Under the pieces are notes generated by a model that saw only the letters and a list, made by a program, of their open reading frames with translations, had not been told where the DNA came from and searched no databases. A stretch of 64,000 nucleotides of DNA from Escherichia coli O127:H6 str. E2348/69. Its GTDB lineage: Bacteria > Pseudomonadota > Gammaproteobacteria > Enterobacterales > Enterobacteriaceae. Location of the stretch: the NCBI RefSeq assembly GCF_000026545.1, contig NC_011601.1. One strand, written 5' to 3'. Shown one piece after another: positions 1 through 64,000 of this stretch. Positions within the stretch are counted from its first letter, which is position 1, and every line of letters begins with the position of its first letter. The translations under genes were made by a program, and so were the position numbers.

Positions 1-112
1 TTCCGGAAAGCTTTCAGCTTTGAGCCAGTTATTAAAACCCCTTTTGATTTGTTAAAACACCTTGCGGTCTGGCAACTGCAAGTGTCAAACAAGAAATCAA
101 AAGGGGGTCCCA

Positions 113-571
113 ATGGGGAACGAAAAGAGCTTAGCGCACACCCGATGGAACTGTAAATATCACATAGTATTTGCGCCAAAATACCGAAGACAGGTGTTCT
201 ACAGAGAGAAGCGTAGAGCAATAGGCTGTATTTTGAGAAAGCTGTGTGAGTGGAAAAGTGTACGGATTCTGGAAGCTGAATGCTGTGCAGATCATATCCA
301 TATGCTTGTGGAGATCCCGCCCAAAATGAGCGTATCCGGCTTTATGGGATATCTGAAAGGGAAAAGCAGTCTGATGCTTTACGAGCAGTTTGGTGATTTG
401 AAATTCAAGTACAGGAACAGGGAGTTCTGGTGCAGAGGGTATTACGTCGATACGGTGGGTAAGAACACGGCGAAGATACAGGATTACATAAAGCACCAGC
501 TTGAAGAGGATAAAATGGGAGAGCAGTTATCGATTCCCTATCCGGGCAGCCCGTTTACGGGCCGTAAGTAA
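113..571 (+). CDS. tnpA: IS200 transposase TnpA (Y1 HuH transposase), 152 aa
   Basis: Translation MGNEKSLAHTRWNCKYHIVFAPKYRR...HIHMLVEIPPK... closely matches Salmonella/E. coli IS200 TnpA as I recall it. The ATG at 113 gives the expected length. Confidence 0.9.
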   Translation: MGNEKSLAHTRWNCKYHIVFAPKYRRQVFYREKRRAIGCILRKLCEWKSVRILEAECCADHIHMLVEIPPKMSVSGFMGYLKGKSSLMLYEQFGDLKFKYRNREFWCRGYYVDTVGKNTAKIQDYIKHQLEEDKMGEQLSIPYPGSPFTGRK

Positions 572-652
572 CGAAGTTGGATGCAAATGTCAGATCGTGT
601 GCGCCTGTTAGGGCGCGGCTGGTAAGAGAGCCTTATAGGCGCATTTGAAAAA

Positions 653-671
653 CCTCCGGCTATGCCGGAGG
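653..671 (+). terminator. Perfect stem-loop (cctccggc-tat-gccggagg) downstream of tnpA, followed by an AT-rich tract; likely the IS200 3' structural hairpin
   Basis: 8-bp perfect inverted repeat with 3-nt loop read directly from the sequence. Confidence 0.45.
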
Positions 672-722
672 ATATTTATTGAATAATACTATTTCGACTG
701 AAATAACAGGTAAGGATACAAA

Positions 723-1151
723 ATGGGTTCATGGGGAATGGAGGCTCTCGAAAGCGACGAAGGGCTGGATTTGATTAATTGGGTAGAGGAACAACTGCAA
801 GATGATTCGACCTTTGATGCCGAGTCAATTGTTCAACGCTTAAGCCAGCATGAAGATTTGTTCGGATTTCAGGGAGATGAAGAATTTCTCTACGATAATA
901 ATGTTATCGGTCTCGTTGAACTTATCATTCAAAAAGCAGCCGGGAAAAAAATCACATCGAGTAAACAAATTGATCAACTCGACGGTTATCAGCTCACGTC
1001 GACTTTCAGCAAAAAACTCCAGGGCCGTTTACAAACAATCGACGACACACATGAGTGGATAATGCTTTTCGAGGGGCGAGCACGCGAAAAAGCAAAAGCA
1101 TATCTGATTGAGCTTACTGATAAATTAAGAGTAGTAAAGACAACAGCCTGA
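723..1151 (+). CDS. Small acidic hypothetical protein, 142 aa; N-terminus MGSWG resembles DUF4259-type proteins
   Basis: ORF with an AAGGA ribosome-binding site about 8 nt upstream and no homologue I can name with certainty. Family assignment is from memory of the MGxWG N-terminal signature. Confidence 0.55.
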   Translation: MGSWGMEALESDEGLDLINWVEEQLQDDSTFDAESIVQRLSQHEDLFGFQGDEEFLYDNNVIGLVELIIQKAAGKKITSSKQIDQLDGYQLTSTFSKKLQGRLQTIDDTHEWIMLFEGRAREKAKAYLIELTDKLRVVKTTA

Positions 1152-1242
1152 ATGACAAACAAGGGCGCGCAAAATTAAGAATCTGCGCCCTTTCAAAGCC
1201 CGACAGGCGTAGCGCATCAGGCGATTTAGCGTCTGCCATCAG

Positions 1243-1662
1243 TCAAAGAAACCATTCCGGCTTAACGCCAAATCGGGCTGAAAGTGCCTTAATGTGGGAT
1301 ATCGTCAGGGATCGTTGTCCAGATAAAATCTGACTGACCAGGGATTTAGAGCCGATTTCGTTCTTCAAATCCGCATAGGTCAGATTATGTTGATCAATCA
1401 GCGTACGAAGTAACGCCACGCCAACCGACATTGCTGCAACGGCTTTGTCGAACTCTGCAAACTTTTCGTTATTGTTTTCATATTCTGCAATGCGGCTCGC
1501 CAGAAAGTCGATAAGTGGATTGGTGTCATCTTCTTCAATCAAATATTCGACCAGTTCCAGTGCTTCACGATAATCATCTTCTGAGTCACTGCCTCCCAGA
1601 AAGGGGACTGCATTGACCAGTTCTCTTGTTGCTTTAACAGCGCGTGCAGCATTAGCAGTCAT
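1243..1662 (-). CDS. higA: HigA-family antitoxin (XRE-type HTH at C-terminus), 139 aa
   Basis: C-terminal GSKSLVSQILSGQRSLTISHIKALSARFGV matches the HigA/YgjM HTH. It overlaps the upstream toxin gene by 4 bp, the typical toxin-first higBA arrangement. Confidence 0.8.
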   Translation of the reverse strand: MTANAARAVKATRELVNAVPFLGGSDSEDDYREALELVEYLIEEDDTNPLIDFLASRIAEYENNNEKFAEFDKAVAAMSVGVALLRTLIDQHNLTYADLKNEIGSKSLVSQILSGQRSLTISHIKALSARFGVKPEWFL

Positions 1663-1970
1663 TCTTTGTTCTCTCTGTAGTAACGTGTCAGTTTGTCATA
1701 CTCTGCGTGATTCGTGATGTGCTTCACAAAGAACCGCTTATTAACAAAGTTTATGTAGGCAATAACCCTAAGATTGTTCCCGCCGACATCCAGAACGTAC
1801 CATTTGTTGCGATATTTAAAATTGTCGAGGTTGGGAAAAGCCGTTCGCATTTCTTCTGGCGTAGAAAAATCCGTTTCCTTAATAACCCGATACAATGAGT
1901 GTAGAGCCAGAGCGTCGTTAGGATATTTGCGCGCACACTCTTCAAATGGCGCTTTCGAAATGATGTGCAT
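1659..1970 (-). CDS. higB: HigB-family mRNA interferase toxin (RelE/ParE superfamily), 103 aa
   Basis: MHIISKAPFEECARKYP...FPNLDNFKYRNKWYVLDVGGNNLRVIAY... is similar to E. coli HigB (YgjN). The start was moved to the internal ATG, which has an AAGGAAG ribosome-binding site; the six-frame ORF is N-terminally extended. Confidence 0.8.
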   Translation of the reverse strand: MHIISKAPFEECARKYPNDALALHSLYRVIKETDFSTPEEMRTAFPNLDNFKYRNKWYVLDVGGNNLRVIAYINFVNKRFFVKHITNHAEYDKLTRYYRENKE

Positions 1971-2051
1971 TTTAACTTCCTTATTAGCGCCTGAATGACT
2001 AAACCTGGACAACCATTCCTTGGGATTTATTTTTCTATAGTAGTTGATCAC

Positions 2052-2080
2052 ACGGGTGTTCACAATATGTAAACACCCGT
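2052..2080. promoter_or_regulatory. Perfect 9-bp inverted repeat (acgggtgtt-N11-aacacccgt) upstream of higB; candidate HigA operator
   Basis: Palindrome read directly from the sequence, about 80 bp upstream of the higB start in the higBA promoter region. Confidence 0.35.
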
Positions 2081-2136
2081 CTACACGTCACAATAGCACG
2101 TCCAAATTCCAAAACGTGAACATGTTTGTCTACGAA

Positions 2137-2607
2137 CTACTCTTCTTCCGCCGCTAACTGCGCGAAGCCGCCATTTCCTTCCCAGCCTTCCAGCCGCTGA
2201 TACACCGTTTCCACCGCATCTTTAATCTGCTGAGTCATCGGGTAGTAAAAGCCGACGATATCCGGCTGGATGCCAAGGAAAATCACTTCGCCAATATCTT
2301 CTTTCAACTGGTCGATAAGATAGTTCAGCGGCATGTTATGGGTAGTCATCATAAACATCTCGGCGATGTCAGCCGGGTCGATGATGCGGATCTCGCTAGG
2401 GTTTAGCCCCATATCCGTGGCGTCGACAATAAGCAGCCGTGTCGGGCGCAGTTCGCGGATAGCGACAATGTCGTTTTCCGGTGCGCTACCGCCGTCAATC
2501 ACTACCCAGTTACCTTTCGGCGCGGCAGCGCACTTTTCCGCCAGTAGCGGGCCTGCGCCATCATCGCCCATCATGCTATTGCCAACACAGAGTAAAACGT
2601 CAGTCAC
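2137..2607 (-). CDS. hycI: Hydrogenase 3 maturation endopeptidase HycI
   Basis: 156-aa [28 protein letters not shown]... matches HycI; last gene of the hyc operon. Confidence 0.95.
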   Translation of the reverse strand: MTDVLLCVGNSMMGDDGAGPLLAEKCAAAPKGNWVVIDGGSAPENDIVAIRELRPTRLLIVDATDMGLNPSEIRIIDPADIAEMFMMTTHNMPLNYLIDQLKEDIGEVIFLGIQPDIVGFYYPMTQQIKDAVETVYQRLEGWEGNGGFAQLAAEEE

Positions 2608-3010
2608 GCAGTCTCCTCACCATCAAATAGATGGCGTTTTCCTGATGAATATCATGCAGCATACTTAACAGCATTGTACTCCATTCCTTCTGCTGCGAAG
2701 TTTGCGCTGCCCGGGCTTTATCGAATGCGTTGGCCAGCATCGGCACATGGTTAATGTCGATGACGATCTCACCATATTTCGGCACGCCTTCCATTTTGCG
2801 GCGGGCTTCGCTGCCCGCCTCCAGAGTGGCAATCCATGCCAGATATTCATCCCACGGGCAGGTAAGCGCCGCTTCCAGGCAATCGATAACCCCAAGGTGG
2901 TGACCAATCGCCAGACTGTAATAGACCACCTGCTGCGCCTCGGCGGGCGTGGCATCGTTCTCATCAATAAATTTACGGCTCAGTTGACTGAACACCACCT
3001 TTTCACTCAT
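2600..3010 (-). CDS. hycH: Formate hydrogenlyase maturation protein HycH
   Basis: 136-aa ORF in hyc operon order, overlapping hycI by 8 nt. Confidence 0.92.
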
Positions 3011-3774
3011 CGGATACGCGCCTCTTCAACAACATGATTCAGATGGCTGACAATCTCGTTCAGACGCGGATCGTTTTCCGCTTCCAGCCAGCGTGCAACC
3101 TGTTCTTCGCCCTGCCCTAATTGCGTCAGGAAATCATCGGCAATCTGGCGACCATAACGATAACCCGCCAGACGACGCGCTTCACGGTCCACTTTCACAC
3201 GCAACGGTTGCACCATATCAGGATGTAGAATGTCTGCCGGCTGCTCATCTTGCTCACCCGGCCCACGGGCGTGGATTTTCTGCTCCAGCAGGCCGAGCGC
3301 CATCGCAAAGCCGTACAGCGTGGCGGCAGGCGTTGGCGGGCAGCCAGGGATATAAACATCCACTGGGACGATTTTATCCGTACCGCCCCACACGCAGTAG
3401 AGATCGTGGAAGATCCCGCCGCTGTTACCGCAGGCACCGTAGGAGATACAGATTTTCGGGTCCGGCGCGGACTGCCACGCACGCAGCGCAGGGGATCGCA
3501 TTGCACGGGTGACCGCGCCGGTAAACAGTAAAATATCCGCATGACGCGGTGACGGAACGACTTTAATGCCGAAGCGTTCTGCATCGAACAGCGGCGAAAG
3601 CGTGGCGAAAATTTCGATTTCGCAACCGTTACAGCCGCCGAAGTCCACGCGATAAACGTAGGCAGAACGTTTGATTTTTTTCAGTAACGACGCCTTCATG
3701 CTGGCGATGGATTCATCCACCGTCATCGGGACCGGAATGCCGTTGGCGTCACGGGGGCCTAATAAATTGCTCAT
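3007..3774 (-). CDS. hycG: Formate hydrogenlyase / hydrogenase 3 small subunit HycG
   Basis: 255-aa ORF with NuoB-like Cys motifs ([13 protein letters not shown]). Confidence 0.95.
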
Positions 3775-4316
3775 CAGATGGCCTCTTTCATATGGCGAGT
3801 CAGTTCAATACGGTCGGACGGCACCAGGCATTTCTGGCGCTTACATTCCGGGCAAGTCTCAAAGCTTTCGCGGTGGTTTTCCGCGCGGCTGTCGCCATTG
3901 TGCTTAAGCAGCGCAATGGCGTAGTCGATCTCTTTCTGGACGGCGAAAGGACGATTGCAGACGCGGCAGTTGCACAGCGCGAAGCGGGACTGTTGCAGGA
4001 AGTCTTCTTTCTTCCACACCGCCAGTTCGTATTCTTGCGACAGCTTAATCGCCACCGTCGGACAGACTTCTTCACAGCGTCCACAGAAGATGCAGCGCCC
4101 GAGATTGAACTGCCACGCCAGCTCTCCTGTGGCGAGGTCAGTTTCAACCGTTAAGGCATTTGACGGGCAGGCATTGACGCAGGCCGCACAGCCTATGCAC
4201 TGCTGCGGGTTCTGCTCTGGCTTACCACGGAAGTTTTTATCAACCGCAATCGGCTCCAGCGGATAAGACGAAGTCGCCGTGCCGGTTTTGATGACTTTTT
4301 TGATAAAGGTAAACAT
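3774..4316 (-). CDS. hycF: Formate hydrogenlyase 4Fe-4S ferredoxin subunit HycF
   Basis: 180-aa ORF with two CxxCxxCxxxCP motifs. Confidence 0.95.
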
Positions 4317-4325
4317 GGCGATTCC

Positions 4326-6035
4326 TTATTTCAGCGGCGAGTTTTTACGCTCAATGCTGTAACGCTCGAGTTCTTTGTACGGCACCACTTTGCTCTTCTT
4401 CTTACGCACATCGACCACGGTCATGCGGTCGGTACAGGAGTAGCAAGGGTCCAGGCTACCGATAATCAACGGCGCATCGGAAACGGTGTTGCCGCGCAGC
4501 ATGTAGCGCAGGGTCGGCCAGTTCGCGTAGGTCGCCGCACGGCAGCGCCAGCGGTACAGCTTCTGGTTGTCGCCGGTCATGCTCCAGTGGATATCATCGC
4601 CGCGCGGCGCTTCGGCAAAGCCCAGCGCAAAGCGGTGCGGAATGTAGGTAAAGCCTTCCACCATCAGCGGGCCGCCCGGCAGGTTATCCAGACCGTAATC
4701 GATCATATTCAGCGCGGTATAGACTTCGTTGATACGCACTTTCAGACGGGAAATAACGTCGCAGCCCTGCTCGCTGTGGACTTCCATTGGCAGCAGGCCA
4801 TAACCAACAAACGGGTGATCGGCACGGGTATCACGGGCGTGACCGCTGGCACGAACCATCGGGCCAACGTTACTGAAGTCGCGAGCGATTTCCGGGTCCA
4901 GACGACCAATGCCGACGGTGCGTTGTTCCATGTTCGGTGTGCTCAGCAGCACATCCACCAGCTCCTGCACTTCACGACGCATCTGTTGTGCCAGCTGGCG
5001 GGTCTGGATCATGTCGTCTTTCAGCAGATCGCGACGAATCCCACCGATCAGGTTCAGGCCGTAGGTTTTACGCGCACCGGTAAGGATCTCTGCCATTTTC
5101 ATGGAGGTTTCACGCACGCGGAAGAACTGCATAAAGCCGGAGTCGAAGCCGGTAAAGTGACAGGCCAGGCCGAGGTTGAGCAGATGCGAGTGCAGGCGTT
5201 CTACCTCCAGCAGAATGGCGCGGATCATCTGCGCGCGTTCTGGCACCTGAATACCCATCGCGTTTTCCACCGAAGTGGTATAGGCGGTGCTGTGAGCAAA
5301 GCCGCAGATCCCGCACACACGGTCAGAGAGGAAGGTCACTTCGTTGTAACCCATACGGGTTTCCGCCAGTTTTTCCATGCCGCGATGGACGTAGAACAGG
5401 CGGTAGTCGGCGTCGATAATGTTTTCACCATCGACGAACAGACGGAAGTGACCCGGTTCGTCAGAAGTGACGTGCAGTGGACCAATCGGCACGACGTTGT
5501 TTTTCTTGTCGCCCAGTTCGTTGATGAACTCGTAGGTTTCAGCATCGGTAGTCGGTGCCGGACGCTGACGATAATCCATGCTGTCTTTACGCAGAGGATA
5601 AAGTTCATCCGGCCAGTCATCCGGCAGCACCAGACGACGTTCATCCGGCAGACCAACCGGAATCAAACCGTACATATCGCGCACTTCACGCTCGCCCCAC
5701 ACCGCCGCCGGAACGCGCGGCGTCACGGAAGGATACTCCGGTTTGTTGGCGTCAACTTCGACGCGAACCGTTACCCAACACTTGGTGCCCTTCTCCATCG
5801 ACAGCACGTAATAAACGGCGTAATGACCATTCAGTTTGCGTTCGTCGTTACCAAACAGCACCGACAGCCAACCCCCTTGTTTGTAGTAGAGAAACTCCAC
5901 CACTTCCGGCAGGTAGTTCACCTTCACGGTGACGGTTAGCTGATCTTTGGTCTGCCAGGCGTGGTCCAGCACGACGCCAGGAAATGCCTCATTCAGCGCG
6001 GCGAGATAATGTTGACCTAATTTTTCTTCAGACAT
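4326..6035 (-). CDS. hycE: Hydrogenase 3 large subunit HycE (569 aa)
   Basis: Translation MSEEKLGQHYLAAL... with NiFe-hydrogenase large-subunit motifs; start set at the conserved MSEEK. Confidence 0.95.
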   Translation of the reverse strand: MSEEKLGQHYLAALNEAFPGVVLDHAWQTKDQLTVTVKVNYLPEVVEFLYYKQGGWLSVLFGNDERKLNGHYAVYYVLSMEKGTKCWVTVRVEVDANKPEYPSVTPRVPAAVWGEREVRDMYGLIPVGLPDERRLVLPDDWPDELYPLRKDSMDYRQRPAPTTDAETYEFINELGDKKNNVVPIGPLHVTSDEPGHFRLFVDGENIIDADYRLFYVHRGMEKLAETRMGYNEVTFLSDRVCGICGFAHSTAYTTSVENAMGIQVPERAQMIRAILLEVERLHSHLLNLGLACHFTGFDSGFMQFFRVRETSMKMAEILTGARKTYGLNLIGGIRRDLLKDDMIQTRQLAQQMRREVQELVDVLLSTPNMEQRTVGIGRLDPEIARDFSNVGPMVRASGHARDTRADHPFVGYGLLPMEVHSEQGCDVISRLKVRINEVYTALNMIDYGLDNLPGGPLMVEGFTYIPHRFALGFAEAPRGDDIHWSMTGDNQKLYRWRCRAATYANWPTLRYMLRGNTVSDAPLIIGSLDPCYSCTDRMTVVDVRKKKSKVVPYKELERYSIERKNSPLK

Positions 6036-6052
6036 GCTCAAACTCTCTTTAA

Positions 6053-6976
6053 TCACGCCGCCAGCAAGGAGACGAACGCTAAAAATGCAAAGCCAAACCC
6101 GGCCCAGGTAATGCGCGGAGTAATATCAAGACGCAGACGGGCCATGCTGTTTTCGAACAGCGCGATAACCAGGACGCCAACCACCAGTTTGACGATGGCA
6201 ATCACCAGCGCCAGCAGCAGCCCACCGACGGTGAAGGTTTCCATTTGTCCCCACGGAATAAACACCCCGACGAACATCTGCAACACCACCAACTGTTTCA
6301 GGTTGATGCCCCATTTCATGACGCCAAAACCGCTGCCGCTGTACTCAGAGAGCGGACCTTCCTGCAACTCCTGCTCGGCTTCCGCCAGGTCGAACGGCAG
6401 TTTGCCCATTTCGATAAAAGTGGCGAACGCACAGGCACAAAGCGCCAGCACCAGCGGGATGCTCTGGCTCAGTGGCCAGTGATAAACGGTGTCGGTGATG
6501 TTGCTGATGTTGGTGGAACCGGCAACCTGTGCGGCGACCCACAGACCAAGCAGCAACATCGGTTCAACCAACACGCCAAGCATCGCTTCACGGCTCGCGC
6601 CGATAGCGGTAAACGGGCTACCAGTATCCAGACCAGAAATGGCAAAGAAGAAACGCGCGATGGCGAAGAGATACAGTAAGGTGATCAAATCGCCAAGTTG
6701 CGGCAGCGGAGAACCGACGGTCACCACCGGCAGCGCAGTGGCGATAGTCAGCATGACGCCCACCATCACATACGGCGTCAGGCGGAACACCCAGCCGGAG
6801 GCATCCGGGCCAACGCTCTGGCGGCCCAGCAGTTTGATAATGTCGCGATACTCCTGCAACACGCCCGGCCCGCGACGGTTATGCAGACGGGCACGCGCCA
6901 CACGGGTAATACCGGAGAGCAGCGGCGCAACGGCAAATAGCACCAGCGCCTGAATTAACGGATATAAAACACTCAT
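6053..6976 (-). CDS. hycD: Formate hydrogenlyase membrane subunit HycD
   Basis: 307-aa polytopic membrane protein (NuoH-like) in operon order. Confidence 0.95.
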   Translation of the reverse strand: MSVLYPLIQALVLFAVAPLLSGITRVARARLHNRRGPGVLQEYRDIIKLLGRQSVGPDASGWVFRLTPYVMVGVMLTIATALPVVTVGSPLPQLGDLITLLYLFAIARFFFAISGLDTGSPFTAIGASREAMLGVLVEPMLLLGLWVAAQVAGSTNISNITDTVYHWPLSQSIPLVLALCACAFATFIEMGKLPFDLAEAEQELQEGPLSEYSGSGFGVMKWGINLKQLVVLQMFVGVFIPWGQMETFTVGGLLLALVIAIVKLVVGVLVIALFENSMARLRLDITPRITWAGFGFAFLAFVSLLAA

Positions 6977-6978
6977 TC

Positions 6979-8805
6979 TCAGGCTCCTCGTGAAACAATA
7001 ATCACCACCAGCACCGCCAGTTCAACCAGCGCCATCCGGCAGAACAGCAACGCACTCCCCTCGCACTGCCAGCCCGGCACCAGCGACACCGGATTCAACC
7101 ATTTGCGTAGTTTCAGCACCGGCGCAAACGCCTGTTTCACCGGCATGGCAAAACCGTGAGCGGTAATCACCATTGATTTTTCATGATCGTAGCCGCACAC
7201 CCAGGCCGCGCCGCGGGAACGCGACGGCAAACGATCGCCTTTGCAAATCGCCATAATGATGAATGGCAGCAGCGGGCAGGCAATCAGCAGCAACGTGATC
7301 ATCGGTTGAGAAACGGTGGTGTTAGCAGGCTCCAGCGGCAGAGGTACAGCAGCAGAGAGCATCGGCAGTAGCCACGGCGCAGCAACACCGCCAATTACGC
7401 AGCAAATCGCCAGTGCCACTACGCTTACGCTCATCAGGAGCGGCGCACAGGTGGCGTTTTCGGTCTCTTTGGTACGCGGCGCGCCGAGGAAAGTAACGCC
7501 ATAAACTTTCGCCATACACATCACCGCCAGCGCACCGGTAATTGCCAGCCCCACGGCGAGCAGCGGCCCGAGAAGACGGGCAACAAACGCGCCACTATTG
7601 CTCAGTTTGAAGAAGGATTGATAGATAACCCATTCCCCGGCAAAACCGTTCAGCGGCGGCAGCGCAGCCATTGCCATCAGCCCGACTAACATGGCGATGG
7701 AGATAACCGGCATTTTCTTGCCAATACCACCGAGTTTTTCGATATCGCGATGACCGGTACGGAACCAGACGCTCCCCGCACCAAGGAACAGTACGCTCTT
7801 GAACAGGCTATGGTTAAGCAGATGGTACAGACCACCAACCAGACCAAGGGCAATCAGCGCCGGTTGTTCGAGCGCGATACCCGTTACGCCAGCGCCCAGC
7901 CCCAGCAGGATAATGCCGATATTCTCCAGGGTGTGGTAAGCCAGCAGACGTTGGATATTATGTTCCATCAACGCATACAGACCGCCGACGAATGCGGTGA
8001 TCATACCGAGCACCAGCAGCGCGATCCCCCACCACAGCGGTGCATTACCGCCCAGTAGTGACAGAGTTAAAATGCCCAGCAGGCCAATTTTCATGACTAC
8101 CGTGGAAAACAGCGCGGCAGCTGGCGCAGAGGCGTTGGCATGTGCCTGTGGCACCCAGCCGTGCAGCGGAATAATCCCGGCCAGCAGGCCAAAGCCAATC
8201 ACACCGAGCAGCCAGATATCGGAACCGAGCGGCAGCTGTTGCATACGCATATCCAGCAGGCGCAGATCCAGCGTGCCGTAACGCTGCCACAGCAGCCAGC
8301 AGGCAATCGCCAGCAGCAGAGTGCCAAGACGCCCCAGCGCAAACCACAGTTTGCCCTCTTTGCTGTTGCTGGTGAGGAACACCGCACACAGGGCCATGAT
8401 TTCGGCCATTACCACGAACATGCCGAGGTTGCTGGCGATGACGGCACAGACGGCGGCAGCCATCAACATATTGATCTGCAAGCCGTTGCATTTCACCTGC
8501 GCGTGGCGATGCCAGTCAATGTTGTAGAGGCTGACAAACAGACCGCATAGGCCGAGTGTAATCAGCCAAATCGCATTAAGCGGAGAGATTTGCACATCGT
8601 AGCTTACCAGCGACAGCGCACCGCTCACGCCAACCGCGCCAGTCAGCACAGTGAAGCCCGCGGCTGCCGTATACAGGCTACCCACCGCGCCGCCAATTCC
8701 GGCTATCCAGCCACTTAGCGCTTTTTGAAAAGAAAAGAGAAATGCCAGAACAGCGGCGGCGACAAACCACGCCACGCCGCTATTGATCAGGGAAATTGCG
8801 CTCAT
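6979..8805 (-). CDS. hycC: Formate hydrogenlyase membrane subunit HycC
   Basis: 608-aa NuoL/M-like antiporter-type membrane protein. Confidence 0.95.
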   Translation of the reverse strand: MSAISLINSGVAWFVAAAVLAFLFSFQKALSGWIAGIGGAVGSLYTAAAGFTVLTGAVGVSGALSLVSYDVQISPLNAIWLITLGLCGLFVSLYNIDWHRHAQVKCNGLQINMLMAAAVCAVIASNLGMFVVMAEIMALCAVFLTSNSKEGKLWFALGRLGTLLLAIACWLLWQRYGTLDLRLLDMRMQQLPLGSDIWLLGVIGFGLLAGIIPLHGWVPQAHANASAPAAALFSTVVMKIGLLGILTLSLLGGNAPLWWGIALLVLGMITAFVGGLYALMEHNIQRLLAYHTLENIGIILLGLGAGVTGIALEQPALIALGLVGGLYHLLNHSLFKSVLFLGAGSVWFRTGHRDIEKLGGIGKKMPVISIAMLVGLMAMAALPPLNGFAGEWVIYQSFFKLSNSGAFVARLLGPLLAVGLAITGALAVMCMAKVYGVTFLGAPRTKETENATCAPLLMSVSVVALAICCVIGGVAAPWLLPMLSAAVPLPLEPANTTVSQPMITLLLIACPLLPFIIMAICKGDRLPSRSRGAAWVCGYDHEKSMVITAHGFAMPVKQAFAPVLKLRKWLNPVSLVPGWQCEGSALLFCRMALVELAVLVVIIVSRGA

Positions 8806-9413
8806 TTAGCCTCTCCACTTTGAGCCTGCTGAAACAAGGTGAGATCGCCAAAGTCCGTGTTAAAAGTCAGCTCACGCTTACGTTTGCTGACGCGGGCGAT
8901 ATCGGTGTTATCCACCAGATGCAGGGCTTTAGTCGGGCACATCCGCACGCAGGCCGGACCTTGTTCATCAAAGCTACAAAGGTCACATTTGACGGCGATC
9001 GCGCGAATACCTGGCACCCAGTCAAGCAATGTGCTGACACGCGCCGGAGCAGGCGGTGCCGGTGGCGCTTTCGGGGTATTGGCGTTTGCCGGAATATCCA
9101 GCGGACGGCTGCCGGAAAATTCAATTGCGCCAAACGGGCAGGCGATACCACACAGTTTGCAGCTTACGCACAGACTTTCATTCAACTGCACAGCACCATC
9201 AACACGAGTGATGGCGTTAACCGGGCAGACCACCGCGCAGGGTGCATCTTCACAGTGATGACAGAGCTGCGGCGCAGATTCTTTTTCATTTAGCATCACT
9301 CGCAGGCGCGGCATTGATTGCAGGCCGTGCTGGCGATGCGTCTCTGAACAGGCAGCCTCACAAGTGTGGCAGCCGATACAGAGCGTGGAGTCAGCAATTA
9401 CAAAACGATTCAC
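8802..9413 (-). CDS. hycB: Formate hydrogenlyase Fe-S subunit HycB
   Basis: 203-aa ORF with four ferredoxin-type Cys clusters. Confidence 0.95.
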   Translation of the reverse strand: MNRFVIADSTLCIGCHTCEAACSETHRQHGLQSMPRLRVMLNEKESAPQLCHHCEDAPCAVVCPVNAITRVDGAVQLNESLCVSCKLCGIACPFGAIEFSGSRPLDIPANANTPKAPPAPPAPARVSTLLDWVPGIRAIAVKCDLCSFDEQGPACVRMCPTKALHLVDNTDIARVSKRKRELTFNTDFGDLTLFQQAQSGEAK

Positions 9414-9537
9414 CAGGCATTCCTCAGGTGATTGTCATTTTTGACGAAAACATGCCGATGAAATGTCATTTTCGACACTCATCGACACGCCCATCCCCAA
9501 ACAGGCGTAACGCCTGCAAAACGGGCAAAGCCTCAGC

Positions 9538-9999
9538 TCATGCTACCGGGCTTTGTCCCTTTACCAGTTGGCTTAAATTCACCGGCACATTGTTTTCAAT
9601 GGCGGTATATAAGCTGTCGTAAACGCCAGCGATTTTTTCGAGATAGTGTTCCAGAACTTGTTCGCGATCGCGGATGTTGACCTTGCCATCAATCATGCCG
9701 TCAATGCTCAACTGCGCCTGCGCAATCCGCTGTTTGTCTTCGCCATCTTTTGTTTCGACGTAATACTCGATGGTGTGGCTGTTAAAGCCATCCGCCAGGG
9801 TGACGTAAATGCGAAAATGTTCAAAAAGGACGAAACAGAGTTCTTTGTCCGGCGCGCAGCTCATGGCGTGATGCAGGCGCGCTTTCGATAACGTGATCCC
9901 CTGAACCAGCGAATTGCAGTAGATGTGCCACTGGTCCTGTAGGCGACGATGCCGCTGTGCGATGTAATCGGCTTTCTCGCTTATTTCCCAAATAGTCAT
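9538..9999 (-). CDS. hycA: Formate hydrogenlyase regulatory protein HycA
   Basis: 153-aa ORF; first gene of the hyc operon, divergent from hypA. Confidence 0.92.
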   Translation of the reverse strand: MTIWEISEKADYIAQRHRRLQDQWHIYCNSLVQGITLSKARLHHAMSCAPDKELCFVLFEHFRIYVTLADGFNSHTIEYYVETKDGEDKQRIAQAQLSIDGMIDGKVNIRDREQVLEHYLEKIAGVYDSLYTAIENNVPVNLSQLVKGQSPVA

Positions 10000-10036
10000 T
10001 GTCAGGTTACCCGTTTAACAGAGATGCCAGCTTTAA

Positions 10037-10051
10037 GCATTTTCTGTGCCA
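10037..10051 (-). promoter_or_regulatory. Candidate sigma54 (-24/-12) promoter for the hyc operon
   Basis: Reverse complement tggcacagaaaatgc fits TGGCAC-N5-TTGC spacing (GG and GC 10 nt apart). The hyc operon is known to be sigma54/FhlA dependent. Confidence 0.45.
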
Positions 10052-10094
10052 ACTTTTAATTCATTGTTATTAAAGCGATTTCTAAGCTAAAGAT

Positions 10095-10140
10095 GAATTT
10101 CGTCGCCGTGTCGACGTGTCATTTCGACATCATCGACATT
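10095..10140. promoter_or_regulatory. Candidate FhlA upstream activating sequence cluster between hycA and hypA
   Basis: Clustered repeats tgtcgacg / gtcatttcgaca / catcgaca containing CATTTCG-like half-sites, between two divergent sigma54 promoters. Confidence 0.35.
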
Positions 10141-10164
10141 ATTCACCGCAGGGATAATCAACAC

Positions 10165-10181
10165 TGGCACAATTATTGCTT
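10165..10181 (+). promoter_or_regulatory. Candidate sigma54 (-24/-12) promoter for the hyp operon
   Basis: TGGCACaattaTTGCT, about 30 nt upstream of the hypA start codon. Confidence 0.55.
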
Positions 10182-10210
10182 GTAGCTGGCAATAGTTAAT
10201 GGGAGGCGAT

Positions 10211-10561
10211 ATGCACGAAATAACCCTCTGCCAACGGGCACTGGAATTGATCGAACAGCAGGCCGCAAAACACGGCGCAAAACGCGTAACTGGGGTCTGG
10301 CTCAAAATTGGCGCATTTTCTTGTGTCGAAACCAGCTCTCTTGCCTTTTGTTTTGATCTGGTTTGCCGCGGCAGCGTGGCGGAAGGTTGTAAACTGCACC
10401 TCGAAGAACAAGAGGCCGAATGCTGGTGTGAAACATGCCAACAGTATGTGACGCTACTGACCCAGCGCGTCCGCCGCTGTCCACAGTGTCATGGTGACAT
10501 GCTACAGATTGTGGCAGACGACGGTTTACAGATTCGGCGGATAGAAATAGACCAGGAGTGA
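10211..10561 (+). CDS. hypA: Hydrogenase nickel-incorporation protein HypA (116 aa)
   Basis: MHEITLCQRALELIEQQA... with zinc-finger CxxC motifs. Confidence 0.95.
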   Translation: MHEITLCQRALELIEQQAAKHGAKRVTGVWLKIGAFSCVETSSLAFCFDLVCRGSVAEGCKLHLEEQEAECWCETCQQYVTLLTQRVRRCPQCHGDMLQIVADDGLQIRRIEIDQE

Positions 10562-10564
10562 GCG

Positions 10565-11437
10565 ATGTGTACAACATGCGGTTGCGGTGAAGGCAACCTG
10601 TATATCGAGGGTGATGAACATAACCCTCATTCCGCGTTTCGTAGCGCGCCATTTGCCCCGGCGGCACGCCCGAAGATGAAAATCACCGGCATTAAAGCGC
10701 CTGAATTTACCCCCAGCCAGACTGAAGAAGGCGACCTGCATTACGGTCATGGCGAAGCGGGCACTCACGCGCCGGGCATGAGCCAGCGTCGGATGCTGGA
10801 AGTCGAAATTGACGTGCTGGACAAAAATAACCGTCTGGCTGAACGCAACCGCGCGCGCTTTGCTGCCCGCAAGCAACTGGTGCTCAACCTGGTTTCCAGC
10901 CCTGGTTCCGGTAAAACCACCCTGCTGACGGAAACTTTAATGCGCCTGAAAGACAGCGTTCCGTGCGCGGTTATTGAAGGTGACCAGCAAACCGTGAACG
11001 ATGCCGCACGCATTCGCGCTACCGGCACCCCAGCGATTCAGGTGAACACCGGTAAAGGCTGCCATCTTGACGCACAGATGATTGCCGACGCCGCGCCGCG
11101 CCTGCCACTGGACGATAACGGTATTCTGTTTATCGAAAACGTCGGTAACCTCGTTTGCCCGGCCAGCTTCGATCTCGGTGAAAAACACAAAGTGGCGGTG
11201 CTTTCCGTTACCGAAGGTGAAGACAAACCGCTGAAATATCCGCACATGTTTGCCGCCGCCTCGCTGATGCTGCTCAACAAAGTTGACTTGCTGCCGTATC
11301 TCAACTTTGACGTTGAGAAGTGCATCGCCTGCGCCCGCGAAGTCAATCCAGAAATTGAAATCATCCTTATTTCCGCCACCAGCGGCGAAGGGATGGACCA
11401 GTGGCTGAACTGGCTGGAGACACAGCGATGTGCATAG
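10565..11437 (+). CDS. hypB: Hydrogenase maturation GTPase / nickel-binding protein HypB
   Basis: 290 aa, N-terminal [10 protein letters not shown] metal-binding motif and GSGKTT P-loop. Confidence 0.95.
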
Positions 11438-11700
11438 GCGTTCCCGGCCAGATCCGCACCATTGACGGCAACCAGGCGAAAGTCGACGTCTGCGGCATTC
11501 AGCGCGATGTCGATTTAACGTTAGTCGGCAGCTGCGATGAAAACGGTCAGCCACGCGTGGGCCAGTGGGTACTGGTTCACGTTGGCTTTGCCATGAGCGT
11601 AATTAATGAAGCCGAAGCACGCGACACTCTCGACGCCTTACAAAACATGTTTGACGTTGAGCCAGATGTCGGCGCGCTGTTGTATGGCGAGGAAAAATAA
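11428..11700 (+). CDS. hypC: Hydrogenase maturation chaperone HypC (90 aa)
   Basis: Conserved [10 protein letters not shown]-terminus; start set at that ATG, not the upstream extension. Confidence 0.93.
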
Positions 11701-12821
11701 TGCGTTTTGTTGATGAATATCGCGCGCCGGAACAGGTGATGCAGTTAATTGAACATCTGCGCGAACGTGCTTCACATCTCTCTTACACCGCCGAACGCCC
11801 TCTGCGGATTATGGAAGTGTGTGGCGGTCATACCCACGCCATTTTTAAATTCGGCCTCGACCAGTTGCTGCCGGAAAACGTTGAGTTTATCCACGGTCCG
11901 GGTTGCCCGGTGTGCGTACTGCCGATGGGTAGAATCGACACCTGCGTGGAGATTGCCAGCCATCAGGAAGTCATCTTCTGTACCTTTGGCGATGCCATGC
12001 GCGTACCAGGGAAACAGGGGTCGCTGTTGCAGGCAAAAGCACGCGGTGCCGATGTGCGCATCGTTTACTCGCCAATGGATGCGTTAAAACTGGCGCAGGA
12101 GAATCCAACCCGTAAAGTGGTATTCTTCGGCTTAGGTTTTGAAACCACCATGCCGACCACCGCCATCACTCTGCAACAGGCGAAAGCCCGCGATGTGCAG
12201 AATTTTTACTTCTTCTGCCAGCACATTACGCTTATCCCGACGCTGCGCAGTTTGCTGGAACAGCCAGATAACGGTATCGACGCGTTCCTCGCGCCGGGCC
12301 ACGTCAGTATGGTTATCGGCACTGATGCCTATAATTTTATCGCCAGCGATTTTCATCGTCCGCTGGTGGTCGCTGGTTTCGAACCCCTTGATCTACTGCA
12401 AGGCGTGGTGATGCTGGTGGAGCAGAAAATAGCGGCCCATAGCAAGGTAGAGAATCAGTATCGTCGGGTGGTGCCGGATGCCGGTAACCTGCTGGCGCAA
12501 CAGGCAATTGCTGATGTGTTCTGTGTCAACGGCGACAGCGAATGGCGCGGCTTAGGCGTGATTGAATCTTCTGGCGTGCACCTGACGCCGGATTATCAAC
12601 GATTCGATGCCGAAGCACATTTCCGCCCGGCACCGCAGCAGGTCTGCGATGACCCGCGTGCGCGTTGTGGCGAAGTCTTGACGGGCAAATGTAAGCCGCA
12701 TCAATGCCCGCTGTTTGGTAACACCTGTAATCCTCAAACCGCGTTTGGTGCGCTGATGGTTTCCTCCGAAGGAGCGTGCGCCGCGTGGTATCAGTATCGT
12801 CAGCAGGAGAGTGAAGCGTGA
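11700..12821 (+). CDS. hypD: Hydrogenase maturation protein HypD
   Basis: 373 aa, with CGxH and GPGCPVC motifs. Confidence 0.95.
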   Translation: MRFVDEYRAPEQVMQLIEHLRERASHLSYTAERPLRIMEVCGGHTHAIFKFGLDQLLPENVEFIHGPGCPVCVLPMGRIDTCVEIASHQEVIFCTFGDAMRVPGKQGSLLQAKARGADVRIVYSPMDALKLAQENPTRKVVFFGLGFETTMPTTAITLQQAKARDVQNFYFFCQHITLIPTLRSLLEQPDNGIDAFLAPGHVSMVIGTDAYNFIASDFHRPLVVAGFEPLDLLQGVVMLVEQKIAAHSKVENQYRRVVPDAGNLLAQQAIADVFCVNGDSEWRGLGVIESSGVHLTPDYQRFDAEAHFRPAPQQVCDDPRARCGEVLTGKCKPHQCPLFGNTCNPQTAFGALMVSSEGACAAWYQYRQQESEA

Positions 12822-13828
12822 ATAATATCCAACTCGCCCACGGTAGCGGCGGCCAGGCGATGCAGCAATTAATCAACAGCCTGTTTATGGAAGCCTTTGC
12901 CAACCCGTGGCTGGCAGAGCAGGAAGATCAGGCCCGTCTTGATTTGGCACAGCTGGTAGCGGAAGGCGACCGTCTGGCGTTCTCCACCGACAGTTACGTC
13001 ATTGACCCGCTGTTCTTTCCTGGCGGTAATATCGGCAAGCTGGCGATTTGCGGCACCGCCAATGACGTTGCGGTCAGTGGCGCAATTCCGCGCTATCTCT
13101 CCTGTGGCTTTATCCTCGAAGAAGGATTGCCGATGGAGACACTAAAAGCCGTAGTGACCAGCATGGCAGAAACCGCCCGCGCGGCAGGCATTGCCATCGT
13201 TACTGGCGATACCAAAGTGGTACAGCGCGGCGCGGCAGATAAACTGTTTATCAACACCGCTGGCATGGGCGCAATTCCGGCGAATATTCACTGGGGCGCA
13301 CAGACGCTAACCGCAGGCGATGTATTGCTGGTTAGCGGTACACTCGGCGACCATGGGGCGACTATCCTTAACCTGCGTGAGCAACTAGGGCTGGATGGCG
13401 AACTGGTCAGCGACTGCGCGGTGCTGACGCCGCTTATTCAGACGCTGCGTGACATTCCCGGCGTGAAAGCGCTGCGTGATGCCACCCGTGGTGGTGTAAA
13501 CGCGGTGGTTCATGAGTTCGCGGCAGCCTGCGGTTGTGGTATTGAACTTTCAGAAGCGGCACTGCCGGTTAAACCTGCTGTGCGCGGCGTTTGCGAACTG
13601 CTGGGACTGGACGCCCTTAACTTTGCCAACGAAGGCAAACTGGTGATCGCCGTTGAACGCAACGCAGCAGAGCAAGTGCTGGCGGCGTTACATTCCCATC
13701 CATTGGGAAAAGATGCGGCGCTGATTGGCGAAGTAGTAGAACGTAAAGGTGTTCGTCTTGCCGGTCTGTATGGCGTGAAACGAACCCTCGATCTACCGCA
13801 CGCCGAACCGCTTCCGCGTATATGCTAA
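12818..13828 (+). CDS. hypE: Hydrogenase maturation carbamoyl dehydratase HypE
   Basis: 336 aa, PurM-like; C-terminal PRIC cysteine. Confidence 0.95.
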   Translation: MNNIQLAHGSGGQAMQQLINSLFMEAFANPWLAEQEDQARLDLAQLVAEGDRLAFSTDSYVIDPLFFPGGNIGKLAICGTANDVAVSGAIPRYLSCGFILEEGLPMETLKAVVTSMAETARAAGIAIVTGDTKVVQRGAADKLFINTAGMGAIPANIHWGAQTLTAGDVLLVSGTLGDHGATILNLREQLGLDGELVSDCAVLTPLIQTLRDIPGVKALRDATRGGVNAVVHEFAAACGCGIELSEAALPVKPAVRGVCELLGLDALNFANEGKLVIAVERNAAEQVLAALHSHPLGKDAALIGEVVERKGVRLAGLYGVKRTLDLPHAEPLPRIC

Positions 13829-13901
13829 TAAAATTCTAAATCTCCTATAGTTAGTCAATGACCTTTTGCACCGCTTTGCGGTGCTTTCCTGGAAGAACAA
13901 A

Positions 13902-15980
13902 ATGTCATATACACCGATGAGTGATCTCGGACAGCAAGGGTTGTTCGACATCACTCGGACACTATTGCAGCAGCCCGATCTGGCCTCGCTGTGTGAGGCT
14001 CTTTCGCAACTGGTAAAGCGTTCTGCGCTCGCCGACAACGCGGCTATTGTGTTGTGGCAAGCGCAGACTCAACGTGCGTCTTATTACGCATCGCGTGAAA
14101 AAGACACCCCCATTAAATATGAAGACGAAACTGTTCTGGCACACGGTCCGGTACGCAGCATTTTGTCGCGCCCTGATACGCTGCATTGCAGTTACGAAGA
14201 ATTTTGTGAAACCTGGCCGCAGCTGGCCACAGGTGGGCTATACCCCAAATTTGGTCACTATTGCCTGATGCCACTGGCGGCGGAAGGGCATATTTTTGGT
14301 GGCTGTGAATTTATTCGTTATGACGATCGCCCCTGGAGCGAAAAAGAGTTCAATCGTCTGCAAACATTTACGCAGATCGTTTCTGTCGTCACCGAACAAA
14401 TCCAGAGCCGCGTCGTTAACAATGTCGACTATGAGTTGTTATGCCGGGAACGCGATAACTTCCGCATCCTGGTCGCCATCACTAACGCGGTGCTTTCCCG
14501 CCTGGATATGGACGAACTGGTCAGCGAAGTCGCCAAAGAAATCCATTACTATTTCGACATTGACGATATCAGCATCGTCTTACGCAGCCACCGTAAAAAC
14601 AAACTCAACATCTACTCCACTCACTATCTTGATAAACAGCATCCCGCTCACGAACAGAGCGAAGTCGATGAAGCCGGAACCCTCACCGAACGCGTCTTCA
14701 AAAGTAAAGAGATGCTGTTGATTAATCTCCACGAGCGGGACGATTTAGCCCCCTATGAACGCATGTTGTTCAACACCTGGGGCAACCAGATTCAAACCTT
14801 GTGCCTGTTACCGCTGATGTCTGGCGACACCATGCTGGGCGTGCTAAAACTGGCGCAATGCGAAGAGAAAGTCTTTACCACTACCAATCTGAATTTACTG
14901 CGCCAGATTGCCGAACGTGTGGCAATCGCTGTCGATAACGCCCTCGCCTATCAGGAAATTCATCGTCTGAAAGAACGGCTGGTTGATGAAAACCTCGCCC
15001 TGACCGAGCAGCTCAACAATGTTGATAGTGAATTTGGCGAGATTATTGGCCGCAGCGAAGCCATGTACAGCGTACTTAAACAAGTGGAAATGGTGGCGCA
15101 AAGTGACAGTACCGTTCTGATCCTCGGTGAAACTGGTACAGGTAAAGAGCTGATTGCCCGCGCGATCCATAATCTCAGTGGGCGTAATAATCGCCGCATG
15201 GTCAAAATGAACTGCGCGGCGATGCCTGCCGGATTGCTGGAGAGCGATCTATTTGGTCATGAGCGCGGGGCTTTTACCGGTGCCAGCGCTCAGCGCATTG
15301 GTCGTTTTGAACTGGCGAATAAAAGCTCACTATTCCTCGATGAAGTGGGCGATATGCCGCTGGAGTTACAGCCGAAGTTGCTGCGTGTATTACAGGAACA
15401 GGAGTTTGAACGTCTCGGCAGCAACAAAATCATTCAGACGGACGTACGTTTAATTGCCGCGACTAACCGCGATCTGAAAAAAATGGTCGCCGACCGAGAG
15501 TTCCGTAGCGATCTCTATTACCGTCTGAACGTATTCCCGATCCACCTGCCGCCACTACGCGAGCGTCCGGAAGATATTCCGCTGCTGGCGAAAGCCTTTA
15601 CCTTCAAAATTGCCCGTCGTCTGGGGCGCAATATCGACAGCATTCCTGCCGAGACGCTGCGCATCCTGAGCAACATGGAATGGCCGGGCAACGTGCGTGA
15701 GCTGGAAAACGTCATTGAGCGCGCGGTATTGCTAACACGCGGCAACGTGCTGCAGCTGTCATTGCCAGATATTGCTTTACCAAAACCTGAAACGCCGCCT
15801 GCCGCAACGGTTGTCGCCCAGGAGGGCGAAGATGAATATCAGTTGATTGTTCGCGTGCTGAAAGAAACAAACGGCGTGGTTGCCGGGCCTAAAGGCGCTG
15901 CGCAACGTCTGGGGCTGAAACGCACGACTCTGCTGTCACGGATGAAGCGACTGGGAATTGATAAATCGGCATTGATTTAA
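13902..15980 (+). CDS. fhlA: Formate hydrogenlyase transcriptional activator FhlA (sigma54-dependent, 692 aa)
   Basis: MSYTPMSDLGQQGLFDITRT..., GAF domains, AAA+ GETGTGKE and GAFTGA motifs, C-terminal HTH. Confidence 0.95.
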   Translation: MSYTPMSDLGQQGLFDITRTLLQQPDLASLCEALSQLVKRSALADNAAIVLWQAQTQRASYYASREKDTPIKYEDETVLAHGPVRSILSRPDTLHCSYEEFCETWPQLATGGLYPKFGHYCLMPLAAEGHIFGGCEFIRYDDRPWSEKEFNRLQTFTQIVSVVTEQIQSRVVNNVDYELLCRERDNFRILVAITNAVLSRLDMDELVSEVAKEIHYYFDIDDISIVLRSHRKNKLNIYSTHYLDKQHPAHEQSEVDEAGTLTERVFKSKEMLLINLHERDDLAPYERMLFNTWGNQIQTLCLLPLMSGDTMLGVLKLAQCEEKVFTTTNLNLLRQIAERVAIAVDNALAYQEIHRLKERLVDENLALTEQLNNVDSEFGEIIGRSEAMYSVLKQVEMVAQSDSTVLILGETGTGKELIARAIHNLSGRNNRRMVKMNCAAMPAGLLESDLFGHERGAFTGASAQRIGRFELANKSSLFLDEVGDMPLELQPKLLRVLQEQEFERLGSNKIIQTDVRLIAATNRDLKKMVADREFRSDLYYRLNVFPIHLPPLRERPEDIPLLAKAFTFKIARRLGRNIDSIPAETLRILSNMEWPGNVRELENVIERAVLLTRGNVLQLSLPDIALPKPETPPAATVVAQEGEDEYQLIVRVLKETNGVVAGPKGAAQRLGLKRTTLLSRMKRLGIDKSALI

Positions 15981-16024
15981 CAGATGTGGTTATACTCGAT
16001 CAACATTCAATGAAAGGAGGCAGT

Positions 16025-16453
16025 ATGGCAGTTTCAGCAAGAAATCAATTAACCGGAACAGTTAGCGCAGTAGCAATGGGCGCTGTGAATGATGAAGTAG
16101 AACTGACGCTGGCAGGTGGTGCAAAGCTGGTGGCAATTGTGACTCACAGCAGCCAGCAAGCGCTGGGTCTGGCGAAAGGGAAAGAAGCGATTGCCCTGAT
16201 TAAAGCCCCGTGGGTAACGCTGGCAACGGAAGACTGTGGACTGAAATTCTCTGCTCGCAACCAGTTTGCTGGCAGCGTGTCGACAATCACCGAAGGCGCA
16301 GTGAACGCCACTGTCCATATCAAAACGGATGCGGGTTTTGAAATTGTGGCAGTGGTAACAAATGAAAGTCAGGATGAAATGAAACTCACCACTGGCTCGC
16401 GCGTTATTGCATTGATCAAAGCATCAGCCATCCTGATTGCCACCAAAGCGTAA
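16025..16453 (+). CDS. Molybdate-binding di-TOBE (Mop-like) protein, 142 aa
   Basis: Two tandem TOBE repeats, each starting SARNQ(L/F)xGxV. AAAGGAGG ribosome-binding site 6 nt upstream; starts 44 bp after the fhlA stop. Confidence 0.8.
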   Translation: MAVSARNQLTGTVSAVAMGAVNDEVELTLAGGAKLVAIVTHSSQQALGLAKGKEAIALIKAPWVTLATEDCGLKFSARNQFAGSVSTITEGAVNATVHIKTDAGFEIVAVVTNESQDEMKLTTGSRVIALIKASAILIATKA

Positions 16454-16464
16454 GCGCCGTATTT

Positions 16465-16487
16465 GCCGGAGAGTATGGCTCTCCGGC
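16465..16487. terminator. Bidirectional intrinsic terminator between the mop-like gene and ygbA
   Basis: 9-bp stem gccggagag / ctctccggc with 5-nt loop, T-rich tract downstream on the plus strand. Confidence 0.55.
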
Positions 16488-16491
16488 AGAT

Positions 16492-16836
16492 TTATTTCTT
16501 TGGACGATATTTTTCTGGCAACTCCGGCACCGGACGCTTGTCATCGATGAGATGACGCACGGTTAAGATCGGATGACGCCACAGCATTCTCGGCCCGGCC
16601 CAACGCATAATCTGTTTCATCTCTTCACGCTTTGCAGGCTGGTAACAGTGCACCGGACACTGCTTACAGGCTGGTTTCTCTTCGCCGAACACACATTTAT
16701 CCAGCCGCTTTTGCGCGTAAGCAAACAACGCCTCGTAATGCTCCGGCTCTGCTGACGCCTGCGGGCATTTCGCTTGATAAAGATCGATCATTTTTTTAAT
16801 CGTCAGTTTTTCACGAGAGATACGCTTGCCGGACAT
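16492..16836 (-). CDS. ygbA: Nitrous-oxide-stimulated promoter family protein YgbA
   Basis: 114-aa ORF with CxxC motifs, divergent from mutS as in E. coli. Confidence 0.85.
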   Translation of the reverse strand: MSGKRISREKLTIKKMIDLYQAKCPQASAEPEHYEALFAYAQKRLDKCVFGEEKPACKQCPVHCYQPAKREEMKQIMRWAGPRMLWRHPILTVRHLIDDKRPVPELPEKYRPKK

Positions 16837-16852
16837 GCTGCCTCCATACTCT

Positions 16853-16875
16853 AAGGTGCATTTATATTACAACTT
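16853..16875. promoter_or_regulatory. Candidate NsrR operator upstream of ygbA
   Basis: aaggtgcatttatattacaactt resembles the NsrR consensus (AAnATGCATTT...AAATnCATnTT); ygbA is a known NsrR regulon member. Confidence 0.3.
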
Positions 16876-17120
16876 AACTTTAAAGGGGACTATGGCTCTG
16901 AAGGAGGAGGTTTCTTCAACCGACGAATTTTGCAATCTTGTTTCATCGTCATCACGCAAAAGCTGTAAAGCAGCATTTTTCGCGGAACCGACATCAAGAA
17001 CTCACCTTTCGCGTCTTCCCCTGAAATGATTAACTCCGGTATCATGTGCGCCTTATGTGATTACAACGAAAATAAAAACCATCACACTACATTTAACATC
17101 AGGGAGCCGGACTTAACCCC

Positions 17121-19682
17121 ATGAGTACAATAGAAAATTTCGACGCCCATACGCCCATGATGCAGCAGTATCTCAAGCTGAAAGCCCAGCATCCCGAGAT
17201 CCTGCTGTTTTACCGGATGGGCGACTTTTATGAACTGTTTTATGACGACGCAAAACGGGCGTCGCAACTGCTGGATATTTCACTGACCAAACGCGGTGCT
17301 TCAGCGGGAGAGCCAATCCCGATGGCGGGGATTCCCTACCATGCGGTGGAAAACTACCTCGCCAAACTGGTGAATCAGGGCGAATCCGTCGCTATTTGTG
17401 AACAGATTGGCGATCCGGCGACCAGCAAAGGGCCGGTTGAGCGCAAAGTTGTCCGTATCGTTACGCCGGGCACCATCAGCGATGAAGCGCTGTTGCAGGA
17501 ACGTCAGGACAACCTGCTGGCGGCTATCTGGCAGGACAGTAAAGGTTTCGGCTACGCAACGCTGGATATCAGTTCCGGTCGTTTTCGCCTGAGCGAACCG
17601 GCAGACCGCGAAACGATGGCGGCAGAACTGCAACGTACGAATCCAGCGGAATTACTGTATGCGGAAGATTTCGCCGAGATGTCGCTGATTGAAGGTCGCC
17701 GCGGCCTGCGTCGTCGCCCGCTGTGGGAGTTTGAAATCGACACCGCTCGCCAGCAATTGAACCTGCAATTTGGCACTCGCGATCTGGTCGGTTTTGGTGT
17801 GGAGAACGCACCACGCGGACTTTGTGCTGCCGGTTGTCTGTTGCAGTATGCGAAAGATACCCAACGCACGACCCTGCCGCATATTCGTTCTATCACTATG
17901 GAACGTCAGCAGGACAGCATCATTATGGATGCCGCGACGCGTCGTAACCTGGAAATTACTCAGAACCTGGCCGGCGGTGCGGAAAATACGCTGACCTCAG
18001 TGCTCGACTGCACTGTAACGCCGATGGGTAGTCGTATGCTGAAACGCTGGCTGCATATGCCAGTGCGCGATACCCGCGTGTTGCTTGAGCGCCAGCAAAC
18101 TATTGGCGCATTGCAGGATTTCACCGCCGAGCTACAGCCGGTACTGCGTCAGGTCGGCGACCTGGAACGTATTCTGGCGCGTCTGGCGTTGCGTACCGCT
18201 CGCCCACGCGATCTGGCCCGTATGCGTCACGCTTTCCAGCAACTGCCGGAGTTGCGTGCGCAGTTAGAAAATGTCGATAGTGCACCGGTACAAGCGCTGC
18301 GTGAGAAGATGGGCGAGTTTGCCGAACTGCGCGACCTGCTGGAGCGAGCAATCATCGACACGCCGCCGGTGCTGGTACGCGATGGTGGTGTTATTGCGAC
18401 TGGTTATAACGAAGAACTGGATGAATGGCGTGCGCTGGCCGACGGCGCGACCGATTATCTGGAACGTCTGGAAGTCCGCGAGCGTGAACGTACCGGCCTG
18501 GACACGCTGAAAGTTGGCTTTAATGCGGTGCACGGCTACTACATTCAAATCAGCCGTGGGCAAAGCCATCTGGCACCAATCAACTACATGCGTCGCCAGA
18601 CGCTGAAAAACGCCGAGCGCTACATCATTCCAGAGCTAAAAGAGTACGAAGATAAAGTTCTCACCTCAAAAGGCAAAGCACTGGCTCTGGAAAAACAACT
18701 TTATGAAGAGCTGTTCGACCTGCTGTTGCCGCATCTGGAAGCGTTGCAACAGAGCGCGAGCGCGCTGGCGGAACTCGACGTGCTGGTGAACCTGGCGGAG
18801 CGGGCCTATACCCTGAACTACACCTGCCCGACCTTTATTGATAAACCTGGCATTCGCATTACCGAAGGTCGCCATCCGGTAGTTGAACAAGTACTGAATG
18901 AGCCGTTTATCGCTAACCCGCTGAACCTGTCGCCGCAGCGTCGCATGTTGATCATTACCGGTCCGAACATGGGAGGTAAAAGTACCTATATGCGCCAGAC
19001 CGCGTTGATTGCGCTGATGGCGTATATCGGCAGCTACGTACCGGCGCAAAAAGTCGAGATTGGCCCGATTGACCGTATCTTTACCCGCGTAGGTGCCGCG
19101 GATGATCTGGCTTCCGGGCGTTCAACCTTTATGGTGGAGATGACCGAAACCGCCAATATTTTACATAACGCCACCGAATACAGTCTGGTGTTGATGGACG
19201 AGATCGGGCGTGGAACGTCCACTTACGATGGTCTGTCGCTGGCGTGGGCATGCGCGGAAAATCTGGCAAATAAGATCAAAGCGTTGACGCTGTTTGCTAC
19301 CCACTATTTCGAGCTGACCCAGTTACCGGAGAAAATGGAAGGCGTCGCCAACGTGCATCTCGATGCACTGGAGCACGGCGACACCATTGCCTTTATGCAT
19401 AGCGTGCAGGATGGCGCAGCGAGCAAAAGCTACGGCCTGGCGGTTGCAGCTCTGGCGGGTGTGCCAAAAGAGGTTATTAAGCGCGCACGGCAAAAACTGC
19501 GTGAGCTGGAAAGCATTTCGCCGAACGCCGCTGCTACGCAAGTGGATGGTACACAAATGTCTTTGCTGTCCGTACCGGAAGAAACTTCGCCTGCGGTCGA
19601 GGCACTGGAAAACCTCGACCCGGATTCATTGACTCCGCGTCAGGCGCTGGAGTGGATTTATCGCTTGAAGAGTCTGGTGTAA
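17121..19682 (+). CDS. mutS: DNA mismatch repair protein MutS (853 aa)
   Basis: Full-length [40 protein letters not shown]... including Walker [10 protein letters not shown]. Confidence 0.98.
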
Positions 19683-19787
19683 TAATAATTCCCAATAGCC
19701 TTTTGCTATCGGGAATATTAACGACAACTGACGAATCAAATAAAAATACCCTGTATAATAGGAAAGCTTATTTTACAGGGTAAAACC

Positions 19788-20444
19788 ATGCCATCTACAC
19801 GCTACCAAAAAATCAACGCCCATCACTATCGCCATATATGGACCGTTGGTGATATTCATGGTGACTATCAATTATTACAATCCCGCTTACATCAACTCTC
19901 TTTTTGTCCTGAAACCGACTTACTTATTTCGGTAGGCGATAACATCGATCGTGGGCCGGAGAGTCTTAACGTACTACGCCTGTTAAACCAGCCCTGGTTT
20001 ACATCGGTTAAAGGCAACCATGAAGCGATGGCGCTTGATGCATTCGAAACTGGCGATGGAAATATGTGGCTTGCCAGCGGTGGTGACTGGTTTTTCGATT
20101 TAAATGATTCAGAGCAACAAGAGGCAATAGATCTGTTGCTGAAATTCCATCACCTTCCACATATTATTGAAATCACTAACGACACCATAAAATATGTCAT
20201 CGCACATGCAGATTATCCGGGGAAGGAGTATCAGTTTGGCAAAGAAATAGCGGAGAGAGAATTACTCTGGCCTGTTGATCGTGTGCAGAAATCACTTAAT
20301 AGCGAATTACAAAAAATAAACGGCGCCGACTTCTTTATATTTGGTCATATGATGTTTGATAACATTCAGACGTTCGCTAACCAGATTTATATTGATACCG
20401 GATCGCCGAAAAGCGGGCGGCTGTCATTTTATAAAATAAAGTAG
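19788..20444 (+). CDS. pphB: Serine/threonine protein phosphatase 2 (PphB/PrpB)
   Basis: 218 aa, metallophosphatase motifs GDIHG, GDNIDRG, GNHE. Confidence 0.9.
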   Translation: MPSTRYQKINAHHYRHIWTVGDIHGDYQLLQSRLHQLSFCPETDLLISVGDNIDRGPESLNVLRLLNQPWFTSVKGNHEAMALDAFETGDGNMWLASGGDWFFDLNDSEQQEAIDLLLKFHHLPHIIEITNDTIKYVIAHADYPGKEYQFGKEIAERELLWPVDRVQKSLNSELQKINGADFFIFGHMMFDNIQTFANQIYIDTGSPKSGRLSFYKIK

Positions 20445-20445
20445 T

Positions 20446-20471
20446 CTCATGCTTCTTCTGTGAAGCATGAG
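20446..20471. terminator. Bidirectional intrinsic terminator between pphB and ygbI
   Basis: 10-bp perfect stem ctcatgcttc / gaagcatgag with 6-nt loop. Confidence 0.65.
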
Positions 20472-20494
20472 TAACCCGGCGTTATTGCAGGTCA

Positions 20495-30529: not shown

Positions 30530-31669
30530 TTATCGCTGCGGCAAATAACGCAGCGGGTTTACGGATTTCCCCTTGTAACGAATTTCAAAATGCAAGCGTG
30601 TTGAACTGGTTCCGGTGCTACCCATGGTTGCTATTTTTTGCCCCGCCTTCACTTCTTGTTGTTCCCGGACCAGCATTGTGTCGTTATGGGCGTAGGCACT
30701 CAGGTAATCATCATTATGTTTGATGATAATCAGATTACCGTAGCCGCGCAGCGCGTTACCGGCATAAACAACGCGGCCATCTGCGGTCGCGATAATTGCC
30801 TGTCCTTTGCTGCCTGCGATATCAATCCCCTTGTTGCCCCCCTCAGAAGCGCCAAAGGTTTCGATCACTTTGCCCTCAGTCGGCCAGCGCCAGGTGGAGA
30901 TAGGCGTACTGGTTGATGTACTGCTGACAGTCGGCTCGGTTGTGCTTGCTGTTGGTACCGTTACAGGCGCTGTGACCGTGGTCGCAGTTGGCTTGTTGTT
31001 CGGCAACATTTTGTTAGCACTCTGTTCACCCGAAGACTCAGAATACGTAATTGTCGGTTGCGACGCAACAGCAACGGTGGAATTTTGTGCAGGCTTGATC
31101 ACAACTCCTTGCTCTGCTGCGTCGGCCTGGGTAATGGCATTTCCGCCTGTGATTGGCGTACCGGAAGCATTACCCACCTGTAAGGTCTGACCGACGTTCA
31201 GCGCGTATGGTGCCTGAATATTGTTGCGCTGAGCAAGGTCACGGAAATCGTTGCCAGTAATCCAGGCGATATAGAAAAGCGTGTCGCCTTTTTTCACGGT
31301 GTATGTACTGCCGCTATAACTGCCTTTCGGAATGTTCCCATACTGACGGTTGTAGACGATTCGTCCGTTTTCCATCTGTACCGGCTGCTGAGCTACTGGC
31401 TGCACTGGCTGGATTTGCGGTTGTTGAGTAGCCTGAATTTGTGGCTGCTGTACCGGCTGAATTTGCGGTTGCTGTGCTGTAGACGTCGTCCCCATTTTCG
31501 GCGGCGGCGTAATCAACATACCAGAATGGGTATTTGCAGGCGCATTGCCATTAACGGAGCTGACCGGTGCCGGTGGATTTGAAGTGTCAGAACAGCCTGC
31601 CAGCCATAGCGAAACCAGTGACAAAGCCGCAATGCGGCGAACGGTGAATTTTGGGCTTCCCGCGCTCAT
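30530..31669 (-). CDS. nlpD: Murein hydrolase activator lipoprotein NlpD (379 aa)
   Basis: Lipoprotein signal LAGCS, LysM domain, C-terminal LytM/M23 domain; known to contain the rpoS promoter. Confidence 0.95.
31407..31478 (-). repeat. Three imperfect 24-bp tandem repeats inside nlpD encoding the QQPQIQ(P/A)(V/T) linker
   Basis: ctggatttgcggttgttgagtagc / ctgaatttgtggctgctgtaccgg / ctgaatttgcggttgctgtgctgt read from the sequence. Confidence 0.55.
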
Positions 31670-31808
31670 TTATCCCCCAGGAAAAATTGGTTAATAACCA
31701 GTGACATAATTACCGTGCAAGGCACCATACTGAACACTGGAAAAGATGTTCACGATACGCTGACTTGCGGCAAAATAACCAGGAAAAATCCAGGTATTTC
31801 CTCACGTT

Positions 31809-33170
<1,362 letters not shown>

Positions 33171-33190
<20 letters not shown>

Positions 33191-34220
33191 AATCACCTGT
33201 TGTGTTGATAAGTTCCCTGACAACGCTGGTTGCAAAACTTCCCGCCGGAAGCCAGAAACGGATTTCTACGGTGACATCATCCCACCAGTTCCAGCTTAAT
33301 TGTTGCGGATACAGCAGCATCGCTCTGCGCGCGGCTTCAACTTTTTCGCGCACCAGTAAGGTTTGTAATTCAGTTTCTTCGGCGACAGCTGCTTGTTCGA
33401 ATGCCAGCGCTTCACGCTGAGTTCCCCACTCGCCACTGCCCGGCAATGCGGCGGTTATCATCAGCTCTTTATCGTTGACGCGACGCTGTAATTCCGCCAG
33501 TTCTTCGGTGGTTGCGACAAACCAGCTACCACGTCCGGCTAATTGTAGCGCATCGCCGTCAACAACTTGATTAACGTCTGCTTTTTTGAGGCGCTCAGCA
33601 ACAATCTGATTAAAAAACGCACTGCGGGCTGCCGACAACCAAAAACTCCGTTTATTGCGATCGCGCACCGGAGTATTGGTTTGCGCCCAGCGCAGCGCAC
33701 CCTGCAAGTTGCTACCGCCAATCCCAAAACGTTGGGCACCGAAGTAGTTCGGTACACCTTTTACGCAAATATCGATCAGACGTTGTTCAACGTCATCGCG
33801 ATTGCTCACTTCGCGTAGTACCAGGGTAAAGGCGTTACCTTTCAGCGCCCCTAAACGCAGCTTGCGCTTGTGCCGCGCATACTGCAGCACCTGGCAGCCT
33901 TCCAGTTGAAAGGCGCTCAGATCGGGCATCTCTTTGCCCGGCACGCGAGCGCATAACCACTGTTCCGTAACAGCATGTTTATCTTTTTGCCCAGCGAAGC
34001 TGACTTCACGGGTATGAATTTTCAGGAATTTCGCCAGTGCATCCGCCACAAAACGGGTATTGCAGCCGTTTTTGAGGATTCTAACCAGAATATGCTCACC
34101 TTCACCATCAGGCTCAAAGCCCAAATCTTCCACCACCACAAAGTCTTCCGGATTGGCTTTCAGCAGCCCGGTGCCTTGCGGTTTACCGTGGAGGTAAGTG
34201 AGATTATCAAACTCAATCAT
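33171..34220 (-). CDS. truD: tRNA pseudouridine(13) synthase TruD
   Basis: 349 aa, TruD family. Confidence 0.95.
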
Positions 34221-34696
34221 TTTGTTGCCTTAATGAGTAGCGCCACCGCTTCACAGGCAATCCCTTCCCCACGTCCGGTAAATCCCAGTTTTTCCGTAGT
34301 AGTGGCTTTCACGTTAACATCATCCATATGGCAGCCGAGATCTTCGGCAATAAACACGCGCATTTGTGGAATGTGCGGCAACATCTTCGGTGCCTGAGCG
34401 ATGATAGTGACATCGACGTTGCCGAGGGCATAACCTTTCGCCTGAATACGACGCCAGGCTTCGCGCAACAGCTCGCGGCTGTCGGCACCTTTAAATGCCG
34501 GATCGGTATCCGGGAACAGCTTGCCGATATCTCCCTGCGCCGCCGCGCCAAGCAATGCATCGGTCAACGCATGGAGCGCCACGTCGCCATCAGAATGCGC
34601 CAGCAATCCTTTTTCGTAAGGAATGCGTACGCCACCAATGATAATTGGGCCTTCACCGCCAAAGGCGTGTACGTCAAAACCGTGTCCAATTCGCAT
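34217..34696 (-). CDS. ispF: 2-C-methyl-D-erythritol 2,4-cyclodiphosphate synthase
   Basis: 159 aa, [13 protein letters not shown]... signature. Confidence 0.95.
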
Positions 34697-35406
34697 TATG
34701 TATTCTCCTGATGGATGGTTCGGGTGAGGTAAAATTCGGCCAGCGCCAAATCCTCCGGGCGCGTTACCTTGATGTTATCCGCGCGGCCTTCAACAAGTTG
34801 CGGATGAAAACCGCAATATTCCAGCGCCGAGGCCTCATCGGTAATGGTAGCGCCTTCATTTAGAGCGCGCGTCAGGCAGTCATGTAACAGCTCACGAGGG
34901 AAAAATTGCGGCGTCAGTGCGTGCCATAAGCCATTGCGATCAACGGTGTGAGCAATGGCATTTTTACCCGTCTCGGCGCGTTTCATCGTATCGCGCACCG
35001 GCGCAGCGAGGATCCCTCCCGTGCGGCTGGTTTCGCTCAACGCCAACAGGCGCGCGAGGTCATCCTGATGCAGACAAGGACGAGCGGCGTCATGCACCAA
35101 TACCCACTGCGCGTCGCCAGCGGCTTTCAGACCTGCCAGCACGGAATCGGCACGCTCTTCACCACCATCAACAACCGTGATTTGTGGATGATTCGCCAGA
35201 GGAAGTTGTGCAAAGCGGCTATCGCCAGGACTTATGGCAATGACGACACGTTTCACCCTGGGATGCGCCAGCAGCGCATGCACCGAGTGTTCAAGAATGG
35301 TTTGATTACCGATTGAGAGATATTGCTTAGGACATTCCGTTTGCATTCGGCGGCCAAATCCGGCCGCCGGAACCACGGCGCAAACATCCAAATGAGTAGT
35401 TGCCAT
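34696..35406 (-). CDS. ispD: 2-C-methyl-D-erythritol 4-phosphate cytidylyltransferase
   Basis: 236 aa; 1-nt overlap with ispF. Confidence 0.95.
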
Positions 35407-35424
35407 GTTAATTCCCGGGCTGAT

Positions 35425-35736
35425 TTATCGATTGTTTTGCCCCGCAGACTGTGCGCGCTTTGACGCGTCAGGCACCAGACGATAAAACGTTTCGCCCGGC
35501 CTGGTCATGCTGAGTTCATTACGCGCACGCTCTTCGAGCGCCTCCTGGCCGCCATTGAGATCGTCAATTTCGGCAAAAAGCTGATCGTTTCGCGCTTTAA
35601 GTTTCGCGTTTGTAGCTTGCTGTGCCGCCACATCATTATTGACGCGAGTATAGTCATGTATACCGTTCTTACCGAACCACAGCGAATACTGTAGCCAGAC
35701 CAGAATAGCCAGCAACAGCAGCGTTAGTTTACCCAT
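35425..35736 (-). CDS. ftsB: Cell division protein FtsB
   Basis: 103 aa, N-terminal TM segment and coiled coil. Confidence 0.93.
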
Positions 35737-35928
35737 CCTGCCCCCTGAAAAACGGCATCTTCATCCCATGCATCCGAAGACGACTCTACATCCTCTGTTG
35801 GGGATACCGCGACAACGCGGGCAAATGTACCACATTTGTCCATTGTTACGTATACCCAGGGCGTGCAGAACATAATCTCATTATTAGTTACGGATTGAAT
35901 TATGAACAGAATAGAGAGGAAAGAACAA

Positions 35929-36252
35929 TTAACCCAGTAGCCACATAAACAGCGCACCAAACATAATGCCAACCGTCGCCAGAGTGAAAACAATACTGTA
36001 GCGTAGCTTTCCGTCCATCAATGAATGCAGTGCAATCCCCACCACCACTGCGACGGGCATCAGCGCCAGAAAGAAAGGCCAGGTGTAGATAAAAAAGAGC
36101 AGCGTGTTAGAGCCATAAATCAACATCGGAATTGCCAACGCGCACAGCCACGATAAAAAACCAACCACAGCGCCTGGCAGCGACCATGTGGTGTCTTCAA
36201 CCTCAGTAAGGCTGTCGTTATTTGTTAATGTAATGTTGTGGCTGTTACGCAT
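35929..36252 (-). CDS. ygbE: Inner membrane protein YgbE (DUF3561)
   Basis: 107-aa membrane protein in conserved position upstream of ftsB. Confidence 0.85.
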   Translation of the reverse strand: MRNSHNITLTNNDSLTEVEDTTWSLPGAVVGFLSWLCALAIPMLIYGSNTLLFFIYTWPFFLALMPVAVVVGIALHSLMDGKLRYSIVFTLATVGIMFGALFMWLLG

Positions 36253-36301
36253 ATCTGATCCTGTTACTTTGACGAACCGGGCATGAAAACCCGGTGGTGT
36301 C

Positions 36302-36907
36302 TCAGGATCTGATAATATCGTTCTGTCTCAACAGATCTAATAATTGCTGTACCAAATTTGTTACTAATTGTTCACCATTGAGATGAATTTCTGCCGATTC
36401 AGGCGCTTCGTAAACGGAATCTATTCCCGTAAAGTTGCGCAGTTCACCGGCACGCGCTTTCTTATATAAACCTTTTGGATCGCGGGCTTCGCAAATCGCC
36501 AGCGGCGTATCGACAAACACTTCGATAAAGCGCCCTTCTCCTACGCGTTCGCGAACCATCTGGCGTTCGGCGCGGTGTGGCGAGATAAATGCGGTCAGCA
36601 CCACCAGTCCGGCTTCAACCATCAAATTCGCCACTTCACCGACGCGACGGATATTCTCTTTACGGTCGGCATCGCTAAAACCGAGATCGCTGCATAATCC
36701 GTGGCGAACATTGTCGCCATCCAGCAGATACGTACTGACGCCAAGTTTATGTAACGCCTCCTCCAGCGCCCCCGCGACGGTTGATTTACCGGAACCAGAG
36801 AGGCCGGTAAACCACAGCACAACACCACGATGACCGTGGTGCTGTTCGCGTTGTTGCGGAGTTACTGGGTGGCTATGCCAGACGACGTTTTCGTCATGCA
36901 GCGCCAT
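36302..36907 (-). CDS. cysC: Adenylyl-sulfate kinase
   Basis: 201 aa, P-loop GLSGSGKST. Confidence 0.95.
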
Positions 36908-38334
36908 TATTTATCTCCTAGCAAATCGCGCGCGCCCCAGTGCGGAAAGTGGCGGCGAACCAGAGCATTCAATTCCAGTTCGAATACACTGAATTGAGAT
37001 GGCGCAGCAGTTGCCTGGCTAACTGGCTCGTGCACCATACCGGCACCTACGGTCACATTGCTCAGGCGATCGATTAAAATCAGCCCACCGGTCACCGGAT
37101 TTTGCTGATAACGATCTAACACCAGTGGCTCGTCAAAAGTGAGATCCACCAGGCCGATGCCGTTCAGCGGCAGGTTTTCAACTTCGCGTTGGGTAAGGTT
37201 ATTGATATCAACCTGATAACGAATGCCATCAACACGAGCACGCGTCTTCTTACCGGCAATTTTGATGTCATAACTCTGGCCCGGGGAAAGCGGCTGTTCC
37301 GCCATCCATACCACATCCACCGACGCGCTCTGCACAGCCGGTAACGTTTCGTCTGCCGCCAGCAGCAGATCGCCACGGCTAATGTCGATCTCATCCGTCA
37401 GCACCAGGGTGATCGCTTCTCCGGCAAAGGCTTCTTCGCGATCGCCATCAAAAGTCACGATCCGCGCGACGTTTGATTCCACACCAGAGGGCAGCACTTT
37501 GACACGTTGCCCGACTTCCACGCGACCGGATGCCAGCGTTCCGGCGTAGCCACGAAAATCGAGATTCGGACGGTTAACGTACTGCACCGGGAAGCGCATT
37601 GGCTGAGCATCCACCACTCGCTGGATCTCCACGGTTTCCAGCACTTCCAGCAGTGTCGGACCGCTGTACCACGGCATACTTTCACTTTGCGAAGCCACGT
37701 TGTCGCCTTCCAGTGCGGAGAGCGGCACAAAGCGGATATCCAGATTACCCGGCAGCAGCCCGGCAAAAGTCAGATAATCTTCACGAATACGGGTGAACGT
37801 CTCTTCACTGTAATCCACCAGATCCATTTTGTTGATCGCCACGACCAGATGTTTGATCCCCAACAGTGTGGAGATAAAACTGTGACGACGGGTTTGATCG
37901 AGCACGCCTTTACGGGCATCGATCAGTAAGATCGCCAGTTCACATGTCGATGCGCCAGTCGCCATATTGCGGGTGTACTGCTCGTGCCCTGGGGTGTCGG
38001 CGATAATAAATTTACGCTTCTCGGTAGAGAAATAGCGGTAGGCCACATCAATAGTGATGCCCTGTTCGCGCTCAGCTTGCAGGCCGTCCACCAGCAGTGC
38101 CAGATCCAGCTTTTCGCCCTGGGTGCCGTGACGCTTACTGTCGTTATGCAGCGATGAGAGCTGATCTTCGTAGATTTGGCGGGTATCGTGCAGCAGGCGA
38201 CCAATCAGGGTACTTTTGCCGTCATCGACGCTACCACAGGTCAGAAAACGCAGCAGGCTTTTATGTTGTTGCGCAATCATCCAGGCTTCGACGCCGCCTT
38301 CATTGGCGATTTGTTGTGCAAGTGCGGTGTTCAT
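36907..38334 (-). CDS. cysN: Sulfate adenylyltransferase subunit 1 (GTPase)
   Basis: 475 aa, EF-Tu-like GTPase motifs. Confidence 0.95.
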
Positions 38335-38335
38335 C

Positions 38336-39244
38336 TTAAAAATACCCCTGACGTTTTTTCAGCTCCATAGACCCCGCCTGGTCGCGGTCAATCACGCGGC
38401 CCTGACGTTCACTGGTGGTGGAAACCAGCATCTCTTCGATGATCTCCGGCAGTGTTTGTGCATTTGACTCCACCGCACCGGTCAGCGGCCAGCAGCCCAG
38501 CGTACGGAAACGCACCATCCGTTTTTTAATCACTTCGCCCGGTTGCAGGTCGATACGGTTGTCATCAATCATCATCAACATACCGTCGCGTTCCAGAACC
38601 GGACGTTCCGCAGCGAGATACAGCGGCACAATGTCGATATTTTCCAGCCAGATGTATTGCCAGATATCCTGCTCGGTCCAGTTAGAGAGCGGGAAGACGC
38701 GGATGCTTTCGCCTTTGTTAATTTGCCCGTTGTAGTTGTGCCACAGCTCCGGGCGCTGATTTTTCGGATCCCAGCGATGGAAGCGGTCACGGAAAGAGTA
38801 GATTCGCTCTTTAGCGCGGGATTTCTCTTCGTCACGGCGCGCGCCACCGAAGGCGGCATCAAAACCGTATTTGTTCAGCGCCTGTTTCAGGCCTTCGGTT
38901 TTCATAATATCGGTATGTTTCGCGCTGCCGTGTACGAATGGATTAATCCCCATCGCCACGCCTTCCGGGTTTTTATGCACCAGCAGCTCGCAGCCGTAGG
39001 CTTTCGCCGTACGATCGCGGAACTCATACATCTCGCGGAATTTCCAGCCGGTATCGACATGCAGCAACGGGAAAGGCAGCGTACCTGGATAAAACGCCTT
39101 GCGCGCCAGATGCAGCATGACGCTGGAATCTTTACCGATAGAGTAGAGCATCACCGGATTTGAGAATTCTGCAGCCACCTCGCGAATAATGTGGATGCTT
39201 TCCGCCTCCAGTTGCCGCAGGTGGGTAAGTCGTTTTTGATCCAT
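38336..39244 (-). CDS. cysD: Sulfate adenylyltransferase subunit 2
   Basis: 302 aa, PAPS-reductase-like fold. Confidence 0.95.
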
Positions 39245-39495
39245 AACCGTTCCTTTGCAATACCGCTATTTTCTTGCCATCAGATGTTTCGACTATAGGG
39301 AGCGTAAGAGAACGAATGAAATTACCAATTAGAATGAGTAGTTCCTTAACGGAATAACGATTTGGCAAAGCTAATATCAAAAAGTGCTTAAGGCACCGGA
39401 TTTCGGGCGTTTAGGAAGATTTGAAATTGTTTTAGCGCAGCGGCAGTTTCATACTATGGCGGTAAAAAAATTTGCATGGTATTTAAGGACTCACT

Positions 39496-40533
39496 ATGTT
39501 TTCCGCATTGCGCCACCGTACCGCTGCCCTGGCGCTCGGCGTATGCTTTATTCTCCCCGTACACGCCTCGTCACCTAAACCTGGCGATTTTGCTAATACC
39601 CAGGCACGACATATTGCTACTTTCTTTCCGGGACGCATGACCGGAACTCCTGCAGAAATGTTATCTGCCGATTATATTCGCCAACAGTTTCAGCAAATGG
39701 GTTATCGCAGTGATATTCGGACATTTAATAGTCGGTATATTTATACCGCCCGCGATAATCGCAAGAGCTGGCATAACGTGACGGGAAGTACGGTGATTGC
39801 CGCTCATGAAGGCAAAGCGCCGCAGCAGATCATCATTATGGCGCATCTGGATACTTACGCCCCGCTGAGCGATGCTGACGCCGATGCCAATCTCGGCGGG
39901 CTAACGTTACAAGGAATGGATGATAACGCCGCAGGTTTAGGTGTCATGCTGGAACTGGCTGAACGCCTGAAAAATACGCCTACCGAGTATGGTATTCGAT
40001 TTGTGGCGACCAGCGGCGAAGAGGAAGGAAAATTAGGCGCTGAGAATTTACTCAAGCGGATGAGTGACACCGAAAAGAAAAATACGCTGCTGGTGATTAA
40101 TCTCGATAACTTAATTGTTGGCGATAAGCTGTATTTCAACAGTGGCGTAAAAACACCTGAAGCAGTAAGGAAATTAACGCGCGACCGGGCGCTGGCAATT
40201 GCCCGCAGCCATGGAATTGCCGCCACCACAAATCCAGGTTTGAATAAAAACTATCCGAAAGGCACCGGGTGTTGTAATGACGCAGAAATATTCGACAAAG
40301 CCGGTATTGCTGTACTTTCGGTGGAAGCGACTAACTGGAATCTTGGCAATAAGGATGGTTATCAGCAACGCGCAAAAACAGCCGCATTCCCTGCAGGAAA
40401 TAGCTGGCATGACGTAAGACTGGATAATCAACAGCATATTGATAAGGCACTTCCTGGAAGAATAGAACGCCGCTGCCGTGATGTTATGCGGATAATGCTA
40501 CCGCTGGTGAAGGAGCTGGCGAAGGCATCTTAA
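39496..40533 (+). CDS. iap: Alkaline phosphatase isozyme conversion aminopeptidase Iap
   Basis: 345 aa, signal peptide and M28-family peptidase motifs. Confidence 0.9.
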   Translation: MFSALRHRTAALALGVCFILPVHASSPKPGDFANTQARHIATFFPGRMTGTPAEMLSADYIRQQFQQMGYRSDIRTFNSRYIYTARDNRKSWHNVTGSTVIAAHEGKAPQQIIIMAHLDTYAPLSDADADANLGGLTLQGMDDNAAGLGVMLELAERLKNTPTEYGIRFVATSGEEEGKLGAENLLKRMSDTEKKNTLLVINLDNLIVGDKLYFNSGVKTPEAVRKLTRDRALAIARSHGIAATTNPGLNKNYPKGTGCCNDAEIFDKAGIAVLSVEATNWNLGNKDGYQQRAKTAAFPAGNSWHDVRLDNQQHIDKALPGRIERRCRDVMRIMLPLVKELAKAS

Positions 40534-40632
40534 TGGGTTTGAAATGATTACTCCCTTGCCTGCAGGAAATCAATGCCACCAGAAACAGAGTATAAAAAAG
40601 GGTGCAGGAGACCAAACCATCACAATTCAGTA

Positions 40633-40651
40633 CGCGGGGTTTTACCCCGCG
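40633..40651 (-). terminator. Stem-loop (cgcgggg-tttta-ccccgcg) immediately 3' of the hok pseudogene
   Basis: 7-bp perfect stem read from the sequence, located just after the hok stop codon on the minus strand. Confidence 0.4.
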
Positions 40652-40657
40652 TGGTGG

Positions 40658-40809
40658 CTACTTCTTCGATTCGTAAGCGAGAACTGCCTTAAACTCCATA
40701 CCACGTTCTCTGATACTCAACTCACACAACGAGTCGCCTACCATCAACGTGAATCCCAGTACTGTACAACACAGTACGATGATTGCCACAAGGGCATATT
40801 TTGTCAGCA
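40658..40809 (-). pseudogene. hok: hok-family (HokE-like) type I toxin gene, inactivated by a 1-nt deletion
   Basis: Minus-strand translation [23 protein letters not shown] then a stop, followed out of frame by [26 protein letters not shown], which matches the Hok/Gef family (Hok[15 protein letters not shown]...LVGDSLCEF...[12 protein letters not shown], from memory). Restoring one G in 'atg(g)tagg' gives an intact 50-aa ORF. Confidence 0.7.
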
Positions 40810-40828
40810 TGTCTGTGTAAGTTCACAG

Positions 40829-41900
40829 AGATATTGCAATTGCCTCCGGATAAGTAAGGGGAGATTGCACTATGCAAATGCAGCATCTGATGGTTGGCTA
40901 TCCTAAGTACTACCAAACGGCCGATTATGCGTTGAGGCTTTCAGTGATGGCTGATATAGCAACAATGAGAATGAAGGCTCTGCACTTCTGGGATAAACAC
41001 GGTATTTCTGCAGCTTCTGAAGCCTTTGGCGTGTCCTGCCGCACGCTTTACTGGTGGCGTCAGTTACTGAACAAGGAAGGACCTGAGGGGCTAATCCCGC
41101 ACAGTAAGGCACCTCTGGTGCGACGAAAAAAACACTGGCATCCCGATGTGCTGAAAGAGATTCGACGCCTCAGGACAGAGCTGCCGAACCTCGGTAAAGA
41201 GCAGATTTTTGTTCGCCTGAAGCCCTGGTGCGAACAGCGCTATCTGGCCTGTCCGAGTGTTTCCACCATCGGCAGAATGATCGCTGCCGCACATGATAAA
41301 ATGCGGATGATACCTGTGCGTCTGGGATCGCGGGGGAAGGCACTGCTTGTCAAAAAGCGGTCTGCCAAACCCCGCAGGCCAAAGCACTACCGCCCGGTAA
41401 AGACAGGTGAGCTCATTGGGATGGACGCCATTGAGCTCAGAATGGGCGAACTGCGTCGCTATGTCATCACCATGATCGACGAATGCAGCAATTACGCGCT
41501 GGCGCTGGCTGTGCCGTCACTCAACAGTGATATCGTCAATCACTTCTTCAGCCGCGCAGCCCGGTTGTTCCCGGTCGGTATCAGCCAGATAATCACAGAT
41601 AACGGAAAAGAGTTCCTGGGAAACTTCGACAAAACGCTGCAGGAAGCCGCTATCAAACACCTCTGGACCTATCCCTACACGCCAAAAATGAACGCTATCT
41701 GTGAACGTTTTAACCGGACGTTAAGAGAGCAGTTTATTGAATTTAATGAGATTTTACTCTTTGAAGATCTGGCGCTATTTAACCAGAAGCTGGCGGAATA
41801 TCTGGTGCTGTATAACAGCAAAAGACCCCACAAGGCGCTCGCACTAATGACGCCCGTGGAATATATTTTAAAAGAGAATAAAAATTGCAATATGTGGTGG
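40829..41900 (+). mobile_element. Approximate extent of an IS481-family-like insertion sequence; boundaries tentative
   Basis: Single DDE (rve) transposase ORF. Candidate terminal inverted repeats 'atattgcaatt' at the left (about 40829) and its reverse complement within 'aaaaattgcaatatg' at about 41886-41900. No clean target-site duplication was found. Confidence 0.4.
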
Positions 41901-42146
41901 ACCCATACAATGTCTTGCCTCCTTGCAAAGAAGAGACTAACATCCGAATTGCTTAGGTTCGAACGTAGGCCTCAGGTTGATAGAAATATCGCCTGGGGCT
42001 TTTGTCCATCTGGAACCTCGCGAATGCTTAACGCCAGACAGCCTCAAGCACCCAACGCCATTCTATACCTGTTAATTTTCCCTGCGATGTTCACCTTTAA
42101 ATGCCGGAATGCTGCTCGCAAAATAAAAACGCCCCATCATTTCTGA
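40872..42146 (+). CDS. DDE-type (rve/integrase core) transposase with N-terminal HTH, IS481-family-like
   Basis: HTH (ISAASEAFGVSCRTLYWWRQ), DDE residues in GMDAIE / ITDNGKEF / ERFNRTLRE, and C-terminal KRPHKALALMTPVEY. The last ~80 codons of the 424-aa ORF may be read-through into flanking DNA. Confidence 0.7.
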   Translation: MQMQHLMVGYPKYYQTADYALRLSVMADIATMRMKALHFWDKHGISAASEAFGVSCRTLYWWRQLLNKEGPEGLIPHSKAPLVRRKKHWHPDVLKEIRRLRTELPNLGKEQIFVRLKPWCEQRYLACPSVSTIGRMIAAAHDKMRMIPVRLGSRGKALLVKKRSAKPRRPKHYRPVKTGELIGMDAIELRMGELRRYVITMIDECSNYALALAVPSLNSDIVNHFFSRAARLFPVGISQIITDNGKEFLGNFDKTLQEAAIKHLWTYPYTPKMNAICERFNRTLREQFIEFNEILLFEDLALFNQKLAEYLVLYNSKRPHKALALMTPVEYILKENKNCNMWWTHTMSCLLAKKRLTSELLRFERRPQVDRNIAWGFCPSGTSRMLNARQPQAPNAILYLLIFPAMFTFKCRNAARKIKTPHHF

Positions 42147-42174
42147 CAGAGGCGTTTAATTTATCCGGCAATAT

Positions 42175-42909
42175 TTACCCTTCGTGTAATCCACATTCCC
42201 TTTTTAAGCCAAAGAAACGCGTTTCTTCTTCCGCCATGCCGGGTTCCCATTTACGGGTTGTATGGGTATCGCCCACCGATAAATATCCTTCATCCCATAA
42301 TGGGTGATATTTCAGGCCATGTTTTTGCAGGTACTGATAAATAGTTCGGTTATCCCAGTCGATAATCGGCAGCACTTTAAATACGCCACGCTGAATTGCC
42401 AGCACCGGTAAATTGGCGCGACTGCCGGATTGTTCACGGCGCAGGCCAGCAAACCAGGTTTGCGCATTCAGTTCTTTCAGCGCCCGGTTCATCGGTTCGA
42501 CTTTGTTGATGTCATTGTACTTTTCAATGCCTTCAACGCCCTGCTCCCACAGTTTGCCGTAGCGTGCTTCCTGCCAGGCGGCGCTTTCGGTAGCACGATA
42601 CACTTTCAGGTTGAGCTTGAGTTTGTCCGTTAACTCGTCAATAAAGCGGTAGGTTTCCGGGAACAGATAGCCGGTATCGGTGAGGATCACTGGAATATCC
42701 GGGCGAATCTGATTCACCAGATGCAGACTCACCGCCGCCTGAATGCCAAAGCTGGAAGAAAGTACATATTCACCGGGCAGATTATCCAGCGCCCAGGCTA
42801 CGCGGCCTTCAGCGTCCAGTTTTTCCAGTTGGGCGTTAGTTTCCGCCAGCGCCAGAATCCGGTCTACCTTTGGCAGTTCGTTCAGGGCGTTTAGATCGAG
42901 TTTGGACAT
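42175..42909 (-). CDS. cysH: Phosphoadenosine phosphosulfate reductase (244 aa)
   Basis: Conserved [21 protein letters not shown] start; the longer six-frame ORF runs through a REP element and was rejected. Confidence 0.95.
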
Positions 42910-42930
42910 AAGTTCCTCACTGTTTGCCTT

Positions 42931-42966
42931 GCCTGATGCAACGCTTACACGTCTTATCAGGCCTAC
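42931..42966. repeat. REP (repetitive extragenic palindromic) element between cysI and cysH
   Basis: gcctgatgcaacgcttacacgtcttatcaggcctac matches the E. coli REP consensus. Confidence 0.7.
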
Positions 42967-42982
42967 AAGACCAGGCTGATGG

Positions 42983-44695
42983 TTAATCCCACAAATCGCG
43001 CGCCGGATCGAGCACCGGGCGAATGATGCCCGCACGCACCGTAAAGTCGCCGAAGCCTTCACCCACTTCGCGCTCTTTCGCCCAGCGCCCTATCAGTTCA
43101 TCAAGCGACGCCAGGATTTCCGACTCGGTGATGTTTTCTTTATACATCCGTGGGATACGTGTCCCAATGCGGTTGCCGCCAAGATGCAGGTTGTAGCGAC
43201 CCGGCGCTTTCCCCACCAGACCCACTTCCGCCAGCATCGCGCGACCACAACCGTTCGGGCAGCCTGTTACACGCATCACGATATGCTCATCGCTGACACC
43301 ATGTTTCGCCATTAAATTATCGATGTTGTCGATAAAAGACGGCAGGAAACGCTCCGCTTCCGCCATCGCCAGCGGGCAAGTCGGGAATGACACGCAGGCC
43401 ATTGAGTTTTCACGCTGCGGCGTGACGGCATTCATTAACCCGCTCTCTTTGGCGATCTTCTCGATCTTCGCTTTCTCGCTTTCCGGCACGCCGGCGATGA
43501 TCAGATTCTGGTTCGCCGTAATGCGGAAATCACCTTTGTGGATCTTCGCGATCTCCAGCAGGCCAGTTTTCAGCGGGCGCCCCGGATAATCAAGAATTCG
43601 ACCATTTTCGATAAACAGCGTCAGGTGCCAGTTATCATCAATGCCCTTAACCCAGCCAATACGATCGCCGCGTCCGGTAAACTCATACGGGCGAATCGGC
43701 TCGAATTTGATCCCCGCGCGACGCTCAACTTCCGCTTTAAACGTCTCAACCCCCACGCGCTCCAGCGTGTATTTGGTTTTGGCATTTTTACGATCGGTTC
43801 GGTTACCCCAGTCACGCTGAGTCGTCACGACGGCTTCTGCCACCGCCAGCGTATGCTCCAGCGGCAGATAACCAAACTCACTCGCCGTGCGGGCGTAGGT
43901 TTTCTTGTTGCCGTGCTCGATGGAAAGCCCACCGCCCACCAGCAGGTTAAAGCCCACCAGCTTGCCGTTTTCGGCGATCGCCACGAAGTTCATGTCGTTG
44001 GCGTGCAGATCGATATCGTTCTGCGGCGGGATCACTACCGTGGTTTTGAACTTACGCGGCAAATAAGTCTGACCGAGGATCGGTTCTTCATCGGTGGTGG
44101 CGACTTTTTCCTGATCGAGCCAGATCTCCGCATACGCGCGGGTACGCGGCAGCAGATGTTCAGAAATTTTCTTCGCCCATTCATATGCTTCCGCATGCAG
44201 CTGCGACTCGTAAGGGTTCGAGGTGCAGAGTACGTTACGGTTCATGTCGTTGGCGGTCGCCAGCGCATCAAGACCGACCGAGTGCAGCATCTGATGCACC
44301 GGTTTGACGTTCTTTTTCAGAATGCCGTGGAACTGGAATGTCTGGCGGTTGGTCAGGCGAATGCTGCCATAGATGGTGTTTTCACCGGCAAATTTGTCGA
44401 TCGCCTGCCACTGTTTAGTGGTAATCACCCCACCCGGCAGACGACAGCGAAGCAGCATCGCGTGACGTGGTTCCAGCTTCTGTTCAGCACGTTCGGCGCG
44501 GATGTCGCGGTCATCCTGCTGATACATGCCGTGGAAGCGGATCAACAGGAAGTTATCACCCTTAAAGCCGCCGGTCAGACCGTCATTTAAATCTTCCGCA
44601 ATGGTGCCGCGCAGGTAGTTGCTTTCAAGCTTCATGCGCTCGGCGTCTGTCAGTTTTCCTTCGACCACTAAAGGTCCTGGATGTTTTTCGCTCAT
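42983..44695 (-). CDS. cysI: Sulfite reductase hemoprotein beta subunit
   Basis: 570 aa, siroheme/4Fe-4S Cys motifs. Confidence 0.95.
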
Positions 44696-46494
44696 TAGTA
44701 GACATCTCGCTGATAACGGCGCTCTACGCGCAGCTCACTTAAAAATTCATCCGCCGCTTCGGTGTCCATGCCACCAAATTCGGCAATCACTTCCAGAAGT
44801 GCCTGCTCAACGTCTTTCGCCATGCGATTAGCGTCGCCGCAGACATAAATGTGGGCACCGTCATTGATCCAGCGCCACAGCTCTGCGCCCTGTTCGCGCA
44901 GTTTGTCTTGTACGTAAATTTTTTCTTTTTGATCGCGCGACCAGGCGAGATCGATGCGCGTCAGCACGCCTTCTTTGACGTAACGCTGCCATTCCACCTG
45001 GTAGAGGAAATCTTCCGTAAAGTGTGGGTTGCCAAAGAATAGCCAGTTTTTACCCGGCGCTTCGTCGGCAGCACGCTGCTGCATAAAGGCACGGAACGGC
45101 GCGATGCCGGTGCCAGGGCCAATCATGATCACCGGGGTTTCCGGATTGGTTGGCAGGCGGAAGTTGTCGTTATGTTCGATAAAGACGCGGACTTCACCCT
45201 CTTCTTCCACACGATCCGCGAGGAAGCTGGAGGCACCACCGGCACGGGCGCGGCCTTCCACGTCGCAACGCACCACACCAACGGTAACGTGCACTTCGTT
45301 CTCGACTTCCGCCTGCGAGGAGGCGATGGAATACAGGCGCGGGGTCAGCGGGCGCAGCAGATTAATCAGCGCTTCGGCATCCAGTTGCGCCGGAGAGAAA
45401 CGCACCATGTCGACAATCGGCGTCGTCGCGGCGTAATGCTGTAATTTCGCTTTATCGCCCACCAGCGGCAGCAGCGTTTCGCTGCGGGTAAGCGTGGCAT
45501 AGTTCTCAACAATGTTGGCGGTGTTAACGGTCAGTTCGAAGTGCCACTGTAGCGCTTCGTTCAGAGGCAACGTTTTGCCCTCGACGGTGACAGGTTCATC
45601 GCCTTTCAGCCACAGCAGTTCGACAAGTTCTTTCACCAGTGCCGGATCGTTCTGATACCAGACGCCCAGCGCGTCACCCGGCTGGTAACGCAGGCCAGAG
45701 TCACCTAAGTCAATTTCAATGTGACGAACGTCTTTTTCAGAGTTACGCCCGGTAATTTTCTGGTTAACAGAGAGGCTCGCCACCAGCGGCGCGTCTTTGC
45801 TATACGGGCTGGTGTGGATTTCATTTACCGTGCCAGTAGCGACGGATTGCGAAGGTGCCGCGACAGGCGCACGCGATTTAAGCGCATCAACCACGCGGGC
45901 GCGCCACTCGCTGGCAGCAGCCTGGTATTCAACATCGGCATCGACACGGTCGAGCAGGCGTTCACCGCCCAGTTCCGCCAGCTTACTGTCAAAATCTTTC
46001 CCGGACTGGCAGAAAAATTCATAAGAGCTATCGCCGAGGCTAAACACGGCAAACGCGGTGTTTTCCAGCTTTGACGCTTTTTTGGAGAACAGGAACTTAT
46101 GCAGCGCGACGGCTTCTTCCGGCGGTTCCCCTTCCCCTTGCGTTGACGTCACCACGATAAGCAGTTTTTCGCTGGCGATTTGTTTGAATTTATAGTCACC
46201 CGCGTTCACCAGCTTAACGTTCAGTTTTGCCGCTAATAAATCATCGCGTAATGCTTCAGCAACCCGGCGCGCATTGCCGGTTTGCGAGGCGGAGATAATA
46301 GTTATACCCGGCATTTCTGCGGCGGGCGCTGGCGTCGCTGCAAGCGCAGCAGGCTGCTGGTTGAGCACGCCCCAGAAATAGCCAGAAACCCAGGCAAGCA
46401 GGGTAGGAGTTAAATCGGTCGTGGCCGCCTGAAGGCGTGCCAGTTGCTCCGGGTTCAACGGAAGCAACGCGGAAGGTGGGACCTGTGTCGTCAT
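44695..46494 (-). CDS. cysJ: Sulfite reductase flavoprotein alpha subunit
   Basis: 599 aa, flavodoxin plus FNR-like domains. Confidence 0.95.
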
Positions 46495-46809
46495 GCGTTG
46501 TTATGTTCCAGTAAGCAAAGCTGTTTCTGCGCCCTGTCAGCGCCCATAAAACAGAAGAGAAGGTAAGGTTAACGGGGTGAACGGTGTGGATTAAAGACGG
46601 GATAGCGATAACTAATAACCAAATCGACTAACCTGTTTTAGCAATAGTCTTTAACAACAAAATAGATTAACCAACCCAATGAAAAACAAATGAATATTGC
46701 CCATCAATAAGATAAATCAGCGATTTTGCGCAACAAAGTCGTTTTAGATAATGCGAAAAAACAGCCTTTCCGGTACTCTACGGCGGTTTTATCGTCATGT
46801 AGAGAAATT

Positions 46810-47175
46810 ATGATGTCCACCACGTTATTTAAAGATTTCACCTTCGAAGCCGCTCACCGCTTGCCGCATGTCCCACAAGGGCATAAATGTGGTCGCCTGC
46901 ACGGGCATTCCTTTATGGTGCGACTGGAAATTACCGGGGAAGTCGATCCGCATACGGGCTGGATTATCGATTTCGCTGAACTGAAAGCGGCGTTTAAACC
47001 AACTTATGAGCGCCTCGATCACCATTATCTCAATGATATTCCAGGTCTGGAAAACCCAACCAGCGAAGTTTTAGCAAAATGGATTTGGGATCAGGTTAAA
47101 CCCGTTGTGCCGCTGTTAAGTGCGGTGATGGTAAAAGAAACCTGCACCGCAGGTTGTATCTATCGCGGCGAATGA
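46810..47175 (+). CDS. queD: 6-carboxy-5,6,7,8-tetrahydropterin synthase QueD (121 aa)
   Basis: [21 protein letters not shown]..., PTPS family; start set at the conserved ATG. Confidence 0.93.
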
Positions 47176-47252
47176 TAAGAGTGTGTCGGCGGTCAATTTC
47201 CCTTAAGTAACGCTATGTTAGGGTGTTGTGTTCTGGATATCTGGGGCATGAC

Positions 47253-48524
47253 ATGGAAGACGACTGCGACATTATTATTATCGGTGCCGGAATTGCTGGC
47301 ACCGCTTGCGCGTTACGCTGCGCGCGAGCGGGTTTATCCGTTTTGTTACTGGAACGAGCGGAGATTCCCGGCAGCAAAAATCTTTCCGGCGGGCGGCTAT
47401 ACACTCATGCGCTCGCGGAACTCCTCCCGCAATTTCACCTGACCGCGCCTCTTGAACGACGCATCACTCACGAAAGTCTTTCTCTGTTAACGCAAGATGG
47501 CGCAACGACGTTTTCCAGCTTACAGCCCGGCGGTGAATCCTGGAGTGTATTACGTGCACGATTCGATCCGTGGCTGGTTGCCGAAGCCGAAAAAGAAGGT
47601 GTCGAATGCATCCCCGGTGCGACGGTAGATGCACTGTATGAAGAAAACGGCAGGGTGTGTGGTGTCATTTGTGGTGACGATATTCTTCGCGCCCGTTATG
47701 TGGTGCTGGCAGAAGGTGCCAACAGCGTCCTGGCGGAACGCCACGGGTTAGTGACTCGTCCTGCTGGCGAAGCGATGGCATTGGGGATCAAAGAAGCGCT
47801 GGCGCTGGAACCATCCGCTATTGAAGAACGTTTTCATCTGGAGAATAACGAAGGCGCAGCGTTGCTGTTCAGCGGCGGAATCTGTGATGACTTACCCGGC
47901 GGCGCATTTCTTTATACTAATCAACAAACGCTCTCGTTAGGGATTGTTTGCCCGCTCTCCTCCCTTACGCAAAGTCGTGTTCCGGCAAGCGAGCTGCTGG
48001 CTCGCTTTAAAACGCATCCGGCAGTGCGCCCGCTTATCAAAAACACGGAATCACTGGAGTATGGTGCGCATCTGGTGCCAGAAGGTGGCCTGCGCAGTAT
48101 GCCGGTGCAATACGCCGGTAACGGCTGGCTGCTGGTGGGCGATGCGTTGCGCAGTTGCGTCAATACCGGAATTTCCGTGCGCGGTATGGATATGGCGCTA
48201 ACTGGCGCGCAGGCGGCGGCACAAACGCTGATAAGCGCCTGCCAGCACCGCGAGCCGCAAAATCTGTTTCCGCTTTATCATCACAACGTAGAGCGCAGCC
48301 TGCTGTGGGATGTTCTACAGCGTTATCAGCATGTTCCGGCGCTTTTGCAACGCCCTGGCTGGTATCGGGTGTGGCCTGGGTTAATGCAGGATATTTCCCG
48401 TGATTTATGGGATCAGGGGAATACACCTGTTCCACCGCTGCGCCAGTTGCTCTGGCGTCATTTACGTCGTCACGGCCTGTGGCATCTGACGGGCGATGTT
48501 ATCAGGAGTCTGCGATGTCTGTAG
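47253..48524 (+). CDS. ygcN: FixC-like FAD-dependent oxidoreductase (ETF-quinone oxidoreductase homologue) YgcN
   Basis: 423 aa, N-terminal FAD motif IIIGAGIAG. Confidence 0.9.
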   Translation: MEDDCDIIIIGAGIAGTACALRCARAGLSVLLLERAEIPGSKNLSGGRLYTHALAELLPQFHLTAPLERRITHESLSLLTQDGATTFSSLQPGGESWSVLRARFDPWLVAEAEKEGVECIPGATVDALYEENGRVCGVICGDDILRARYVVLAEGANSVLAERHGLVTRPAGEAMALGIKEALALEPSAIEERFHLENNEGAALLFSGGICDDLPGGAFLYTNQQTLSLGIVCPLSSLTQSRVPASELLARFKTHPAVRPLIKNTESLEYGAHLVPEGGLRSMPVQYAGNGWLLVGDALRSCVNTGISVRGMDMALTGAQAAAQTLISACQHREPQNLFPLYHHNVERSLLWDVLQRYQHVPALLQRPGWYRVWPGLMQDISRDLWDQGNTPVPPLRQLLWRHLRRHGLWHLTGDVIRSLRCL

Positions 48525-48775
48525 CCCGTAATCTCTGGCGCGCTGCCGATGCGCCGCACATTGTTCCGGCTGACTCCGTTGAGCGCCAGACGGCACAACG
48601 GTTGATTAACGCCTGTCCAGCAGGTCTTTTTTCGCTCACACCTGAAGGTGGCTTACGTGTTGATTATCACGGCTGCCTGGAGTGTGGCGCCTGCCGTTTG
48701 CTGTGCGACGAATCAACACTACAACAGTGGCGCTATCCGCCTTCCGGATTCGGCATCACCTACCGCTTTGGATAA
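48515..48775 (+). CDS. ygcO: FixX-like ferredoxin YgcO (86 aa)
   Basis: Small ferredoxin-like protein overlapping the ygcN 3' end, the typical fixCX arrangement. Confidence 0.88.
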   Translation: MSVARNLWRAADAPHIVPADSVERQTAQRLINACPAGLFSLTPEGGLRVDYHGCLECGACRLLCDESTLQQWRYPPSGFGITYRFG

Positions 48776-48791
48776 ATAATAAGGATAATTT

Positions 48792-49367
48792 ATGCCCCTC
48801 TTACACCTGCTCCGCCAGAATCCGGTGATTGCTGCCGTTAAAGATAATGCCAGCCTGCAACTGGCAATCGACTCTGAATGCCAGTTTATTTCCGTGTTGT
48901 ACGGCAATATCTGCACCATTAGTAATATCGTTAAAAAGATTAAGAACGCCGGGAAATATGCTTTTATTCATGTTGATTTGCTGGAAGGCGCGTCAAATAA
49001 AGAAGTGGTGATTCAGTTTTTGAAACTGGTGACCGAGGCGGACGGAATTATCAGTACCAAAGCCTCAATGCTGAAAGCAGCAAGAGCGGAAGGTTTTTTC
49101 TGTATTCATCGACTGTTTATTGTTGATTCGATTTCGTTTCACAACATTGATAAGCAAGTTGCGCAATCGAATCCGGATTGTATTGAGATCCTGCCAGGCT
49201 GCATGCCTAAAGTGCTGGGCTGGGTGACGGACAAAATCCGCCAACCGCTGATTGCTGGCGGGCTGGTGTGCGATGAAGAAGATGCGCGTAATGCGATTAA
49301 CGCGGGTGTTGTGGCGCTTTCCACCACGAATACTGGGGTCTGGACGTTAGCGAAAAAATTGCTTTGA
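48792..49367 (+). CDS. ygcP: GlpP-family (glycerol-3-phosphate-responsive-type) antiterminator-like protein YgcP
   Basis: 191 aa, GlpP/G3P_antiterm family by sequence resemblance. Confidence 0.88.
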   Translation: MPLLHLLRQNPVIAAVKDNASLQLAIDSECQFISVLYGNICTISNIVKKIKNAGKYAFIHVDLLEGASNKEVVIQFLKLVTEADGIISTKASMLKAARAEGFFCIHRLFIVDSISFHNIDKQVAQSNPDCIEILPGCMPKVLGWVTDKIRQPLIAGGLVCDEEDARNAINAGVVALSTTNTGVWTLAKKLL

Positions 49368-49402
49368 CGGGATAATCGTAACAAGTTGAATTTGGTGTGA
49401 TT

Positions 49403-49470
49403 TGTAGGCTGCACGCCACATCCGACATCCAGCGCCTGATGCGACGCTTGACGCGTCTTATCAGGCCTAC
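49403..49470. repeat. BIME-like pair of REP elements between ygcP and ygcQ
   Basis: gtaggctgcacgccacatccgacatcc... followed by a canonical REP gcctgatgcgacgcttgacgcgtcttatcaggcctac in the opposite orientation. Confidence 0.7.
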
Positions 49471-49514
49471 AAGTCCCCAGCCCAGAACCATCGGCAGGAT
49501 CATCCGGCAGCACG

Positions 49515-50375
49515 TTATTGGCAATCTGCGTGAATGTTTGTCACCAGTGCCTCCAGCACCACTTTCCAGTCATCAATCACGCCAACATCTGCCTGTGAAA
49601 ATACCGCTGCACTGGCGTCATGATTAATCGCCACCACAAACTTGCTATTGCGTACGCCCGCCATTAACGCTGCTGCGCCGGAAGCGCCAACAACAATACA
49701 CACCTCAGGTGCCAGCAGATGTCCGGAAATACCAATCACTTTTTCGGCATCAACGCCACCGTTCATCACTCGTGCCCGACTGTAGCCCACTTCGGCTCCC
49801 ATCTTTTCTGCCAGCATAGCGATTTCCTGGTTATCTGCCTCTCCGCCCTGCCCCACCACCAGCACCCGTCTGGCCTCAGCTAATGGGTCACGGGTAACAT
49901 TTTTCAGGTTTTCTATGCTGATAAGCCAGTCTGGAAGCGCGCCGGGGACAATGTTCAGTTGCTGCATCCCAGAGGGCAACGTGGCGTTTTTATCTGCTCC
50001 CGCCTGACGTGCCAGCGAAAGGCATAGCGGGCGTTTTTCTGTTTGCAGCGTCGCCGTTAGCGCATTTCCCCAGTGGGATTTGCGCACGCTTACGGTTGGA
50101 ATATCTAACGAAGTCACCTGGCAGATGCTTGCACCATGTAAACGCCAGGCCAGCCGGGTCGACAGTTCATCGCCAAACGTTCCCGGCGGAAAGAGAACAA
50201 CGTCCGCAGGCGTTCGTTGCCACTGTTCCACCAGCACATCCAGCACCTGTTCCGCAACCATCGGCTGTGGTTCTATTTGCCAATGTGCCAGGGTACAACC
50301 GCTGAAATCCTGCGCCGCCAGCCAGCTCGCTATTGCGGCATGTTCCTGATTTATTGTCACAATTGCGATATTCAT
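49515..50375 (-). CDS. ygcQ: Electron transfer flavoprotein alpha-subunit homologue (FixB-like) YgcQ
   Basis: 286 aa, ETF alpha family. Confidence 0.9.
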   Translation of the reverse strand: MNIAIVTINQEHAAIASWLAAQDFSGCTLAHWQIEPQPMVAEQVLDVLVEQWQRTPADVVLFPPGTFGDELSTRLAWRLHGASICQVTSLDIPTVSVRKSHWGNALTATLQTEKRPLCLSLARQAGADKNATLPSGMQQLNIVPGALPDWLISIENLKNVTRDPLAEARRVLVVGQGGEADNQEIAMLAEKMGAEVGYSRARVMNGGVDAEKVIGISGHLLAPEVCIVVGASGAAALMAGVRNSKFVVAINHDASAAVFSQADVGVIDDWKVVLEALVTNIHADCQ

Positions 50376-51151
50376 GGCTGCATCCTTTGGCGTAAATAGT
50401 CCTGCCATAGCTTTTGCGCTTTTTCTGCTACCGTTTGCCCATCAATCAGCGCCGCTCTGCGTCGTTGCTCTGGCCTTGCCAGTTGCAGGCACTGTATCGC
50501 TGGCGCTTCCGCGGCAACAGTTTCGCGGGTAATCTCCGCTTTCCCCGCCGCCATTCGCTGGCGCATTCCCGGTACTGGCAAGGCCACTTCACCACACTGA
50601 CGCACGGCAATCACCGCAGGCAAGCGAACCCGGCAACAGCGTACCCCATGTTCAGTACGCTGTTCGAGGGTGATAAACGGTGCGTCGAGAGTAAAGCGCT
50701 CCACCTGGGTGAAGCAGGGCCAGACCAGCATTTCCGCCAGCAAAAATGGCGTTTGCCCATTCTGCCCTTCGCTGCTTTGGCAGCCAGTAATTATCAGATC
50801 CAGCGGATTCTGGTACTGCCATTCGGCAATATGGCGAGCGACAAATTCCGGCGCAAAGCACAGATCTGCCGCCGTCTCCAGCAATACAGCGTCCTCAAAC
50901 CCAAGAGCCATGAGATAGCGCAGCCAGTGCAACGCCCGTTCATCCCCCATGCTCAACGCGGTTAAAGACATCGGCGTACCGTTTTTTCTCTGCGCCAACA
51001 GCAGCGCGGCGGCAGCCTGTTCATCGGCACCGAGTAAACTTCGCAGAAGCGAAACATCCGGTCCGATATTACCCTGAGCCGCCGCCTGCCACTCTTTTTC
51101 CGCCAGCATTCCGGCATCCGGTTCGGCTTTAAACGCTAACAGAATGTTCAT
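50372..51151 (-). CDS. ygcR: Electron transfer flavoprotein beta-subunit homologue (FixA-like) YgcR
   Basis: 259 aa, ETF beta family; 4-nt overlap with ygcQ. Confidence 0.9.
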   Translation of the reverse strand: MNILLAFKAEPDAGMLAEKEWQAAAQGNIGPDVSLLRSLLGADEQAAAALLLAQRKNGTPMSLTALSMGDERALHWLRYLMALGFEDAVLLETAADLCFAPEFVARHIAEWQYQNPLDLIITGCQSSEGQNGQTPFLLAEMLVWPCFTQVERFTLDAPFITLEQRTEHGVRCCRVRLPAVIAVRQCGEVALPVPGMRQRMAAGKAEITRETVAAEAPAIQCLQLARPEQRRRAALIDGQTVAEKAQKLWQDYLRQRMQP

Positions 51152-52466
51152 TCGCACCTCCTACATTTCCCGCCGCCACCAGCGGGAGTGCTTTGGTTTC
51201 TGGTGCCCATAGCCAGGTCACAACAAAACCAACCAACAACACTGCCGCCAGGAGCAATAAGGTGACTTGCATTCCCCACTGCGCCAGCACCCACGGCAGC
51301 AGGCCCGTACTTACTGCCGCGCCCAACCGACTCATGGCGGTGGCAAAACCGACGCCCAGCGAGCGAATGTCAGTAGGAAAACTTTCCGCAGGCAAAATGC
51401 CCACCAGATTACTGACTGCCGAAATGGTGGTGCTGAAGAGAACAAAAAGCAGCAGCGTTAATGAACTGCCGGAAGGCAAACAGGCCATCACTACCAGCGT
51501 TGCCGCCAGCAGCAAAAAACTTCCCAGTAAAAATCTGCGATGTGCCAGCAGGTGCGTCAGAACTAATCCCAGCAGCGCGCCCACAATTAACAACGCATTA
51601 AGCATCAGGCTGGCAGTCAGCGCATCTTCCAGACCAATAGTTTGGGCGATGGTCGGCAGCCAGGTATAAATCACAAACCATGGGATTACGAGGCAGACAA
51701 AGAAGACGCTGTTAAACGCCGTGCGCCGCCAGTAGCGCGAAGAGAACAAGGTTTTGATGTGTTTATGGGTCGCCGTTGCCACTTCATCGCCCAGTAAAAC
51801 ATGCGGGCCAAAATAGCGATGAACGATAGCGTGAGCTTCTGCAAAACGCCCCTGGCGCAGTAGCCAGCGTGGCGATTCCGGCGTGCCCCAACGTAGCAGC
51901 GTAATCAGCAAAGCTGGTAACGCCGCTGATGCCAGCAGCCAGCGCCAGGCCTCCGGGCTTTCGGAAATAAAGTGATGTCCGGCAATACTTGCCAGCACAT
52001 AGCCTACGGTCCACACCACACTGAATGCGCCCAGCAAAATACCGCGATGGCGGCGCGGGGAAAATTCAGCCAGCAAGGTGTGACCGACTGAGTAATCGCC
52101 TCCCAGACCAATGCCGATCAAAATGCGCAATCCAATAAGATGCTCTGGCGTGGTGGCAAAAAATTGCAAGAACGAAGCGAGCGTAATCAGCATAAAACTG
52201 AAGGTGAAGATTTTTTGCCGCCCGATATGGTCGGAGATCCACCCCAAAACCAGGCTGCCAAGAAACAAACCAAGTAACGCCGAGCCGCCGATCATTCCCG
52301 CCATAAACGGCGTCAGTTGCATGGCGGGCGTAAGCTGAATAATGGCGTAACCAATGACGCCGAGAACATAACCGTCGGTCAGGTGTGCGCCGAAAGTGAG
52401 CGCAGCAATGCGGCAGTGAAAACGGTTAAGTGGTAAATCATCCATTCGCACCGGTGAAGTGTTCAT
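51129..52466 (-). CDS. ygcS: MFS sugar-porter-family transporter YgcS (445 aa)
   Basis: Polytopic MFS protein; start set at MNTSPVRMDD. Confidence 0.9.
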   Translation of the reverse strand: MNTSPVRMDDLPLNRFHCRIAALTFGAHLTDGYVLGVIGYAIIQLTPAMQLTPFMAGMIGGSALLGLFLGSLVLGWISDHIGRQKIFTFSFMLITLASFLQFFATTPEHLIGLRILIGIGLGGDYSVGHTLLAEFSPRRHRGILLGAFSVVWTVGYVLASIAGHHFISESPEAWRWLLASAALPALLITLLRWGTPESPRWLLRQGRFAEAHAIVHRYFGPHVLLGDEVATATHKHIKTLFSSRYWRRTAFNSVFFVCLVIPWFVIYTWLPTIAQTIGLEDALTASLMLNALLIVGALLGLVLTHLLAHRRFLLGSFLLLAATLVVMACLPSGSSLTLLLFVLFSTTISAVSNLVGILPAESFPTDIRSLGVGFATAMSRLGAAVSTGLLPWVLAQWGMQVTLLLLAAVLLVGFVVTWLWAPETKALPLVAAGNVGGANEHSVSV

Positions 52467-52559
52467 CTTTACCCCTTCATTGTCCGGTAATAAGAACGGC
52501 TTCTCGCCTGAGAAGCCGAAAAGGCAACGCCCTGTCATCGAGGAACGCTGCCTCACACA

Positions 52560-54014
52560 TTATTTTTCAATCGGATAGATAGTACCCGTATTCATAATGC
52601 CGTTAGGATCGAACTGTTTTTTCAGACCTTCCAGCAACGTCCACGCGCTGCCGTGTTCCAGTTTGCTCCAGTGAACGCGATGTTTACCGATACCGTGGTG
52701 GTGCACCATCGAACCGCCGAGACGAATGGTTTCTTCGCAGATGATTTTGTTGAGCGGATTGTGGTACTTGTCGATTTCCTCTTCCGGCTTACAGTCAACG
52801 ACGTTGTAGTCGTAGACGAAGTACATGTTGGTGCCGTTCTGATAGCTATGAGAGGAGTGACCGCCCAGCATGGTGATGTCGTCGGCGTGCGGGAACTCGG
52901 TACGAATACGGTTAATAACGCTTTCGTAGATTTCGTGAATGCAGCTCCAGCAGCCGGACACTTCAGTGGTAAAGCCCATGTTGCCGGTTTTGAGGATCTG
53001 CACACGTTCGGCAGCCACTTTATCCGGTCCCCAGTTCAGGTTGTTAAACCAGGTTTCGATCAGCTTGCTGTCCACGCGCTGGCACTGCGGGTAGCACGCC
53101 ACGATTTCAGCAATCCCTTCACCCGTCGCCTTCGCAATGCGAGGGTTACCTTCAGCCATAAAGATCAGCACGCATTTGCCGTCGGCAAAATGGGTGAAGT
53201 GTTGGGTGCCATCTTCAGCATCATACAAACGAGCAATCGACGGACGATACCCTTCCACCATGATTTCACGCAGGATGTTGAAGCCGGTTTTCATGTCTTC
53301 CAGCACATAGCCATAGAAGAGATTGTTTTCCGGCGTAAATTTGAAGATTTTCACTGTGACTTCAGTGATATAGCACAGTGCACCTTCGTTGCCGATGATG
53401 ATATGACGAATGTCCGGGCCAGCCGCGCGACGTGGCACGTTTTTAATGCGTGTGACGGTGCCATCTGCCAGCACCGCTTCCAGACCAACGACCATATCCT
53501 CGATTGCGCCGTAGAGTGTGGAAAACTGCCCGATACTGCGGGTCGCCACCAGGCCGCCCATCTGCGCCAGCGGCTTTGACTGCGGAGAATGCCCCGTGGT
53601 GTAACCTTTTTCACGCAGCGCGTTTTCCAGCACCTCCAGCGGAACGCCACATTGCGCCGTGGCCTGCATATTCTCAATATCAATATTAATGATTTGATTC
53701 ATGGCGGAGCCGTCGAGCACCACCGAGTTTTCCACAACGGTTTCCAGCCCACCTTCGGTGGCGGAAGCACCGGTACGTGGCACACCGTTAATTTTGTGCG
53801 CATTCATAAAATTCAGCACACGGGATACTTGTTCTGTGGAACCGAGTTTTACGACCGCTGCCGGAATTGGCAAAGTATAAATGCCATGAATATCCGGAAA
53901 TTTACGAAAACGGTCAATACTGTTCTTCTTTAATACTGTTTCATCGGTAATTACGCGATCTGCACCAACAATTTCCTTTAGCTGGTCGACAATCGCTACG
54001 CGAGATAAAGACAT
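52560..54014 (-). CDS. ygcU: FAD-linked oxidase (alkyl-DHAP-synthase / D-lactate dehydrogenase-like) YgcU
   Basis: 484 aa, FAD-binding PCMH domain. Confidence 0.9.
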   Translation of the reverse strand: MSLSRVAIVDQLKEIVGADRVITDETVLKKNSIDRFRKFPDIHGIYTLPIPAAVVKLGSTEQVSRVLNFMNAHKINGVPRTGASATEGGLETVVENSVVLDGSAMNQIINIDIENMQATAQCGVPLEVLENALREKGYTTGHSPQSKPLAQMGGLVATRSIGQFSTLYGAIEDMVVGLEAVLADGTVTRIKNVPRRAAGPDIRHIIIGNEGALCYITEVTVKIFKFTPENNLFYGYVLEDMKTGFNILREIMVEGYRPSIARLYDAEDGTQHFTHFADGKCVLIFMAEGNPRIAKATGEGIAEIVACYPQCQRVDSKLIETWFNNLNWGPDKVAAERVQILKTGNMGFTTEVSGCWSCIHEIYESVINRIRTEFPHADDITMLGGHSSHSYQNGTNMYFVYDYNVVDCKPEEEIDKYHNPLNKIICEETIRLGGSMVHHHGIGKHRVHWSKLEHGSAWTLLEGLKKQFDPNGIMNTGTIYPIEK

Positions 54015-54083
54015 AGTAATTCCTTCCTGATAATAAAAATGGAATAGTTATTAATAAGAGAAAACAGAAACCACCGTTATGAA

Positions 54084-54869
54084 TTAGCGCACTAAATAAC
54101 CGCCATCAACCACTAATAAATGTCCGTTGACATAATTCGATGCCGGACTTGCGAGGAATACGGCTGCACCCATTAAATCCTGAGTATCACCCCAACGGTT
54201 TGCCGGAATATGATCAAGAACACGCTGGTTAGTTTCTGGATTACTACGGGTCGCCAGCGTAATATCGGTTGCATAATAACCAGGAGCAATACCATTCACC
54301 TGAATATTATATTGGCCTAATTCATCGCAATAGGCTTTGGTGAATCCGGCAAGAGCATGTTTAGTGGCAGAATAAGCAGGTGACCATTGACCACCTAAGT
54401 AAGAGAACAATGAACAGATATTAATGATTTTACCGCTTTTCTGCGGGATCATAATTTTTGCCGCTTCGTAGCTTAACTCGAATGCGGCGGTCAGGTTCAC
54501 GTCAATCATCGGGTCCCAGTCGGCACGACCAAAGTCCAGCACCTTATTCAGCTTACAAATACCGGCATTGTTAACCAGAATATCTACGGTACCGAAGCGC
54601 TCACAGCAGGCAGCGATAATCTTCTGCGGCGCGCCTTCTGCGGTGATATCCACCTGCATAAAATCAACTTCGACACCCTGTTTTTCAATCATTTCCTTTG
54701 TTTCGCCGTTATCTTTGACGAAACTAGGAATAAAGACATTTGCGCCAGCTTTGGCCAACGCCATGGCAAATGCCTGGCCTAAACCGCTATTCCCGCCAGT
54801 AACAATTGCTGTTTTACCTTTCAGGGAGAAAAAATCCATTGAGAACGCATTGAGAGATTCGATTGACAT
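54084..54869 (-). CDS. ygcW: Short-chain dehydrogenase/reductase YgcW (261 aa)
   Basis: TGGNSGLG Rossmann motif; start at MSIES with a GGAG ribosome-binding site. The longer six-frame ORF runs through a terminator hairpin and was rejected. Confidence 0.9.
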   Translation of the reverse strand: MSIESLNAFSMDFFSLKGKTAIVTGGNSGLGQAFAMALAKAGANVFIPSFVKDNGETKEMIEKQGVEVDFMQVDITAEGAPQKIIAACCERFGTVDILVNNAGICKLNKVLDFGRADWDPMIDVNLTAAFELSYEAAKIMIPQKSGKIINICSLFSYLGGQWSPAYSATKHALAGFTKAYCDELGQYNIQVNGIAPGYYATDITLATRSNPETNQRVLDHIPANRWGDTQDLMGAAVFLASPASNYVNGHLLVVDGGYLVR

Positions 54870-54893
54870 AGTTAGCTCCAATTTCCGTAAGGC

Positions 54894-54940
54894 AAAAAAA
54901 AAGAAAGGTAACTTCCCCCGCGAGAGGGAAGTTACCTTTC
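54894..54940 (-). terminator. Strong intrinsic-terminator-like hairpin plus U9 tract in the ygcW leader (minus strand)
   Basis: 15-bp perfect stem gaaaggtaacttccc / gggaagttacctttc with 8-nt loop. The plus strand has A9 just 5' of the stem, so a minus-strand transcript has U9 immediately 3'. It lies about 25 nt upstream of the ygcW start codon. Confidence 0.6.
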
Positions 54941-54993
54941 TCATTATCTCTGGTAACTGGAGATAATTTTTAGCATAAGGACATAACTGCTAA

Positions 54994-55009
54994 TGTGATC
55001 GTAATCACA
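54994..55009. promoter_or_regulatory. Consensus CRP-binding site in the ygcW / yqcE divergent intergenic region
   Basis: TGTGAtcgtaaTCACA is a perfect match to the TGTGA-N6-TCACA CRP core. Confidence 0.6.
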
Positions 55010-55186
55010 GTGTGATGTTCGTATTGTCAAATAATTTAAAAAAGCAGAAGCGTGATTACTCTCACACAACACCTCTGCTTTCCATGTTATTTCTTATTGC
55101 AATTACTAGAGACCTGAGAAAAGTAATCCACCTGAAAGGGCGGCTTACTTTTCTCTTTTTTTGTCTATTACAAATGGGAATACGAT

Positions 55187-56464
55187 ATGCAACACAACTC
55201 ATATCGCCGTTGGATAACCCTCGCGATAATTAGTTTTAGCGGCGGCGTTAGTTTCGACCTGGCTTATTTACGTTATATTTATCAAATTCCCATGGCAAAA
55301 TTTATGGGATTCAGCAATACCGAGATAGGTTTAATAATGAGTACCTTTGGTATTGCGGCCATTATTTTCTATGCCCCTAGCGGCGTTATTGCCGATAAAT
55401 TTTCACATCGCAAAATGATTACTTCCGCGATGATCATTACCGGATTACTGGGTCTGTTAATGGCAACATATCCACCGCTGTGGGTAATGCTCTGTATTCA
55501 GGTCGCCTTTGCGATAACGACGATTTTAATGCTGTGGTCGGTGTCGATTAAAGCCGCATCGTTGCTGGGCGATCATAGCGAGCAAGGGAAAATTATGGGC
55601 TGGATGGAAGGGCTGCGCGGCGTCGGTGTAATGTCGCTGGCGGTGTTTACCATGTGGGTCTTTTCTCGCTTTGCACCGGATGACAGCGCCAGCCTGAAAA
55701 CGGTCATTATTATCTATAGTGTGGTTTACATTCTGCTGGGCATTTTGTGTTGGTTTTTTGTTAGCGATAACAACAATCTGCGCAGTGCCAATAACGAAGA
55801 AAAACAGTCATTCCAGCTTAGCGACATCCTGGCCGTTTTGCGCATCAGCACCACCTGGTATTGCAGCATGGTGATTTTTGGTGTCTTCACCATCTACGCC
55901 ATTCTGAGTTACTCCACCAACTATCTGACCGAAATGTACGGCATGTCGTTGGTGGCGGCGAGCTACATGGGGATTGTGATCAACAAAATCTTCCGCGCGC
56001 TGTGCGGCCCACTTGGCGGCATTATCACCACCTACAGTAAAGTGAAATCCCCTACCCGCGTGGTCCAAATCCTTTCCATCATCGGTTTGCTGGCGTTGAC
56101 AGCCCTGCTCGTCACGAACTCTAACCCGCAATCGGTCGCGATGGGGATTGGCCTGATTTTATTACTGGGATTCACCTGTTACGCCTCACGCGGGCTGTAC
56201 TGGGCCTGCCCTGGCGAAGCGAGAACACCGTCTTACATTATGGGCACCACGGTAGGTATTTGTTCGGTGATTGGATTTCTGCCGGATGTCTTCGTTTACC
56301 CGATTATCGGCTACTGGCAAGACACCCTGCCCGCTGCAGAAGCCTACCGCAACATGTGGCTAATGGGCATGGCGGCGCTTGGCATGGTGATCATCTTTAC
56401 CTTTTTGCTGTTCCAAAAAATTCGTACTGCTGATAGCGCCCCCGCAATGGCTAGCAGCAAGTAA
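55187..56464 (+). CDS. yqcE: MFS transporter YqcE
   Basis: 425-aa 12-TM MFS protein. Confidence 0.9.
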   Translation: MQHNSYRRWITLAIISFSGGVSFDLAYLRYIYQIPMAKFMGFSNTEIGLIMSTFGIAAIIFYAPSGVIADKFSHRKMITSAMIITGLLGLLMATYPPLWVMLCIQVAFAITTILMLWSVSIKAASLLGDHSEQGKIMGWMEGLRGVGVMSLAVFTMWVFSRFAPDDSASLKTVIIIYSVVYILLGILCWFFVSDNNNLRSANNEEKQSFQLSDILAVLRISTTWYCSMVIFGVFTIYAILSYSTNYLTEMYGMSLVAASYMGIVINKIFRALCGPLGGIITTYSKVKSPTRVVQILSIIGLLALTALLVTNSNPQSVAMGIGLILLLGFTCYASRGLYWACPGEARTPSYIMGTTVGICSVIGFLPDVFVYPIIGYWQDTLPAAEAYRNMWLMGMAALGMVIIFTFLLFQKIRTADSAPAMASSK

Positions 56465-56490
56465 GCCAGGAAAATTACAGGAGAAAAATC

Positions 56491-57969
56491 ATGTCGAAAA
56501 AATACATCATAGGGATTGATGGCGGAAGTCAGAGCACAAAAGTGGTGATGTACGATCTGGAAGGTAATGTGGTTTGCGAAGGCAAAGGCTTATTGCAGCC
56601 GATGCACACGCCAGATGCCGATACCGCAGAACATCCTGACGACGATTTATGGGCATCACTATGTTTTGCCAGTCACGATTTGATGAGCCAGTTTGCCGGA
56701 AATAAAGAAGATATTGTCGGCATTGGCCTGGGCTCAATCCGTTGCTGCCGTGCGTTATTGAAAGCCGATGGTACGCCAGCCGCGCCGTTGATTAGCTGGC
56801 AGGATGCACGCGTTACACGCCCTTACGAACACACTAATCCTGACGTGGCCTATGTCACCTCTTTTTCGGGTTATCTGACACATCGCTTAACCGGCGAGTT
56901 TAAAGACAATATCGCCAACTATTTTGGTCAGTGGCCGGTGGATTATAAGAGCTGGGCATGGAGCGAAAATGCCGCGGTAATGGAAAAGTTTAATATCCCC
57001 CGCCAGATGCTTTTTGACGTGCAAATGCCAGGCACTGTTCTTGGGCATATCACACCACAAGCTGCGCTGGCGACACATTTCCCGGCTGGGCTGCCGGTTG
57101 TTTGTACCACCAGTGATAAACCGGTAGAAGCTCTGGGAGCCGGGTTACTGGATGATGAAACGGCGGTAATTTCTCTTGGCACCTACATCGCGTTGATGAT
57201 GAACGGCAAAGCACTGCCGAAAGATCCGGTCGCGTACTGGCCGATTATGTCTTCTATTCCGCAAACATTGCTGTATGAAGGTTACGGTATTCGCAAAGGC
57301 ATGTGGACGGTGAGCTGGCTGCGCGACATGTTAGGCGAGTCGTTAATTCAGGATGCCAAAGCACAGGATCTTTCACCGGAAGATTTGCTCAACAAAAAAG
57401 CGTCTTGCGTGCCACCTGGTTGTAATGGGCTGATGACGGTGCTGGACTGGCTGACCAATCCGTGGGAACCGTACAAACGCGGAATTATGATCGGCTTTGA
57501 TTCCAGCATGGATTACGCATGGATATATCGTTCGATACTGGAAAGCGTGGCGCTGACGCTGAAGAACAATTACGACAATATGTGTAATGAAATGAATCAC
57601 TTTGCAAAGCATGTGATCATTACTGGCGGCGGTTCGAACAGCGATCTGTTTATGCAGATTTTTGCCGACGTGTTCAACCTTCCGGCACGCCGTAACGCCA
57701 TTAATGGTTGTGCAAGTCTGGGGGCAGCGATCAATACGGCGGTAGGTCTGGGGCTATACCCGGATTACGCAACGGCTGTCGACAAAATGGTTCGCGTGAA
57801 AGATATCTTTATGCCTGTTGAGAGCAACGCCAAACGCTACGACGCGATGAATAAAGGCATTTTCAAAGACCTAACCAAACACACTGATGTGATCCTGAAA
57901 AAATCGTATGAAGTGATGCATGGGGAATTGGGGAATGCGGATTCGATCCAGAGCTGGTCGAATGCGTAA
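56491..57969 (+). CDS. ygcE: FGGY-family carbohydrate kinase YgcE
   Basis: 492 aa, FGGY N- and C-domains. Confidence 0.9.
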   Translation: MSKKYIIGIDGGSQSTKVVMYDLEGNVVCEGKGLLQPMHTPDADTAEHPDDDLWASLCFASHDLMSQFAGNKEDIVGIGLGSIRCCRALLKADGTPAAPLISWQDARVTRPYEHTNPDVAYVTSFSGYLTHRLTGEFKDNIANYFGQWPVDYKSWAWSENAAVMEKFNIPRQMLFDVQMPGTVLGHITPQAALATHFPAGLPVVCTTSDKPVEALGAGLLDDETAVISLGTYIALMMNGKALPKDPVAYWPIMSSIPQTLLYEGYGIRKGMWTVSWLRDMLGESLIQDAKAQDLSPEDLLNKKASCVPPGCNGLMTVLDWLTNPWEPYKRGIMIGFDSSMDYAWIYRSILESVALTLKNNYDNMCNEMNHFAKHVIITGGGSNSDLFMQIFADVFNLPARRNAINGCASLGAAINTAVGLGLYPDYATAVDKMVRVKDIFMPVESNAKRYDAMNKGIFKDLTKHTDVILKKSYEVMHGELGNADSIQSWSNA

Positions 57970-58088
57970 GTGAGATAAACAGTGCCGGGTAGATGATTAA
58001 TCCCGGCATATTCACGTTTCCACCACAAAATACCGGGTAACCACTGCTGAATATTGTTCTCTCCTGAGTAGCGTTTATGCTTTAATTG

Positions 58089-58102
58089 CTAAACCGATTT
58101 AA
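58089..58102. promoter_or_regulatory. Candidate ScrR (LacI-family) operator upstream of scrK
   Basis: ctaaaccgatttaa matches the perfect palindromes upstream of scrY (ctaaaccggtttag) at 12 of 14 positions. Confidence 0.35.
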
Positions 58103-58133
58103 TTAGTTTAGCAATTAGTATATTGGAGCCTTT

Positions 58134-59054
58134 ATGAGCGCAAGAGTATGGGTACTCGGTGATGCGGTTGTTGATTTATTACCCGAAAGCCAGGGGAGAC
58201 TACTACAGTGTCCTGGCGGGGCGCCTGCTAATGTTGCAGTCGGTATCGCAAGGCTGGGGGGGAAAAGTGCCTTTATTGGCAAAGTTGGCGATGATCCTTT
58301 CGGTCGCTTTATGTATCAGACACTGAGTACAGAAAATGTTGATACACGTTATATGTCTCTTGATCCTCAACAACGCACCTCAATTGTGGCTGTAGGACTT
58401 GATGAGCAAGGAGAAAGAAACTTTACCTTTATGGTACGCCCAAGTGCCGATCTTTTTTTACAACCTGATGACCTTCCTACATTTGGGCCGGGTGAATGGC
58501 TCCATCTTTGTTCCATTGCGCTCAGTGCAGAACCTTCCCGAAGTACCGCATTTCTGGCTATGGAGAAAATACGTCAGGCTGGCGGAAACATCAGTTTTGA
58601 TCCCAATATCCGCAGCGATCTCTGGCAGAGTGAAGCGCTATTAAGAAAATACCTTGATCGCGCGCTTTCGCTGGCGAATATCGCTAAATTGTCCGAAGAA
58701 GAGTTGCTATTCATCAGTGGCGAAAGCCAGGTTCAGCAAGGCGCATATTCATTAGTACAACGTTATTCGTTGACTTTATTGCTTATCACACAAGGAAAAA
58801 ATGGCGTACTTGTGTATTTTCAGGGGCAGTTTATCCACTATCCCGCCAAACCTGTTTCTGTCGTCGATACGACCGGGGCAGGAGATGCTTTTGTCGCTGG
58901 ATTACTTGCAGGTCTGGCTGATTCTGGAATACCAACAAATACCAGACAGCTTGAACGAATCATTGCACAAGCTCAGATTTGTGGTGCTCTGGCGACCACG
59001 GCTAAAGGCGCGATGACCGCCTTACCCCGACAACACGATCTCCCTTCACAATAG
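58134..59054 (+). CDS. scrK: Fructokinase (PfkB family) ScrK
   Basis: 306 aa; VLGDAVVDLLPE...LLQCPGGAPANVAVG...DTTGAGDAFVAGLLAGL is highly similar to enterobacterial ScrK. Confidence 0.85.
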   Translation: MSARVWVLGDAVVDLLPESQGRLLQCPGGAPANVAVGIARLGGKSAFIGKVGDDPFGRFMYQTLSTENVDTRYMSLDPQQRTSIVAVGLDEQGERNFTFMVRPSADLFLQPDDLPTFGPGEWLHLCSIALSAEPSRSTAFLAMEKIRQAGGNISFDPNIRSDLWQSEALLRKYLDRALSLANIAKLSEEELLFISGESQVQQGAYSLVQRYSLTLLLITQGKNGVLVYFQGQFIHYPAKPVSVVDTTGAGDAFVAGLLAGLADSGIPTNTRQLERIIAQAQICGALATTAKGAMTALPRQHDLPSQ

Positions 59055-59085
59055 TGATCCTGCTGTTGTATCTGTAACCCGATTT

Positions 59086-59101
59086 GTCGTGCCTGTCACA
59101 T
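59086..59101. promoter_or_regulatory. Candidate CRP site upstream of scrY
   Basis: TGTCGtgcctgTCACA has one perfect half-site and one imperfect half-site with correct spacing. Confidence 0.3.
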
Positions 59102-59104
59102 TTA

Positions 59105-59118
59105 CTAAATCGGTTTAG
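59105..59118. promoter_or_regulatory. Candidate ScrR operator (near-perfect palindrome) upstream of scrY
   Basis: ctaaatcggtttag, a 14-bp palindrome with one mismatch. Confidence 0.4.
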
Positions 59119-59163
59119 CGAAAATAATTGCTCTGGCTAAAAAGTCAGCTTTATTATCAACAC

Positions 59164-59177
59164 CTAAACCGGTTTAG
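59164..59177. promoter_or_regulatory. Candidate ScrR operator (perfect 14-bp palindrome) upstream of scrY
   Basis: ctaaaccggtttag is perfectly self-complementary and lies about 45 bp upstream of the scrY start. Confidence 0.45.
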
Positions 59178-59197
59178 CATTTTAGCAATTTTTATAA

Positions 59198-60739
<1,542 letters not shown>

Positions 60740-60747
60740 TACCAGAC

Positions 60748-60770
60748 AGCCTCACGGATGTGAGGCTTTT
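60748..60770 (+). terminator. Intercistronic hairpin plus T-tract between scrY and scrA (possible partial terminator / attenuator)
   Basis: agcctcac-ggat-gtgaggct followed by ttt. Confidence 0.4.
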
Positions 60771-60799
60771 ACTGAAATAACAATGAATTAGAGGGTTAT

Positions 60800-62170
60800 A
60801 TGGATTTCGATAAAATCGCCCAATCGTTGCTTCCTTTATTAGGTGGTAAGGAGAACATCGCCAGTGCAGCACATTGCGCCACTCGCCTACGGCTGGTACT
60901 GGTTGACGACACACTTGCCGATCAACATGCCATTGGCCAGATTGATGGAGTGAAAGGTTGTTTTCGTAATTCAGGGCAAATGCAAATCATCTTTGGCACC
61001 GGCGTGGTTAATAAAGTCTATGCTGCCTTTATTCAGGTTGCAGGTATTAGCGAATCCAGTAAAGCAGATACCGCTCGACTCGCCGCTCAAAAACTCAATC
61101 CTTTTCAGCGAATAGCACGGCTACTTTCTAATATTTTTGTCCCCATCATTCCAGCCATTGTTGCTTCTGGTTTATTAATGGGGCTCCTGGGAATGGTGAA
61201 AACATATGGCTGGGTGAATGCCGATAATGCGATTTATATCCTGCTGGATATGTGCAGTTCAGCCGCATTTATTATTCTCCCCATCCTTATTGGCTTTACT
61301 GCTGCTCGTGAATTTGGTGGAAATCCTTATCTTGGCGCGACATTAGGAGGGATTCTGACTCACCCGGCACTCACAAATGCCTGGGGCGTTGCTGCGGGAT
61401 TTCAGACAATGAACTTCTTCGGTTTTGAAATCGCCATGATTGGCTATCAGGGAACGGTTTTCCCCGTGCTTCTGGCAGTATGGTTTATGAGCATAGTGGA
61501 AAAACAGTTACGCAGGTTTATCCCTGATGCTCTGGATCTCATTCTGACGCCATTTCTGACTGTCGTCATTTCTGGCTTTATCGCTCTTTTGATTATTGGT
61601 CCGGCAGGACGAGCGTTAGGTGACGGTATCTCTTTCGTTCTCAGCACGCTGATTGCACACGCAGGCTGGTTAGCAGGGTTGTTATTCGGCGGGCTATATT
61701 CAGCGATTGTTATTACGGGTATTCATCATAGCTTCCACGCAATTGAAGCAGGACTTTTAGGTAACCCTGCAATCGGTGTTAATTTCCTGCTGCCTATTTG
61801 GGCAATGGCAAACGTTGCGCAAGGAGGTGCATGTCTGGCGGTATGGTTTAAAACCAAAGATACAAAAATTAAAGCAATCACCCTACCCTCGGCCTTTTCC
61901 GCAATGTTAGGGATTACTGAAGCCGCTATTTTTGGTATCAACCTTCGTTTTGTTAAACCTTTTATTGCGGCCTTAATTGGTGGCGCTGCCGGCGGTGCCT
62001 GGGTTGTCTCTGTTCACGTTTATATGACTGCCGTTGGTCTGACCGCAATACCCGGCATGGCAATCGTTCAGCCAACATCGTTGGTTAATTATATTATTGG
62101 AATGGTGATTGCTTTCGCTGTCGCTTTTAGCCTCTCTTTATTACTCAAATACAAAACGGACGAGGAGTAA
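60800..62170 (+). CDS. scrA: PTS sucrose-specific EIIBC component ScrA (456 aa)
   Basis: N-terminal EIIB cysteine motif (AAHCATRLR) followed by a glucose-family EIIC membrane domain. Confidence 0.9.
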   Translation: MDFDKIAQSLLPLLGGKENIASAAHCATRLRLVLVDDTLADQHAIGQIDGVKGCFRNSGQMQIIFGTGVVNKVYAAFIQVAGISESSKADTARLAAQKLNPFQRIARLLSNIFVPIIPAIVASGLLMGLLGMVKTYGWVNADNAIYILLDMCSSAAFIILPILIGFTAAREFGGNPYLGATLGGILTHPALTNAWGVAAGFQTMNFFGFEIAMIGYQGTVFPVLLAVWFMSIVEKQLRRFIPDALDLILTPFLTVVISGFIALLIIGPAGRALGDGISFVLSTLIAHAGWLAGLLFGGLYSAIVITGIHHSFHAIEAGLLGNPAIGVNFLLPIWAMANVAQGGACLAVWFKTKDTKIKAITLPSAFSAMLGITEAAIFGINLRFVKPFIAALIGGAAGGAWVVSVHVYMTAVGLTAIPGMAIVQPTSLVNYIIGMVIAFAVAFSLSLLLKYKTDEE

Positions 62171-63579
62171 TGTCGATGCCTTCACAAATGCCCGCGATTT
62201 TACAGGCAGTGATGAAAGGTCAGTCCAAAGCACTGGCAGATGCCCACTATCCTTGTTGGCATCTCGCTCCAGTCACCGGACTAATGAACGATCCAAATGG
62301 CTTTTGTTGGTCTGGAGGCCGCTATCATCTGTTTTATCAATGGAATCCACTGGCTTGTGATCATAAGTACAAATGTTGGGGGCACTGGAGTTCGACGGAT
62401 TTATTGCACTGGCAGCATGAACCATTAGCGCTAATGCCCGATAAAGAGTACGACCGTAATGGTTGTTACTCAGGAAGCGCGGTTAATAATCAGGGCGTTC
62501 TCACACTTTGCTATACCGGTAATGTTAAGTTTGATGATGGCAGCAGAACGGCATGGCAATGCCTGGCCACCGAAAATAACCAGGGCGGGTTTGATAAACT
62601 AGGCCCTGTCATACCGTTACCTGATGGTTACACCGGACATGTTCGTGATCCAAAAGTCTGGAAGCACAACAGCCAATGGTACATGGTGCTTGGCGCGCAA
62701 GATAAAGAGAAACGGGGGAAAGTGCTGCTGTATTCCTCTGTCGATCTCTATACCTGGTCTTTTCATGGAGAAATTGCTGGTAACGGTCTGAATGAAATAG
62801 ATAACGCAGGATACATGTGGGAATGTCCTGATCTTTTCGCCCTTGATGGTGAATACATTCTCCTCTGTTGCCCCCAGGGAATGGTGCGCGAACATGAGCG
62901 CTATCTGAATACTTATCCCTGCGCCTGGCTACATGGACAGTTTGATTACGAGACAGGCAAATTTACGCATGGCGCTTTCTCAGAGCTGGATGCGGGATTT
63001 GAATTCTATGCACCACAGACGATGGAAGCCCCGGACGGGCGACGATTGCTGGTCGGCTGGATGGGGGTTCCTGATGGCGAAGAGATGTTGCAGCCAACCA
63101 GAAAGCATCATTGGCAGCATCAAATGACCTGTTTTCGCGAACTCTCATTCCAGAAGGGAAAATTGTTTCAGATGCCAATCAGGGAACTCGCGCAACTGCG
63201 TGAAGCTGAACACTTCTGGCAAGGAAAAGCGGATCATGCGCCGCATGTCGAAATTGAACGCCTGGAAATGGACATCATTCCGTCGGGTGAGCTGTATCTG
63301 AATTTTGGCAATGCGCTGGCACTGCATCTTAATGACGATGGTATTCAACTACAGAGGAGAAGCCTTGCAGGGCAAGAGAAACTAACTCGTTACTGGCGAG
63401 GAAGCGTAACGTCACTGAAGATTCTCTGTGACAGTTCCAGCGTAGAGATATTCATCAATAATGGTGAAGGTGTAATGAGTAATCGTTATTTTCCCCATCA
63501 TCCAGCTTCGCTGATATTACAGGGTGAGTCTGACGTCACGTTACGCTACTGGTCGCTACGCGCCTGCATGGTAGAATGA
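62170..63579 (+). CDS. scrB: Sucrose-6-phosphate hydrolase (GH32) ScrB
   Basis: 469-aa ORF with GH32 motifs (NDPNG, RDPKV, EC); start overlaps the scrA stop. Confidence 0.9.
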
Positions 63580-63604
63580 GGGTTTTGAATTACGGATCCT
63601 CGTC

Positions 63605-64000
63605 GTGAGAAAAACCAAACGCGTTACTATTAAAGACATTGCTGAACTGGCGGGAGTGTCGAAAGCAACCGCCAGTCTGGTTCTCAATGGTCGTGGCAAA
63701 GAGTTACGTGTTGCGCAGGAAACGCGTGAGCGTGTGCTGAGTATTGCCCAACAGCAGCATTATCAGCCCAGCATTCATGCCCGCTCATTACGGGACAACC
63801 GCAGTCATACCATTGGTCTCGTCGTTCCTGAAATCACTAACTACGGATTTGCAGTATTTTCCCATGAACTGGAAACATTGTGTCGGGAAGCGGGCGTCCA
63901 GCTCCTCATATCCTGTACTGATGAAAATCCTTCACAGGAAACAATGGTGGTGAACAATATGATTGCCCGCCAGGTTGATGGGTTAATCGTCGCATCCAGT
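63605..64000 (+). CDS. scrR: LacI-family sucrose operon repressor ScrR, 5' part (continues beyond the window)
   Basis: GTG start; [29 protein letters not shown]... is a classic LacI-type HTH. Truncated by the window end. Confidence 0.8.

Follow-up and report, generated by a model that had tools for sequence, protein, structure and literature searches.

Independent pieces beside hycI: the variable hydN–hycI spacer of Escherichia coli E2348/69 and its SehA-like higBA pair

Introduction

What lies on the far side of hycI in Escherichia coli E2348/69, and did it arrive there as a single unit? The stretch analyzed here, hereafter the window, comprises 64,000 nucleotides that match the E2348/69 genome at 100% identity. 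Its first 2136 positions have a GC content of 41–47%, the hyc operon one of about 55%, and they adjoin hycI (2137–2607, minus strand; TIGR00142, E 4.2e-67), a conserved core-genome flank annotated in all strains compared. A sequence-only reading of this DNA had described an IS200 tnpA gene, an acidic open reading frame of 142 codons (ORF142), higA and higB, and had proposed that together they form one accessory islet of the defence or addiction kind. All four genes are present, and the low GC content and the absence of these genes from K-12 bear out the accessory character of the DNA; the unity of the islet is another matter. We consider it probable that positions 1–2136 are a variable hydN–hycI spacer that was assembled by separate events and that now holds an intact SehA-like higBA operon, a lone ORF142, and a disrupted IS200C element.

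A mosaic spacer between hydN and hycI

In K-12 the gene order is hydN-ascG-ascF-ascB-hycI, with ascGFB occupying the site; the placing of the asc genes beside hycI in that strain was correct, and K-12 lacks the window's genes there. Pairwise BLAST of the hydN–hycI regions identified a REP-like segment of 48 bp (1195–1242, just downstream of higA; K-12 region 4469–4516, CFT073 957–1004) as the sole portion of 1–2136 also present in K-12, which retains only scars of the higBA cassette. By the same comparison, in B2-type strains a module carrying ORF142, here called the DUF4259 module, replaces a 33-bp REP-containing stretch of K-12. CFT073, A3, and AZ162 have this module; K-12, EC21Z, 95NR1, and EC24 do not. 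The B2 strains retain an 83-bp remnant made up of the 3' end of ascB and flanking sequence downstream of it, and ORF142 adjoins this remnant.

Counts taken over 5426 complete E. coli genomes establish how differently the pieces are distributed. The insertion of IS200C with ISEc13 occurs in three assemblies, all of E2348/69, and coverage of window positions 1–2700 reaches 80% or more in three assemblies only. ORF142 is found in 725 genomes as a single chromosomal copy, full-length higB in 1091, and some part of the higBA cassette in 2508, with higA included in every locus inspected. Many asc-positive strains have the arrangement ascB-higBA-hycI, and since ascGFB and higBA stand side by side in so many strains, higBA is no replacement for asc. 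The higBA pair is carried at the hycI site by many E. coli strains and is missing from K-12.

The region is a mosaic of independent pieces, not one unit. The insertion sequence, ORF142, asc, and higBA combine freely among strains instead of forming the co-inherited gene set of a genomic island, and neither the annotation nor an inverted-repeat scan of the region revealed an integrase, a tRNA, or flanking repeats. The comparison of E. coli genomes that the sequence-only reading had suggested speaks against its single islet: the ascB–hycI junction displays the modules in every combination, with no unit inherited together. Upstream of the window IS200C continues, and ISEc13 interrupts it 14 bp before position 1.

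On the account that we favor, a horizontally acquired higB-higA module (1195–1984, plus the promoter to about 2080) would have settled directly downstream of hycI. In the B2 lineage the ascGFB operon appears to have been deleted, leaving 83 bp behind, and a 586-bp AT-rich segment bearing ORF142, whose nearest relatives are in Firmicutes, would have entered at the REP element downstream of ascB. Confined to the E2348/69 lineage is the insertion of IS200C, 48 bp upstream of ORF142; ISEc13 entered the IS200C left-end hairpin later, probably immobilizing the copy and severing tnpA and the STnc490 RNA from their own 5' end. Nothing here is unexpected for E. coli accessory DNA, and the value of the account is mostly housekeeping; what the site offers to students of evolution is a compact case of genes gained and lost step by step at a single intergenic position: asc was deleted, a gene related to Firmicutes genes came in, a toxin was lost repeatedly while its antitoxin stayed, and one IS inserted within another.

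The hycI-side higBA operon

The higB gene (1659–1970, minus strand) codes for a basic toxin of 103 aa (pI 9.2) belonging to the HigB_toxin family (Pfam PF09907, 4.8e-23) and, within it, to a SehA-like subgroup; 100 of its 103 residues align with K-12 HigB in PDB 5IFG_A (E 7.4e-22). We place the start at the ATG at 1970 and not at the GTG of a longer reading frame reaching 2063, because the sequence farther upstream is not constant among strains and the RefSeq annotation gives this same protein of 103 aa. A Shine–Dalgarno sequence, AAGGAAG (1976–1982, minus strand), lies 5 nt upstream of this ATG. The downstream higA gene (1243–1662, minus strand) codes for an antitoxin and predicted autorepressor of 139 aa, which matches K-12 HigA in PDB 5IFG_B over residues 9–138 (E 3.5e-34) and Pfam HTH_3 over residues 85–138 (E 7.9e-9). 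Its predicted layout is an N-terminal toxin-binding and dimerization domain followed by a C-terminal Xre-type HTH, and it shares 46% identity with K-12 HigA and 44% with the SehB-type protein. HigA is acidic and HigB basic, and the two genes overlap by 4 nt (ATGA).

The locus therefore presents the features of the HigBA class, namely a PF09907/RelE-fold toxin, a toxin-first coupled operon, and a HigA with an Xre-type HTH. Of 80 higB loci from other species, 79 have a higA homolog downstream in the same orientation, and homologs at 60–80% identity reside on more than 500 plasmids. The intact look of the pair noted in the sequence-only reading holds up, and higB is full length. Judged by its sequence, higBA is an intact type II toxin-antitoxin operon and an ordinary member of a known TA kind. 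By analogy with that kind, the ATGA overlap would couple translation of higA to that of higB, the HigA N-terminal domain would sequester HigB, and depletion of HigA would release free HigB to cut translation capacity and stop growth.

The sequence-only reading had taken the pair for a second copy besides the ygjNM-type locus, a view that does not hold in E2348/69. At the fadH–rlmG locus of this strain higA is intact, higB is reduced to a 78-bp fragment, and the promoter is deleted; strains with a truncated K-12-type higB include at least E2348/69, CFT073, and NRG857c. With the K-12-type toxin gene reduced to this stub, E2348/69 is left with one intact toxin of the family, the hycI-side HigB. 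The hycI-side proteins are moreover distant paralogs: the pair shares with K-12 HigBA (YgjN/YgjM, 5IFG) the PF09907 and HTH_3 families, the gene order, the overlapping stop and start, the C-terminal HTH of the antitoxin, and a palindromic operator (predicted in the hycI-side pair) with a 3-nt center over the promoter, but identity is just 39% for the toxin and 46% for the antitoxin, the site is ascB/hydN–hycI instead of fadH–rlmG, and the K-12 operator, CCGTTGCCA-ATC-TGGCAACGG, is unrelated to the palindrome described below.

Lists of E. coli TA systems are built on K-12, and the name HigBA usually denotes the fadH–rlmG locus. A literature search returned no paper naming both higB and hycI and no publication on the hycI-side pair. 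The published higBA knock-out in CFT073 targeted the K-12-type locus (PMC3464220) and left the hycI-side pair untouched. For TA inventories, the consequence is that E2348/69 and CFT073 carry an intact and unstudied paralogous pair beside hycI.

A predicted promoter and a single conserved palindrome, the predicted operator

Upstream of higB, a putative promoter (2037–2065, minus strand) is composed of a –35 box TTGTGA (2060–2065), a 17-nt spacer, and a –10 box TACTAT (2037–2042). The hexamers match 8 of 12 consensus positions, under the threshold of the scan tool. The same geometry recurs in the diverged upstream region of CFT073-type alleles, with TTGTGA, 17 nt, and TATAGT, and the orthologous loci of other genera show it as TTGTAA, 17 nt, and a TATAGT-like box. 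The Shine–Dalgarno sequence is kept in both promoter variants; in CFT073-type alleles an 8-nt insertion separates it from the higB ATG.

Overlapping the predicted –35 box is a 17-bp palindrome, GTTTACA-TAT-TGTGAAC on the minus strand (2058–2074), which we designate the predicted HigA operator O1. The E2348/69 allele lengthens it to an inverted repeat of 29 bp (I2, 2052–2080). Across the 64 kb of the window, GTTYACANNNTGTRAAC is matched here alone, against an expectation of 0.02. Both E. coli promoter variants retain the core of O1, and in most of the closest higB loci of other Enterobacterales genera this core appears twice, around a TATAGT box. The position of the second operator, O2, is degenerate in both E. 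coli variants, leaving one palindrome only. In the scheme proposed here, a sigma-70 promoter with its –35 box within the palindrome would drive transcription, and HigA dimers, binding the palindrome through the C-terminal HTH, would repress it.

A comparison with SehAB of Salmonella enterica Typhimurium (STM4031/STM4030.S) is instructive. Its promoter is reported to have a palindrome over the –35 box and another over the –10 box (PMC7160566), and the SehB-type locus of Citrobacter werkmanii carries GTTTTCA-N3-TGAAAAC twice; at the hycI-side higBA the palindrome at 2058–2074 was the only one found, not an operator pair of the SehAB type. The two systems have in common the operator shape GTTTxCA-N3-TGxAAAC, a toxin-first operon, a 103-aa toxin with identical residue numbering and a shared C-terminal helix motif (HAEYDKLT.YYR.NKE), and an antitoxin with an N-terminal dimerization and toxin-binding domain and a C-terminal HTH. 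They differ in species, in chromosomal site, in the number of operators (one here, two there), and in their antitoxins, which are only 44% identical.

How might the toxin act?

Two modes of action merit consideration, both framed by proteins already studied. HigB is 39% identical to K-12 HigB and 58% identical to the SehA orthologue of Citrobacter werkmanii (locus L089), which served as the SehA comparison sequence in place of the Salmonella protein itself; the L089 proteins match every peptide derived from the SehA/SehB primers of PMC7160566. Toxicity of SehA requires Y53, D61, H88, Y91, K93, T95, Y97, and Y98 (PMC12817084). HigB carries all eight at the same positions and K-12 HigB four of them; over all residues tested in SehA, HigB matches 10 of 10 at the same numbering and K-12 HigB 5 of 10. 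Purified SehA left total-RNA profiles unchanged in vitro, and SehA toxicity depended on rnc (PMC12817084). The RNase III mechanism, described only for Salmonella SehA, is the work of one laboratory and concerns a protein 58% identical to the one discussed here.

The first mode would make HigB a classical ribosome-dependent mRNA interferase of the RelE/HigB type, like K-12 HigB (YgjN), which would enter the A site and cleave translated mRNA, with the rest of the picture unchanged. This reading has somewhat less than an even chance of being right. The two toxins share PF09907, the window HigB aligns over its full length to K-12 HigB in structure 5IFG, cleavage by K-12 HigB in vivo is confined to translated mRNA (PMC2814082), and Y53, H88, Y91, and T95 are common to the window HigB, K-12 HigB, and the SehA-type toxin. 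On the other side stand the lower identity to K-12 HigB, the results obtained with purified SehA and its rnc dependence, and four residues that SehA needs (D61, K93, Y97, and Y98), which are present here and different in K-12 HigB.

The second mode would have HigB inhibit RNase III-dependent rRNA maturation in the manner of SehA, and we rank it slightly ahead of RelE-like cleavage of ribosome-bound mRNA because of the 58% versus 39% identity and the retention of all SehA toxicity residues. In its full form, in which HigB would be a functional SehA orthologue in mechanism that cuts no mRNA but binds RNase III and slows rRNA maturation, the proposal is tentative, possible though short of probable. 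If it is correct, strains such as E2348/69 and CFT073 would possess a brake on ribosome assembly that K-12 does not have, and selection acting on it, in lineages such as ST131, would lie behind the repeated loss of the toxin with higA kept. Since the K-12-type higB of these B2 strains is truncated, the hycI-side HigB is the one intact toxin of the family left to them. As the toxin is closest to SehA, whose RNase III target was reported recently, the locus is a convenient E. coli test case beyond Salmonella.

Repeated loss of the toxin gene

That some part of the cassette occurs in 2508 genomes and full-length higB in only 1091 indicates that the toxin has often been lost and higA retained. More than half of the carrier genomes are without higB, and several independent higB deletions were found among E. 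coli strains. This pattern invites the reading that higBA is a decaying, silent remnant, in which higB of E2348/69 would be unexpressed or too weakly toxic and higA would persist as an orphan regulator or an anti-addiction gene. The scars in K-12, the loss of O2 in both E. coli promoter variants, and the 8-nt insertion in CFT073-type alleles agree with such decay. So does purifying selection that seems stronger on higA than on higB: differences among higA alleles within E. coli are mostly synonymous, and in the few comparisons made for higB, synonymous and non-synonymous changes are about equal in number. We nevertheless regard decay as unlikely for the E2348/69 allele. Its higB is full length and retains each of the 26 positions that are invariant in the family, the Shine–Dalgarno sequence is 5 nt from the ATG, and neither O1 nor the predicted –35 and –10 boxes are disrupted. 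Distant strains such as CFT073 and the asc-positive EC21Z encode this very protein, WP_000547555.1, with only synonymous differences between the genes.

ORF142, a solitary gene

The window part of the DUF4259 module (681–1194, plus strand; GC 41%), out of about 586 bp in all, carries ORF142 and a predicted bidirectional terminator. ORF142 (723–1151, plus strand) codes for a small, acidic, cytoplasmic protein of 142 aa (pI 4.5; 27 D+E versus 15 K+R). Its direct match to Pfam DUF4259 (PF14078), over the N-terminal 82 residues, falls below significance (E 0.011), but 11 of 16 aligned relatives match the family at E ≤ 1e-3, and the AF2 model (pLDDT 87.6) superimposes on DUF4259 models with Foldseek TM scores of 0.74–0.83. 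On these grounds, profile matches of relatives and a predicted fold, we accept ORF142 as a divergent DUF4259 member. It has the N-terminal motif MGxWGxxALxSDxGLD, the DFLYDN motif, and the all-helical fold of about 140 aa that mark the family; unlike typical members, it belongs to a tiny subfamily found mostly in Firmicutes, with 25 matches among 1.84 billion representatives. Neither sequence nor fold found a match in the PDB. To our knowledge, no function has been assigned to DUF4259 proteins, and the only lead on the role of ORF142 is that of a small binding or immunity-like protein.

ORF142 and higA converge on a hairpin (1161–1192; inverted repeat I8, AAGGGCGC/GCGCCCTT) that includes a terminator-like site on the minus strand (1188–1167) and is likely a terminator shared by the two genes. 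ORF142 is unrelated to the TA pair. None of the 80 higBA loci retrieved from other species contains it, nor do the E. coli strains inspected that carry asc together with higBA. Its homologs are solitary genes, one in a Listeria and another on a metagenomic contig with a staphylococcal marker gene.

TA systems have often been found to defend against phage. HigB resembles the PADLOC profile PD-Lambda-2_A (1.2e-15) and the N-terminal part of HigA resembles PD-Lambda-2_B (9.1e-14), profiles of an experimentally validated E. coli anti-phage system whose three genes encode a HigB-like protein, a fusion of an HTH with a peptidase, and a P4-antitoxin-like protein (PMC9519451). As in PD-lambda-2 (Vassallo et al. 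2022), the first gene is HigB-like and the second begins with a HigA-like HTH region; unlike it, the hycI-side locus has neither the peptidase domain, HigA matching positions 9–115 of a 402-position profile, nor a third, P4-antitoxin-like gene. Membership in PD-lambda-2 was considered and rejected, as only its first gene and the HTH part of its second have counterparts here. These partial matches notwithstanding, it is highly improbable that IS200, ORF142, and higBA make up one defence or addiction islet, with ORF142 as sensor or accessory third partner of a TA pair acting in abortive infection, given that ORF142 is missing from the higBA loci named above, is convergent to higA with a terminator between them, has solitary homologs, and matches nothing in PADLOC or PHROG, and that the IS200C insertion is private to E2348/69; the three-part unit of the sequence-only reading is largely refuted.

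A disrupted IS200C copy

The left edge of the window is formed by IS200C, annotated in RefSeq as an 'IS200/IS605-like element IS200C family transposase'. The element is present, as the sequence-only reading had stated, though not wholly within the window: the copy runs on upstream, so that positions 1–680 (plus strand) correspond to roughly nt 32–711, the right-hand 95% or so of a 711-bp element. The insertion point, read by setting the occupied site against the empty one in CFT073, is CCTTTATT^AATAATAC, and the reconstructed IS200C is 711 bp long; its last 6 bp (TTTATT) could belong either to the element or to the target site.

The tnpA reading frame (113–571, plus strand) is intact and codes for an IS200 Y1 (HUH) transposase of 152 aa (WP_000526113.1; NCBIfam NF033573, E 6.7e-43, 145.9 bits against a cut-off of 55). 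Ahead of it lies the IS200 5'-UTR RNA element (1–103, plus strand; Rfam STnc490, RF01405; 108.5 bits, E 3.4e-22), whose match spans model positions 22–124, the 5' end being cut by the window start. A stem at 38–53/91–106 (inverted repeat I1) covers the tnpA ribosome-binding site.

Single-strand transposition of the IS200/IS605 kind needs intact subterminal hairpins at both ends. Here the right one is present and the left one is split by ISEc13 (1550 bp), which interrupts IS200C 14 bp before window position 1 and has produced a 9-bp duplication, AGCTAGGCT, within the left-end hairpin CCCCCAGC-TAG-GCTGGGGG. With ISEc13 sitting in that hairpin, the copy is probably immobile now and not normally expressed. 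In other respects it resembles the IS200 of Salmonella and E. coli, with its length of 711 bp, a 152-aa Y1 transposase, a perfect left-end hairpin, no target duplication, the 5'-UTR stem over the ribosome-binding site (STnc490), and a right-end hairpin; it departs from them in holding the 1550-bp ISEc13 inside the left-end hairpin. The right-end hairpin (648–676; inverted repeat I5), with terminator-like sites on both strands at 653–671, looks like a bidirectional terminator.

A polymorphic chromosomal site between hydN and hycI

In E2348/69 the DNA beside hycI holds a well-preserved, SehAB-like member of the HigBA toxin-antitoxin (TA) family, at a constant position on the chromosome whose content varies among E. 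coli strains. The neighbors of this pair are a probable DUF4259 gene, unrelated to it and typical of B2-type strains, and a strain-private, probably disabled copy of IS200C. All of the open reading frames listed in the sequence-only reading are present: an IS200 transposase gene (113–571, + strand; NCBIfam NF033573, 6.7e-43), the gene for ORF142, an acidic protein of 142 residues (723–1151, +; pI 4.5), higA (1243–1662, −; Pfam HTH_3, 7.9e-9), higB (1659–1970, −; Pfam HigB_toxin PF09907, 4.8e-23) and, next after higB, hycI (2137–2607, −). RefSeq annotation of these genes agrees with the ORF calls, and NCBIfam gave no family match for ORF142, HigA or HigB. GC content is 41–47% over the region versus approximately 55% in the hyc operon, and positions 1–2700 are matched at 100% in three EPEC O127:H6 E2348/69 assemblies and at full length in no other sequence. 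The sequence-only reading was also right that the asc genes adjoin hycI in K-12, which carries hydN-ascG-ascF-ascB-hycI at this position.

These genes had been taken for a single accessory islet holding a second copy of higBA. The genes stand; the single unit does not. Pairwise comparison of the hydN-hycI interval from eight strains established that the region is a mosaic of four independent pieces and not an islet. A 586-bp segment holding ORF142 and a likely bidirectional terminator (681–1194 plus approximately 70 bp beyond the insertion sequence) is found in B2-type strains (CFT073, A3 and the ST131-like AZ162) and is missing from asc-positive strains. In the same B2-type strains the asc operon is gone except for a remnant at 85–88% identity, made up of 57 bp from the ascB 3′ end and 26 bp of the flank beyond it; asc was thus deleted and not displaced by the TA pair. 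The higBA segment (1195–1984) is shared with asc-positive strains, among them EC21Z, 95NR1 and EC24, where ascB flanks it on one side and hycI on the other. From higB to hycI the sequence takes either a short form of 150 bp (E2348/69, A3, EC21Z) or a long form of approximately 940 bp (CFT073, 95NR1, EC24) encoding a 251-residue protein with a signal peptide. This ORF occupies the same position in many strains (9459–10214 of the CFT073 locus L002; also loci L007, L008 and L093), is missing in E2348/69, and is reduced to a stub of approximately 60 residues in AZ162 and GABEEC10; its product has no PADLOC or PHROG match. K-12 shares only the 48 bp immediately downstream of higA (1195–1242) and has approximately 30 bp similar to the 3′-terminal part of the gene for the 251-residue protein. 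Such remnants fit loss of higBA from K-12 better than a virgin site.

Among 5426 complete E. coli genomes, 2508 carry some part of the interval 690–2110, always as a single copy and always on the chromosome. Full-length higB is found in 1091 genomes, a 33-bp higB stub alone in 581, and ORF142 in 725, with at least 80% of the interval (ORF142, higA and higB together) present in 163. Among the inspected loci, higB has been deleted in several distinct ways with higA left whole: AZ162 retains ORF142, FORC_029 has asc, an IS621 and the full gene for the 251-residue protein, and the third example is GABEEC10. Loss of the toxin with retention of the antitoxin is the usual route of decay of chromosomal TA pairs. 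Alleles of higA differ nearly exclusively at synonymous sites, and the small number of higB comparisons available show about as many synonymous as non-synonymous changes; these counts are small and support only that higA is constrained.

Nested insertion sequences at the hycI-distal flank

The IS200-like element placed at the hycI-distal flank proved, on extension upstream, to be an IS200C interrupted by ISEc13. The inserted DNA begins 1589 bp before the start of the window and ends at position 680 (7411–9680 of the E2348/69 locus L001) and is composed of a 711-bp IS200C with a 1550-bp ISEc13 (IS4 family) nested within it. CFT073 and A3 lack the insert and are uninterrupted at CCTTTATT^AAATAATAC, directly past a terminator-like hairpin. 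ISEc13 sits exactly in the loop of the perfect hairpin at the IS200C left end, CCCCCAGC-TAG-GCTGGGGG, and is flanked by a 9-bp duplication, AGCTAGGCT. Position 1 of the window falls 14 nt past ISEc13, and Rfam identifies positions 1–103 as STnc490, the IS200 5′-UTR RNA, truncated at its 5′ end; ISEc13 has cut off both tnpA and this RNA from IS200C's own 5′ end. The double insertion is confined to the three E2348/69 assemblies.

In FORC_029, the REP-containing spacer that separates ascB from the orphan higA carries an IS621 (IS110 family; 1331–2311 of locus L093), and therefore different mobile elements have struck the same short spacer in different strains. Farther out, the norV-norW genes adjoin hypF in CFT073, A3 and K-12, and are preceded by gutQ and norR in CFT073 and A3. 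In their place E2348/69 carries clustered IS fragments upstream of hypF (L001 173–4062): an IS1397 pseudogene, ISEc21 and pieces of IS3-family elements.

The hycI-side HigBA pair

HigB aligns over its full length with K-12 HigB of the HigBA structure 5IFG (39% identity), and HigA aligns with K-12 HigA of the same structure (46%). The toxin gene comes first and overlaps higA by an ATGA; HigB is basic (pI 9.2) and HigA acidic (pI 4.7). A longer, GTG-initiated higB ORF extending to 2063 was rejected because the added 5′ sequence diverges between promoter variants. In a profile search with a HigB alignment, a HigA homolog was encoded 3′ of higB on the same strand in 79 of the best 80 loci from other species, and none of these 80 had hycI, ORF142 or the 251-residue protein nearby. 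More than 500 plasmids, mostly of Klebsiella, carry homologs at 60–80% identity. This linkage of toxin to antitoxin to the exclusion of other neighbors, together with the plasmid homologs, identifies the pair as a self-contained, mobile two-gene module. No publication on the hycI-side pair was found, and literature searches combining higB with hycI or ascB with hycI returned nothing relevant.

Nor is the pair a second copy beside the K-12-type (ygjNM) locus. At the fadH-rlmG site of E2348/69 (L009 2589–3276), higA is intact, with a product 98% identical to that of K-12, and higB is reduced to 78 bp by a deletion that also took the promoter with its CCGTTGCCA-ATC-TGGCAACGG operator. This leaves E2348/69 with a single complete PF09907-type pair, the one beside hycI. 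The same truncation of K-12-type higB was reported in CFT073 and NRG857c (PMC7232551), and the survey of Norton and Mulvey lists truncated K-12-type higBA as 'TRUNC', with CFT073 higBA knock-out primers that encode K-12-type HigB residues (PMC3464220). The K-12 operator is unrelated in sequence to that of the hycI-side pair, so the orphan K-12-type HigA is unlikely to cross-regulate this pair.

Relationship to SehAB

SehA, the toxin of the Salmonella SehAB system, is reported to lack endonuclease activity and to inhibit RNase III by binding the latter's dsRNA-binding domain, and its toxicity requires Y53, D61, H88, Y91, K93, T95, Y97 and Y98 (PMC12817084). The best 80 loci of the HigB profile search included no Salmonella or Escherichia locus; comparison with SehA was made via a Citrobacter werkmanii locus (L089), matched to primer-derived peptides (PMC7160566), and not with the Salmonella protein itself. 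The toxin of this locus, 103 residues long, matches each of the peptides that the published sehA primers yield (WNYIVHV, PFNEAM, HIVSHAE and AYYRGNKE*), and the antitoxin encoded downstream matches each of those from the sehB primers (MxTHRQMD, EYRRALALVEFLVDHDDLENPLFELL and HIKALTQRFKLPADAFIE*). HigB aligns without gaps to the SehA-type toxin at 58% identity; between HigA and the SehB-type antitoxin the identity is 44%. HigB has all eight SehA toxicity residues, and also R54 and K56, with identical residue numbers, as against 5 of these 10 in K-12 HigB. Judged by these alignments, HigB groups with SehA inside PF09907.

By this sequence similarity, a SehA-like mode of action ranks slightly above the alternative that the toxin cleaves mRNA in the manner of RelE. 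Such cleavage was shown for K-12 HigB (PMC2814082), which is a more distant relative of the hycI-side toxin than is the SehA-type protein. If the toxin does act as SehA does, its target would be RNase III.

Membership in a phage defense system fares less well. The PADLOC models for PD-lambda-2 A and B match HigB and the HTH portion of HigA, but that system also needs a third gene, and its HTH protein includes a fused peptidase domain (PMC9519451); both are missing here. The assignment was rejected on this basis. Abortive infection is possible for any TA pair; nothing specific supports such a role for this one.

Promoter and predicted operator

A 29-bp inverted repeat lies upstream of higB (2052–2080). 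Within it, a core of 17 bp that reads GTTTACA-TAT-TGTGAAC in the coding sense (2058–2074) is the sole stretch common to the two otherwise unalignable E. coli upstream variants. The palindrome pattern occurs once in the 64-kb window against 0.02 expected. In most of the closest higB loci of other Enterobacterales (L013–L032; Leclercia, Mangrovibacter, Yokenella, Kluyvera, Pluralibacter, Citrobacter, Photorhabdus and Xenorhabdus), the palindrome GTTYACAWNWTGTAAAC is found twice, approximately 73 and 37 nt before the higB ATG, flanking a TATAGT box. At the SehB-type locus, two copies of GTTTTCA-N3-TGAAAAC are arranged likewise, in agreement with the published statement that SehB binds a pair of palindromes covering the −35 and −10 boxes (PMC7160566). 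The predicted higBA promoter has weak hexamers (−35 TTGTGA, 2060–2065; −10 TACTAT, 2037–2042) with a 17-nt spacer, and this geometry is kept in both E. coli variants, the SehB-type locus and the loci of other genera. Both E. coli variants retain the upstream operator copy and have lost the downstream one, which suggests weakened autorepression or regulatory decay. In CFT073-type alleles (L002 ~9297–9320; L007, L008), moreover, 8 nt inserted after the Shine-Dalgarno sequence (ACTTAAAA) bring its spacing from the higB ATG to approximately 13 nt, versus 5 nt in E2348/69.

ORF142, a probable divergent DUF4259 protein

No evidence was found for a link between ORF142 and the TA pair; ORF142 is transcribed towards higA, and a hairpin lies between the two genes. 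A word-indexed search returned essentially only E. coli proteins plus one from Listeria costaricensis (64–66% identity), and HMMER over 1.84 billion representatives gave 25 matches. Setting aside E. coli fragments and two long but spurious matches to low-complexity repeat proteins (P0132 and P0139), approximately 15 relatives are 30–43% identical over the N-terminal 70 residues. Pfam DUF4259 is significant in 11 of 16 aligned relatives, and ORF142 itself reaches only E 0.011. ORF142 has no PADLOC or PHROG match, and searches of the PDB by sequence or Foldseek (best E 0.5) and of the literature on DUF4259 yielded nothing useful. The Listeria homolog (L010 5001–5444), the nearest relative outside E. 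coli, stands alone with a glycoside hydrolase family 65 gene on one side and cdaA on the other, which suggests that the gene crossed between Firmicutes and E. coli. A second homolog, also a lone gene, shares a metagenomic contig with a DUF576 gene, a staphylococcal marker.

The AlphaFold model of ORF142 (pLDDT 87.6) is all helical, with TM scores of 0.74–0.83 to DUF4259 models. By Foldseek with this model (m6ffe63b14495), a DUF4259-like fold also recurs as one domain in large proteins annotated as Knr4/Smi1-like, DUF2185, a MORN-repeat variant or DUF3592. Its presence inside Knr4/Smi1-like multidomain proteins hints, as a lead only, that ORF142 and DUF4259 may represent an immunity-type binding module.

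Follow-up and report, generated by a model that had tools for sequence, protein, structure and literature searches.

Zhang et al. 2012 defined immunity families by their occurrence in heterogeneous polyimmunity loci and by their fusion to SUKH, SuFu, Imm33 or Imm68 (PMC3482391), and reported that heterogeneous polyimmunity operons are usually devoid of toxin genes (Zhang et al. 2012, PMC3482391). One of these families, Imm66, is mostly alpha-helical, is fused to partners of the SUKH, SuFu, Imm33 and Imm68 type, and comes from the same phyla as DUF4259 (PMC3482391); its listed partners are Ntox48 and Tox-ABhydrolase3. The immunity families so defined resemble DUF4259 in several respects: they are small and cytoplasmic, they stand in co-directional arrays with SUKH, SuFu, Ank, Imm33 and Imm51, they are fused to Imm68, Imm33, SUKH and SuFu, and they lie in operons without toxin genes. 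DUF4259 (PF14078) is itself an uncharacterised bacterial Pfam family of about 130-160 aa, and in the searchable literature we found DUF4259 named once, incidentally, and PF14078 never as a family. Another point of comparison is provided by gut Bacteroidales, which reportedly (Ross et al. 2019) carry acquired interbacterial defence clusters that are multi-gene, lie on mobile elements and are said to have been validated experimentally.

Here we describe a gene that we assign to DUF4259 in Escherichia coli O127:H6 str. E2348/69, where it lies near one end of a 64,000-nucleotide stretch of NC_011601.1 (the window, throughout this text); window bases 600-1250 match the E2348/69 chromosome at 100 % identity. 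Like the Bacteroidales clusters, the gene has no cognate toxin alongside, appears to have been acquired horizontally and occurs in some strains of a gut species but not in others; those clusters are multi-gene and mobile, whereas the E. coli copy is a single chromosomal gene, known from sequence alone. It also differs from the families of Zhang et al. 2012 in that it stands neither in an array nor beside a toxin.

Results

Features of the gene and its flanks

The gene occupies positions 723-1151 of the window on the plus strand and encodes a 142-aa acidic protein, WP_000536065.1 (named 'DUF4259 domain-containing protein' in RefSeq), which the ORF call, RefSeq, hhalign, AlphaFold2 (AF2) and AFDB50 together identify as a divergent DUF4259 member; it is also a candidate orphan immunity protein. 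The ORF is a real gene and no chance ORF, because a homologue in Listeria costaricensis is 64 % identical to its product, the alignment with DUF4259 extends over its full length, and RefSeq annotates it. The original prediction had described a 142-aa ORF with a good ribosome-binding site and an N-terminus rich in Asp and Glu, and both features were confirmed. By direct reading, a Shine-Dalgarno-like AGGTAAGGA at 708-716 (+) has its AAGGA core 6 nt before the ATG. The protein starts MGSWGMEALESDEGLD (codons 1-16, 723-770, +), which the alignment columns identify as the most conserved DUF4259 motif, running from the first residue onward, and its charge is polarised along the chain: residues 1-71 contain 18 acidic and 2 basic residues, and residues 72-142 contain 9 acidic and 13 basic ones. 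Overall, the product has a pI of 4.5, 27 D/E against 15 K/R and a net charge of about -12, and we read neither a signal peptide nor a transmembrane segment in its sequence. The C-terminal basic helix that had also been proposed was borne out in part: a helix is predicted at residues 118-136, but it is only mildly basic.

The flanks were likewise as first described, with IS200 on one side and higBA on the other. Upstream lies a copy of IS200C (1-674, +) with tnpA at 113-571 and a terminal hairpin at 653-671. Downstream, in convergent orientation, a HigA-like HTH antitoxin gene (1243-1662) and a HigB toxin gene (1659-1970) occupy the minus strand (1243-1970) as independent neighbours, and hycI follows. 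The convergent intergenic region, common to the gene and higA, contains a GC-rich, terminator-like inverted repeat, AAGGGCGC ... GCGCCCTT, at 1161-1192 (no strand assigned), of which our scan marks 1167-1188 on the minus strand. Promoter scans of the IS-bearing and the IS-free locus returned nothing above chance. Within the coding sequence, an A7 homopolymer at 945-951 (+) is the point from which natural frameshifted alleles, with 112-aa products, depart.

Membership of the DUF4259 family

Direct scans of the ORF with NCBIfam, PADLOC and PHROGs gave no match, and the Pfam HMM for DUF4259 matched it weakly (i-E 0.011, 17.1 bits, residues 2-82 against positions 1-78 of the 133-position model); as a yardstick, 17 of the 21 sequences of the family alignment match DUF4259 at E <= 0.001. 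A word-indexed search returned almost exclusively E. coli alleles, together with the one 64 %-identical protein of L. costaricensis. Exhaustive HMM searching of 1.84 billion representatives delineated a tiny clade, consisting of the E. coli and Listeria proteins and a 35 %-identical 142-aa protein, and then gave about 40 proteins of 140-165 aa that start MGAWGIKALESDEGLDV. The HMM of the E. coli clade recovers DUF4259 proteins at E-values of 1e-8 to 1e-4 among 1.84 billion proteins, and a profile of the roughly 40 MGAWGIKALESDEGLDV-type proteins recovers at least 613 proteins, nearly all of them already annotated as PF14078. Furthermore, when the E. coli clade was compared by hhalign with 36 sequences of the main DUF4259 family, the two profiles aligned at a probability of 99.2 % (E 1e-19) over 136 of 142 columns, that is, over the full length of the protein.

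The residues G2, W4, G5, A8, L9, D12, G14, L15, D58 and E66 are invariant in 40 sequences including the ORF product, and the conserved N-terminal columns, taking invariant and near-invariant ones together, are M1, G2, W4, G5, A8, L9, E10, S11, D12, G14, L15 and D16. The family resembles the ORF product in being colinear with it from residue 1 to the C-terminus, in the motifs MG[AS]WGxxALESDxGLD and [FY]LYD[NV], in E66, and in low pI (4.05-5.04 across the family). Unlike the main family, to which it is 22-30 % identical, the clade of E. coli, Listeria and Isobaculum is a divergent outlier, with a deletion of about 7 residues and, in the C-terminal half, IDDTHEW where main DUF4259 proteins have NEVPDEDGEREIVELW. 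This divergence accounts for a Pfam score of only 17 bits, and also for the many alleles that are called 'hypothetical protein' in RefSeq. Taken together, the profile-profile comparison, the invariant motifs and an AF2 model that matches DUF4259 models in AFDB (TM 0.7-0.87) establish that the ORF product is a genuine but divergent DUF4259 member. The label 'DUF4259-like', given to it at the outset, was correct, although it could be demonstrated only with profile and structure methods, Pfam alone giving E 0.011.

Predicted structure

AF2 modelling from the 40-sequence alignment gave a pLDDT of 87.9 and a pTM of 0.85, and so remedied an earlier model from a 5-sequence alignment that was too poor (pLDDT 66.5). 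The model comprises helices at residues 12-24, 33-41, 55-72, 93-105 and 118-136, together with short strands. A Foldseek search with this model against AFDB50 returned almost only DUF4259 models (TM 0.6-0.87), a match of prediction against prediction because DUF4259 is without an experimental structure. Among solved structures none resembled the model, and sequence searches of the PDB with the single sequence and with the 40-sequence profile found nothing significant.

Gene neighbourhoods and fusions of DUF4259 in other bacteria

We examined the surroundings of DUF4259 genes at individual loci and in a one-genome-per-species scan, in which ORFs were called at 78 loci from Firmicutes, Actinobacteria, Bacteroidota and Fusobacteria. 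In Fusobacterium DUF4259 belongs to a co-directional array of DUF6630/DUF4241, DUF4253, DUF1963, WGR, DUF2262, DUF4259, SUKH-3, UPF0167, MORN, Ank and SUFU, and some of these arrays also include DMP19 and DUF5713. One Paenibacillus locus reads DUF5713-DUF4259-TPR/Imm51; a second reads DUF1963-DUF5713-SMI1_KNR4/SUKH_6-DUF6138-DUF1877-DUF4259, with DUF4259 last. In a betaproteobacterial MAG, DUF4259 lies in a series of small genes, Imm33 and RraB among them. In a Pfam census of 74 loci, the immediate neighbours included Imm-NTF2 (4), DUF2262 (3), Imm68 (2) and many housekeeping genes, and the neighbours at +/-2-3 included Ank (5), MORN (3), SUFU (2) and DMP19 (2). Many other DUF4259 members stand in unremarkable neighbourhoods.

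Fusions were found in Clostridia, where the DUF4259 ORF is joined to, or lies 4 nt upstream of, multi-immunity-domain proteins of 1.5-2 kaa. Segments of these proteins match Imm33 (8), Imm68 (7), SUKH_6/SMI1_KNR4 (7), DUF7832 (7), SUFU (6) and DUF4261 (6). At one clostridial locus (L081, 6001-7521) a single ORF combines DUF4259 (2-133), Imm68 (160-316) and Imm33 (346-431). The AFDB matches S2LJU0 and A0A416JSA2 agree with these fusions, as do matches to a 1237-aa Knr4/Smi1-like protein and to a 507-aa DUF2185 (Imm33) protein. Heterogeneous polyimmunity loci are seen for the DUF4259 family at large; the copies in E. coli, Listeria and Isobaculum stand outside such loci. As a separate observation, DUF4241, DUF4253, DUF4261, DUF2262, DUF7832, DUF5713, DUF6138, DUF1877, DUF4274 and DUF6966 recur with DUF4259 in the arrays and giant proteins of six Fusobacterium and six clostridial loci, and these may likewise be unrecognised immunity domains.

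We also looked for a toxin or nuclease partner, running Pfam on the immediate neighbours, on those at +/-2-3 and on tightly linked large upstream genes. Among the matches listed, which comprised the top 20 families at about 74-80 loci, no cognate toxin stood next to DUF4259; rare toxin matches could have escaped a list of that depth. NCBIfam detected no toxin domain in 10 tightly linked upstream proteins, and the sole hint of a toxin was a weak fragment match to Endonuclea_NS_2, two genes upstream in Myroides. Next to the E. coli gene itself there is no toxin gene or toxin cassette.

Distribution and origin in E. coli

Of 5426 complete E. coli genomes, 725 (13 %) carry the gene, always as a single chromosomal copy and never on a plasmid; in each of these 725 the match spans 80 % or more of the gene, with an identity of no less than 95 %. 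Searches of plasmid and phage collections with tblastn gave no match to the ORF. Its nearest relatives are in two Bacilli, Listeria costaricensis (64 % aa, 67 % nt) and Isobaculum melis (36 %), and the E. coli, Listeria and Isobaculum copies are all solitary, with no immunity genes nearby. The GC content of the gene is 42.4 %, and its GC3 is 0.40 compared to 0.64-0.68 in hycI and hycE. This difference in GC3, together with the nearest relatives in Listeria and Isobaculum, indicates that the gene is foreign and came from another bacterial lineage, and it was probably acquired horizontally from a Firmicute.

In carriers without the insertion sequence the gene order is hypF-hydN, DUF4259, higA-higB, a 250-aa hypothetical gene and hycI. 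Elsewhere the same slot is filled by ascG-ascF-ascB, followed by higA-higB-hypothetical-hycI or by higA alone. The DUF4259 gene is therefore a cassette that takes the place of the asc operon between hydN and hycI. The right-hand boundary of the cassette is a REP-like sequence at about 1195-1242 (no strand assigned), where homology resumes in an alignment with the asc layout (L002 vs L019). E2348/69 itself is without the ~250-aa hypothetical gene between higB and hycI, having only a 163 bp spacer at window positions 1974-2136; in other strains (L002 9459-10214, L019 4902-5645) the product of this gene begins with a hydrophobic, signal-like stretch.

Junction alignment demonstrated that the IS200C copy is specific to E2348/69: in other strains hydN lies directly upstream of the DUF4259 gene, without IS200. 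The element is a strain-specific insertion, incidental to the gene. It sits 48 nt upstream of the ATG and has replaced the native 5' region, which makes expression in E2348/69 uncertain, and this copy may have been silenced by the insertion. The mobile context that the original prediction had invoked is weak, because plasmid and phage matches are absent. Two structural details of the junction can be added. In an IS-free strain (L002 7974-8001), a perfect 10-bp-stem hairpin, GGTTCATCGC-agatta-GCGATGAACC, followed by TTTATTG, lies directly upstream of the ribosome-binding-site region, and in E2348/69 the IS200 end (653-674, which includes the hairpin of the element at 653-671) adjoins precisely the point of the native hairpin. 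The native hairpin may be a terminator, a 5'-UTR element or the IS200 target. Upstream of the window, the hydN-hypF region of E2348/69 is a pile-up of ISEc21, an IS3 fragment and ISEc13 (L001 1-7400), followed by the IS200C with which the window begins.

Comparison of E. coli alleles gave a pN/pS of about 0.4-0.6, on only 8-10 differences. SSGw1 carries a nonsense allele at codon 100, and frameshifted 112-aa products that arise from the A7 tract occur on dozens of contigs (P0096 on 27 of them; also P0063); for these frameshifts, pseudogenisation at a slippage-prone tract, phase variation and sequencing error are all possible explanations. In addition, a 145-aa allele is common, which has an in-frame 9-nt duplication, FLYDNYDNNVIG (YDN), inside the conserved YDN motif; it is found at L100 601-1038 and in hits H36-H46, in ST131-type genomes, and RefSeq calls it 'hypothetical protein'. 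From these alleles, constraint within E. coli looks weak or relaxed.

Two further features were recorded elsewhere in the window. rpoS (29474-30503, minus strand) is split in two ORFs of 172 aa and 146 aa and is described as 'frameshifted' in RefSeq. The interval between iap and cysH (about 40658-41906), where K-12 has its type I-E CRISPR-Cas locus, holds a gene of the Hok/Gef family together with a truncated integrase-core pseudogene.

Discussion

DUF4259 stands in immunity arrays and is fused to immunity domains; by the criteria of Zhang et al. 2012 it behaves as an immunity domain, and the E. coli protein is therefore read as an orphan immunity protein. With slightly better than even confidence, we take the ORF product to be a horizontally acquired orphan immunity protein against a polymorphic toxin, toxin binding being suggested by family association. 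The product would be a cytoplasmic, mostly helical, strongly acidic DUF4259 protein. Its target would be the toxic C-terminal domain of a polymorphic toxin that a rival bacterium injects, a domain that it would bind and neutralise. It would be an orphan copy in the asc-operon slot, and the lack of a cognate toxin gene alongside would point to pre-emptive protection against the toxins of other bacteria, not to self-protection. One might guess that the uniformly low pI of the family fits a toxin directed at nucleic acids. Of the three options first offered for the protein, immunity is thus favoured by family context; an anti-defence role found no support in the PHROG, PADLOC and phage searches, and a DNA mimic is considered below. 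DUF4259 may even be the Imm66 of Zhang et al. 2012, to which it is likened by description only, the supplement text of that study naming neither DUF4259 nor Imm66.

Several observations count against the immunity reading. No toxin gene stands beside DUF4259 among the matches listed for about 74-80 loci, so the case is one of guilt by association. Members of the E. coli, Listeria and Isobaculum clade stand alone, and many family members lie in unremarkable neighbourhoods. An interface co-evolving with variable toxins would not usually show a motif that begins at residue 1 and is invariant across phyla; the motif could reflect a conserved ligand or an enzymatic role instead. Finally, constraint is weak, nonsense, frameshift and 3-aa duplication alleles occur, and an IS200 lies upstream.

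The main alternative, which is partly compatible with an immunity function, is that the gene is a decaying passenger, useless in E. coli and kept by linkage in certain lineages. We consider this unlikely, while giving it real weight. A passenger would be consistent with the pN/pS of about 0.4-0.6, the SSGw1 nonsense allele, the recurrent A-tract frameshifts and the YDN duplication in many genomes, with the IS200 48 nt upstream in E2348/69, with the absence of the gene from 87 % of complete genomes and with the lack of a partner gene at the locus. However, intact alleles predominate (cluster P0012, of 142 aa, by itself comprises 315 sequences), and the coverage and identity given above hold for each of the 725 matches in genomes. 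Moreover, across the phylum boundary the orthologue in Listeria still shares 64 % identity and has kept every family-invariant residue, and the E. coli gene is kept where higB has been lost.

A role as DNA mimic, or as an inhibitor of another sort outside polymorphic toxins, is a good deal less likely; the highly acidic N-terminal half could, for example, block a restriction enzyme, a nucleoid protein or another DNA-binding protein. The net charge of about -12, the excess of 18 acidic over 2 basic residues in the N-terminal half (residues 1-71) and the family pI of 4.05-5.04 are all compatible with mimicry, and genes of the DMP19 family, which is named after a Neisseria DNA-mimic protein, occur in DUF4259 arrays. 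Anti-restriction genes are typically on mobile elements, yet PHROGs, PADLOC and the phage and plasmid collections are without a match. Structurally, the AF2 model resembles no solved DNA mimic, and the fusions of the family are to Imm33, Imm68, SUKH and SuFu, none being to anti-defence modules.

A third proposal, prompted by adjacency, would make the ORF product a third component or regulator of HigB/HigA. PD-lambda-2 is a three-gene defence system, and in PADLOC HigB matches PD-Lambda-2_A (1.3e-15) and HigA matches PD-Lambda-2_B (8.9e-14); the ORF itself is immediately beside higA, convergent with it, and has one inverted repeat in common with it. HigA, however, covers only positions 9-115 of the 402-position PD-Lambda-2_B profile, its N-terminal quarter, which marks the pair as related to PD-lambda-2 but much smaller, and the ORF has no PADLOC match. 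Distribution also separates the two. Among the 5426 E. coli genomes the higA region is found in 2508 and full higBA in 1091, against 725 for the DUF4259 gene, so that HigBA is the older and wider occupant of the site; at least 366 genomes have higBA at the same site without the DUF4259 gene, so the two are not one unit. The DUF4259 gene persists even where higB has been lost, ascGFB fills its position elsewhere, and homologues in other phyla are not beside HigBA. The likeness of HigBA and PD-lambda-2 to the DUF4259 ORF is thus one of physical adjacency only, and the link to higBA implied by the original prediction is unsupported. Distribution and the PADLOC result for the ORF largely refute this role, which we regard as highly improbable. 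Many E. coli genomes, we also observed, keep higA without higB.

An accessory function in the maturation of hydrogenase-3/formate hydrogenlyase, which position alone (between hydN-hypF and hycI) would suggest, deserves next to no credence and is effectively refuted by distribution and composition, as the gene occurs in just 13 % of E. coli genomes, has a foreign GC3 of 0.40 against 0.64-0.68 in hyc genes, has homologues in unrelated contexts and gives way to the asc operon in other strains.

The orphan immunity protein is therefore the reading we retain. A bolder form of it, which as a whole we judge rather unlikely, would have DUF4259 be an unrecognised immunity family or a never-deposited Imm66, whose invariant MGxWG..ALESDxGLD N-terminus would plug the active site in one widespread class of toxins; some E. 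coli (EPEC E2348/69, ST131, UPEC) would then carry a Firmicute-derived orphan against a toxin of gut Firmicutes, and this, if true, would amount to acquired interbacterial defence across phyla. In practical terms the value is modest, as a single small gene is concerned and the reasoning follows established comparative-genomics logic without a new kind of system. The picture of the locus itself is corrected: IS200 and HigBA are incidental, and the real context is an asc-alternative cassette between hydN and hycI. Should the immunity reading be correct, a DUF family named only once, in passing, in the searchable literature would gain a functional hypothesis, and clinically important E. coli lineages would have one more orphan immunity gene in their accessory genome, with possible effects on competition in the gut.

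Follow-up and report, generated by a model that had tools for sequence, protein, structure and literature searches.

A palindrome upstream of the chromosomal higBA genes of Escherichia coli E2348/69 probably contains the operator of their antitoxin, HigA

The stretch of the E. coli O127:H6 E2348/69 chromosome that we analysed (64,000 nucleotides, hereafter the window) carries on its minus strand two overlapping genes of a toxin-antitoxin (TA) module. The leading gene, higB (1659..1970, with its ATG at 1970..1968), encodes a toxin of 103 amino acids that RefSeq lists as a HigB family toxin and that matches the Pfam model HigB_toxin (PF09907) with E = 3.8e-23 and 82 bits, against a cut-off of 27. 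It overlaps by 4 bp with higA (1243..1662), whose product of 139 amino acids, the antitoxin and a predicted repressor, has an HTH_3 domain at its C-terminus (residues 85-138). Residues 9-138 of HigA match the structures of K-12 HigA (5ifg, 6irp, 6jq4 and 5ycl; phmmer search of the PDB, E ~ 4e-34), and because the alignment to the solved protein is of this quality (best E = 3.5e-34, to 5ifg, with 46% identity in alignment A1) we regard the window HigA as a paralog of the K-12 protein, which is annotated in the MG1655 record as "antitoxin/DNA-binding transcriptional repressor". No NCBIfam model matched either HigB or HigA. Both genes are intact in E2348/69 and, with a HigB-fold toxin, a toxin-first and translationally coupled gene order and a K-12-like antitoxin with a C-terminal HTH-XRE domain, the pair belongs to the HigBA family by every feature that can be judged from sequence.

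Upstream of higB lies hycI, which ends at 2137 on the minus strand, and given the position of its stop codon the 166-bp spacer at 1971-2136 is all the intergenic DNA in which a higBA promoter could lie, as the initial annotation had supposed in calling this the only plausible promoter region. Downstream of higA are the tnpA gene of IS200C and a DUF4259 gene (62-571 and 723-1151; L001 2003-3972). E2348/69 is without the asc operon and has ISEc13 and IS200C between hydN and the DUF4259-higAB block; in other strains either the DUF4259 gene adjoins hydN with no IS elements between them (L002) or ascB adjoins higA (L003).

At 2052-2080, within the hycI-higB spacer and 82-110 bp ahead of the higB ATG, lies a 9-nt inverted repeat without mismatches, its arms separated by 11 nt; on the plus strand it reads ACGGGTGTT-CACAATATGTA-AACACCCGT. 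Its sequence and coordinates are exactly those initially reported, and the measured distance agrees with the earlier figure of about 80 bp. Complementarity extends inward from the 9-nt arms to give an extended palindrome (2052..2080) with arms of 13 nt (2052-2064 and 2068-2080) around a 3-nt centre, in which 12 of the 13 positions are paired; the single mismatch is C/A on the plus strand and becomes a G.U pair in minus-strand RNA. Is such a structure unusual? Inverted repeats with 9-nt arms alone and no more than 20 nt between them are not rare across the 64-kb window, where we counted 30 registers (about 14 sites) of perfect repeats with spacers of 0-20 compared to the 6.5 +/- 3.5 obtained in Markov-1 simulations. 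The form with 13-nt arms is rare (8 registers at 5 sites, with 0.4 registers expected), and 0.01 occurrences of the exact repeat pattern would be expected in the window even with up to 3 mismatches.

Inside the palindrome lies the 17-bp element that we consider the core operator, Op1, GTTTACA-TAT-TGTGAAC (2058..2074, minus strand), which has a 7-3-7 geometry, is at -104 relative to the higB ATG and is the predicted site of a HigA dimer. It is the single match to the core motif in the 64-kb window, where 0.02 are expected, and it is still the single match when 1 mismatch is allowed. The right half-site contains a putative -35 hexamer, TTGTGA (2060..2065, minus strand), in the register that TTGTAA occupies in 12 orthologs, and 17 bp downstream of it is a putative -10 hexamer, TACTAT (2037..2042, minus strand; offset 32-37 from the operator start), which is equivalent in register to the TATAGT, TATAAT or TATCAT of the orthologs and to the TATAGT of L002. 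A generic promoter scan did not call this putative promoter, because it agrees with the consensus at only 8 of 12 positions. The higB Shine-Dalgarno sequence, as read from the DNA, is AAGGAAG (1976..1982, minus strand), and it is conserved among the E. coli variants of the locus (A, B and C, described below). The leader also holds a short ORF, ATGGTTGTCCAGGTTTAG, at about 2012..1995. Further upstream on the minus strand are two fragments resembling operator halves, TATTGTGAC at 2087-2095 (an 8-nt direct repeat of the core, TCACAATA) and GTTCACG at 2115-2121, which may be remnants of another copy of the operator or weak auxiliary sites.

A first line of evidence that the core matters comes from other genera. 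We scanned one genome per species with a HigA alignment, which gave 30 loci, none of them from Salmonella, and extracted the 260 nt upstream of each higB. The orthologs examined whose HigB is 59-80% identical to that of the window all have two 17-bp palindromes, except for L014 (from a soil metagenome bin), which has just one, at -35. Those with two copies are from Leclercia (two), Mangrovibacter (three), Kluyvera genomosp. 3, a Kluyvera-like gut Enterobacteriaceae isolate, Yokenella, Citrobacter, Pluralibacter, a Fukatsuia plasmid and plasmid L004, which was recovered in E. coli and whose higBA has homologs on Klebsiella plasmids. In these orthologs Op1, GTTYACATATTGTAAAC, is at -73 and Op2, GTTYACATAATGTAAAC, is at -35 from the higB ATG, one on each side of the -10 box, and both follow the motif GTTYACA-N3-TGTAAAC, to which the window core is a perfect fit. 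Op1 and Op2 are exactly 38 bp apart, start to start, a spacing that implies a fixed register of elements: TTGTAA as the -35 within the right half-site of Op1, 17 bp of spacer, TATAGT, TATAAT or TATCAT as the -10, and then Op2. Mean column conservation across nine independent contexts is 0.97 for each operator and 0.87 for the -10, whereas the 40 nt upstream score 0.45 and the spacer scores 0.54. The HigA proteins of these systems (Leclercia, Kluyvera, Mangrovibacter, Citrobacter, Yokenella and plasmids) are mostly 74-81% identical to that of the window, a figure that falls to 67% for the endosymbionts Fukatsuia and Regiella. Their recognition helix is essentially the same, as are the half-sites and the -35/17-bp/-10 register. 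The differences are in operator number and leader length, with two operators and about 30 nt in the orthologs against a single operator, at -104, and about 60 nt in the window; in the right half-site, which is TGTGAAC in the window in place of TGTAAAC; and in the six extra complementary base pairs that flank the window core. Homologous higBA genes (about 70% nucleotide identity) are present on 536 plasmid records; Klebsiella pneumoniae accounts for 467, and the majority are large and non-mobilizable. Two metagenome-assembled contigs, L006 (labelled "Collinsella sp.") and L017 ("Citrobacter sp."), have a HigA with 98-99% identity to that of E. coli and are most likely misbinned E. coli sequence.

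Within E. coli we found higBA genes or their remnants in 2517 of 5426 complete genomes. The upstream region of the E2348/69 type, variant A, occurs in 343 E. coli chromosomes, and in the plasmid collection matches to it were confined to chromosome-sized E. coli records, with no genuine plasmid among them. In other strains, such as GN02323 (L002) and K71-77 (L003), an ORF of about 250 amino acids intervenes between hycI and higB and the sequence upstream of higB is different (variants B and C). A short-word BLAST comparison of variant A to variants B/C found only two common blocks in these otherwise unrelated regions, one at the Shine-Dalgarno sequence and the other a 19-nt island, GTGTTTACATATTGTGAAC (2058-2076, minus strand), which is 100% identical in both and is the only common block longer than 14 nt. 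This island, together with the 0.97 conservation of the operators against 0.45-0.54 for their flanks, constitutes the phylogenetic footprint expected of an antitoxin operator. The outer ACGG/CCGT is not part of what the variants have in common, and only the E2348/69-type allele has the outer 6 bp of the arms, which are absent from L002, L003 and all orthologs. A divergent form of variant A, in WL297 (L038), has 13 differences in the 166 nt, 2 of them in the palindrome; because the palindrome thus shows no depletion of differences, polymorphism within the allele is uninformative. One of the changes, C>T at core position 17, gives the same base as in the Op1 of a Fukatsuia ortholog.

Variants B/C retain signs of the two-operator arrangement, as a disrupted remnant of Op2 (GTTCCGAACATATAAGG) and an ancestral ATG are still recognisable ahead of an insertion of about 45 nt carrying a new Shine-Dalgarno sequence. 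The insertion (L002 3229-3275, minus strand) follows the ancestral higB ATG and creates a mini-ORF of 12 codons, MWLFTYYKEVKT*; as the mini-ORF stops 2 nt short of the present higB ATG and the new Shine-Dalgarno sequence falls within it, it may be a coupled leader peptide. The intervening ORF itself (L002 3391-4146, L003 3402-4163), found in many E. coli strains and absent from the window, encodes a hypothetical protein of 251-253 amino acids with a signal-peptide-like N-terminus (MCAFLLSLVLPAQATS...).

The window lacks Op2, since the 17-nt stretch that follows its -10 reads AGAAAAATAAATCCCAA where the orthologs have GTTYACATAATGTAAAC, so that the two-operator architecture is not found there, and repression may therefore be weaker or organised differently. 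Loss has gone considerably further in other strains, as more than half of the E. coli genomes with the locus keep only higA, the promoter, operator and higB having been deleted, and only 1099 of the 2517 cover at least 80% of the higBA query. In genomes with an orphan higA the matches cover only the query up to position 449 or 455, and in 2011C-4315 and MS7163 (L039 1900-2060 and L040 1900-2170, corresponding approximately to window 1690-2136) the orphan directly follows the 250-aa ORF or its remnant. In K-12 MG1655 the hycI-ascB spacer (L041 3400-3590) holds a scar, "cagggATGTtcTTGATGGGGTGAaccag", followed by REP-like sequence; since the scar joins the start and the end of the ORF of about 250 amino acids seen in L002 and L003, the ORF and higBA have been lost from K-12 by a clean deletion. 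These observations trace a stepwise decay of the module in E. coli, from loss of Op2, through loss of the promoter and toxin, to the complete deletion in K-12.

A second line of evidence comes from covariation between protein and DNA. In the K-12-type clade (K-12, other Escherichia species, Cedecea and others), whose HigA is about 46% identical to that of the window, the palindromes occupy the same two promoter positions as in the window clade and share its 7-3-7 geometry, but the half-site is GTTGCCA instead of GTTYACA. The K-12 module (ygjN/ygjM, b3083/b3082) has one operator on each side of TATCAT, GTTGCCA-ATC-TGGCAAC at -60 and ATTGCCA-ATT-TGTCAAC at -31. The recognition-helix region likewise differs in a consistent way, being SKSLVSQILSGQR in the window clade and SKSMVSRVL(S/N)GKRK in the K-12 clade (for the helix itself, SQILSGQRS in the window and SRVLSGKRK in K-12). 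The specificity of the site, that is, follows the recognition helix of the repressor, which is the pattern expected if the HTH of HigA reads the palindrome. Extensions of the symmetry also occur outside the window: K-12 Op1 (L005 4490-4520) is a perfect 12-3-12 palindrome, CATCCGTTGCCA-ATC-TGGCAACGGATG, and Op1 of L026 has 11-nt arms with different flanks (TTAA). In Cedecea (L025) one operator is the exact reverse complement of the other over 18 nt.

Taken together, these data lead us to propose, with a probability of about 0.8, that the palindrome contains the autoregulatory operator of this chromosomal higBA operon, a paralog of that of K-12, and that it is bound by HigA. A dyad-symmetric site is where such an operator should be, a 7-3-7 core inside a 13-3-13 palindrome in the hycI-higB spacer. 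The initial annotation had named the palindrome a candidate HigA operator; the position of the operator is upheld by conservation across contexts, by the fixed -35/-10 register and by the joint change of half-site and helix, but the conserved part is the inner 7-3-7 element and not the outer arms of the 9-N11-9 repeat, of which only GTT/AAC falls in the core, ACGG/CCGT being private to the E. coli allele. As to mechanism, a HigA dimer, either alone or as HigB-(HigA)2-HigB, would insert its two C-terminal HTH motifs into GTTTACA and TGTGAAC, and since the right half-site contains the putative -35, TTGTGA, HigA bound at the 17-bp core should cover the hexamer, exclude RNA polymerase and so repress higBA. 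The binding, the start of transcription and the repression are all predictions from sequence, which agree with the published behaviour of related antitoxins described below. Several points count against the operator model: the promoter is weak by consensus, the second operator of the family is missing from the window, the WL297 allele has a change at core position 17, and the model leaves unexplained the outer 6 bp of each arm, which are conserved in no ortholog.

If the palindrome is an operator, why are its arms so long? The window has six extra complementary pairs on each side of the core, whereas most orthologs have 0-1; elsewhere we saw +5 in K-12 Op1 (CATCC/GGATG), +4 in L026 (TTAA/TTAA) and +3 in L015. 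One answer is that the long hairpin, with its 13-bp stem, acts mainly as RNA, either as a 3' stabiliser or as an insulator, similar to a terminator, that separates higBA from the hyc operon. In the sense of a hycI read-through transcript, where it would lie 57 nt past the hycI stop, the minus-strand hairpin folds at -21.3 kcal/mol (z = -5.4) with the mismatch converted to G.U, while the plus strand reaches only -15.2 kcal/mol. The 13-bp extension, moreover, is found only in the allele in which higB directly follows hycI; variant B, with the intervening 250-aa ORF, has no stable hairpin (-5.6 kcal/mol, z = -0.2). The WL297 hairpin still folds at -17.5 kcal/mol, both of its substitutions being C>T in the right arm and preserving G.U pairing, but since about half of all transitions would be compatible with such pairing, two out of two is not significant. 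The stem also lacks the features of an intrinsic terminator, as there is no U-tract after it (GUGUGAUCAACUACUAUAG) and a terminator scan of the minus strand was empty, and for these reasons we keep a terminator only as a minor rival; in addition, Rfam gave no match at E <= 1 in window 1200-2700. The conserved 17-bp core alone forms no meaningful hairpin, and an RNA function leaves unexplained the two copies of the motif in the promoter register of the orthologs. An RNA role for the extended palindrome is accordingly possible and weakly indicated; that it is the main role is unlikely, and it could instead be a function added to the operator. The combined form of this idea is that the operator of this allele has been reshaped to serve two purposes, as a HigA site in a palindrome with a 13-bp stem whose stable RNA hairpin, at the 3' end of hyc read-through, insulates the toxin operon from the formate-hydrogenlyase operon. 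We offer this as a speculation that we consider unlikely; if it were true, the Op1 extensions of the K-12 clade (+5) and L026 (+4) would mean that extended palindromy, and not specific bases, has repeatedly been selected at the first operator of this HigA family.

Alternatively, do the extended arms, or even the whole palindrome, have any function at all? In E. coli, template switching at quasi-palindromes during replication is well established as a source of mutations that bring imperfect palindromes closer to perfection, and such a template-switch correction or another mutational bias could have produced the outer complementarity in a cassette that is decaying. The wide decay of the locus, with more than half of its bearers reduced to higA, the deletion scar in K-12, the lost or disrupted Op2 and the conservation of the outer arms in the E2348/69-type allele only would all fit that history. 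Against it, six contiguous extra pairs would arise by chance with a probability of about 4^-6, two upstream regions that otherwise show no relationship have the core at 100% identity, neither gene is disrupted in E2348/69, and Op1 has been extended independently, with different sequences, in the K-12 clade (+5) and L026 (+4), a recurrence that hints that longer palindromy is favoured. We think an absence of function quite improbable. Least credible of all is that the palindrome is the site of a host regulator such as CRP, FNR or LexA and not of HigA. On a reading of the sequence the TGTGA-like pentamers and the proximity of the FNR/FhlA-controlled hyc region might suggest one, but by eye the palindrome does not fit TGTGA-N6-TCACA (CRP), TTGAT-N4-ATCAA (FNR) or CTGT-N8-ACAG (LexA), and the motif travels with higBA into unrelated contexts and onto plasmids and changes with the HigA clade.

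If HigA binding at the core is as we propose, the outcome is a precise operator definition for a widespread HigBA subfamily, GTTYACA-N3-TGTRAAC, overlapping the -35. Because the K-12 HigA would use the same geometry with a different half-site, the two clades may also offer a natural system in which to study specificity switching in HTH antitoxins and the insulation of paralogous TA modules from one another.

How does this module compare to those already described? Among the closest known systems is that of K-12, which likewise has the toxin gene first, a 4-bp overlap and a HigA with an N-terminal dimerisation/toxin-binding domain and a C-terminal HTH, but it has two operators where the window has one, lies between rlmG and fadH and not between hycI and asc, and encodes a HigB only about 39% identical to that of the window. 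The HigBA-like SehA/SehB system of Salmonella Typhimurium, which we liken to that of the window from its published description, has in SehB an antitoxin of the K-12 HigA type with a C-terminal HTH, reported to be 46% identical to K-12 HigA. SehB is reported to bind its own promoter, in which two palindromes cover the -35 and -10, and thereby to repress the operon (PMC7160566; PMC3868539, the latter retracted). The HigA proteins of P. vulgaris (Rts1) and P. aeruginosa are HTH-XRE dimers that bind inverted repeats in their own promoters and autorepress (PMC6987408 and work cited there); they belong to a different subfamily, with about 100 amino acids and an N-terminal HTH, their operators are unrelated to that of the window (e.g., TTAAC GTTAA in P. 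aeruginosa), and the P. aeruginosa protein needs two cooperative dimers. The higBA of IncC plasmids, with a promoter of TTGAAT / TATATT and a putative SOS box (PMC8265657), is another system. A full-text literature search for the window-type and K-12-type operator sequences, and for higB together with hycI, found no paper. The predicted operator is thus of a known kind, that of antitoxin autoregulation, in a HigBA subfamily for which we did not find it described in the literature. We conclude that the higBA locus of E2348/69 is an ordinary case of a well-known form of regulation, and that the general view of autoregulation in type II TA modules is unchanged by it.

Follow-up and report, generated by a model that had tools for sequence, protein, structure and literature searches.

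The window analysed here is a 64-kb (64,000-nt) stretch of DNA from Escherichia coli O127:H6 str. E2348/69, in which the divergent genes hycA and hypA are separated by a 211-nt spacer, with the hycA ATG at 9999 and the hypA ATG at 10211. The minus strand carries hycI-hycA; the plus strand carries hypA-E and fhlA, after which comes mutS. The preliminary description had named hycA and hypA from the letters of the DNA, and both identities are borne out by the open reading frames and by the RefSeq annotation of identical genomes. The corresponding 401-nt stretch was found in 5,425 of 5,426 complete E. coli genomes, and the annotation there was always hycA/hypA. RefSeq lists fhlA, hycA-I, and hypA-E without pseudogene flags. 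The genes that concern us most are the following.

9538 to 9999, minus strand: hycA, formate hydrogenlyase regulator (ORF list and RefSeq annotation of 100%-identical genomes)
10211 to 10561, plus strand: hypA coding sequence, first gene of hypABCDE-fhlA (ORF list and RefSeq annotation)
13902 to 15980, plus strand: fhlA, activator gene for the hycA-hypA region (RefSeq annotation of an identical genome, no pseudogene flag)

The symbol given by RefSeq at 13902-15980 is "flhA", which denotes a flagellar gene; the correct symbol is fhlA. The flanks of the locus are strain specific. Beyond hycI lie an IS200C transposase (113-571), a DUF4259 gene, and a HigB/HigA toxin-antitoxin pair (1243-1970), and on the other side a TOBE-domain open reading frame sits between fhlA and ygbA (16025-16453).

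Regulation by sigma-54 and FhlA has had its textbook case in the hyc/hyp control region since about 1990. Since fhlA belongs to the hyp operon and hycA encodes an FhlA antagonist, the region feeds back on itself both positively and negatively. We conclude that the 211-nt spacer is almost certainly this classical formate-regulon control region, with divergent sigma-54 promoters, an FhlA enhancer, and an IHF-type site. The preliminary description had called its regulatory content expected biology and not novel, and we agree: the finding is correct, but it is an ordinary one that repeats known biology. Its regulatory picture was correct as far as it went and omitted two elements, the IHF-type site at 10057-10069 and a second enhancer at 9433-9488, which we call UAS2. 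All of the strings that it quoted are present where it placed them. The value of the result is that of a check, in which a reading made from the sequence proved reliable. The regulatory features are listed below; their sequences, ranks, conservation, and geometry are direct observations.

9433 to 9488, no strand assigned: UAS2, predicted FhlA-type enhancer in the hycA-hycB spacer, comprising TGTCATTTTTGACG (9433-9446), TGTCATTTTCGACA (9464-9477), and TCATCGACAC (9479-9488)
10000 to 10025, minus strand: predicted hycA 5' leader, with a predicted start at about 10025, 19 nt downstream of the motif centre at 10044
10036 to 10051, minus strand: hyc sigma-54 promoter TGGCACAGAAAATGCT (-24 GG, -12 GC), rank 2 RpoN matrix match
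10057 to 10069, minus strand: IHF-type core TAACAATGAATTA, equal to WATCAANNNNTTR with one mismatch, with an AT-rich flank to about 10090
10096 to 10105, no strand assigned: degenerate distal half-site AATTTCGTCG, assigned from its sequence, with moderate conservation only
10109 to 10139, no strand assigned: predicted FhlA enhancer core UAS1, comprising TGTCGACG, TGTCATTTCGACA, and TCATCGACAT, assigned from direct repeats, a matrix match, and conservation
10165 to 10180, plus strand: hyp sigma-54 promoter TGGCACAATTATTGCT (TGGCAC-aatta-TTGCT), rank 1 RpoN matrix match
10191 to 10210, plus strand: predicted hypA leader, with a predicted start 20 nt before hypA and the ribosome-binding site GGGAGG at 10201-10206

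Conservation was assessed by comparing the hycA locus from 80 Enterobacteriaceae species with this window, giving 81 sequences.

FhlA-type enhancers and the IHF-type site

A cluster of CATTTCG- and TGTCGAC-type repeats between the two promoters had been described earlier and likened to an FhlA upstream activating sequence. Both motifs are there, TGTCGAC at 10109 and CATTTCG at 10120, the latter being found four times in the whole window, and a repeat search returned TCGACATCA/TCGACATTA at 10124-10141 and GTCGCCGT/GTCGACGT at 10102-10117. The FhlA reading is supported by the presence of a half-site of the published consensus and by a high matrix score. With an FhlA matrix built from 13 characterised sites (PMC7658346; maximum 16.7 bits), the sequence at 10125-10138 (TGTCGATGATGTCG) scored 15.5 bits and ranked second in the window; because the matrix very probably includes these E. 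coli sites, such high scores are partly circular. The consensus itself is a 16-nt palindrome, CATTTCGTACGAAATG (Leonhartsberger 2000, as cited in PMC4987338). No 16-mer from the repeat region of the spacer was among the matches listed for this full consensus, all of which had six mismatches or fewer, and the repeats contain only the half-site CATTTCG. The cluster of TCGWC/GWCGA motifs at 10098-10142 is the densest in the window (five in 45 nt), a density that 8% of simulations also reached. Across the 81-sequence alignment, 10111-10140 is among the few strongly conserved blocks, with the consensus cGAC.TGTCATTTCGtCa.c.tcGaCAt. The distal half-site at 10096-10105 is found in Escherichia, Salmonella, and some Citrobacter, and is absent in Klebsiella and Kluyvera.

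The best FhlA matrix match in the window lies elsewhere, in UAS2, where the site at 9464-9477 (TGTCGAAAATGACA on the minus strand) scored 16.6 of 16.7 bits and its partner at 9433-9446 ranked fifth. UAS2 is outside the interval covered by the preliminary description, a short way before the ribosome-binding site of hycB. It is paralogous to UAS1, as can be seen by comparing TGTCATTTTCGACACTCATCGACA with TGTCATTTCGACATCATCGACA in the same orientation, and it is conserved in all 80 species, GTCATTTTTGACG being identical in all of the aligned sequences displayed. Its conservation is at least equal to that of UAS1. The same spacer also contains a perfect hairpin, CAGGCG-TAA-CGCCTG (9502-9516), about 22 nt after the hycA stop and followed on the transcribed strand by TTTGGGG. 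This hairpin falls within an extra 40-70 nt found only in the Escherichia, Salmonella, and Citrobacter type of hycA-hycB spacer and may act between hycA and hycB as a weak attenuator or to stabilise the RNA.

The geometry of the two enhancers bears on which promoter each would serve. The UAS1 motifs lie 53-86 nt upstream of the hyc -24 element; measured from the predicted hyc start, UAS1 is about 98 nt upstream. The corresponding motifs of the K-12 hydN and fdhF promoters lie 60-91 and 59-110 nt, respectively, from the -24 T. The UAS1 motifs are only 32-65 nt from the hyp -24 element. Because its spacing toward hyc matches that of hydN and fdhF and its spacing toward hyp is much shorter, UAS1 looks, by geometry, like the hyc enhancer. 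The pairing that we infer, of UAS1 with hyc and of UAS2 with hyp, takes its second half from papers of the Boeck laboratory of 1994, which reportedly described the hycA-hycB site cluster as serving the hyp promoter from about 700 nt away. A different arrangement, in which UAS1 serves both hyc and hyp and UAS2 is auxiliary, seems unlikely to us, if a good deal less so than a different role for the repeats or a chance hyc motif. It draws on the spacing between UAS1 and the hyp -24 element, which is kept at 46-48 or 57-59 nt across genera, values one helical turn apart, suggesting selection on that geometry too. Against it, UAS1 would be unusually close for looping to hyp when the hyc, hydN, and fdhF enhancers lie 53-110 nt away, UAS2 is no less conserved than UAS1, and the 1994 papers reportedly give UAS2 to hyp.

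That the repeats at 10096-10139 are not an FhlA enhancer and instead bind another regulator, such as ModE, or form a DNA or RNA hairpin is very improbable. The unmatched full consensus would fit such a reading, as would a terminator-like hairpin called at 10101-10116 and the reported effect of ModE, a secondary activator, on hyc expression (PMC2636881, PMC3149613). However, hairpin calls like this one occur at chance frequency, and transcription is not predicted to cover the sequence in question, since the predicted starts on either side of it point away from it. For ModE, a binding site elsewhere, in the AT-rich part of the spacer, is quite conceivable. The same motif family is present at equal distance at the FhlA-dependent hydN and fdhF promoters, and the second-best FhlA matrix match in the window falls within the repeats, both of which argue for FhlA.

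The IHF-type core lies in a conserved block (10054-10082) that adjoins the hyc -24 element. As a string in this strain alone it is at chance level, since WATCAANNNNTTR with one mismatch was found 50 times in the window against 50 expected. At the aligned position, 27 of the 81 sequences have a perfect match and 29 have one mismatch, and the distance from the core to the hyc -24 element is constant at 13-14 nt. IHF has been listed as an activator of the hyc and hyp genes (PMC2636881).

The sigma-54 promoters of hyc and hyp

We scanned both strands of the whole window (~128,000 positions) with an RpoN matrix derived from 186 promoters, as printed in PMC7658346. The hyp site ranked first (18.74 bits) and the hyc site second (15.39 bits), confirming the two -24/-12 elements of the preliminary description, and the GG-N10-GC spacing is correct in both, as had been stated. 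The string TGGCACAGAAAATGC quoted there for hyc, also written tggcacagaaaatgc, is the reverse complement of 10037-10051. The hyp site is the sole exact match to TGGCAC-N5-TTGC in the window, and the hyc site departs from TGGCAC-N5-TTGCW by a single mismatch (ATGC for TTGC) with the spacing correct. A score of at least 18.74 was reached in 4.5% of simulated 64-kb sequences, and 0.87 scores of at least 15.39 are expected per 64-kb window. Allowing one mismatch to TGGCAC-N5-TTGC gave 10 matches in the window, compared to 8.0 expected by chance. On sequence alone, then, only the hyp site stands out, whereas the string at hyc does not reach significance by itself, and in that sense the caution with which it was first reported was reasonable.

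What makes the hyc site convincing is its position and its conservation. By simple arithmetic from the simulated rate, about 0.0014 scores of 15.39 or more would be expected on the correct strand of the 211-nt spacer. None of the 80 other species has lost either -24/-12 element, and the lowest scores among them are 13.7 (hyc) and 15.3 (hyp). The -12 GC of hyc (10037-10038) is 38 nt from the A of the hycA ATG, in keeping with the distance of about 40 nt on which the preliminary description had based its doubt. This distance is 36-39 nt in 81 of 81 sequences, so the value in this strain is the usual, conserved one. At hyp, the -12 GC is 30-36 nt from the hypA ATG in 80 of the 81 sequences and 44 nt from it in the remaining one.

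Published occupancy data point the same way. In PMC4591121, K-12 sigma-54 ChIP-seq peak OS27 at hycA has the motif TTGGCACAAAAAATGCT and a predicted start 26 nt before the gene, and peak OS28 at hypA has the motif CTGGCACAATTATTGCT and a predicted start 20 nt before the gene; both carry the flag "C", which we take to mean previously confirmed. The start-site rule, which counts from the motif centre, and the 26-nt hycA distance used for our leader predictions come from the same source. Transferred to the window, the predicted K-12 starts fall at about 10025 for hyc and 10191 for hyp. The orthologous sites of Salmonella LT2, 114 nt apart, were bound by sigma-54 in ChIP-chip (PMC3844500), and gSELEX gave a peak between hycA and hypA (PMC8743547). 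These in vivo and in vitro data place sigma-54 on the hyc and hyp sites of K-12 and Salmonella and agree with the sigma-54 assignment first made from the sequence. With the -12 to ATG distance conserved throughout and a ChIP-seq predicted start in K-12, the doubt attached to the hyc promoter can be dropped.

That the minus-strand match arose by chance and hyc is transcribed from another promoter is the least probable of the alternatives: the simulated frequency, the chance-level count of one-mismatch matches, and a motif of similar score inside hycA (9915-9930) would allow it, but the site falls within the hycA-hypA spacer with the orientation that hyc requires and at a constant distance from the ATG in all species, sigma-54 occupies it in K-12 and Salmonella, and sigma-70-type promoter signals are not above chance. 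Sigma-70-like promoters and terminators in 9400-10300 were found at chance level only.

The motif inside hycA, TGGCACATCTACTGCA (9915-9930, minus strand), has the third-best score and was considered as an extra sigma-54 promoter. The coding sequence probably produces it incidentally: it falls on the codons for W-H-I-Y-C, and its score elsewhere tracks the amino acids, ranging from 4.7 to 18.8 across species. It was absent among the K-12 high-stringency ChIP-seq table entries examined (PMC4591121).

The repeat search also returned a 27-nt inverted repeat, 78% complementary, that covers both promoters through the start-site region. We considered concerted evolution of the hyc and hyp promoters and rejected it, as similarity downstream of the -12 element was 6.14 of 18 positions within species compared to 6.11 between species (permutation p = 0.44). 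Since similarity within species is no higher than between species, the inverted repeat is merely two consensus promoters facing apart.

A GGAGGCG block before hypA is conserved in the 81-sequence alignment. In the hycA leader and start region (9997-10028; CATTGTCAGGTTACCCGTTTAAC.GAGAT on the plus strand), conservation across the 81 sequences nearly equals that of the promoters, which, from the alignment, would seem to exceed the apparent need of a ribosome-binding site alone.

Spacing across species and a proposed mechanism

The hycA and hypA genes are divergent in all 80 species, and the spacer between them measures 188-223 nt. The distances between its modules fall into discrete classes: 31, 42-44, or 53-54 nt from the IHF site to the enhancer, 20-21 or 33 nt for the enhancer itself, 24-27 or 38-39 nt from the enhancer to the hyp -24 element, and 92, 102-103, or 112-116 nt from promoter to promoter. 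Changes in the spacers between modules come in steps of about 11 nt only, and different lineages arrive at a promoter distance of 114-116 nt via different combinations of spacers. Because all of the length changes are near one helical turn, the modules appear to have kept their helical phase, which is what one would expect if looping depends on the face of the helix; since the sequences are related, the spacing changes represent only a handful of independent events. In the seven Klebsiella/Raoultella sequences, there is a 12-nt insertion inside the enhancer core (TGTCGATGAC...TCATCGACA, corresponding to 10117-10138 of the window). The IHF-side spacer of these sequences is about 10 nt shorter, so that with the compensating insertion the promoter distance stays at 114-115 nt.

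Leonhartsberger et al. are said to have compared a few species in 2000. The present comparison provides a compact map of the constrained bases, and the hint of preserved helical phasing could be of use when promoters are engineered to produce hydrogen or formate.

We propose that sigma-54 RNA polymerase would sit on both promoters as a closed complex unable to start alone. FhlA, encoded at the end of the hyp operon and activated by formate, would bind the TGTC/GACA-type repeats at 10109-10139, and a DNA bend at the IHF-type site (10057-10069) and its AT-rich flank would bring it to the hyc promoter, which ATP hydrolysis by FhlA would then open. UAS2 (9433-9488) would be part of the same control system. 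For E2348/69, we infer the binding of FhlA and IHF, and the exact start sites are likewise predicted. A more speculative extension, which we regard as rather improbable and somewhat more so than the use of UAS1 by both promoters, is that the sliding of the modules by whole helical turns, often with compensating changes, reflects selection on a single three-dimensional arrangement. It could comprise both promoters, IHF, and FhlA on the two paralogous enhancers that flank hycA, perhaps with FhlA bridging these and hycA looped out. If that were true, the region would not be two independent promoter-enhancer pairs.

Comparison with known systems

The zraP and zraSR units, which are neighbours of each other, are divergent and share activator sites between them. 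Both zraP and zraSR (hydHG) have been listed as dependent on sigma-54 and ZraR (PMC3844500). Compared by description only, this pair differs from the hyc/hyp region in its activator (ZraR), its signal (zinc), and its binding motif.

The K-12 hydN-hypF and fdhF promoters are closer relatives. Both are sigma-54 promoters with TGTC/GACA- and TCG(A/T)CA-type repeats upstream, at the distances given above. The 9-mer TGTCGATGA is common to the hydN enhancer and the hyc enhancer (UAS1), and hydN likewise has an AT-rich stretch between enhancer and promoter. Unlike the hyc/hyp region, hydN-hypF and fdhF have single promoters that are not divergent, and they are without a second enhancer inside the operon.

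Salmonella Typhimurium LT2 has the same divergent pair (STM2853, STM2854), with 114 nt between the -24 elements, the same distance as in E2348/69, and both operons gave sigma-54-dependent transcripts in the presence of a constitutively active enhancer-binding protein (PMC3844500). It differs from E. coli in its promoter sequences, TGGCATGGAAAATGCTTA and TGGCATAAATATTGCTTT, and in its enhancer, which has TCGTCA where E. coli has TCGACA.

The region most like that of E2348/69 is the hycA-hypA region of E. coli K-12, which has the same genes in the same order and the same 211-nt spacer length, and which matches it at every base of the hyp promoter, the UAS1 core, the ribosome-binding sites, and the hycA-hycB spacer with its enhancer. 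Adding 2,840,436 to a window position gives the K-12 position in NC_000913.3, where the hycA ATG is at 2,850,435. The two differ at four single bases, 10044, 10062, 10076, and 10082, all C in E2348/69 and T, T, A, and T, respectively, in K-12. Position 10044 is in the unspecified spacer of the hyc promoter, where the matrix score is 15.39 in E2348/69 and 15.05 in K-12, and the other three, within the IHF-type region or beside it, occupy positions that are unspecified or poorly conserved. None of the four falls in a core element, and fhlA, hycA-I, and hypA-E are unflagged, making it fair to call the regulatory architecture intact, as the preliminary description did. The enteropathogenic strain E2348/69 seems to carry a complete formate-hydrogenlyase regulatory unit, with both promoters, both enhancers, the IHF-type site, and fhlA.

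What the first reader, a model, noticed from the sequence alone, without database searches (positions are those of the whole stretch)
16025..16453. Di-TOBE molybdate-binding (Mop-like) gene immediately after fhlA
A 142-aa ORF with two tandem TOBE domains and a strong ribosome-binding site starts 44 bp after the fhlA stop and is followed by a terminator, so it is probably co-transcribed with fhlA. I do not recall an annotated gene between fhlA and ygbA in K-12. The placement makes sense functionally: formate hydrogenlyase needs the molybdo-selenoenzyme FdhH, and hyc/fdhF expression is known to respond to molybdate. A small molybdate-binding protein encoded with the FHL activator could buffer or sense molybdate for this regulon.
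Basis: partly seen in the sequence, partly recalled or inferred. Interest (0 to 1): 0.6.

Follow-up and report, generated by a model that had tools for sequence, protein, structure and literature searches.

The report
ModG-type molybdate-binding gene after fhlA
A small, already annotated but unstudied gene just after the formate-hydrogenlyase activator gene fhlA encodes a two-domain molybdate-binding protein like Azotobacter ModG; it is ancestral in enteric bacteria and was lost from E. coli K-12 by one old deletion.

Summary
Window 16025-16453 (+) in E. coli E2348/69 is a 142-aa gene that starts 44 nt after the fhlA stop. It has an AAGGAGG ribosome-binding site and is followed by a 14-bp hairpin terminator.

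The protein has two TOBE/Mop domains. It is 48% identical over its full length to the Azotobacter vinelandii molybdate-binding protein ModG, and the AF2 model matches ModG with TM 0.95. Both domains keep every oxyanion-contact position.

RefSeq already annotates it as "TOBE domain-containing protein". I found no functional study of it.

The gene is under strong purifying selection (dN/dS 0.03-0.09) and is always 142 aa. It sits in the order hypE-fhlA-gene in Escherichia, Citrobacter, Klebsiella, Raoultella, Kluyvera, Pluralibacter, Yokenella, Lelliottia and Kosakonia, so it is ancestral there.

Of 5426 complete E. coli genomes, 1892 carry it and 3501 share one identical deletion scar, including K-12 and O157:H7.

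The most likely function is a cytoplasmic molybdate/tungstate buffer made with the hydrogenase-maturation/fhlA operon. A regulatory role is possible but unsupported. The gene survives where fhlA is gone, and it may have its own promoter.

Verdict: a new member of a known kind, of moderate interest.

The parts
10211..13828 (+). hypABCDE, the hydrogenase maturation genes upstream in the same orientation
   Evidence: RefSeq annotation of E2348/69 mapped to window coordinates; hypE ORF 12818-13828.
13902..15980 (+). fhlA, the sigma-54 activator of formate hydrogenlyase genes (mislabelled 'flhA' by PGAP)
   Evidence: Annotation; ORF; stop codon at 15978-15980.
15981..16024 (+). 44-nt fhlA-gene spacer with no terminator
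   Evidence: Sequence. The scan finds no terminator and no full sigma-70 promoter here. The spacer is 100% identical among four E. coli lineages whose fhlA differs by 2-4%.
15991..15996 (+). -10-like hexamer TATACT (possible own promoter; no -35 partner)
   Evidence: TATACT, TATAAA, TATAAC or TATAAG lies exactly 34 nt before the ATG in Escherichia, Citrobacter, Pseudocitrobacter, Pluralibacter and three unnamed Enterobacteriaceae. It lies 43-49 nt before the ATG in Klebsiella, Raoultella, Kluyvera, Yokenella, E. soli and Lelliottia. Its function is not tested.
16014..16020 (+). Ribosome-binding site AAGGAGG
   Evidence: Sequence. GGAG(G) is kept before the ATG in all orthologous loci.
16025..16453 (+). 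ModG-type di-Mop (di-TOBE) protein gene: 142 aa, 14.5 kDa, WP_000301062.1
   Evidence: dN/dS is 0.03-0.09. GC is 50.6%, like its neighbours.
16034..16222 (+). TOBE/Mop domain 1 (residues 4-66), with oxyanion-contact positions S4, R6, A20-V21-N22, T40, K60, A61
   Evidence: Pfam. In register with the Tub ligand residues listed in PMC11980592 section 7. Invariant or nearly invariant in alignment A2.
16250..16435 (+). TOBE/Mop domain 2 (residues 76-137), with S76, R78, A92-V93-N94, T112, K132, A133
   Evidence: Pfam; alignment to Tub and ModG; alignment A2. The second domain of ModE lacks these residues.
16461..16491 (.). Hairpin terminator shared by the convergent di-Mop gene and ygbA
   Evidence: 14-pair stem followed by a T-run. 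The same hairpin follows fhlA directly in K-12, with compensatory stem changes: CCGGAGAG/CTCTCCGG versus CCGGACAG/CTGTCCGG.
16492..16836 (-). ygbA, the convergent neighbour (not part of the unit; marks the right boundary)
   Evidence: Annotation; ORF.

Best explanation
The gene encodes a cytoplasmic 'molbindin' of the ModG type: two tandem Mop/TOBE domains and nothing else. By homology it should assemble like ModG, a trimer that mimics a Mop hexamer. It should bind several molybdate or tungstate oxyanions at subunit interfaces and on the symmetry axis. It would thereby store or buffer intracellular molybdate.

In Enterobacteriaceae the gene sits at the 3' end of the hypABCDE-fhlA unit. It would therefore be made when the cell builds formate hydrogenlyase, whose FdhH subunit needs a molybdenum cofactor. 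That would raise the cytoplasmic molybdate reserve at that moment.

What is shown: domain content, fold, conserved ligand positions, purifying selection, conserved synteny, and loss by a single deletion in most E. coli.

What is inferred: oxyanion binding, oligomeric state, co-expression with fhlA, and the physiological role.
For: Identity of the protein:
- Two PF03459 domains and TIGR00638 at 142 bits.
- The best solved relative is A. vinelandii ModG, at E 5e-33 over residues 1-140.
- The AF2 model has pLDDT 96.4. It superposes on ModG 1h9j with TM 0.95, rmsd 1.3 A and 48% identity. The next matches are the ModE di-Mop domains at TM 0.89.
- All positions that contact tungstate in Tub are present in both domains: type-1 A20, V21, N22; type-2 S4, R6, S40, K60, A61 (PMC11980592). 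The only change is S40 to T, as in ModG and ModE. These positions are invariant or nearly so in 25 orthologues.

It is a real gene:
- All 45 orthologues are 142 aa and start with ATG.
- dN/dS is 0.03-0.09.
- Within E. coli, one allele has 13 nucleotide differences and no amino-acid difference.

Link to hyp-fhlA:
- hypE-fhlA-gene is adjacent in 35 of 46 loci from the species scan.
- There is no terminator in the 44-nt gap.
- The K-12 fhlA terminator is the same hairpin that follows this gene in E2348/69.

Background:
- ModG binds eight molybdates per trimer and serves Mo homeostasis (PMC11980592).
- Mop of R. capsulatus is listed as molybdate storage (PMC6925177).
- FHL synthesis depends on molybdate (PMC3149613).
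Against: - Nothing here measures binding, oligomer state or expression.
- A linked-trimer AF2 run was uninformative, with pLDDT 52 and pTM 0.31.
- The gene persists intact where fhlA is absent from the locus. Examples are Phytobacter and Kosakonia S29 (hypE-gene), and Raoultella BIGb0138 and Enterobacter BIGb0383 (ascB-gene). It also persists in unrelated contexts in Serratia, Cedecea, Edwardsiella and Salmonella. Its role is therefore not tied strictly to FhlA or FHL.
- About 65% of E. coli, including K-12 with a fully functional FHL, do without it. Any benefit is conditional.
- A conserved -10-like box, and a terminator-like hairpin in Lelliottia, suggest it may be transcribed on its own.
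- Unlike A. vinelandii modG, there are no mod genes beside it, and no ModE-box-like site with at most 1 mismatch near it.
Confidence: 0.6

Rival explanations
1. The protein is a molybdate sensor or co-regulator rather than a store. Once loaded with molybdate, it would interact with FhlA, or with ModE through di-Mop/di-Mop contacts, to tune hyc, hyp and fdhF transcription to molybdenum supply. This would be an extra regulatory layer that K-12 has lost.
For: The position directly behind the fhlA activator gene is conserved over at least nine genera. hyc and fdhF expression in K-12 is known to need molybdate, through ModE and a MoeA-dependent route (PMC3149613 citing Hasona 1998 and Self 1999). 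The protein is the same module that ModE uses as its sensor, with TM 0.89 to the ModE di-Mop domain.
Against: There is no DNA-binding or other output domain. It is closer to the storage protein ModG than to ModE: 117 versus 61 bits, and TM 0.95 versus 0.89. It keeps the A-V-N loops of the axial (type-1) sites in both domains. Dimeric ModE lacks these, which points to a ModG-like multimer. It is retained under selection in genomes where fhlA is no longer adjacent or the whole hyc-hyp-fhlA block is deleted. K-12 regulates FHL by molybdate without it. No interaction was tested.
Confidence: 0.15
2. Its main job is to sequester tungstate or another tetrahedral oxyanion. That would protect molybdoenzyme maturation from the antagonist. 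It would be a detoxifying sink rather than a molybdenum reserve.
For: Mop, ModG, ModE and Tub sites bind tungstate as well as molybdate. Tungstate complexes exist for the ModE di-Mop domain (1h9r), MopII (1gug) and Tub (9beb). Tub binds both oxyanions comparably in vitro (PMC11980592).
Against: Sequence cannot separate Mo from W preference. There is no tup (tungstate transport) gene or tungstoenzyme gene near the locus. The conserved neighbours serve a molybdoenzyme complex.
Confidence: 0.1
3. It is a decaying remnant, for example a fragment copy of the modE C-terminus or a recently transferred accessory gene, with no current function in E. coli.
For: It is missing from about 65% of E. coli, including all laboratory strains, with no known defect. 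The Salmonella copy lies next to an IS21 remnant.
Against: dN/dS is 0.03-0.09. Length is fixed at 142 aa in 45 loci. Ligand positions are intact. E. coli alleles differ by 3-5% at the nucleotide level, like the flanking fhlA, yet encode identical or nearly identical proteins. GC content is native. The chromosomal position is the same in E. albertii, Citrobacter, Klebsiella and others. Similarity to ModG is far stronger than to E. coli ModE.
Confidence: 0.02

Closest known systems
ModG of Azotobacter vinelandii (PDB 1h9j, 1h9k, 1h9m), a cytoplasmic di-Mop molybdate-binding protein
   Same: Same length class (142 versus about 141-145 aa). Same architecture of two Mop/TOBE domains only. 48% identity over the whole chain, E 5e-33, TM 0.95, rmsd 1.3 A. 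Both domains keep the SARN, GAVN, T and KA ligand positions.
   Different: Genomic setting and probable regulation differ. modG belongs to the mod locus and is ModE-controlled, and it serves nitrogenase-related Mo homeostasis (title of Mouncey 1996 as cited in PMC9542535; PMC11980592). The enterobacterial gene follows hypABCDE-fhlA, has no mod neighbours and has no ModE-box-like site nearby. Binding stoichiometry and trimer formation are not shown for it.
C-terminal di-Mop domain of E. coli ModE (PDB 1b9m, 1o7l, 1h9r, 1h9s)
   Same: Same tandem TOBE fold (TM 0.89, 34-36% identity). Domain 1 shares the S-R...T...K-A molybdate ligands.
   Different: ModE has an N-terminal DNA-binding domain and is a dimeric regulator. 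Its second Mop domain has lost the ligand residues (NADN, GAEQ, P, NA), and neither domain has the A-V-N axial-site loop. The protein here has no DNA-binding domain and keeps both ligand sets.
Single-domain molbindins: Mop/MopII (Clostridium pasteurianum 1gug; Sporomusa ovata 1fr3), Tub of Eubacterium limosum (9beb), Mop of Rhodobacter capsulatus
   Same: Each half of the protein aligns in exact register with Tub and Mop (E about 1e-9 to 1e-10, 40% identity). All type-1 and type-2 ligand positions are kept.
   Different: Those are chains of about 70 aa that form hexamers. Here two such domains are fused in one chain, as in ModG.
C-terminal TOBE domain of ModC/WtpC ABC-transporter ATPases (e.g. 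3d31)
   Same: Related TOBE fold and weak profile hits.
   Different: There is no ATPase domain. Similarity is much weaker (TM 0.71, 20% identity). In ModC the domain mediates trans-inhibition of transport.

Membership tests
ModG-type di-Mop molbindins | The protein consists of two tandem Mop/TOBE (PF03459, TIGR00638) domains and no other domain | tested here: met
   Pfam residues 4-66 and 76-137. TIGR00638 scores 142 bits against a cutoff of 55, in two stretches. 142 aa in total.
ModG-type di-Mop molbindins | Full-length sequence and fold similarity to ModG | tested here: met
   phmmer E 5e-33 over residues 1-140. AF2 pLDDT 96.4. Foldseek TM 0.95, rmsd 1.3 A, 48% identity to 1h9j.
ModG-type di-Mop molbindins | Interface (type-2) oxyanion ligands in both domains (Ser, Arg, Ser/Thr, Lys, Ala) | tested here: met
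   Domain 1 has S4, R6, T40, K60, A61. Domain 2 has S76, R78, T112, K132, A133. They are aligned in register with the Tub residues named in PMC11980592 and conserved in alignment A2.
ModG-type di-Mop molbindins | Axial (type-1) site loop A-V-N in both domains | tested here: met
   A20-V21-N22 and A92-V93-N94. They are nearly invariant in orthologues and absent from ModE.
ModG-type di-Mop molbindins | Trimeric assembly binding about eight molybdates | tested here: inconclusive
   An AF2 run on three copies joined by Gly-Ser linkers gave pLDDT 52 and pTM 0.31, which says nothing either way. It needs SEC-MALS or crystallography.
ModG-type di-Mop molbindins | Measured binding of molybdate or tungstate | not testable with these tools
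   It requires purified protein (ITC or fluorescence).
ModG-type di-Mop molbindins | Linkage to mod genes and ModE control. This is a feature of the A. vinelandii system, not of the protein family itself. | tested here: not met
   The neighbours are hyp, fhlA, ygbA and mutS. TATAT-N7-TAYAT with at most 1 mismatch has 5 window hits, none within 2.5 kb of the gene, against 2.9 expected by chance.
ModE transcription factors | [quoted passage not shown] | tested here: not met
   The protein aligns only to ModE residues about 124-261 (NF007957: 88 bits against a cutoff of 369). No sequence precedes Mop domain 1.
ModC/WtpC ABC ATPases | ABC ATPase domain N-terminal to a single TOBE domain | tested here: not met
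   Only the last 60-70 residues of the ModC and WtpC profiles match, and scores are far below the cutoffs.

The most novel reading that the evidence does not exclude
The di-Mop protein is a dedicated molybdenum-status signal for the formate hydrogenlyase regulon. Loaded with molybdate, it would act on FhlA or on ModE so that hyc, hyp and fdhF are induced only when FdhH can be matured. On this reading, everything learned about molybdate control of FHL comes from a lineage (K-12) that lost this ancestral component by deletion.
Probability: 0.12. Interest if true: 0.7.

Novelty: new member of a known kind. Interest (0 to 1): 0.35.

Why it matters
Molybdenum handling and formate hydrogenlyase regulation in enteric bacteria have been worked out almost entirely in E. 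coli K-12. This analysis shows that K-12, like about 65% of E. coli, carries one shared deletion. That deletion removed an ancestral, strongly conserved cytoplasmic molybdate-binding protein gene from the end of the hyp-fhlA unit.

Phylogroup B2 and F strains keep the gene. Examples are E2348/69, APEC O18, IAI39 and CE10. So do E. albertii, Citrobacter, Klebsiella, Raoultella, Kluyvera and others. These organisms may therefore differ from K-12 in molybdenum quota, in molybdoenzyme activity under molybdate limitation, and in sensitivity to tungstate.

The natural presence/absence polymorphism offers ready-made isogenic-style comparisons. If the protein only buffers molybdate, this is a routine extension of the ModG family to enteric bacteria.

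Tried and rejected
1. Literature. Eight full-text searches found no paper on this enterobacterial gene. Terms covered fhlA, TOBE, molybdenum-pterin binding, ModG, molbindin, mopII and 'TOBE domain-containing protein'. Two searches were badly designed and returned noise. The TOBE hit in a STEC proteomics paper was an author's surname. The original ModG genetics paper is not held.

2. ModE box. TATAT-N7-TAYAT with at most 1 mismatch has no site near the gene. By eye, the spacer gives 8/10 matches in Citrobacter only and is not conserved. I rejected it as a ModE site.

3. Sigma-54 and FNR sites in the spacer. Checked by eye against the consensus, with no convincing match.

4. Full sigma-70 promoter. 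The scan finds none. Only a -10-like hexamer is conserved. I left this as a possibility.

5. Trimer modelling. Three Gly-Ser-linked copies gave a low-confidence model, which is uninformative.

6. Rfam. No RNA family matches in 13000-18000 at E up to 1.

7. Horizontal acquisition from B2. Rejected, because non-B2 alleles are 3-5% divergent, like their flanks, and GC content is native.

8. Full phylogroup cross-tabulation. Only named reference strains could be placed.

9. Salmonella. I expected the fhlA-adjacent position, but the copy examined lies elsewhere.

Full report
**What is in the sequence**

- The window is E. coli E2348/69 (100% identity to NZ_CP059840.2).
- At 16025-16453 on the + strand there is an ATG-initiated ORF of 142 codons.
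- The fhlA stop codon is at 15978-15980, which leaves a 44-nt spacer.
- AAGGAGG lies at 16014-16020, 4 nt before the ATG.
- A hairpin with a 14-bp stem followed by TTATTTCTTT lies at 16461-16491. It abuts the stop codon of the convergent ygbA gene.
- No terminator and no complete sigma-70 promoter is found in the spacer.
- The mechanical ORF list extends the frame to a GTG at 15986 (155 aa), and a few database entries use that start.
- Three things support the ATG at 16025: the ribosome-binding site, the fact that all 45 orthologues examined begin MxVSARNQ at the equivalent ATG, and exact register with the N-termini of ModG and Tub.

**What the protein is**

- Pfam finds two TOBE domains, at residues 4-66 (1.6e-17) and 76-137 (6.2e-16), and nothing else.
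- NCBIfam TIGR00638, the 'molybdenum-pterin binding domain', scores 142 bits against a cutoff of 55. The ModE, ModC and WtpC models match only through their TOBE parts and fall far below their cutoffs.
- Among solved structures, the best relative is the cytoplasmic molybdate-binding protein ModG of Azotobacter vinelandii, at E 5e-33 over residues 1-140. The di-Mop domain of E. coli ModE comes next at E 1e-15. The single-domain proteins Tub, MopII and Mop follow.
- An AlphaFold2 model built on 27 sequences has mean pLDDT 96.4. It superposes on ModG 1h9j with TM 0.95, rmsd 1.3 A and 48% identity. ModE di-Mop domains give TM 0.89.

**Ligand positions**

- The tungstate-bound structure of Tub defines two kinds of site (PMC11980592).
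  - Axial (type-1) sites are made by the backbone of A20, V21 and N22.
  - Interface (type-2) sites are made by S4, R6, K60 and A61 of one chain and S40 of the next.
- Each half of the E. coli protein aligns with Tub without gaps in this region.
  - Domain 1 has S4, R6, A20-V21-N22, T40, K60, A61.
  - Domain 2 has S76, R78, A92-V93-N94, T112, K132, A133.
- These positions are invariant or nearly invariant in an alignment of 25 orthologues plus ModG.
- The second Mop domain of ModE, which does not bind molybdate, has lost them.
- The protein therefore has the full ModG complement of sites by sequence. Actual binding, stoichiometry and oligomer state are inferred, not shown.
- An attempt to model a Gly-Ser-linked trimer gave an uninformative low-confidence result, with pLDDT 52 and pTM 0.31.

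**It is a real, selected gene and is already annotated**

- RefSeq calls it 'TOBE domain-containing protein' (WP_000301062.1) or 'molybdopterin-binding protein'. Its 90% cluster has about 1000 member sequences.
- All 45 orthologues recovered are exactly 142 aa.
- Pairwise dN/dS against E2348/69 is 0.03-0.09 from E. albertii out to Cedecea.
- Within E. coli, an allele with 13 nucleotide differences encodes an identical protein.
- GC content is 50.6%, which matches the neighbourhood.

**Distribution and history**

- In a one-genome-per-species scan, the gene follows fhlA directly, with hypE upstream, in many genera. These are Escherichia (E. albertii and a cryptic-clade strain), Citrobacter, Pseudocitrobacter, Klebsiella, Raoultella, Kluyvera, Pluralibacter, Yokenella, Enterobacter soli, Lelliottia and Kosakonia. 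That placement is therefore ancestral for the core Enterobacteriaceae.
- Among 5426 complete E. coli genomes, 1892 carry the gene, always once and always on the chromosome.
- A 60-nt probe across the K-12 fhlA/ygbA junction is found in 3501 genomes, of which 3380 match at 99% identity or more.
- The two states together account for 99.4% of genomes.
- K-12 TG1, O157:H7 and two other strains have the identical junction TTTAACTGCAAATTGCCGG. The absence therefore stems from one deletion of about 465 bp. It removed the gene and its spacer and left the terminator, which in K-12 follows fhlA directly.
- Carriers include E2348/69 and APEC O18 (B2 by my own knowledge), and IAI39 and CE10 (phylogroup F by my own knowledge).
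- Non-carriers include K-12 derivatives, a BL21 derivative and O157:H7.
- Non-B2 alleles differ from the B2 allele by 3-5% at the nucleotide level, like the adjacent fhlA. The gene was therefore kept vertically, not recently imported.
The ORF is not overlooked in K-12; the DNA is gone.

**Operon or own promoter?**

- In E. coli, read-through from fhlA is the simplest expectation. There is no terminator in the gap, and the K-12 fhlA terminator is the hairpin that follows this gene.
- By established knowledge, hypBCDE-fhlA is transcribed from an FhlA/sigma-54 promoter before hypA and from an FNR-dependent promoter inside hypA. The gene would then be formate- and anaerobiosis-induced.
- However, a -10-like hexamer (TATACT, TATAAA, TATAAC or TATAAG) lies exactly 34 nt before the ATG in several genera whose spacers otherwise differ. 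It lies 43-49 nt before the ATG in others. It has no recognisable -35 partner.
- Lelliottia has a terminator-like hairpin between fhlA and the gene.
- In Raoultella sp. BIGb0138, the hyc-hyp-fhlA block is deleted, but about 60 nt of the fhlA 3' end remain in front of the gene.
- Independent transcription is therefore a live possibility. Neither mode is tested.

**Function**

- The best-supported reading is a ModG-like cytoplasmic molybdate/tungstate buffer. ModG binds eight molybdates per trimer and contributes to Mo homeostasis (PMC11980592). R. capsulatus Mop is treated as molybdate storage (PMC6925177).
- Placement behind hyp-fhlA fits a demand peak for molybdenum when FdhH is made. FHL synthesis in E. 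coli depends on molybdate and ModE (PMC3149613).
This cannot be excluded, but several observations weaken it.
  - The protein is closer to ModG than to ModE.
  - It keeps the axial-site loops that dimeric ModE lacks.
  - It has no output domain.
  - It stays intact where fhlA is not adjacent: Phytobacter and Kosakonia S29, Raoultella BIGb0138 and Enterobacter BIGb0383, and Serratia, Cedecea, Edwardsiella and Salmonella.
- It also differs from A. vinelandii modG in having no mod neighbours and no ModE-box-like site nearby.

**Comparison and verdict**

- The protein meets every sequence- and fold-level criterion of the ModG/di-Mop molbindin family. It fails the criteria for ModE (no DNA-binding domain) and ModC (no ATPase domain).
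- What is new is the setting, not the kind. It is a conserved attachment to the hydrogenase-maturation/fhlA unit in enteric bacteria, together with a clean two-allele polymorphism in E. coli that removed it from all the laboratory strains seen here.
- A recent survey catalogues the TudG/ModG architecture in gut genomes in bulk, with 5379 proteins, and its species tables include Enterobacteriaceae.
- I found no study of this gene or of its link to fhlA in the searchable literature.
- I rate it a new member of a known kind, with moderate interest.

Noticed in passing
window 13902-15980 (and all E. coli RefSeq records seen): PGAP gives the formate hydrogenlyase activator gene the symbol 'flhA' and the product name 'FlhA'. 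This collides with the flagellar export gene flhA; the accepted name is fhlA.
   Followed up: no
window 113-1970: Downstream of hycI lie an IS200C transposase gene, a DUF4259 gene and a HigB-family toxin / HTH antitoxin pair. In other Enterobacteriaceae the asc genes lie on that side of the hyc block (L014, L030).
   Followed up: no
window 40657-41905: Between cysH and iap there is an integrase-core pseudogene and a Hok/Gef toxin gene. From my own knowledge, K-12 carries its type I-E CRISPR-Cas locus at this position, so this strain appears to lack it.
   Followed up: no
window 26533-29354: The mutS-rpoS interval holds a MarR-family regulator and hydroxyarylic acid decarboxylase subunits B, C and D. 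From my own knowledge, this interval is variable among E. coli.
   Followed up: no
window 16461-16491 versus L002 1784-1810: The terminator stems of the gene-present and deletion alleles differ by compensatory changes: CCGGAGAG/CTCTCCGG versus CCGGACAG/CTGTCCGG. The sequence to the right of the K-12 junction resembles the post-gene hairpin of Citrobacter amalonaticus more than that of E2348/69.
   Followed up: partly
L035, L040, L047, about 3930-3960: In Phytobacter and Kosakonia sp. S29, fhlA is absent between hypE and the di-Mop gene. A perfect palindrome, ATACCCAT-N9-ATGGGTAT, lies about 60 nt before the ATG and could be an operator.
   Followed up: no
L014 (Raoultella sp. BIGb0138) and L030 (Enterobacter sp. 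BIGb0383): The hyc-hyp-fhlA block is missing, so ascB is followed by the di-Mop gene. L014 keeps about 60 nt of the fhlA 3' end and has sitABCD-like Mn/Fe transporter genes between the di-Mop gene and ygbA. L030 has a HigB/HigA-like toxin-antitoxin pair inserted upstream.
   Followed up: partly
L052, L053 (Salmonella enterica): The Salmonella copy is 89% identical but is not next to fhlA. It lies beside an IS21 IstB remnant (in L053), YedYZ-like genes (Oxidored_molyb plus Ni_hydr_CYTB), a TetR regulator and a fimbrial usher. This suggests relocation or transfer.
   Followed up: partly
L055 (E. coli AHM8C160RI) and L061 (E. coli E26): In AHM8C160RI, fhlA is annotated as frameshifted while the di-Mop gene is intact, and an ISEc46 TnpA/TnpB element sits after ygbA. 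In E26, an IS26 copy and a GmrSD gene replace everything to the left of ygbA.
   Followed up: no
L033 3914-3935 (Lelliottia sp.): A terminator-like hairpin with 9 pairs and a T-rich tail lies between the fhlA stop and the di-Mop gene. In this genus the gene probably needs its own promoter.
   Followed up: partly
L056 (E. coli strain 48, deer): This strain encodes the same FhlA protein (WP_001301446.1) as O157:H7 and has a mutS 5' region 99.7% identical to that of K-12, yet it carries the di-Mop gene. The presence/absence boundary therefore does not follow the flanking haplotypes simply, which suggests recombination at this locus.
   Followed up: partly

Follow-up and report, generated by a model that had tools for sequence, protein, structure and literature searches.

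A probable NsrR operator of ygbA in Escherichia coli O127:H6 strain E2348/69, with a distal half-site that seems to double as the -10 hexamer

The 23 bp at positions 16853-16875 of the window, the 64,000-nucleotide stretch of DNA analysed here, most probably constitute the operator through which NsrR controls ygbA, with the half-site farther from the gene doubling as the -10 hexamer of the ygbA promoter and repression operating by occlusion of RNA polymerase, a reading to which we assign a probability of roughly 0.88. The window matches E. coli O127:H6 strain E2348/69 exactly, and on its plus strand the site reads aaggtgcatttatattacaactt, that is, AAGGTGCATTTATATTACAACTT, the same 23 bases that the earlier note had quoted. 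It lies in the intergenic region between ygbA and mutS, 17-39 nt upstream of the ygbA ATG (16836..16834, minus strand), and it conforms to the E. coli-type NsrR motif, a 23-bp inverted repeat of 11-1-11 structure, AAGATGCATTT-N-AAATGCATCTT. That NsrR targets this site is not new, the very same 23-mer having been published, and the sole, modest addition made here is evidence from the comparison of genera that operator and -10 hexamer may share bases. The site and its surroundings are laid out as follows.

13866-15980, plus strand: fhlA, from the local gene order.
About 15986-16453, plus strand: gene for a TOBE-domain protein, from the local gene order.
16461..16491, no strand assigned: GC-rich hairpin of 14 pairs followed by a T-run, found in a scan for terminator-like structures between the convergent TOBE-domain gene and ygbA.
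16492..16836, minus strand: coding sequence of ygbA (114 aa), the regulated gene, from the open reading frame and the Pfam, NCBIfam and RefSeq annotation.
16843..16847, minus strand: Shine-Dalgarno sequence GGAGG of ygbA, read from the sequence and invariant among E. coli haplotypes.
16853..16875, minus strand: NsrR operator, an imperfect 11-1-11 inverted repeat reading AAGTTGTAATA-T-AAATGCACCTT on the ygbA strand.
16853..16863, plus strand: promoter-proximal half-site AAGGTGCATTT, read from the sequence and matching 10 of the 11 bases of the consensus AAGATGCATTT.
16865..16875, minus strand: promoter-distal half-site AAGTTGTAATA, matching 7 of the 11 consensus bases.
17121-19682, plus strand: mutS, from the local gene order.

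The identity of the regulated gene is secure, the 114-aa open reading frame matching the Pfam family YgbA_NO (E=4.1e-41) and the corresponding NCBIfam equivalog model (268.8 bits against a cut-off of 234), and carrying the name ygbA in RefSeq. The reported induction of ygbA is by nitric oxide, which makes "nitrous oxide-stimulated promoter" an apparent misnomer for the family. The protein has a cysteine at position 24 and a C48-X8-C57-X2-C60-X3-C64 cluster, a pattern that suggests a metal or Fe-S site. Downstream of the gene, the hairpin at 16461-16491 probably acts as a bidirectional intrinsic terminator at the end of the ygbA unit. The convergent gene beyond it (15986-16453, plus strand), which encodes a molbindin-like TOBE domain, occurs in E2348/69 and in certain other lineages; K-12-like and O157:H7 strains do not have it, so that ygbA directly follows fhlA in them, an arrangement that fits the fhlA/-/mutS island hotspot (PMC7232297). 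Elsewhere in the window, two Rfam models gave gathering-level matches: the Hfq-binding sRNA STnc490 at positions 1-103 (plus strand, cut at its 5' end, 108.5 bits) and the sok antitoxin RNA at 41904-42053 (minus strand, 104.6 bits), the latter implying a hok/sok locus near 42 kb.

The resemblance to NsrR operators was assessed with a symmetric weight matrix built from 16 distinct ChIP-seq-positive 11-1-11 sites (Mehta et al., 2015; PMC5320621, Table 4), a training set from which ygbA is absent because it was ChIP-negative in that study. On this ygbA-independent matrix the site scores 22.2 bits, more than 12 of the 16 training sites, and ranks first among the 63,978 positions of the window; none of 200 Markov-1 random sequences of 64 kb reached that value, their mean maximum being 13.7 bits. 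A simple consensus comparison agrees, the site differing from the 11-1-11 consensus AAGATGCATTTNAAATGCATCTT at five of its 22 specified bases, against a mean of 9.9 mismatches for the best match in shuffled versions of the intergenic region, not one of which (0/300) came down to five. The likeness to the NsrR consensus that the earlier note had seen in these bases is hence borne out, and the weight-matrix scan that it had proposed as a check, which might have returned a poor score, instead places the site in the upper half of the validated ones.

The second-best matrix match in the window, AACATGCCGATGAAATGTCATTT at 9449-9471, lies 7.4 kb from ygbA, between hycA (9538-9999, minus strand) and hycB (8802-9413, minus strand). 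It is itself an NsrR 11-1-11 site that was ChIP-seq-positive in E. coli CFT073, and its lower score of 16.9 bits is not independent, as the hycB site belongs to the training set of the matrix. The two genes also differ in their response, hycB being down-regulated under nitrate (0.01-fold), unlike ygbA, which is induced. The NsrR operators of ytfE and hmp belong to the same 11-1-11 family, answer to the same repressor and, like that of ygbA, lie near the start codons of NO-induced genes. Whereas the ytfE operator is a perfect palindrome (31.8 bits on the same matrix), the ygbA site combines one strong half with one weak half (7/11).

Much of this regulation has been described before. The identical 23-mer was printed as the predicted NsrR site of ygbA in strain CFT073, at the same gene and position as in E2348/69, with a PatSer ln(P) of -16.65 against a threshold of -14.28 (Mehta et al., 2015; PMC5320621, Table 4). 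NsrR-dependent repression of ygbA is on record for both K-12 and Salmonella. In the accounts given in PMC5320621 and PMC2884951, ygbA is a known NsrR-regulated gene on the basis of reporter fusions in K-12 (Bodenmiller and Spiro, 2006), and the K-12 ygbA promoter was bound by NsrR in ChIP-chip experiments (Partridge et al., 2009, as cited in PMC5320621). In Salmonella Typhimurium, ygbA mRNA was 31.8-fold higher in an nsrR mutant (PMC2884951). These sources substantiate the earlier statement that ygbA is a reported NsrR target in E. coli, with the K-12 evidence as cited in PMC5320621 and the Salmonella evidence in PMC2884951. The text of PMC5320621 also places ygbA among the 50 most up-regulated genes of its Table 1, although no row of that name is visible in the table.

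The single real caveat is that aerobic ChIP-seq in CFT073, which carries the same 23-mer, gave no NsrR peak at ygbA (PMC5320621). Taken at face value, this result would fit a genuine NsrR-type motif that is poorly occupied in vivo in the B2 haplotype, with the induction of ygbA by NO or nitrate running mainly through other regulators, and the contrast with the ChIP-chip-positive K-12 haplotype (PMC5320621) points the same way. The K-12 site occupies the same alignment columns and differs at 3 of the 23 bases, reading AAGATGTAATATAAATACATCTT on the ygbA strand, with CATCTT where B2 strains have CACCTT. These differences leave the matrix score unchanged, however, at 22.2 bits for the window (B2) and 22.3 for K-12, and the distinguishing base, a G at position 4 of the half-site, is the state most often seen at this operator in other genera: read along the ygbA strand, G stands at site position 4 in 50 of 81 loci, and C, the E2348/69 state, at position 20 in 21 of 81. 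Furthermore, the same ChIP-seq experiment missed yeaR, a strong and well-validated NsrR target, which indicates limited sensitivity, and Mehta et al. regard the negative result at ygbA as a probable false negative of the same kind (PMC5320621). Poor occupancy of the B2 haplotype is, on balance, an improbable explanation.

Within E. coli, the operator varies less than its immediate flanks. The ygbA-mutS intergenic region is unusually divergent, 2,871 of 5,420 E. coli records being only 80-90% identical to the window over the compared interval (16780-17125), a degree of polymorphism that fits the character of the fhlA/-/mutS locus as a known hotspot where islands come and go (PMC7232297). When nine representative haplotypes are aligned, variation affects 3 of the 23 operator columns, against 15 of the 50 columns upstream and 7 of the 17 between the site and the ATG (22 of 67 in the flanks together), and every E. 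coli operator haplotype scores between 21.4 and 23.3 bits on the same matrix. Substitutions are concentrated in the 100 bp on the upstream side of the operator, and the roughly 60 bp next to mutS are invariant, more conserved even than the operator, so that this footprint within the species is supportive without being decisive on its own.

Several strain-level features of the region may be recorded here. Only eight records are at least 99% identical to the window over the intergenic region. A 1-bp deletion immediately after the site on the ygbA strand further separates E2348/69 from K-12; relative to all other sampled haplotypes the strain lacks one A at 16852/16853 (alignment column 275), with CACCTT-AGAG in place of CACCTTAAGAG, and its predicted leader is consequently 1 nt shorter. 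In E. coli A2, from a platypus (locus L008, about 601-800), an element of the IS3 family is inserted some 65 bp upstream of the operator and replaces the rest of the ygbA-mutS region, leaving the operator and the putative promoter intact.

The site is also conserved across genera. A search of genome contigs for YgbA yielded 80 loci, drawn from about 25 Enterobacterales genera, including Escherichia, Citrobacter, Salmonella, Enterobacter, Klebsiella, Raoultella, Kluyvera, Leclercia, Lelliottia, Pluralibacter, Trabulsiella, Phytobacter, Rahnella, Hafnia and others. In 79 of the 80, the best matrix match in the 300 nt upstream of the gene ends 12-25 nt before the start codon, with a mode of 18. 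The median score of these sites is 19.1 bits, and 66 of the 80 loci reach at least 15 bits, whereas at other positions of these loci the best match has a median score of 5.55 bits and never exceeds 14.3. When the sequences are anchored on the site, the information content averages 1.40 bits per position over its 23 bp and 0.20 over the 70 bp upstream, and anchoring does not account for the footprint, since the same best-match procedure on shuffled upstream regions gives only 0.26 bits per position. The orthologues of ygbA thus share a phylogenetic footprint at this position, with the consensus AAgkTGTAttATaaATGCAnCTT on the ygbA strand. Two loci depart from the pattern. In Enterobacteriaceae bacterium UBA5654 (L079) the operator has decayed to AAGAGGTAACATTCAAGCCTCTT, which scores 2.8 bits at the usual position and keeps the -10-like TAACAT but not ATGCA, and in Hafnia paralvei (L084) the called start is 41 nt away from the best site.

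The pattern of conservation inside the site suggests that it carries a second signal. Site positions 7, 8, 11 and 12 are T, A, A and T in 81, 81, 80 and 81 of 81 sequences, respectively. At position 11 the NsrR consensus favours T, and it leaves position 12 free, but the ygbA loci have A in 80 and T in 81 of 81 at these positions. The resulting TAnnAT, whose four fixed bases are the key positions of a -10 hexamer, occurs as TATTAT, TAATAT, TAGAAT or TAAAAT across genera. The promoter elements that this would imply in E2348/69 are the following.

16864..16869, minus strand: putative -10 hexamer TAATAT (site positions 7-12), from the TAnnAT conserved across 81 loci.
16887..16892, minus strand: putative weak -35 hexamer TAGTCC, matching 3 of 6 positions and lying exactly 17 bp upstream of the -10.
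16857, minus strand: predicted transcription start at site position 19, an A in 78 of 81 loci, 7 nt downstream of the putative -10, with an uncertainty of about 2 nt.

A G at -15 is kept in 75 of 81 loci and is preceded by T/C and T, giving a conserved TTG that a 17-bp spacer separates from the -10. A scan of 16400-17200 with the sigma-70 consensus found no promoter, because the -35 element matches at only three of six positions, and the promoter model consequently draws on conservation across genera; a literature search found no mapped transcription start for ygbA. On the strength of that conservation, the operator seems to overlap both the -10 hexamer and the start site. We know of no explicit description of an invariant -10 hexamer inside an NsrR half-site across about 25 genera.

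Such an overlap raises the question of whether the conserved block might be the core promoter of ygbA and nothing else, its -10, discriminator and start site accounting for the conservation and its likeness to an NsrR site being coincidental. Positions 7-12 do behave like a -10 hexamer and not like an NsrR half-site, and the site is AT-rich, as any promoter would be. Outside the -10, however, the strongest conservation falls on ATGCA (positions 16-19) and on the symmetric AA...CTT ends, elements that a promoter does not need and that form the core of the NsrR motif; in the gene-proximal half, which reads AAATGCACCTT on the ygbA strand, ATGCA and CTT persist in 70-81 of the 81 loci. The site moreover attains 22 bits although the matrix was derived from unrelated promoters, and genetic evidence attests to nsrR-dependent repression in both E. 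coli and Salmonella (PMC5320621, PMC2884951). A coincidental resemblance is accordingly very hard to credit.

Other regulators were sought in the intergenic region between ygbA and mutS (16837-17120) with consensus strings for FNR, Fur, IscR (types 1 and 2), NarL/NarP (7-2-7) and CRP. Matches to all of them in 16837-17120 stayed at chance level, and no significant one coincided with the site. The least credible of the alternatives is hence that the site is the target of IscR (another Rrf2 protein), FNR, Fur or NarL/NarP: ygbA does respond to nitrate under anaerobic conditions, in which FNR and NarL/NarP also come into play, and Rrf2 proteins do bind related palindromes, but only the NsrR consensus outperforms shuffled sequences in this interval, and the 70 nt upstream of the site contain no second conserved block across genera.

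The remainder of the intergenic region yielded little else. An Rfam scan of the whole window returned nothing between ygbA and mutS. A 51-aa open reading frame located there (16890-17045, minus strand) was considered as a possible part of the system and set aside, having no family match and lying in a region that is not conserved across genera. In non-B2 strains the PGAP annotation treats an equivalent frame of 44-59 aa as encoding a hypothetical protein (e.g., WP_000611932.1); it marks the frame as frameshifted in strain CT265 and leaves it out in E2348/69, and the frame is probably spurious.

An operator of this kind calls for its repressor, and nsrR is present and intact in the E2348/69 chromosome, outside the window, where it was found by synteny (NZ_LT827011.1, 4636642-4637067). 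Its 141-aa product scores 292.8 bits against the NCBIfam equivalog model (cut-off 182) and retains the three cysteines, in NCSSEFCHITPAC. Nitrosylation of the NsrR [Fe-S] cluster by NO is established as the event that relieves repression (summarised in PMC5320621). Taken together with the matrix score, the published 23-mer and the conservation across about 25 genera, the intact nsrR gene lends support to the expectation voiced in the earlier note that the customary nitrosative-stress regulation would operate here.

In the model that we favour, NsrR, an [Fe-S] repressor of the Rrf2 family, would control ygbA through 16853-16875 by means of a strong gene-proximal half, AAGGTGCATTT, and a weaker distal half, AAGTTGTAATA, which would double as the sigma-70 -10 element. 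The distal half matches the consensus at only 7 of 11 positions, presumably because the same bases encode the -10 hexamer. Relative to the predicted start, the operator would cover about -18 to +5, so that bound NsrR would sterically exclude RNA polymerase. Upon nitrosylation of its cluster by NO, the repressor would be released, and the ygbA transcript then made would begin with a leader of about 20 nt. The occlusion step thus depends on the placement of the -10, the -35 and the start site, which we infer from the sequence comparison.

One may go further and suppose that the ygbA operator is a deliberately asymmetric, promoter-embedded site, whose distal half, having to spell a -10 hexamer, can never approach the NsrR consensus, and that ygbA is in this way a low-affinity member of the regulon, derepressed early. 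This extension is speculative and, in our judgement, rather unlikely to hold; if true, the low affinity of an asymmetric site could explain why ygbA escaped detection by ChIP-seq in a B2 strain with the same haplotype.

Beyond annotation, the site carries little weight as an ordinary feature of the genome, and the description of it as minor in the earlier note was apt. The bases that operator and -10 hexamer appear to share do provide a concrete, testable promoter model for ygbA. For the biology of this EPEC strain, the evidence points to the retention of the standard NsrR-ygbA nitrosative-stress circuit, despite the position of ygbA in the fhlA/mutS hotspot of recombination and island exchange.

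Follow-up and report, generated by a model that had tools for sequence, protein, structure and literature searches.

Rare in-frame length alleles of a diverged Gln/Pro-rich linker repeat in nlpD of Escherichia coli

The tandem repeat in nlpD of Escherichia coli O127:H6 str. E2348/69 is an ordinary low-frequency linker-length polymorphism of a known feature. Very probably, the tract is a Gln/Pro linker repeat that has given rise to rare, stable, in-frame alleles and that leaves the rpoS promoter intact. This account draws on the observed anatomy of the repeat, the observed spectrum and frequencies of its alleles, their breakpoints, and the position of the tract relative to the rpoS promoter (rpoSp). 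The window, the whole stretch of DNA that was analysed, comprises 64,000 nucleotides of contig NC_011601.1, and all coordinates refer to it.

Gene context and anatomy of the repeat

The open reading frame (ORF) that contains the repeat has pcm on its upstream side and rpoS on its downstream side in the list of ORFs. Both the surE-pcm-nlpD-rpoS synteny and the near-identity to E. coli NlpD are those expected of an nlpD gene. Identity between the ORF and nlpD of E2348/69 is 100%, the product is likewise identical, and the K-12 form of NlpD is an exact match to NLPD_ECOLI. At its N terminus the translation has a lipoprotein signal peptide that carries a lipobox cysteine, and Pfam places a LysM domain ahead of a (degenerate) LytM / Peptidase_M23 domain (Table 1). 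On this basis the ORF is identified as nlpD, predicted to encode the outer-membrane lipoprotein activator of the amidase AmiC. NlpD is known to be an outer-membrane lipoprotein (PMC5533458), and Tsang et al. 2017 described it as a LysM domain, a dLytM domain and two linkers for which disorder is predicted, with septal localisation depending on LysM and AmiC activation on dLytM (PMC5533458). A weak midcell affinity was also reported for the N-terminal linker on its own (PMC5533458), and the linker is thus possibly more than a passive spacer. In E2348/69, 17 Gln and 15 Pro are present among its 96 residues.

Table 1. Coordinates of nlpD, its domains, the repeat units and the inferred rpoS promoter in the window
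Feature	Position	Strand	Description	Basis
nlpD CDS	30530..31669	minus	379-aa murein hydrolase activator NlpD	ORF list, E2348/69 identity, Pfam
Lipoprotein signal peptide	31592..31669	minus	lipobox LAGC, Cys26 = lipid anchor	translation
N-terminal linker	31304..31591	minus	residues 27-122	composition, Pfam domain borders; disorder predicted in Tsang et al. 2017
LysM domain	31175..31303	minus	residues 123-165	Pfam PF01476, E = 2.8e-12
Degenerate LytM / Peptidase_M23 domain	30554..30835	minus	residues 279-372	Pfam PF01551, E = 4.6e-33
Repeat unit U1	31451..31474	minus	QQPQIQPV, CAGCAACCGCAAATTCAGCCGGTA	codon register
Repeat unit U2	31427..31450	minus	QQPQIQAT, CAGCAGCCACAAATTCAGGCTACT	codon register
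Repeat unit U3	31403..31426	minus	QQPQIQPV, CAACAACCGCAAATCCAGCCAGTG	codon register
Degenerate fourth unit	31379..31402	minus	QPVAQQPV, CAGCCAGTAGCTCAGCAGCCGGTA	codon register
11-bp block, copy in U1	31461..31471	minus	CAACCGCAAAT	direct-repeat list, variant hybrid units
11-bp block, second copy, in U3	31413..31423	minus	CAACCGCAAAT; 48 bp from U1 copy	
12-bp block, copy at U1/U2 border	31448..31459	minus	CAGCCGGTACAG	direct-repeat list, Z142-6 and L012
12-bp block, second copy, end of fourth unit	31376..31387	minus	CAGCCGGTACAG; 72 bp from first copy	
Inferred rpoSp core promoter	31034..31068	minus	start ~31034	literature distance and hexamers read from sequence
-10 hexamer of inferred rpoSp	31040..31045	minus	TATTCT	read from sequence
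Candidate -35 hexamer of inferred rpoSp	31063..31068	minus	TTGCGT; 17 bp upstream of -10	

Three in-frame 24-bp units occupy 31403..31474 (residues 66-89), and a degenerate fourth unit extends the tract to residue 97 and to 96 bp (31379..31474). The original prediction, which was made from the sequence of the window, had placed three imperfect repeats at 31407..31478. This is the same tract with a register shift of 4 nt, and the accompanying claim that the units encode the Gln/Pro-rich linker of NlpD is likewise borne out, with the units in-frame and located between the lipid anchor Cys26 and the LysM domain. The first 9 bp of the fourth unit form, together with the end of U3, a 9-bp tandem (QPV QPV).

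At the DNA level the units have diverged considerably. Pairwise identity among the three is 17/24, 20/24 and 15/24 (62-83%), and the longest perfect repeats in the tract are 11-12 bp. U1 and U3 resemble each other most (20/24); all four of their differences are synonymous, and they share the longest in-register identity block found among the units. Because the DNA copies are identical only to this extent, Tandem Repeats Finder reported no array in 30500..32500 at a minimum score of 30. Self-identity at a period of 24 was therefore scored directly over a span of 48 positions at each of 63,929 starts in the window. The maximum, 34/48, was reached at 11 overlapping starts (31401..31411) and is unique in the window, and none of the other starts among the 63,929 had a self-identity of 32/48 or more. 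Therefore, the repeat signal is above chance, and the tract is an old, diverged, protein-level repeat.

Length alleles and their breakpoints

When repeat number was compared across E. coli genomes, as the original prediction had proposed, it was found to vary. The survey set consisted of 5,426 complete E. coli genomes, 5,419-5,420 of which have the nlpD repeat locus, and variants were detected using synthetic or natural variant alleles as BLAST queries, with cut-offs that are unreachable for the wild type. A 221-bp query had matches in 5,419 genomes, and 39 of 40 evenly sampled matches span exactly 221 bp. The weakest match to this query, in strain Z142-6, has an in-frame 72-bp deletion that keeps one QQPQIQPV and whose endpoints, in the alignment, are the two copies of CAGCCGGTACAG. 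A 301-bp query gave near-full-length alignments (at least 391 bits) in 5,344 genomes. Of about 5,420 genomes, no fewer than 5,344 (98.6%) thus have the standard length, and all 159 matches listed for these two queries and for a divergent query allele (2017-02-2CC) have the wild-type span, with the exception of the -72 strain Z142-6.

Among the complete genomes, a -48 bp allele with one copy was detected in 61 (including O157:H7 EC4115, TW14359, and SS17), a -72 bp allele in two, and a +48 bp allele with the arrangement PV AT PV AT PV in one, the baboon isolate PapRG-04-4. No -24 allele (U1+U3 query) and no +24 allele (U1 U2 U2 U3 query) was detected in the 5,426 genomes by these two queries, which are blind to unit-3/4 events and to very divergent backgrounds. 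Similarly, the +72 allele query had no match in the 5,426 genomes, and a 7-copy allele (L011) used as query was present in no complete E. coli genome, although this search brought the +48 strain to light. With the divergent allele of 2017-02-2CC as query, every match listed had wild-type length, as did TR01, Z0117EC0005, and RM9872. A search at an intermediate cut-off was passed by 5,356 genomes and left 11 with intermediate scores, 10 of which are in the 90-95% identity band; these 11 may carry divergent normal-length alleles or alleles with small indels. Proven length variants amount to 1.2% and the -48 allele to about 1.1% overall, and the variant total is 64-75, the spread corresponding to the 11 genomes with intermediate scores.

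A wider search consisted of exact look-ups of hypothetical alleles in a 15-billion-protein collection and also covered draft assemblies and read sets. Single-unit changes are present there: a -24 allele was found on 25 contigs, with six more in a second protein background, and a PV-PV form of -24 on one contig (Shigella flexneri). The +24 allele (PV-PV-AT-PV) was found on three contigs, and a +72 tandem duplication in a draft E. coli assembly (P0003/L012). NlpD proteins shortened by 16 residues were found in Shigella dysenteriae and S. flexneri. A perfect 72-bp duplication is present in the 7-copy allele (P0004/L011), but truD, pcm, nlpD, and rpoS of the same assembly are only 90-95% identical to those of E. 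coli, and the allele therefore probably comes from another Escherichia lineage. Across all collections, the known alleles have 1, 2, 4 and 5 copies, in addition to the ±72 bp alleles. Three copies are also present in E. fergusonii. In Salmonella, Citrobacter, Kosakonia, Enterobacter and others, the Q/P-rich linker is degenerate, has no clean units and is similar in length, and NlpD orthologues across genera have 362-384 residues overall.

The breakpoints of these alleles coincide with short stretches of identity between units. The single unit of the common -48 allele is a hybrid with a U1-derived 5' part and a U3-derived 3' part (CAGCAACCGCAAAT joined to CCAGCCAGTG), and the crossover can therefore be placed inside the 11-bp block CAACCGCAAAT, the copies of which are 48 bp apart. 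Hybrid units at this block were found in EC4115, AMSHJX01, ECCWS199, P276M, and PapRG-04-4, and the +48 and the common -48 alleles are exact reciprocals of each other. For the -72 and +72 alleles, the crossover is at the 12-bp block CAGCCGGTACAG. The -48 junction of PEC145 is of a second type, in which the whole K-12 U1 is retained, and is consistent with a crossover in GTGCAGC, a string common to the U1/U2 and U3/U4 borders. If the indels are repeat-mediated, then breakpoints at identity blocks and reciprocal losses and gains are expected; the breakpoints are within 7-12 bp identity blocks of the units, and the pairs -24/+24, -48/+48 and -72/+72 were all seen. The alleles have also recurred independently: -48 is found on at least four flanking haplotypes and with two junction types, and -24 on two DNA backgrounds. 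For the -48 allele, haplotypes and junctions indicate at least two origins.

It could be argued that collapse or expansion of the repeat during sequencing or assembly produced the length variants as artefacts, given that -24, +24 and +72 are known only from draft or read-set assemblies. However, a 96-bp tract with diverged units is spanned by single reads, the junctions are precise, in-frame and at identity blocks, and the -24 allele recurs on at least 24 contigs of different samples. In addition, the 61 genomes with the -48 allele, EC4115 and TW14359 among them, were finished independently and are phylogenetically coherent. An assembly artefact was therefore rejected on the grounds of finished genomes, precise junctions and recurrence across samples, and is almost certainly not the source of the variation.

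The distribution of the -48 allele within O157:H7 bears on the stability of the variants. About 30 O157:H7 genomes have this allele, including EC4115, TW14359, SS17, SS52, JEONG-1266, and others, and the three-copy form is present in O157:H7 strains RIMD 0509939, TW14588, and 2159. Deletion and junction aside, the flanks of EC4115 differ from those of three-copy O157:H7 by one SNP. Variant alleles thus appear to be inherited stably within lineages. It had been predicted that such a tract can expand or contract by slipped-strand mispairing; length alleles do exist, but they are rare, with the standard length in at least 98.6% of complete genomes. Nor does the tract have the appearance of a slippage-prone one, as the copies are 62-83% identical, perfect repeats do not exceed 11-12 bp, and ±1-unit alleles are absent from the 5,426 complete genomes. 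Changes are instead biased towards ±2 units, because U1 and U3 are more alike than any other two units.

Position of the tract relative to the rpoS promoter

The major rpoS promoter lies inside nlpD, 567 nt upstream of the rpoS ATG (PMC8545128). A sigma-70 consensus scan of 30400..31900 returned no strong promoter-like site, and rpoSp was therefore placed by the literature distance. With the rpoS ATG at 30467, the published 567 nt put the rpoSp start at approximately 31034. The repeats are located 369-440 bp from this inferred start, on its upstream side, and the tract with its fourth unit (31379..31474) overlaps neither the start nor the core promoter and is outside the 5' UTR too. Consequently, the predicted location of the repeats within the rpoS promoter region of nlpD is not borne out; the promoter lies downstream of them.

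Every variant observed is a multiple of 24 bp and in-frame, and the six variant strains checked share a single annotated RpoS protein accession with the wild type. Nothing supports an effect of copy number on rpoS expression, and there is probably none. With rpoSp placed as above, the position of the tract would exclude the most interesting of the proposed consequences, namely the tuning of rpoS.

If the tract were a hypermutable repeat of the contingency type, frequent slippage would tune NlpD and, via the embedded promoter, rpoS. Such a repeat is expected to have near-perfect head-to-tail copies, to differ frequently among close strains, and to switch reading frame or promoter spacing. The existence and recurrence of length variants would fit this reading, as would the location of the major rpoS promoter inside nlpD, but the remaining evidence does not. 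The copies have 15-20/24 identity and were left blank by Tandem Repeats Finder, at least 98.6% of genomes have one length, and the ±1-unit alleles represented by synthetic queries are absent from complete genomes. Furthermore, the alleles look stable, as in the roughly 30 O157:H7 genomes that share -48; all changes are in-frame; and the tract is upstream of the rpoSp start by the distance given above rather than in the 5' UTR. Hypermutability of this kind is very unlikely.

Linker length and comparison with known systems

Selection could in principle act on the length of the linker itself: a tether shorter by 16 residues would alter the reach of NlpD, the activation of AmiC and cell separation, and this would explain the recurrence of -48 in pathogens. 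The same -48 product has indeed arisen on at least four haplotypes with at least two junction types, and it is found in proteins of Shigella dysenteriae and S. flexneri in addition to the O157:H7 set. Moreover, in the model of Tsang et al. the activity of NlpD is controlled by its physical reach to peptidoglycan, and the weak midcell affinity of the linker alone comes from the same study (PMC5533458). However, mutation explains the -48 bias equally well, U1 and U3 being the most similar units with the longest in-register block, and the overall frequency of the allele is just about 1.1%. Linker length and sequence also drift freely between genera, as seen in orthologues of 362-384 aa whose repeats are degenerate, and Yersinia lacks the repeat region (PMC2736372). 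According to Tsang et al., long linkers make it unlikely that outer-membrane anchoring alone is what limits reach (PMC5533458). Selection on linker length is therefore improbable. A little less probable again is that the recurrent 16-residue shortening is adaptive through a changed reach to septal peptidoglycan, the timing of AmiC, envelope properties or host interaction. The cases to which such an adaptive reading would apply are the O157:H7 sublineage (EC4115, TW14359, SS17, SS52), Shigella dysenteriae, S. flexneri, and scattered commensals.

The preferred explanation is a rare length polymorphism. The tract is a low-complexity Gln/Pro segment of the disordered linker that tethers LysM and dLytM to the outer-membrane lipid anchor. 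Its origin is probably an old duplication, in-frame, of a unit of 8 codons within the Escherichia lineage, after which the DNA of the units diverged, mostly at synonymous sites. Replication slippage or unequal recombination between units, the likely mechanism of change, would be rare because only 7-12 bp identity blocks are left, but would still occur. Its products would be the in-frame alleles with 1, 2, 4 and 5 copies and the ±72 bp alleles, apparently stable within lineages. These alleles change the length of the linker by 8-24 residues out of 96 and are presumably near-neutral: neither the reading frame nor the functional domains are disrupted, and the rpoS promoter, some 400 bp downstream, is intact.

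One observation speaks against neutrality and makes selection possible: the same -48 product is fixed in several unrelated lineages, comprising the O157:H7 group, Shigella dysenteriae, S. flexneri, and diverse commensals.

For genome biology the repeat carries little weight, as NlpD has been known for it at textbook level since 1994. The natural series of 1 to 5 copies nevertheless provides linker-length variants for testing the reach model of Tsang et al. 2017. The -48 bp allele can also serve as a clean in-frame marker: it subdivides O157:H7 genomes and turns up again in Shigella. More generally, the tract is an example of diverged coding repeats in which change takes place chiefly between the units that resemble each other most (here ±2) and not in single-unit steps.

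A Pro/Gln-rich amino-acid repeat in E. coli NlpD was reportedly described by Ichikawa et al. in 1994 (J Bacteriol 176:1630). Tidhar et al. 2009 noted the repeat in E. coli and Salmonella NlpD and its absence in Yersinia (PMC2736372). Gene, residues and repeat are the same as those analysed here, and the feature itself is no different; what is added is the strain-level spectrum of copy numbers. No report of copy-number alleles of E. coli nlpD was found in the searchable literature. Thus, the repeat has been known since 1994, and the allele spectrum compiled here is a modest extension of that knowledge.

Coding VNTRs and contingency loci consist of tandem in-frame units that vary by slipped-strand mispairing. 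The nlpD tract resembles them in its tandem in-frame units, in whole-unit indels and in reciprocal gain and loss. In contrast to such loci, its units are diverged (62-83%), its variation is limited to about 1% and apparently stable, and it has no ON/OFF or promoter-spacing consequence.

A parallel within nlpD is the in-frame 12-bp deletion of Salmonella Typhimurium UK-1, which Luo et al. 2012 judged to be outside the rpoS promoter region and unlikely to affect rpoS (PMC3391293). This is likewise a strain-specific in-frame indel inside nlpD, to which the same reasoning about rpoS was applied, but it concerns another species, 12 bp and a single allele, as opposed to a recurrent change of repeat units. 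In Pseudomonas fluorescens SBW25, too, nlpD has an unusual mutational feature, there connected with the embedded rpoS promoter: Farr et al. 2025 described a transcription-dependent point-mutation hotspot at rpoSp (PMC11838912). In that case, however, a single C-to-T nonsense change overlaps the promoter and depends on transcription, whereas in E. coli the repeat lies some 400 bp upstream of rpoSp and its length alters through repeat-mediated in-frame indels.

Alleles of the nlpD repeat tract

Genomes of E. coli O157:H7 fall into two groups by the -48 bp nlpD allele, in which one copy of the 24-bp repeat is left rather than the standard three and NlpD is shorter by 16 residues. The deletion is carried by EC4115 (allele L005), TW14359, SS17, SS52, JEONG-1266, and about 25 others, and three copies are present in RIMD 0509939 (allele L006), TW14588, strain 2159, and others. 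NlpD shortened by 16 residues was also found in Shigella dysenteriae and S. flexneri. A literature search returned no published account of the -48 bp allele dividing O157:H7, and the allele is a possible lineage marker.

Substitutions among E. coli nlpD alleles cluster in the second and third repeat units, and the flanks are nearly invariant. For instance, in strain 2017-02-2CC (allele L003), unit 2 has changed from QQPQIQAT to QQPQIQSA, with 8 changes in about 30 bp. Either relaxed constraint or inter-unit conversion may account for this clustering. Among complete E. coli genomes, 11 scored only 300-391 bits against the 301-bp wild-type nlpD query, 10 of them at 90-95% identity, and BLAST with nlpD queries gave zero matches to the region in a further 6-7.

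The rpoS frameshift and the annotated nlpD start

In the window, rpoS contains one added G (GCGCGG to GCGCGGG) at about gene position 392, which breaks the gene into two ORFs (30063..30503 and 29474..29992). RpoS is truncated by this frameshift, its normal sequence ending after about residue 131. An 81-bp query spanning the insertion had exact matches in only two complete genomes, NZ_LT827011.1 and NZ_LT903847.1, both of which are E. coli O127:H6; rpoS is intact (993 nt) in the E2348/69 RefSeq record NZ_CP059840.2. On these findings, the window derives from an rpoS-null O127:H6 (E2348/69-type) stock.

In every record inspected, current RefSeq annotation places the nlpD start at codon 16, giving a product of 364 aa, whereas NLPD_ECOLI corresponds to the 379-aa ORF from the upstream ATG. 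The codon-16 start drops the positively charged K/RR n-region from the lipoprotein signal peptide, and the shorter RefSeq start looks like an annotation error.

Features of nlpD and rpoS in the window
Feature	Position	Strand	Remark
rpoS, frameshifted	29474..30467	minus	one-G insertion at about 30076
Second NlpD linker, Thr/Ser/Pro-rich	30860..31170		residues about 166-270
9-bp tandem CAGCCAGTG CAGCCAGTA (QPV QPV)	31394..31411		spans units 3 and 4 of nlpD
First 15 codons of nlpD	31625..31669	minus	379-aa ATG ORF versus RefSeq start at codon 16

Other in-frame deletions in NlpD

Natural in-frame deletions occur in the second NlpD linker as well. In the protein variant P0032 (340 aa), this linker lacks 39 residues (QPTITY...VPTAS), such that ...VAVAS is fused to TTEPT. 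Another variant, P0152, is 360 aa long and is encoded on 7 contigs; it is missing 19 residues, and its deletion ends within the 9-bp tandem encoding QPV QPV. In NlpD of Kosakonia cowanii and Citrobacter koseri, the QPV triplet is multiplied.
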